Positions 1-12,614 of a stretch of 12,614 nt of DNA are shown piece by piece (within the stretch, counting starts at the first letter, position 1; every line of letters starts with the position of its first letter). The notes under the pieces were generated by a model. That model saw only the letters and a program-made list of their open reading frames with translations. It did not search any database and was not told the DNA's origin. Made by a program: the position numbers and the translations under genes. Source of the DNA: an uncultured bacterium (GTDB lineage: Bacteria > Abyssobacteria > SURF-5); the NCBI GenBank assembly GCA_964510165.1, contig CAZEBC010000067.1:5364-17977 (forward strand), given 5' to 3'.

Positions 1-839
1 CCCAGGACACCCAAAAGGCTGCCCGTGAGATGGCCGCGCAAGATGTAGACCTGATCCTCTTTGCCGGTGGTGACGGAACCGCGCGTGACATCTGCGACGC
101 GATTGGACAGAGGACGACGGCGCTCGGGATACCGGCCGGTGTGAAAATTCACTCCGGAGTCTACGCGGTAACCCCCAAGAGCGCCGGCGAAGTGGCAGCA
201 ATGTTCTTGGAGGGGAAATTGAGAACTACTCGGGAGGCCGAGGTCATGGACATTGATGAGGACGCCTTCCGAAATGGTGTCCTGACTGCGAAACTCTACG
301 GTTATCTCCTGGTTCCCGAGGAAAAGAGGTTCGTCCAGAGTGTCAAGTCCGGGGCTGCTCGCGCGGAAGCGCAGTCGCTTCATGCTATCGCCGCCGACGT
401 AATCGCCGGAATGAACGAAGACGACTACTACATTATCGGGCCGGGCACCACGACGCGAGCCATCATGGAGCGCTTGGGCCTTAAGAACACTCTGCTCGGA
501 GTAGACATCATTCTGAACAAACAGCTTGTGATAAACGATGCCACTGAACGACAGTTGTTGGACCATATACAAGGGAAGCAAGCCAAGATCGTTGTGACTG
601 CTATCGGCGGCCAGGGCCATCTTTTCGGGCGCGGAAATCAGCAAATCAGTCCGAGTGTCATCCGCATGGTGGGAAAGGAAAACATCATCGTCATCGCCAC
701 GAAGGAGAAGCTGATTTCGTTGTCCGGAAGACCGCTCCTTGTGGACACGGGCGACGAAGAGCTCGATCAAGAACTCGCGGGCTACATCCGAGTCACCACC
801 GGTTTCAGAGATTATGTGATGTACAAGGTGGGTTTTTGA
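1..839 (+). CDS. ATP-NAD kinase family protein (predicted polyphosphate/ATP-dependent NAD kinase), 5'-truncated by the window edge
   Basis: The frame is open from the window start (QDTQKAAREM...), so ATG 30 is probably internal. Motifs: LILFAGGDGTARD (NAD-kinase GGDGT), LGIPAGVKIHSGVYA, GGQGHLFGRGNQQIS, LLVDTGD. Stop TGA at 837-839. Confidence 0.85.
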   Translation, partial: QDTQKAAREMAAQDVDLILFAGGDGTARDICDAIGQRTTALGIPAGVKIHSGVYAVTPKSAGEVAAMFLEGKLRTTREAEVMDIDEDAFRNGVLTAKLYGYLLVPEEKRFVQSVKSGAARAEAQSLHAIAADVIAGMNEDDYYIIGPGTTTRAIMERLGLKNTLLGVDIILNKQLVINDATERQLLDHIQGKQAKIVVTAIGGQGHLFGRGNQQISPSVIRMVGKENIIVIATKEKLISLSGRPLLVDTGDEELDQELAGYIRVTTGFRDYVMYKVGF

Positions 840-949
840 GTTTTTGGCCTGGCTTGCGCCGCACATGGCATCCCTGGTCCGCCGCGTCACCCCCACCGAA
901 TGAGGCCGCTTGCCAAGCAGAGCGCGAATATGGAGAGGCTGAACCGAGC

Positions 950-1945
950 ATGGCGATAGAATCCACAGTATACGGGCGGGCGGGTCTGTTGGGAAATCCG
1001 TCGGACGGCTATTTCGGAAAAACGATATCGATCTCCGTCGGAAACTTCGCCGCGAGTGTCTCGCTTGAGCACACGGAGAGGCTCCGAATCGAGGCTGATG
1101 CGCCTGAGCAGTCTTCTTATGAGAGCATGGAGGAGCTTGCTCGCCAGGTGGGCCGCTACGGGTACTATGGCGCCGAACGGCTGTTGAAGGCAGCGATAAA
1201 AATGTTCCACGATTACTGCGCGTCGAACGGCGTCACGCTTGAACGCAAGAATTTCACGATGCGCGCTCGGTCGTTGATACCGCGGCAAGTGGGACTGGGC
1301 GGCTCGAGCGCGATAGTTACCGCCGCCATGCGCTGCCTCATGCGATTCTTCGATGTCGATATTCCGCTCGAAATCCTTCCGTCGCTCACCCTTGATGCGG
1401 AGAGGCGCGAACTCGGAATCAGTGCCGGCCTGCAGGACAGGGTAATCCAGGCGTATGGGGGATGTCTCTTCATGGATTTCAGTCGCGAGCTTATTCAAAG
1501 GAACAATTGCGGCCGTTACGAACGGTTGGACCCCGGTCTTCTGCCGCCGTTGTTCATAGCGTACAAGGAAGGCCTCGGCAAGGTGTCGGGACATGCGCTC
1601 ACCCCGATAGGCGTCGGATTCGAGCGAGGCGACAAGCTGGTGCTCGACTCTCTCGCCCGCCTGGCTGAGATCGCGGAGGAGGGAAAGCAGGCCCTGTTCA
1701 ACGGCGACTTCGACCGGCTTTTCGACTTGATGAACGAGAATTTCGAGCAGCGAAGCAAGATCATGCCTATCAGCGAAGGGAACCGCGAGATGATCGAAAC
1801 GGCCCGCAAGCTCGGGGCATCGGCCAAGTTCGCGGGCTCCGGCGGTTCGATAATCGGAATGTACCGAGACGACGACATGTTCGCCAGTCTGGTTGAAGCG
1901 TTCGCGAGAATCGAGGCGAAGCTCATAAAGCCAACGATAGTGTAG
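950..1945 (+). CDS. GHMP kinase, glucuronokinase-like
   Basis: ATG 950 follows GGAGAGG (932-938) and is preferred over the track's TTG 836. GHMP ATP-binding loop IPRQVGLGGSSA. RAGLLGNPSDGYFGKTIS, ELGISAGLQDRVIQAYGG, FMDFS, LLPPL and AKFAGSGG resemble plant glucuronokinase as recalled. Confidence 0.8.
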   Translation: MAIESTVYGRAGLLGNPSDGYFGKTISISVGNFAASVSLEHTERLRIEADAPEQSSYESMEELARQVGRYGYYGAERLLKAAIKMFHDYCASNGVTLERKNFTMRARSLIPRQVGLGGSSAIVTAAMRCLMRFFDVDIPLEILPSLTLDAERRELGISAGLQDRVIQAYGGCLFMDFSRELIQRNNCGRYERLDPGLLPPLFIAYKEGLGKVSGHALTPIGVGFERGDKLVLDSLARLAEIAEEGKQALFNGDFDRLFDLMNENFEQRSKIMPISEGNREMIETARKLGASAKFAGSGGSIIGMYRDDDMFASLVEAFARIEAKLIKPTIV

Positions 1946-1959
1946 GAGGACGTTGACGC

Positions 1960-2835
1960 ATGGTGCGAAAGGCTGTCATCCCGGCAGCGGGGTCGGGGAC
2001 CAGATTCCTTCCGGTGACAAAGGCGCAACCGAAAGAGATGCTTCCGATCATTGATACGCCAACGATACAGTATGTCGTGCAAGAGGCGGTGGATTCCGGC
2101 ATCGACGACATTCTCATCGTCACTGGTAAGGGAAAGCGCGCCATCGAGGACCACTTCGACCGCAATCCCGAGTTGGAGCGACTGCTTGATAACAAGAATG
2201 AGAAGTGGCTCGCACGCGAGGTTCGGCGGCTCGCCGACATGGCGAATATACATTTCATCCGGCAGAAGGAACCCAAAGGGCTGGGGGATGCAGTCTTGTG
2301 CGCGCGCCACCACGTGGGCGATGAGCCGTTCGCCGTCCTGCTGGGCGACACCATCATAGAATCCGACGCGCCAGCCGTCCGCCAACTCATCGAGCGCCAC
2401 TATGAGTACGGGCATACCATCATCGGGGTAGAGACGGTTCCCAAAGAAAAGGTCTCGCGGTACGGCGTTGTCGGCGGGAGAAGGATTCGAGACGATATCC
2501 TCCAGGTGACCACCCTGGTTGAGAAGCCTTCCATCGAGCAGAGTCCCTCCGCCCTCGCCATAGCCGGTCGCTACATACTGACACCGGCGATATTCGATAT
2601 TCTTGAGAGCCTGCCGAAAGGCAGGAACGATGAGGTCCAACTCACCGACGCCTTGAGAACGCTTCTGAATACGCAGCCGGTTTACTCCTTAACCATCAAA
2701 GGCAAGCGATACGATATCGGCGACAAGCTCGATTACCTCAAAACACAGGTCGAATATGGACTCAAAAGACAAGATTTCGGCCAGGCATTTCTGGAATTCC
2801 TGAAAGAAACAATAGCATCCTGCGAGGCCCGCTGA
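1960..2835 (+). CDS. galU: UTP--glucose-1-phosphate uridylyltransferase
   Basis: KAVIPAAGSGTRFLPVTKAQPKEMLP, GKRAIEDHFD, RQKEPKGLGDAV, LVEKP, EVQLTDA and RYDIG. Strong RBS AGGAGG directly after the kinase stop. Confidence 0.95.
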   Translation: MVRKAVIPAAGSGTRFLPVTKAQPKEMLPIIDTPTIQYVVQEAVDSGIDDILIVTGKGKRAIEDHFDRNPELERLLDNKNEKWLAREVRRLADMANIHFIRQKEPKGLGDAVLCARHHVGDEPFAVLLGDTIIESDAPAVRQLIERHYEYGHTIIGVETVPKEKVSRYGVVGGRRIRDDILQVTTLVEKPSIEQSPSALAIAGRYILTPAIFDILESLPKGRNDEVQLTDALRTLLNTQPVYSLTIKGKRYDIGDKLDYLKTQVEYGLKRQDFGQAFLEFLKETIASCEAR

Positions 2836-2910
2836 CACTGCATCCTCTCGACCGTGTTTCATCACGAAAATCAGCGTGGCCTTTGTTTGGCTGCTTAACT
2901 CTTGCCCATA

Positions 2911-2940
2911 TTGACACCCCGTCCATAACAGTGTTAGAAT
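2911..2940 (+). promoter_or_regulatory. sigma70-type promoter of the thi operon
   Basis: TTGACA (2911-2916), 18-nt spacer, extended -10 TG-t-TAGAAT (2932-2940). The predicted start site falls at the 5' end of the TPP aptamer. Confidence 0.8.
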
Positions 2941-2943
2941 AAG

Positions 2944-3032
2944 TGTCAAGCTAGGGGTGTGCAAAGACACTGAGAGTCTGAACGACAACCCTTTGAACCT
3001 GAACTGGGTAATGCCAGCGTAGGGAAGCGACA
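2944..3032 (+). ncRNA. TPP riboswitch aptamer (THI element)
   Basis: CTAGGGGTG...CTGAGA...ACCCTTTGAACCTGA.CTGGGTAATGCCAGCGTAGGGAAG. Stems: P3 GTGT/ACAC, P3a GTC/GAC, P5 CTGG/CCAG, P1 TGTC-aa-GCT/AGC-GACA. Lies directly upstream of thiS. Confidence 0.97.
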
Positions 3033-3050
3033 TCGAGAACCAGCATTTCA

Positions 3051-3085
3051 GCCGCGTTCCCTACAAGGATGCGGCAATTTTTTTT
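3051..3085 (+). terminator. intrinsic terminator forming the riboswitch expression platform
   Basis: Hairpin GCCGCGTTCC-ctacaa-GGATGCGGC followed by AA and 8 T. TTCCCTAC (3057-3064) is the exact complement of aptamer GTAGGGAA (3019-3026), giving an antiterminator pairing. Confidence 0.88.
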
Positions 3086-3091
3086 GAGACT

Positions 3092-3316
3092 ATGCGCATA
3101 ACGCTGAACGGCGAGCAATACGAAACCGAAGGGCCGATGACCGTTGCCGATTTACTCAAGGCGCTCGGCCTTGATGGTGCGCGTGTCGCGGTTGAACTGA
3201 ACCTCGATATCCTGCCCAAAAGCGACTATGCGACCGAGGCGCTCAGGGAGGGCGATCGGCTCGAGGTCGTCCATTTTGTTGGCGGAGGAAAACCGCAACC
3301 GGAGGTATCGCAATGA
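3092..3316 (+). CDS. thiS: sulfur carrier protein ThiS with C-terminal extension
   Basis: MRITLNGE...VAVELN...[15 protein letters not shown] followed by KPQPEVSQ. First gene behind the TPP riboswitch; overlaps thiG by ATGA. Confidence 0.92.
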
Positions 3317-4092
3317 CGGATGAACTGGTTATAGCCGGCCGTAAATATCGCTCTCGCCTGCTCATCGGAACCGGCAAGTACGCGACATTCGAGCAGATGC
3401 GCGAGGCGCTGGACAAGTCGGGCGCGGAGATCGTCACCGTCGCCGTGCGCCGAATCAACATCTCGGACCGGAGCAAGGAATCGCTGCTCGATTACATCGA
3501 CACAAGCAAGTACGCGCTGTTGCCGAACACGGCCGGCTGTTACTCGGCCGAAGACGCGATCCGAACCGCTCGCCTCGGGCGAGAGGCCGGGCTTTCCGAC
3601 ATGGTGAAGCTGGAGGTTATCGGCGACGAGAAAACCCTGTTCCCCGACAACGAGGGGCTGCTCCAGGCTGCCAAGGTGCTCATCAAGGAAGGCTTCGTCG
3701 TGTTGCCCTACACGAACGATGACCCGATAACCTGCAAGAAACTGGAGGAGATCGGATGCGCCGCCGTGATGCCTCTGGCCGCTCCCATCGGCTCCGGGCT
3801 CGGCATCAGAAACCCATATAACATCCGAATCATTGTCGAACAGGCGAAAGTGCCCGTGATTGTTGACGCCGGCGTCGGTACCGCGTCCGATGCCGCTATC
3901 GCGATGGAACTCGGAGTGGATGGCGTGCTCATGAACACAGGCGTCGCCGGCGCGAAGAATCCCGTGCTCATGGCAGAGGCTATGCGCTTGGCGGTCGACG
4001 CAGGCCGCAAGGCCTTTCTCGCGGGCCGGATACCCCGCAAGCTCTACGCGACCGCGAGCAGCCCGTTGGAGGGAATCATTGCTGCAGGTTGA
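3313..4092 (+). CDS. thiG: thiazole synthase
   Basis: [32 protein letters not shown] (Schiff-base Lys), [25 protein letters not shown] and ASSP. RBS GGAGGT at 3301-3306. Confidence 0.97.
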
Positions 4093-4801
4093 TTTTCGGT
4101 TGTATCTCATAACGGACCGGATTCAATGCGAACCGGAAGGCCTTCTCCCGCGCGTCGAGGCAGCTTTGCGCGGCGGGGTGGACGCGGTCCAACTTCGCGA
4201 CAAAGACCTCACCACGCGCGAGCGATATGAAATCGGGATGAAGCTTCGCGAGATGACCTCCAGGTTCGGTGCCAGGCTGTTCGTCAATAATGACGCCGCG
4301 CTGGCCCGAGCGATTCGCGCCGACGGCGTACACCTGCCGCAGGACGGGTTGCCAGCGGATGTATGTCGAACAGTGCTCGAGCCGCATATGCTGATCGGGG
4401 TCTCCACCCATAGCCTGGCGGAGGCGTTGGATGCGGAGGCCAGGTGCGCGGATTTCATCACGTTCGGACCTGTATACCACACGCCCTCGAAAGCGCAGTA
4501 CGGTTGTCCGGTCGGTCTGGATGCGTTGCGAGAAGTATGCGCACGGATCAAACTCCCGGTATATGCGCTTGGCGGGGTCAAGAAATCGAATATAGAAGAA
4601 GTCATATCGGCGGGCGCGGCCGGAATCGCCATGATATCCGCCATATTGGCCGCTGCCGAGCCGGAGCGCGCCGCCGCAGAAATCAAGACGGCCATCCGGC
4701 TCGCGTGCCCGGCGCCGTCTTCCCCTCCCCCCAACCCTCTCCCGACGGGAGAGGGCAGGGTGAGGGGCTTTGCGAACGGAAGAAAGGTTGACTCGAAATG
4801 A
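4079..4801 (+). CDS. thiE: thiamine-phosphate synthase (ThiE/TenI family)
   Basis: [42 protein letters not shown] and IAMISAI. TTG start after GGAGGG (4068-4073). The C-terminal tail is partly encoded by a palindromic repeat. Confidence 0.85.
4722..4767. repeat. REP-like palindromic element inside the thiE 3' end
   Basis: Perfect core CCCTCTCCC-gac-GGGAGAGGG (4735-4755) with imperfect outer arms CCCCTCcCCC / GGGTGAGGGG. It translates as [13 protein letters not shown] or [11 protein letters not shown] depending on frame, a pattern I recognise from dispersed bacterial repeats. Confidence 0.75.
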
Positions 4802-6078
4802 CTCAGCTATTGAAAGCCAGACAAGGGGTCGTCACGCCGGAGATGGAACAGGTGGCCGCCGCCGAGGGCAGGTCCGCCGAATATATACGAGAAGGTGTCG
4901 GGGAGGGAAGCATAATAATCACGCGCAACATCGGCCACAAATCCGCGCAAGCCCTGGGCATTGGCAGGGGCCTGAGAATAAAGGTCAACGCAAACATCGG
5001 AACTTCCGGCGACAATAAGGACATGGCGATTGACCTCGAGAAGCTCAATGTCGCAATCTCAGCGGGCGCCGATACGGTGATGGACCTGAGTGTCGGCGGC
5101 CCGGTGGATGAGGTCCTGAAAGAGGTTCTCATGCGCTCGACGGTGCCTGTCGGCACGGTGCCCATCTACCAGGCGGCTTTGCAGGCCCGGTTGCGCGGCA
5201 AGGCATATGTTGAGCTGAGCGCCGACGAGATATTCGAGACCATAGAAGAACATGCGCGCGTGGGTGTTGACTTTGTCACGGTTCATTGCGCGGTCACTCA
5301 GGGATCGGTCGCGCGCCTGAAGAAGCACAAGCGCATTCTTGACATCGTGAGCCGGGGCGGCGCGTTGATGCTCGAGTGGATGATGTACAACAAGAAGGAG
5401 AATCCGCTGTATGAGCACTTCGACCGGCTGCTCGAGATCGCGAGGGAATACGACATGTCGCTCAGCCTTGGCGACGGCATGCGCCCGGGCTGCATCGCCG
5501 ACGCGACCGACAGGGGTCAGATTCAAGAACTTATCATCCAGGGAGAGTTGGTCGAACGCTGCTGGGCCGCCGGCGTGCAGGTGATGTGCGAGGGGCCCGG
5601 TCATGTTCCGCTGGACCAGATCGCCGCCAACATGATTCTCCAGAAGCGCCTGTGCCGGGGCGCGCCGTTCTACGTGCTCGGCCCGCTTGTCACGGATATC
5701 GCGCCCGGGTACGACCACATAACGGGCGCAATCGGCGGGGCGATTGCCGCGATGGCGGGCGCCGATTTCCTCTGTTATGTGACGCCGTCGGAGCACTTGC
5801 GGTTGCCCTCCGTCGAGGACGTGAGAGAGGGCGTCATCGCATCGCGCATTGCCGCGCATGCTGCTGACATCGCGCGGAGCATTCCGGGCGCGGTCGAAAG
5901 GGATAACGCGATGGCTCGATGCCGAAAGAATCTCGATTGGGAGGGGCAGATATCTCTTGCCATCGATCCGGAGCGGGCGCGCGCGCTTCGGGAAAGCAGC
6001 CGCCCAGCCGACAGCGAAGTCTGCACGATGTGCGGTGAGTTCTGCGCCATCAAGGTAACCCGCAAGGCCACGGCATAA
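4798..6078 (+). CDS. thiC: phosphomethylpyrimidine synthase (short, anaerobe-type)
   Basis: KVNANIGTS, GADTVMDLS, GTVPIYQA, GVDFVTVH, IVSRGG, SLGDGMRPG, EGPGHVP, PFYVLGPLVTDIAPGYDHI, CYVTPSEHL and the C-terminal Fe-S motif CTMCGEFC. Confidence 0.96.
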   Translation: MTQLLKARQGVVTPEMEQVAAAEGRSAEYIREGVGEGSIIITRNIGHKSAQALGIGRGLRIKVNANIGTSGDNKDMAIDLEKLNVAISAGADTVMDLSVGGPVDEVLKEVLMRSTVPVGTVPIYQAALQARLRGKAYVELSADEIFETIEEHARVGVDFVTVHCAVTQGSVARLKKHKRILDIVSRGGALMLEWMMYNKKENPLYEHFDRLLEIAREYDMSLSLGDGMRPGCIADATDRGQIQELIIQGELVERCWAAGVQVMCEGPGHVPLDQIAANMILQKRLCRGAPFYVLGPLVTDIAPGYDHITGAIGGAIAAMAGADFLCYVTPSEHLRLPSVEDVREGVIASRIAAHAADIARSIPGAVERDNAMARCRKNLDWEGQISLAIDPERARALRESSRPADSEVCTMCGEFCAIKVTRKATA

Positions 6079-6088
6079 GGAGTCCCAT

Positions 6089-7513
6089 TTGAGGCTGCCC
6101 TCTGTCGCACACGCTGTATTGCCCCCGCTGATCATCGCCGTGGCGTTAGCCGTGCGCGCATGGTGTTATACGGGTCCCATCGGCAGCGACGATCACGACT
6201 ATTATCTCGCCGCCTACGAGATGCACAAGGGCGAATATCAACCCTCCGAAAAATACTGGAAGAACCGCTACGGAATGATCCTTCCCATTGCCGCCGCATA
6301 TGAGATTCTTGGCACAAATGAGTACGCGGCGGCGGCCTGGCCGATGTTTTCCGCGCTCGGGGCCGTTGCGGTGTGCTACCTTCTCGGCAAGAAGCTTGTC
6401 GACGGGCAGACCGGACTGCTTGCGGCGCTGCTGTTGGCTTTTTACCCGCTTGACGTTCATTATTCCGGGTTGATACTGCCGGACATTCCGATTTCCTTTT
6501 TGATTGCGACGTCGGTGTACGCCTTCATCGAGGCTGGCACACGCGCCAAACGCAGTCTTCCGTTGTATTTCCTGTCGGGGCTTTTGCTCGGCATTGCGTA
6601 CCTGTGCCGGTCGATGTCGGTCGTTGTATTGCCTTTTCTGGCGCTTTACATCATCTTTTTCGAGAGAAAACTGAGGCTGGAGCATTCGCTGCTCGCGGTC
6701 GGTTTCGCGGCGGTGCTCGCAGCGGAAGGCGCATATTACGCGCTCAACGGATTGAGTCCGCTCTATGGGTTTCAGCTCAACGCGCAGGCCGCGATAGCCG
6801 TCAATTCATCCGGTGAATGCTCGACGAGCCAGGGATACTATCCGCAAGTCATTTTCGGGAACCTGTCGGTCTTCGGCCCCTATTTTTACCTGTTCTTGCC
6901 TGCCATGGCGCTGGCCGCCGTCAAACGAGAGCGGGGCGCGCTGATTCTGCTGGCGTGGGCGGGGAGCATCCTCTTCATCTTGCAGTTCGGATACGTGAGT
7001 CTGTTTCCGCCCATTGCCGTCGTGAAGGTCCGTAAGTTCCTGATTTACGGAACAGTCCCTCTGGTCTTGCTTGGGGCATGGGCTTTGATGCAGGTGAGAG
7101 CGCGGCTCCGATGGTCCGTAGTGACGCTCCTTGTCGGGCTATCCCTTTATTTCCTGAGGCCATGCTCGTATTCCTTCAACCGCACTCCGGAGGCGATGGG
7201 AGGCAACGTTCGGCAAGTGGCGGCCTACCTAAAGCAGTTGCCGCCGAAACCGATCTATACCGACCTCCGCACCCAGGCGATGCTGATGCTTGCCTCGGGA
7301 TTCGAATTTCCTCCGGAGAGGTTTCGGGATTTATACCAGGTCGCATCGCCCCGGGAATTGCGCGGCTGCTACGTGGTGATCAACTGGTTCTATGCCAGAT
7401 TCGATTCTCCAGCGGGGGCAACGCCGACGTATGTCATAAACTACCTTAGGAGCGTGCCGACCGATTGGACCAAGAAAGATTTCGCGCAGTCACTTGTGCT
7501 GGACGTGCCTTAA
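6089..7513 (+). CDS. polytopic membrane glycosyltransferase, ArnT/GT39 (PMT_2)-like GT-C fold
   Basis: First transmembrane helix followed by GSDDHDY (acidic pair typical of GT-C), then YLLGKKLVD..GLLAALLLAFYP, ILPD.P and LSGLLLGIAYL.R. About 11-13 hydrophobic segments and a soluble C-terminal domain. TTG start after AAGGAG. Confidence 0.75.
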   Translation: MRLPSVAHAVLPPLIIAVALAVRAWCYTGPIGSDDHDYYLAAYEMHKGEYQPSEKYWKNRYGMILPIAAAYEILGTNEYAAAAWPMFSALGAVAVCYLLGKKLVDGQTGLLAALLLAFYPLDVHYSGLILPDIPISFLIATSVYAFIEAGTRAKRSLPLYFLSGLLLGIAYLCRSMSVVVLPFLALYIIFFERKLRLEHSLLAVGFAAVLAAEGAYYALNGLSPLYGFQLNAQAAIAVNSSGECSTSQGYYPQVIFGNLSVFGPYFYLFLPAMALAAVKRERGALILLAWAGSILFILQFGYVSLFPPIAVVKVRKFLIYGTVPLVLLGAWALMQVRARLRWSVVTLLVGLSLYFLRPCSYSFNRTPEAMGGNVRQVAAYLKQLPPKPIYTDLRTQAMLMLASGFEFPPERFRDLYQVASPRELRGCYVVINWFYARFDSPAGATPTYVINYLRSVPTDWTKKDFAQSLVLDVP

Positions 7514-7562
7514 GTGATTTTTGGGGAGAAGGGGAAAGCGGAGGGCATCGGGATTTCCGCTC

Positions 7563-8093
7563 ATGAGAAGGTTTACAGAAATCAAGCGTCATGTGAACAA
7601 GCCCACAGAGCGATACGAGTGTGAGTTGATAAGGAAGGGCGATGACCGGGTGGCCCTCAGGTACGTGAGCGACCGCGAGTTCGAGAGTGAGCGACTGGGC
7701 GTGATTTTTCCGCCCGGCTGCGTCACCATTGCCCTTTACCAGATGGACCTGCCATATGTTTTTTGGGGGATTTTCTCGCCCGAGAGCGAGCTCTTGGGTT
7801 ATCTCGTACACATATGCAAGGATTTGTCGATTTCGGAGGATTCGGTCAGCTATTTGGACATGCTGCTGGACATCTGGTTCTACTCCAATGGAACGTATGT
7901 GATTCTGGATGTCGAGGAAGTGGAGGGCTGTATCCGGTCAGGCCGATTGACTCAGGCAGACAAAGCATATATTGAGAAGGCGAGGGATGTGGCCGTCCGG
8001 GAGTTCTCCGGGAAAGCCGATGAGGTCAGGCGGATGGAGGAGGAATACCGAATCCGACTTGCAGATGGCAATTCTGACATCTCAATCGCTTGA
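7563..8093 (+). CDS. DUF402 domain protein (FomD/Ntdp-like metal-dependent nucleotide hydrolase fold)
   Basis: GYLVHIC...VSYLDMLLDIW...ILDVEEV...G.LT matches the DUF402 acidic pattern (DxxLD...LDxxE). ATG 7563 is preferred over TTG 7521, but the start is uncertain. Confidence 0.75.
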   Translation: MRRFTEIKRHVNKPTERYECELIRKGDDRVALRYVSDREFESERLGVIFPPGCVTIALYQMDLPYVFWGIFSPESELLGYLVHICKDLSISEDSVSYLDMLLDIWFYSNGTYVILDVEEVEGCIRSGRLTQADKAYIEKARDVAVREFSGKADEVRRMEEEYRIRLADGNSDISIA

Positions 8094-8118
8094 CATTTGC
8101 GCGCTGCATCAATAAAAT
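8090..8118 (+). promoter_or_regulatory. sigma70 promoter for the decarboxylase beta-subunit gene
   Basis: TTGACA (8090-8095), 17-nt spacer, TAAAAT (8113-8118): 11 of 12 consensus positions. The -35 box overlaps the DUF402 stop codon. Confidence 0.8.
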
Positions 8119-8192
8119 GTCAGCAAAAGCCCTTCCGTTTGTTTCTGGCAGCCGATTCCTTTTCAGCCACACCAGGGAGAGGAAAGTCATAT

Positions 8193-9344
8193 ATGTCAGC
8201 TCAGGAGTTCTTGGATGTCTTGCAGAGTATCGCCCTGCAGACCGGTGTATTCAGCCTGAAGTGGGGCCACCTGGTCATGTGGGCTATCGGCCTGATATTC
8301 TTGTATCTTGCGGTGGCGAAGAAGTATGAACCGTTGCTGCTTCTTCCAATCGGCTTCGGCATTTTTCTCGTCAATTTTCCATTGACTCCGCTCATGGGGG
8401 CCAACCCCGAGACCGGGCAGGAGCATCTGCTCCAGATTTTCTACCATTATGGCGTCGCGTGGGAAGTAATACCCTGCGTTATCTTTCTCGGGTTGGGCGC
8501 TATGACGGATTTCGGGCCGCTGATCGCGAACCCCAAGACGCTGCTGGTGGGCGCGGGCTCCCAGCTTGGGGTGTTCGTGACGTTTTCGGCGACCCTGATT
8601 TTCGGGTTTACGATGAAGGAGGCAGCCTCGGTCGGCATAATAGGCGGGGCCGACGGACCCACGACGATATATCTGACGAGCGCACTTGCGCCCCATCTGC
8701 TTGGCCCGAACGCGCTGGCTGCGTACTCGTACATGGCGATGGTGCCCATCATACAGCCGCCGTTGATGCGGCTCATCACGACACGCAAAGAGCGTCGCAT
8801 CAGGATGAGGCAGCTCAGGCATGTTTCCCAAAGGGAGAAGCTGCTGTTTCCGCTTCTTGGAACCGCGCTGATTGCGCTCTTGATCCCGGCTATCATGCCC
8901 CTGATGGGGATGCTGATGCTCGGCAATTTCATGAGAGAGAGCGGGGCGGTAAGGCGTCTGAGCGATACGGCGCAGAACGCCCTAATGAATATTGTGGTCA
9001 TTTTTCTGGGCTTGTCAGTGGGCGCCACGATGAGCGCCGAGCAGTTCCTCACGAAGAAGCCGCTAGTGATCTTCGCGTTTGGACTGCTTGATTTTGCCGT
9101 GTGCACCATTGGCGGGATACTGACCGTGAAGGTGATGAACTTGTTCCTGAAGGAAAAGCTGAATCCGCTCATCGGGTCTGCGGGCGTTTCAGCCGTTCCG
9201 ATGTCTTCGCGTGTGTCGCAAATGGTCGGCCTTCAGGAAGACCCTGAGAATTATCTGCTGCTTCATGCGATGGGGCCGAACCTGGCGGGTGTCATCGGCA
9301 CCGCCGCCGCTGCGGGCCTGTTTATCGCGATGTTCGCCTCATAA
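8193..9344 (+). CDS. sodium ion-translocating decarboxylase, beta subunit (OadB/GcdB/MmdB family)
   Basis: YEPLLLLPIGFG, IFLGLGAMTDFGPLIANPK, IIGGADGPT, AAYSYMAMVPIIQPP, LGNFMRESG, NPLIGSAGVSAVPM and HAMGPNLAGVIGT. ATG 8193 follows GGAGAGGA. The track's TTG 8097 lies inside the promoter. Substrate class cannot be told from the beta subunit alone. Confidence 0.95.
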   Translation: MSAQEFLDVLQSIALQTGVFSLKWGHLVMWAIGLIFLYLAVAKKYEPLLLLPIGFGIFLVNFPLTPLMGANPETGQEHLLQIFYHYGVAWEVIPCVIFLGLGAMTDFGPLIANPKTLLVGAGSQLGVFVTFSATLIFGFTMKEAASVGIIGGADGPTTIYLTSALAPHLLGPNALAAYSYMAMVPIIQPPLMRLITTRKERRIRMRQLRHVSQREKLLFPLLGTALIALLIPAIMPLMGMLMLGNFMRESGAVRRLSDTAQNALMNIVVIFLGLSVGATMSAEQFLTKKPLVIFAFGLLDFAVCTIGGILTVKVMNLFLKEKLNPLIGSAGVSAVPMSSRVSQMVGLQEDPENYLLLHAMGPNLAGVIGTAAAAGLFIAMFAS

Positions 9345-9480
9345 TCGAATTCGCACCCACGGTCTTTTGTCCCCTTTTGCCTTTCCCCCCTTTTTCCCTT
9401 TGTGAGATAAACCCTGAGGTAGCGCACCCCGGCGCAGGTCAGCGAGTCCCCGCTGATGAAGCGATCTCAAATCCCATGCG

Positions 9481-10938
<1,458 letters not shown>

Positions 10939-11031
10939 CTAGCGCGATGAAGAATTCGTTCTTCGTGCGGGTGCAGGGATTACTCAATCTTAAAGCTTTG
11001 GGGTAGCGATGTCAAACACGGGGGCGTACCG

Positions 11032-11424
11032 ATGCAGGAATCCATGGCCGCGACTCTCGCAAAGAGGCTTCGGGATGCATATAACAACTTCGAGGCGGAC
11101 CAGCCCCAGACGCTGGAGTTGTTCACGGATGATATTGTGTACCGTGATCCTCGCTTCCCGGCATATCGGGGAAAACAGGCGCTCAAGGGTTATCTCGCGC
11201 AGGTTGCCGGCGAGAACAGAGCCTTACAGGTGAATTGGGAGTTCACGAATATCATTTCCGAGGGCGATCAGGCAGCAGTGGAATGGATTGTGCGGAGCGG
11301 GCTGGACTTCGGGGGCAGGACGTTCGAGTTCGCGGGCGCGGCGTTTTTCAAGGTGCGCGAGGGAAGAATCTGCTATTATTGCGGATATTGGGACACCGCT
11401 GTCTTGCAGCAGTTGGCGGAGTGA
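11032..11424 (+). CDS. SnoaL-like / NTF2-superfamily protein
   Basis: 130 aa with LELFTDDIVYRDP....GKQAL, IISEGDQAAVEW and G.AFFKVREGRI....YWDTA. Start could instead be ATG 11044. Confidence 0.85.
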   Translation: MQESMAATLAKRLRDAYNNFEADQPQTLELFTDDIVYRDPRFPAYRGKQALKGYLAQVAGENRALQVNWEFTNIISEGDQAAVEWIVRSGLDFGGRTFEFAGAAFFKVREGRICYYCGYWDTAVLQQLAE

Positions 11425-11456
11425 GTGGGCTTCATTGCCTGCGCTGCAAAGCCCCT

Positions 11457-11578
11457 GTCATTGCGAGGAAGGGGCAAAGCCCCGTACGAAGCAATCCCGG
11501 TACAGTGGTCCACTCGCTGAATCGAGATTGCTTCGTCTTCCCGCGAGGCGCGCCACGCCAAGGCGTGGTCGCAATGAC
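11457..11578. repeat. cruciform palindromic repeat element (RPE/MITE-like, 'GTCATTGCGA...TCGCAATGAC' type)
   Basis: 10-bp terminal inverted repeats GTCATTGCGA (11457-11466) / TCGCAATGAC (11569-11578). 11-bp inner inverted repeats ACGAAGCAATC (11486-11496) / GATTGCTTCGT (11526-11536). Side hairpins GGGGC-aaa-GCCCC and CCACGC-caag-GCGTGG. Confidence 0.85.
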
Positions 11579-11637
11579 CGCGGGGTTATGCAGCGGAATC
11601 CTCAAGGACAACTCACGGTTATTGGGCGAGGTGGTCT

Positions 11638-12614
11638 ATGCTTGACTTCTCCTTTACGGACGAACAGGAGTTGTTCAGGAAAACACTCAGGGAGTTTTCG
11701 CTGAGGGAATTGCTCCCGCACTATAGGTATTGGGACGCCCATGAGCAGTACCCCTCTGATCTCATCAAGAAAATCCTCAATCTCGTGAACCCGTTTGGCG
11801 CCGATTGGCGAGAGGCGGCGCGGGCGAGTGACCTCATCACCCCTGGCATCATCGCCGAGGAAGTTGCGCACGGCGATTTCAATTGTGTGCTCCCGAGCCT
11901 GGCGCCATTCACGATGGGACACTTCCTGGCCGAGGCGTCCGACGAGTTGAAAGAGAGATGGCTTCCCGGTTTGATTACTGGAGAGAAGGTTATCGGTTTG
12001 TGCCTGACCGAGCCCGAAGCAGGGTCCGATCTTGCCTCGCTTCGCTCGACGGCAGTGAGGGATGGAGATGATTTCGTCTTGAATGGCGAAAAGAATTCGG
12101 TCAGTTTCCTGAACGCGGACGTGTTCTACGTCTTTGCGCGGACGGAGAGGAACTCGACAGGTCATCGCGGCATCAGCGCGTTTCTTGTCCCGCGCGAGAC
12201 CGAAGGGCTTGAGTTTCGTCCATATCAGGACCTCGGTTGTCGCGCTGTTCCTCGGGGACAACTGTTCATGAGCGACGCGCGAGTGCCCACCGCCTGCATG
12301 GTTGGCAGTGAAGGCGCGGCCTTCAAGATGATTATGAAGTATTTCGACATCAACCGCGCTTTTATCGGGCTTATGTGCATCGGGGCGGCGCAGCAAACGC
12401 TCGATGAAACCATCGAGTACACAAAGGAGAAGCGCGCCTTTGGGATGCCCATCAGCCGATACGAGGCCGTAGCTTTCGCATTAGCCGAGGCGGCAACCAG
12501 GCTCGAACTCGGCCGTCTGCTGTGTTACAAGATCTTATGGAAGAAGCAGGCGGGGCTTCCTTGTTCCATGGAGGCCGCGATGGCGAAATGGTGGGTGCCG
12601 AAGACCTGCGTTGA
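11638..12614 (+). CDS. acyl-CoA dehydrogenase, cyclohexanecarboxyl-CoA dehydrogenase (AliB/BadJ)-like; 3'-truncated by the window edge
   Basis: Absent from the ORF track because it has no stop in the window. Hand translation: MLDFSFTDEQELFRKTLREF...IIAEEVAHGDFN...CLTEPEAGSD...LNGEKNSVSF...RGISAFLVP...DLGCRAVPRG...FDINRAFIGLMCIGAAQQTLDETIEY...AFG...RLLCYKILW...EAAMAKWWVPK. RBS GAGGTG at 11628-11633. Family is secure; subfamily is from recalled motifs. Confidence 0.9.
   Translation, partial: MLDFSFTDEQELFRKTLREFSLRELLPHYRYWDAHEQYPSDLIKKILNLVNPFGADWREAARASDLITPGIIAEEVAHGDFNCVLPSLAPFTMGHFLAEASDELKERWLPGLITGEKVIGLCLTEPEAGSDLASLRSTAVRDGDDFVLNGEKNSVSFLNADVFYVFARTERNSTGHRGISAFLVPRETEGLEFRPYQDLGCRAVPRGQLFMSDARVPTACMVGSEGAAFKMIMKYFDINRAFIGLMCIGAAQQTLDETIEYTKEKRAFGMPISRYEAVAFALAEAATRLELGRLLCYKILWKKQAGLPCSMEAAMAKWWVPKTCV

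Follow-up and report, generated by a model that had tools for sequence, protein, structure and literature searches.

A glucuronokinase-family gene beside galU: a candidate bacterial route from free glucuronate to UDP-glucuronate

In the 12,614-nt stretch of DNA analysed here (the window), a gene for a GHMP kinase is followed directly by a galU gene, and on balance we favour the view that the two make up a mobile cassette that would convert glucuronate (GlcA), via GlcA-1-phosphate (GlcA-1-P), into UDP-glucuronate (UDP-GlcA). Such a cassette would be self-contained and would activate a uronic acid in its free form, with D-glucuronate as the likeliest substrate: the kinase would use ATP to phosphorylate the anomeric C1, and the downstream GalU-type enzyme would couple the resulting GlcA-1-P to UMP from UTP, in a salvage route running parallel to that through UDP-glucose dehydrogenase (Ugd). 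UDP-GlcA is drawn on for capsules and exopolysaccharides, for the modification of lipid A and for making UDP-xylose, and to our knowledge it has been taken to arise in bacteria only by the oxidation of UDP-glucose. A route made up of a uronic-acid kinase and a uridylyltransferase seems the best reading of the pair in view of the family to which the kinase belongs, the conserved linkage, fusion and co-inheritance of the two genes, and the hexuronate-type transporters of related loci. That the sugar phosphorylated at C1 would be D-glucuronate is suggested by homology to GlcA-specific eukaryotic enzymes, together with the hexuronate-type transporters beside sister genes. The relevant features, all on the forward (+) strand, are these:

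950..1945, + strand: kinase gene (ATG at 950, TAG at 1943-1945; 331 aa, P0001), encoding a GlcAK-family GHMP kinase, candidate glucuronate 1-kinase
992..1030, + strand: N-terminal motif of the kinase, GNPSDGYFGKTIS (residues 15-27)
1277..1312, + strand: GHMP phosphate-binding motif, IPRQVGLGGSSA (residues 110-121)
1424..1462, + strand: third kinase motif, AGLQDRVIQAYGG (residues 159-171)
1944..1949, + strand: AGGAGG, ribosome-binding site (RBS) of galU as read from the sequence, overlapping the kinase stop codon, 10 nt 5' of the galU ATG
1946-1959: spacer of 14 nt between kinase gene and galU
1960..2835, + strand: galU gene (ATG at 1960, TGA at 2833-2835; 291 aa, P0002), encoding a GalU-type UTP-sugar-1-phosphate uridylyltransferase of the kinase-linked clade
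2287..2289, + strand: Asp110 of GalU, in GLGDA (GLGHA in generic GalUs)
2347..2352, + strand: Asp130-Thr131 of GalU, the Mg-binding Asp followed by Thr in place of a glucose-contacting Asp (Asp134) of YngB (PMC7961091)
2563..2565, + strand: Ala202 of GalU, adjoining the residue equivalent to YngB Val204 (a glucose contact)
2862..2879, + strand: weak terminator-like hairpin 3' of galU (5 pairs; consensus match only)
2911..3042, + strand: downstream boundary, with a promoter-like site at 2911-2940 (11/12 matches) and a TPP riboswitch at 2943-3042

The 14-bp gap and strong RBS between the two genes, which had been pointed out in the first-pass annotation, are both as described there. A site scan of the spacer found nothing resembling a promoter or a terminator, and the kinase gene and galU are probably co-transcribed. 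The hairpin 3' of galU is a possible end of this two-gene unit; beyond it, the promoter-like site and the riboswitch (RF00059, 62.5 bits; gathering score 54.3) begin a separate thiS-thiG-thiE-thiC operon. An alternative kinase start further upstream, a TTG at 836, was rejected because homologues are 331 aa long and cover 100% of the query from the ATG at 950.

The kinase falls within the glucuronokinase family (GlcAK, EC 2.7.1.43, KEGG K16190). Both Pfam halves of the GHMP fold are recognized well above their cut-offs (GHMP_kinases_N, 46.4 bits against 22.3; GHMP_kinases_C, 30.8 against 21), and the protein shows 43% identity over 341 aa (E 1e-87) to 'glucuronokinase 1' of Ziziphus jujuba (P0269) and 38% to the GKUP protein of Xenopus tropicalis (P0224), for which glucuronokinase activity is reported (PMC3938481). 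Among the matches listed are 120 longer proteins that align with 90% or more of the query at 37-48% identity, and most of these are fusions of an NTP_transferase domain with a GHMP kinase, the Xenopus protein included. The best solved relative is an HddA-like kinase (E 2.8e-14), but an identity as HddA or mevalonate kinase was rejected: the NCBIfam models give scores that fall far short, with 42.3 bits for HddA (D-glycero-D-manno-heptose 7-phosphate kinase; cut-off 600) and 57 bits for mevalonate kinase (cut-off 163), and a tree of 109 rows separates the 103 rows of the family from five HddA-like outgroups with a support of 99. The kinase thus belongs with glucuronokinases rather than with either of these; a GHMP phylogeny was among the checks originally proposed for it. 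Nevertheless, at identities of 38-48% the preferred sugar may have changed, galacturonate being one candidate; the Arabidopsis enzyme is reported to use GlcA as its sole substrate among six sugars tried (PMC2823444).

The initial description of the kinase as 'eukaryote-type' is misleading, because the family is large in bacteria: species genomes contain at least 592 of its loci, and at E<=1e-30 it comprises 465 clusters. Bacterial homologues appear already in the paper of 2009 on the cloning of the plant enzyme (PMC2823444), and in JGI annotation homologous proteins already carry the name 'glucuronokinase'. A search of full-text literature outside most subscription journals found no characterised bacterial glucuronokinase and no GalU using GlcA-1-P.

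All three motifs quoted at the outset (GNPSDGYFGKTIS, IPRQVGLGGSSA and AGLQDRVIQAYGG) are indeed present in the kinase, and all three align with the Ziziphus protein and with nine kinase domains that are eukaryotic or part of fusions, that of X. tropicalis among them. The N-terminal motif, which also served as the pattern for finding family loci in species genomes, is matched exactly in the Xenopus kinase domain. The second, which we take to be the Gly/Ser-rich phosphate-binding motif of GHMP kinases (of the P-x-x-x-G-L-x-S-S-A type), is kept in 12/12 bacterial rows and in the eukaryotic rows aligned, and GLQDRV within the third is invariant in bacterial and eukaryotic rows alike. A further link is to an enzyme that was purified from its source: a peptide of the Lilium pollen glucuronokinase, given as VGFLGNPSDVYFGR in PMC2823444, is matched in its GNPSD-Y-G-[KR] motif by AGLLGNPSDGYFGK of our kinase.

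How general is the association with galU? In 52 of 80 related loci a galU gene lies directly downstream of the kinase gene on the same strand (gaps of 4-386 nt), and in a further four a GalU-like gene lies directly upstream; 24 have no adjacent GalU, although for five of these there is not enough downstream sequence to judge. Linkage of the two genes, suspected from this one locus, is therefore conserved, with a GalU adjacent in 56 of the 80 loci, which by their record titles come from many phyla (including Bacteroidota, Gemmatimonadota, Calditrichota, Ignavibacteriota, Fibrobacterota, Myxococcota and Pseudomonadota). The search for bacterial homologues fused to nucleotidyltransferases, also suggested initially, was productive too: in six proteins a GalU-like N-terminal half is joined to the kinase, and these six we infer to be bacterial solely from their tree position beside loci of Planctomycetota and Balneolota. 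One eukaryotic protein has the kinase fused instead to a UDPGP-family domain.

The two genes are also inherited together. In the family of the source organism, the four genomes of ten that have the kinase are also the four that have a canonical galU, and the other six (91-98% complete) have neither. In the phylum to which a pair-carrying Bacteroidales MAG belongs, kinase and linked-type GalU were found in one and the same genome of 151, adjacent to each other. Members of one family or clade are related by descent, so these counts do not represent independent events. Linked-type GalUs occurred only alongside the kinase in both of these groups. Where the kinase gene is unlinked, a GalU or GalU-like gene was present elsewhere in all five genomes searched, and in two of five further genomes a generic second GalU copy accompanies the linked one.

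The linked GalU is, by sequence, a canonical member of its family (374.3 bits to TIGR01099, galU, against an equivalog cut-off of 326.8), and its best solved relative (E 9e-101) is YngB of B. subtilis, a proven UDP-glucose pyrophosphorylase (PMC7961091). In YngB, UDP-glucose is held by the Mg-binding Asp133, by Asp134, Gly172, Glu191 and Val204 around the glucose, and by Lys192 at the phosphate (PMC7961091). The alignment shows that the window GalU keeps the Mg-binding Asp (as Asp130), Gly169, Glu188 and Lys189, has Ile201 for Val204, and differs at the position of Asp134, where it has Thr131. Position 131 is Thr or Ser in all 55 kinase-adjacent GalU-like proteins compared, and in a tree of GalUs the kinase-linked proteins fall into two clades: one (support 99) comprises 50 downstream-linked GalUs and two unlinked ones from kinase-bearing genomes, and the other (support 100) comprises the upstream-linked and fused forms with one unlinked GalU-like protein, again from a kinase-bearing genome. 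The generic rows (12/12) fall outside both, and the topology mirrors that of the kinase tree. In the two linked clades, 64 rows in all, position 131 is invariably Thr, Ser or Cys, against Asp in 14/14 generic rows; position 110 is Asp in 52/52 rows of the first clade and 9/12 of the second, against His in 13/14 generic rows; and position 202 is Ala in 51/52 and 10/12 rows, respectively, against Val, Ile, Leu or Thr in 14/14 generic rows.

Thr131 by itself was rejected as proof of a new specificity. The Klebsiella UGP has Val at the position equivalent to Asp134 and is active, and its V138A and V138D variants retain 67% and 61% of wild-type activity (PMC11796359), so the change from Asp to Thr is not diagnostic. 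The window GalU would, as we read the combined evidence, accept GlcA-1-P, but UDP-glucose may be another of its products, or the only one, this being the sole canonical GalU in the genome. A bolder proposal, to which we would give somewhat less than an even chance, is that the linked GalUs (with Asp110, Thr/Ser/Cys131 and Ala202) are dedicated pyrophosphorylases for UDP-glucuronate (acting on uronic acid-1-phosphates), with a specificity new to the GalU family. With the kinase they would form a horizontally mobile, Ugd-independent module leading from free glucuronate to UDP-GlcA, and the same pairing would have become fixed as a fusion several times in bacteria and eukaryotes.

The neighbours of sister loci were scanned for 19 of the 24 loci lacking an adjacent GalU, for the four upstream-type loci and for 38 of the 52 downstream-type loci (the other 14 being eight with short flanks and six others). 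Genes for TRAP transporters (DctPQM) follow the kinase gene in 5/19 unlinked loci and follow galU in 3/38 linked ones, anion-symporter-type MFS genes lie downstream of the kinase gene in 3/19 unlinked loci, and a gene for UxaC follows galU in 1/38 linked loci. Two TRAP binding proteins that were compared with solved structures (from loci L030 and L091) gave their best matches, at E 1e-72 to 1e-76, to 4N8Y and 4X8R, which bind galacturonate and glucuronate (PMC11668362); 4N91 and 4MHF are further glucuronate binders (PMC7660916). At several loci without an adjacent GalU the kinase gene lies among transporter, oxidoreductase and TIM-barrel genes of catabolic appearance.

The same cassette might serve another acidic sugar, D-galacturonate or hexuronates more broadly, yielding UDP-GalA or a mixture. 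UxaC, whose gene adjoins the pair once, acts on both hexuronates, and the TRAP binding proteins encoded nearby resemble the galacturonate binder 4N8Y no less closely than the glucuronate binders 4X8R, 4N91 and 4MHF; moreover, the kinase shares just 38-45% identity with characterised GlcAKs. However, the Arabidopsis enzyme is reported to be inactive on galacturonate, and the plant galacturonate kinase to be an unrelated GHMP sequence (PMC2823444). Our kinase also has exactly the N-terminal motif of the Xenopus glucuronokinase, and we regard this version of the pathway as unlikely. We are slightly more doubtful that the kinase acts on the anomeric position of a neutral sugar such as glucose, supplying an ordinary UDP-glucose pyrophosphorylase in a phosphoglucomutase-independent route to UDP-glucose. 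The GalU would fit such a role in exceeding the TIGR01099 cut-off, in its closeness to a proven enzyme of that activity and in being the only canonical one in its genome, and in Klebsiella a UDP-glucose pyrophosphorylase is active with a non-acidic residue in place of this Asp (PMC11796359). On the other hand, sister kinases adjoin TRAP and anion-symporter-type transporters, which are carriers of organic acids; characterised members of the kinase family do not use glucose (PMC2823444); and the genome has two phosphohexomutase genes. Furthermore, an orthologue of Ugd is present in all six family genomes that lack kinase and canonical galU, so these relatives form UDP-glucose without any canonical GalU, and the linked GalUs stand apart from the generic ones, with changes close to the sugar site that are common to both of their clades.

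It could also be argued that the two genes owe their adjacency only to common regulation or to having been transferred together by chance, and that the product of the kinase (perhaps feeding catabolism, or a non-sugar metabolite) is not the substrate of GalU. The 24 loci of 80 without an adjacent GalU, and those kinases that lie among genes of catabolic appearance, would accord with this. We nevertheless consider it very improbable, given that the two genes adjoin each other in 56 of 80 loci from many phyla, that the kinase is fused to pyrophosphorylases in two independent ways, that presence and absence of the genes match exactly in two samples, that the trees are parallel, and that a GalU or GalU-like gene is kept by all five of the genomes in which the kinase gene is unlinked.

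Returning to the salvage of glucuronate to UDP-GlcA, the genome from which the window comes also has a Ugd-like gene, which the first-pass annotation had proposed looking for; salvage would therefore not be required, and would be a second route to UDP-GlcA, as in plants. No UxaC was found in this genome (97% complete), so that the isomerase route for the use of GlcA was not found there. Nor was a hexuronate TRAP binding protein found, and the only MFS match was weak (28% identity), which counts against the salvage reading. Myo-inositol oxygenase (MIOX) likewise gave no match, in what was a weak test, as the control also matched nothing.

If the proposed route operates, some bacteria would build UDP-GlcA-dependent polymers directly from glucuronate freed from plant, algal or animal glycans, and 'GalU' annotations in cassette-bearing genomes would need another reading. 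There would also be a compact bacterial enzyme pair for the one-pot synthesis of UDP-GlcA, for which the only enzymes employed in the reviews consulted are the Arabidopsis kinase and UDP-sugar pyrophosphorylase (USP).

The cassette would be a variant of a known kinase-pyrophosphorylase pathway. Its closest counterpart is the plant myo-inositol oxygenase route, in which AtGlcAK (EC 2.7.1.43), of the same family as our kinase (43% identity, with all three motifs), acts with USP by the same two-step logic of anomeric kinase and then pyrophosphorylase, as set out in PMC2823444. The second enzymes differ, the window having a GalU-type nucleotidyltransferase of about 290 aa (PF00483) and plants a UDPGP-family USP (PF01704); the bacterial genes, unlike those of plants, are adjacent. 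In the GKUP proteins of zebrafish and Xenopus, bifunctional glucuronokinases with a putative uridyl pyrophosphorylase (PMC3938481), a kinase domain homologous to ours (37-42% identity) is likewise coupled to a short bacterial-type nucleotidyltransferase, but within one polypeptide, with the transferase N-terminal and the kinase C-terminal, in place of two genes with the kinase first. No BLASTP match at E<=1e-3 was found between the GKUP transferase domains and the window GalU, and we therefore rejected the idea that they belong to the same subfamily. According to the same paper (PMC3938481), the pyrophosphorylase activity of GKUP from both animals was barely detectable in vitro, so fusion alone is no proof of a working second step; an active bacterial pair would provide a working comparison for the animal fusion. 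Among nucleotidyltransferases, the window GalU shares with GalU, GtaB and YngB (TIGR01099; 7B1R, 3JUK, 2PA4, 5VE7) the Mg-binding Asp, the Glu-Lys pair and the Gly contacts, but differs from generic GalUs in being part of a clade of its own that accompanies the kinase and in having Thr131, Asp110 and Ala202 in place of Asp, His and Val/Ile. The HddA/HddC system has the same design of a sugar-1-kinase beside, or fused to, a nucleotidyltransferase, and among solved structures those of HddA-like proteins come nearest to our kinase, although the latter is far from HddA on the tree and far below the cut-off of its model, and sugar and nucleotide differ. Fkp of Bacteroides (fucokinase/GDP-fucose pyrophosphorylase) and AmgK/MurU are similar salvage pairs of an anomeric kinase and a nucleotidyltransferase, again with a different sugar and nucleotide.

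Judged from sequence comparison, the kinase of the window is a bacterial member of the glucuronokinase family; it accompanies a special clade of GalU, in some cases as a fusion, and the two are probably a uronate-activation cassette. The gene pair of the first-pass annotation, two ORFs separated by 14 nt, was confirmed in these surroundings:

Ending at 839: NAD kinase gene (3' part only), upstream of the kinase gene
950-1945, + strand: kinase ORF, 331 aa
1944-1949, + strand: AGGAGG, overlapping the stop codon of the kinase gene
1960-2835, + strand: GalU ORF, 291 aa
2862-2879: weak terminator-like hairpin downstream of the GalU gene
2911-2940: near-consensus promoter-like site (11/12 matches) downstream of the hairpin
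2943-3042: TPP riboswitch (62.5 bits) before thiS-thiG-thiE-thiC
3051-3075: terminator-like hairpin and T-run, with the riboswitch
3092-3316: thiS, followed by thiG, thiE and thiC
7521-9344: DUF402 protein gene, then a gene for a Na+-translocating decarboxylase beta subunit (OAD_beta, 501 bits)
9481-10896, - strand: Beta_elim_lyase family protein (tryptophanase/tyrosine phenol-lyase type, 265 bits)

With the flanking gene on one side and the hairpin, promoter-like site, riboswitch and thi genes on the other, the kinase and GalU genes appear to make up a separate bicistronic unit and are probably co-transcribed. The thiamine unit 3' of the pair is complete (2911-6078), the ends of its four genes overlapping or abutting. 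Further along, no alpha or gamma decarboxylase subunit gene adjoins the OAD_beta gene within the window, and a 441-aa ORF (9607-10932, + strand) overlapping the Beta_elim_lyase gene matches no family and is probably spurious.

The kinase has both GHMP Pfam domains above cut-off, and no NCBIfam model reaches its own (HddA, 42/600 bits; mevalonate kinase, 57/163). The closest solved structure is an HddA-like kinase at only E 2.8e-14, so that the PDB sequences yielded no glucuronokinase structure. A big protein collection holds at least 7976 relatives of similar length, many labelled 'glucuronokinase' by JGI. Among the matches listed there are 120 longer proteins (37-48% identity), mostly animal and protist NTP_transferase+GHMP fusions named 'glucuronokinase with putative uridyl pyrophosphorylase', including Xenopus tropicalis P0224 (38% identity, E 1.4e-62); glucuronokinase activity is reported for the zebrafish and Xenopus fusion proteins in a 2014 paper (PMC3938481). 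HMMER, run unfiltered against 1.84 billion representatives, gave 465 clusters at E<=1e-30, one of them 'glucuronokinase 1 [Ziziphus jujuba]' (43% identity over 341 aa, E 1e-87). The three motifs picked out at first pass all align with these eukaryotic enzymes, as well as with a peptide from purified Lilium enzyme (PMC2823444). In a maximum-likelihood tree of 109 rows (quick search, SH-aLRT support only), 103 family rows are split from five HddA-like outgroups (support 99); the eukaryotes, 13 rows, are a single clade (99), and the window protein lies inside a bacterial clade of 76 rows (99). The kinase thus groups neither with HddA nor with mevalonate kinases, a grouping that would have spoken against the earlier reading; both identities are rejected, on the split from HddA-like rows in the tree and on the sub-cut-off scores.

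Scanning a single genome of each species for a sequence pattern gave at least 592 confirmed kinase relatives, and in the best 80 loci galU neighbours were sought by tblastn with the window GalU. The adjacency and fusion to nucleotidyltransferases raised as questions at first pass were both found. In 52/80 loci a GalU (57-90% identity) lies directly downstream on the same strand, with gaps of 4-386 nt; record titles assign these to Bacteroidota, Gemmatimonadota, Calditrichota, Ignavibacteriota, Fibrobacterota, Fidelibacterota, Myxococcota and Pseudomonadota, and three relatives from the window's own family share the arrangement. A divergent GalU-like gene (38-43% identity) is directly upstream in 4/80, the two scored giving 290-301 bits, just below the TIGR01099 cut-off; 24/80 have no adjoining GalU on either side, five of these with <210 nt of downstream sequence. 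In six proteins, each about 600-630 aa long, the kinase is fused to a GalU-like N-terminal half that is 44-50% identical to the upstream type and 34-38% to the window GalU; in one eukaryotic protein it is fused to a UDPGP-family pyrophosphorylase. In the animal fusions, the transferase half did not match GalU by BLASTP. The kinase is thus found joined to pyrophosphorylases of three different types, which by Rosetta-stone reasoning argues that they share a pathway.

Two of the kinase loci deserve separate mention. At L017 (G035:C81:1501-5418) the kinase is only 30% identical to that of the window, carries the motif GNPTDGYGG and falls outside the family as a whole on the tree; a GalU-like gene (274 bits, GDS type) lies immediately upstream of it, and the pairing may therefore be older than the glucuronokinase family proper. 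At L043 (4001-6152), from a Calditrichia MAG, the match to the linked galU is split between two frames (residues 1-200 in one, 200-285 in the other), which could be a frameshift or an assembly error; genes for an alginate lyase and a GH2 protein lie upstream.

The GalU partner itself is, on phylogenetic grounds, a distinct clade. In a tree of 84 rows (quick search, LG+G4), 50 downstream-linked GalUs and two unlinked ones from kinase-bearing Bacteroidota form one clade (clade I, support 99), and the upstream-linked and fused forms form another (clade II, support 100) with one unlinked GalU-like protein from a kinase-bearing genome, its locus titled Planctomycetota. All 12 generic or second-copy GalUs fall outside both, and each linked clade has its counterpart in one of two bacterial clades of kinases. 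The best solved relative of the window GalU is B. subtilis YngB (E 9e-101), whose contacts are described as Asp133 (Mg), Asp134, Gly172, Glu191 and Val204 (glucose) and Lys192 (phosphate) (PMC7961091). The window GalU keeps Asp130, Gly169, Glu188 and Lys189, and has Thr131 as the equivalent of Asp134.

Residues of linked and generic GalUs (window GalU numbering)
Position 131: Thr/Ser in 55/55 kinase-adjacent rows, Cys in 6/6 fused rows; generic, Asp 14/14
Position 110: Asp in 52/52 clade I and 9/12 clade II rows; generic, His 13/14
Position 202: Ala in 51/52 clade I and 10/12 clade II rows; generic, Val/Ile/Leu/Thr 14/14

A sugar site lacking the acidic residue, and with a smaller residue beside it, would suit a carboxylate-bearing sugar. 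Position 131 is not strictly conserved in active UDP-glucose pyrophosphorylases: the Klebsiella enzyme has Val138 there, V138A or V138D having little effect, and a Pseudomonas D131A mutant is nearly dead (PMC11796359).

Three indirect lines of evidence point to a hexuronate as substrate: the specificity of characterised relatives, the transporter context, and the lack of UxaC in the window's genome. The Arabidopsis glucuronokinase used glucuronate (GlcA) and none of five other sugars, according to the 2009 cloning paper (PMC2823444). Among 19 loci without adjoining GalU, TRAP DctP/Q/M genes lie 3' of the kinase in five and an MFS transporter in three (best NCBIfam match, the D-galactonate subfamily of anion:cation symporters); of the 38 pair loci that were annotated, galU is followed by TRAP genes in three and by glucuronate isomerase UxaC in one. 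TRAP systems are described as organic-acid importers (PMC7660916), and the two TRAP binding proteins compared (loci L030 and L091) are closest to 4N8Y and 4X8R (E 1e-72 to 1e-76), galacturonate- and glucuronate-bound structures (PMC11668362), and also match the glucuronate binders 4N91 and 4MHF (PMC7660916). No UxaC was found in the window's genome (97% complete), and hence no isomerase route for GlcA use was found there. Against a hexuronate, that genome shows no hexuronate TRAP binding protein and its only MFS match is weak; against a need for salvage, it has a Ugd-like gene adjoining an SDR epimerase/dehydratase gene. A MIOX search of it gave no match, but the control was also silent.

In loci of the Aminicenantes/Acidobacteriota type (L030, L032, L034, L037, L050, L093, L097, L099 and L103, about 1700-4000), a xylose-isomerase-like TIM-barrel gene precedes the kinase, often accompanied by a gene for a 3-keto-disaccharide hydrolase or for a GFO/IDH/MocA oxidoreductase whose best NCBIfam match, 'glycoside 3-dehydrogenase', falls below cut-off; a TRAP or MFS transporter gene lies 3' of the kinase. 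Such loci may serve a route releasing or processing uronic acid from a glycoside.

Kinase and GalU also tend to occur together across genomes, in counts from sampled genomes that are kin and so do not represent independent events. Within the window's taxonomic family, a true kinase orthologue is present in 4/10 genomes and canonical galU in exactly those four; the other six (91-98% completeness) show neither, and all six keep an orthologue (72-78% identity) of the Ugd-like gene. The lineage thus appears to supply UDP-glucose without canonical GalU, and its GalU looks like an accessory gene that goes along with the kinase. Among 151 genomes of the phylum to which a Bacteroidales MAG belongs, a kinase at E<=1e-40 and a canonical galU at E<=1e-60 were each found once, adjoining in the same genome. 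The linked gene is the sole canonical GalU in four other pair-bearing genomes; 2/5 further genomes have a second, generic copy beside the linked one, and 5/5 unlinked-kinase genomes have a GalU or GalU-like gene elsewhere.

Within the reach of comparative genomics, family membership, linkage, fusions and GalU clade support the kinase-uridylyltransferase route for uronic acids proposed at first pass. The pair would be a variant on an already known pathway, not a separate type of system. The 2009 cloning paper noted glucuronokinase genes in 'a few bacteria', its tree listing Solibacter, Dyadobacter and Verrucomicrobium sequences (PMC2823444), and the 2014 zebrafish paper a resemblance of the fused transferase domain to bacterial nucleotidyltransferases (PMC3938481). 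In the portions available of a 2022 perspective and a 2025 review, the Arabidopsis kinase and UDP-sugar pyrophosphorylase are the only enzymes cited for UDP-GlcA salvage cascades. Full-text literature, with most subscription journals outside its coverage, yielded no characterised bacterial glucuronokinase, no report of a kinase-galU pair and no GalU assayed on GlcA-1-P.

At the Runella loci L061 and L094 (about 5000-6200), a gene with an MPAB_Lcp_cat oxygenase domain lies 3' of the kinase, and at L071 (Sphingobacteriales, about 5000-6200) one is encoded downstream on the other strand; two of these genomes, those of L094 and L071, were searched, and in both a linked-clade GalU sits elsewhere. 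Some Bacteroidota encode a GalU-like nucleotidyltransferase of 328-344 aa (TIGR01099 score only about 150 bits) in which GDY takes the place of GDD/GDT, found in the genomes of the L134-L136 set:

G041:C6:85126-85974: GDY-type GalU-like
G042:C12:286069-286917: GDY-type GalU-like
G045:C2:1645969-1646817: GDY-type GalU-like

Since canonical GalU was found in 0/150 other genomes of the Bacteroidales MAG's phylum, this GDY-type protein may be the usual UDP-glucose enzyme there.
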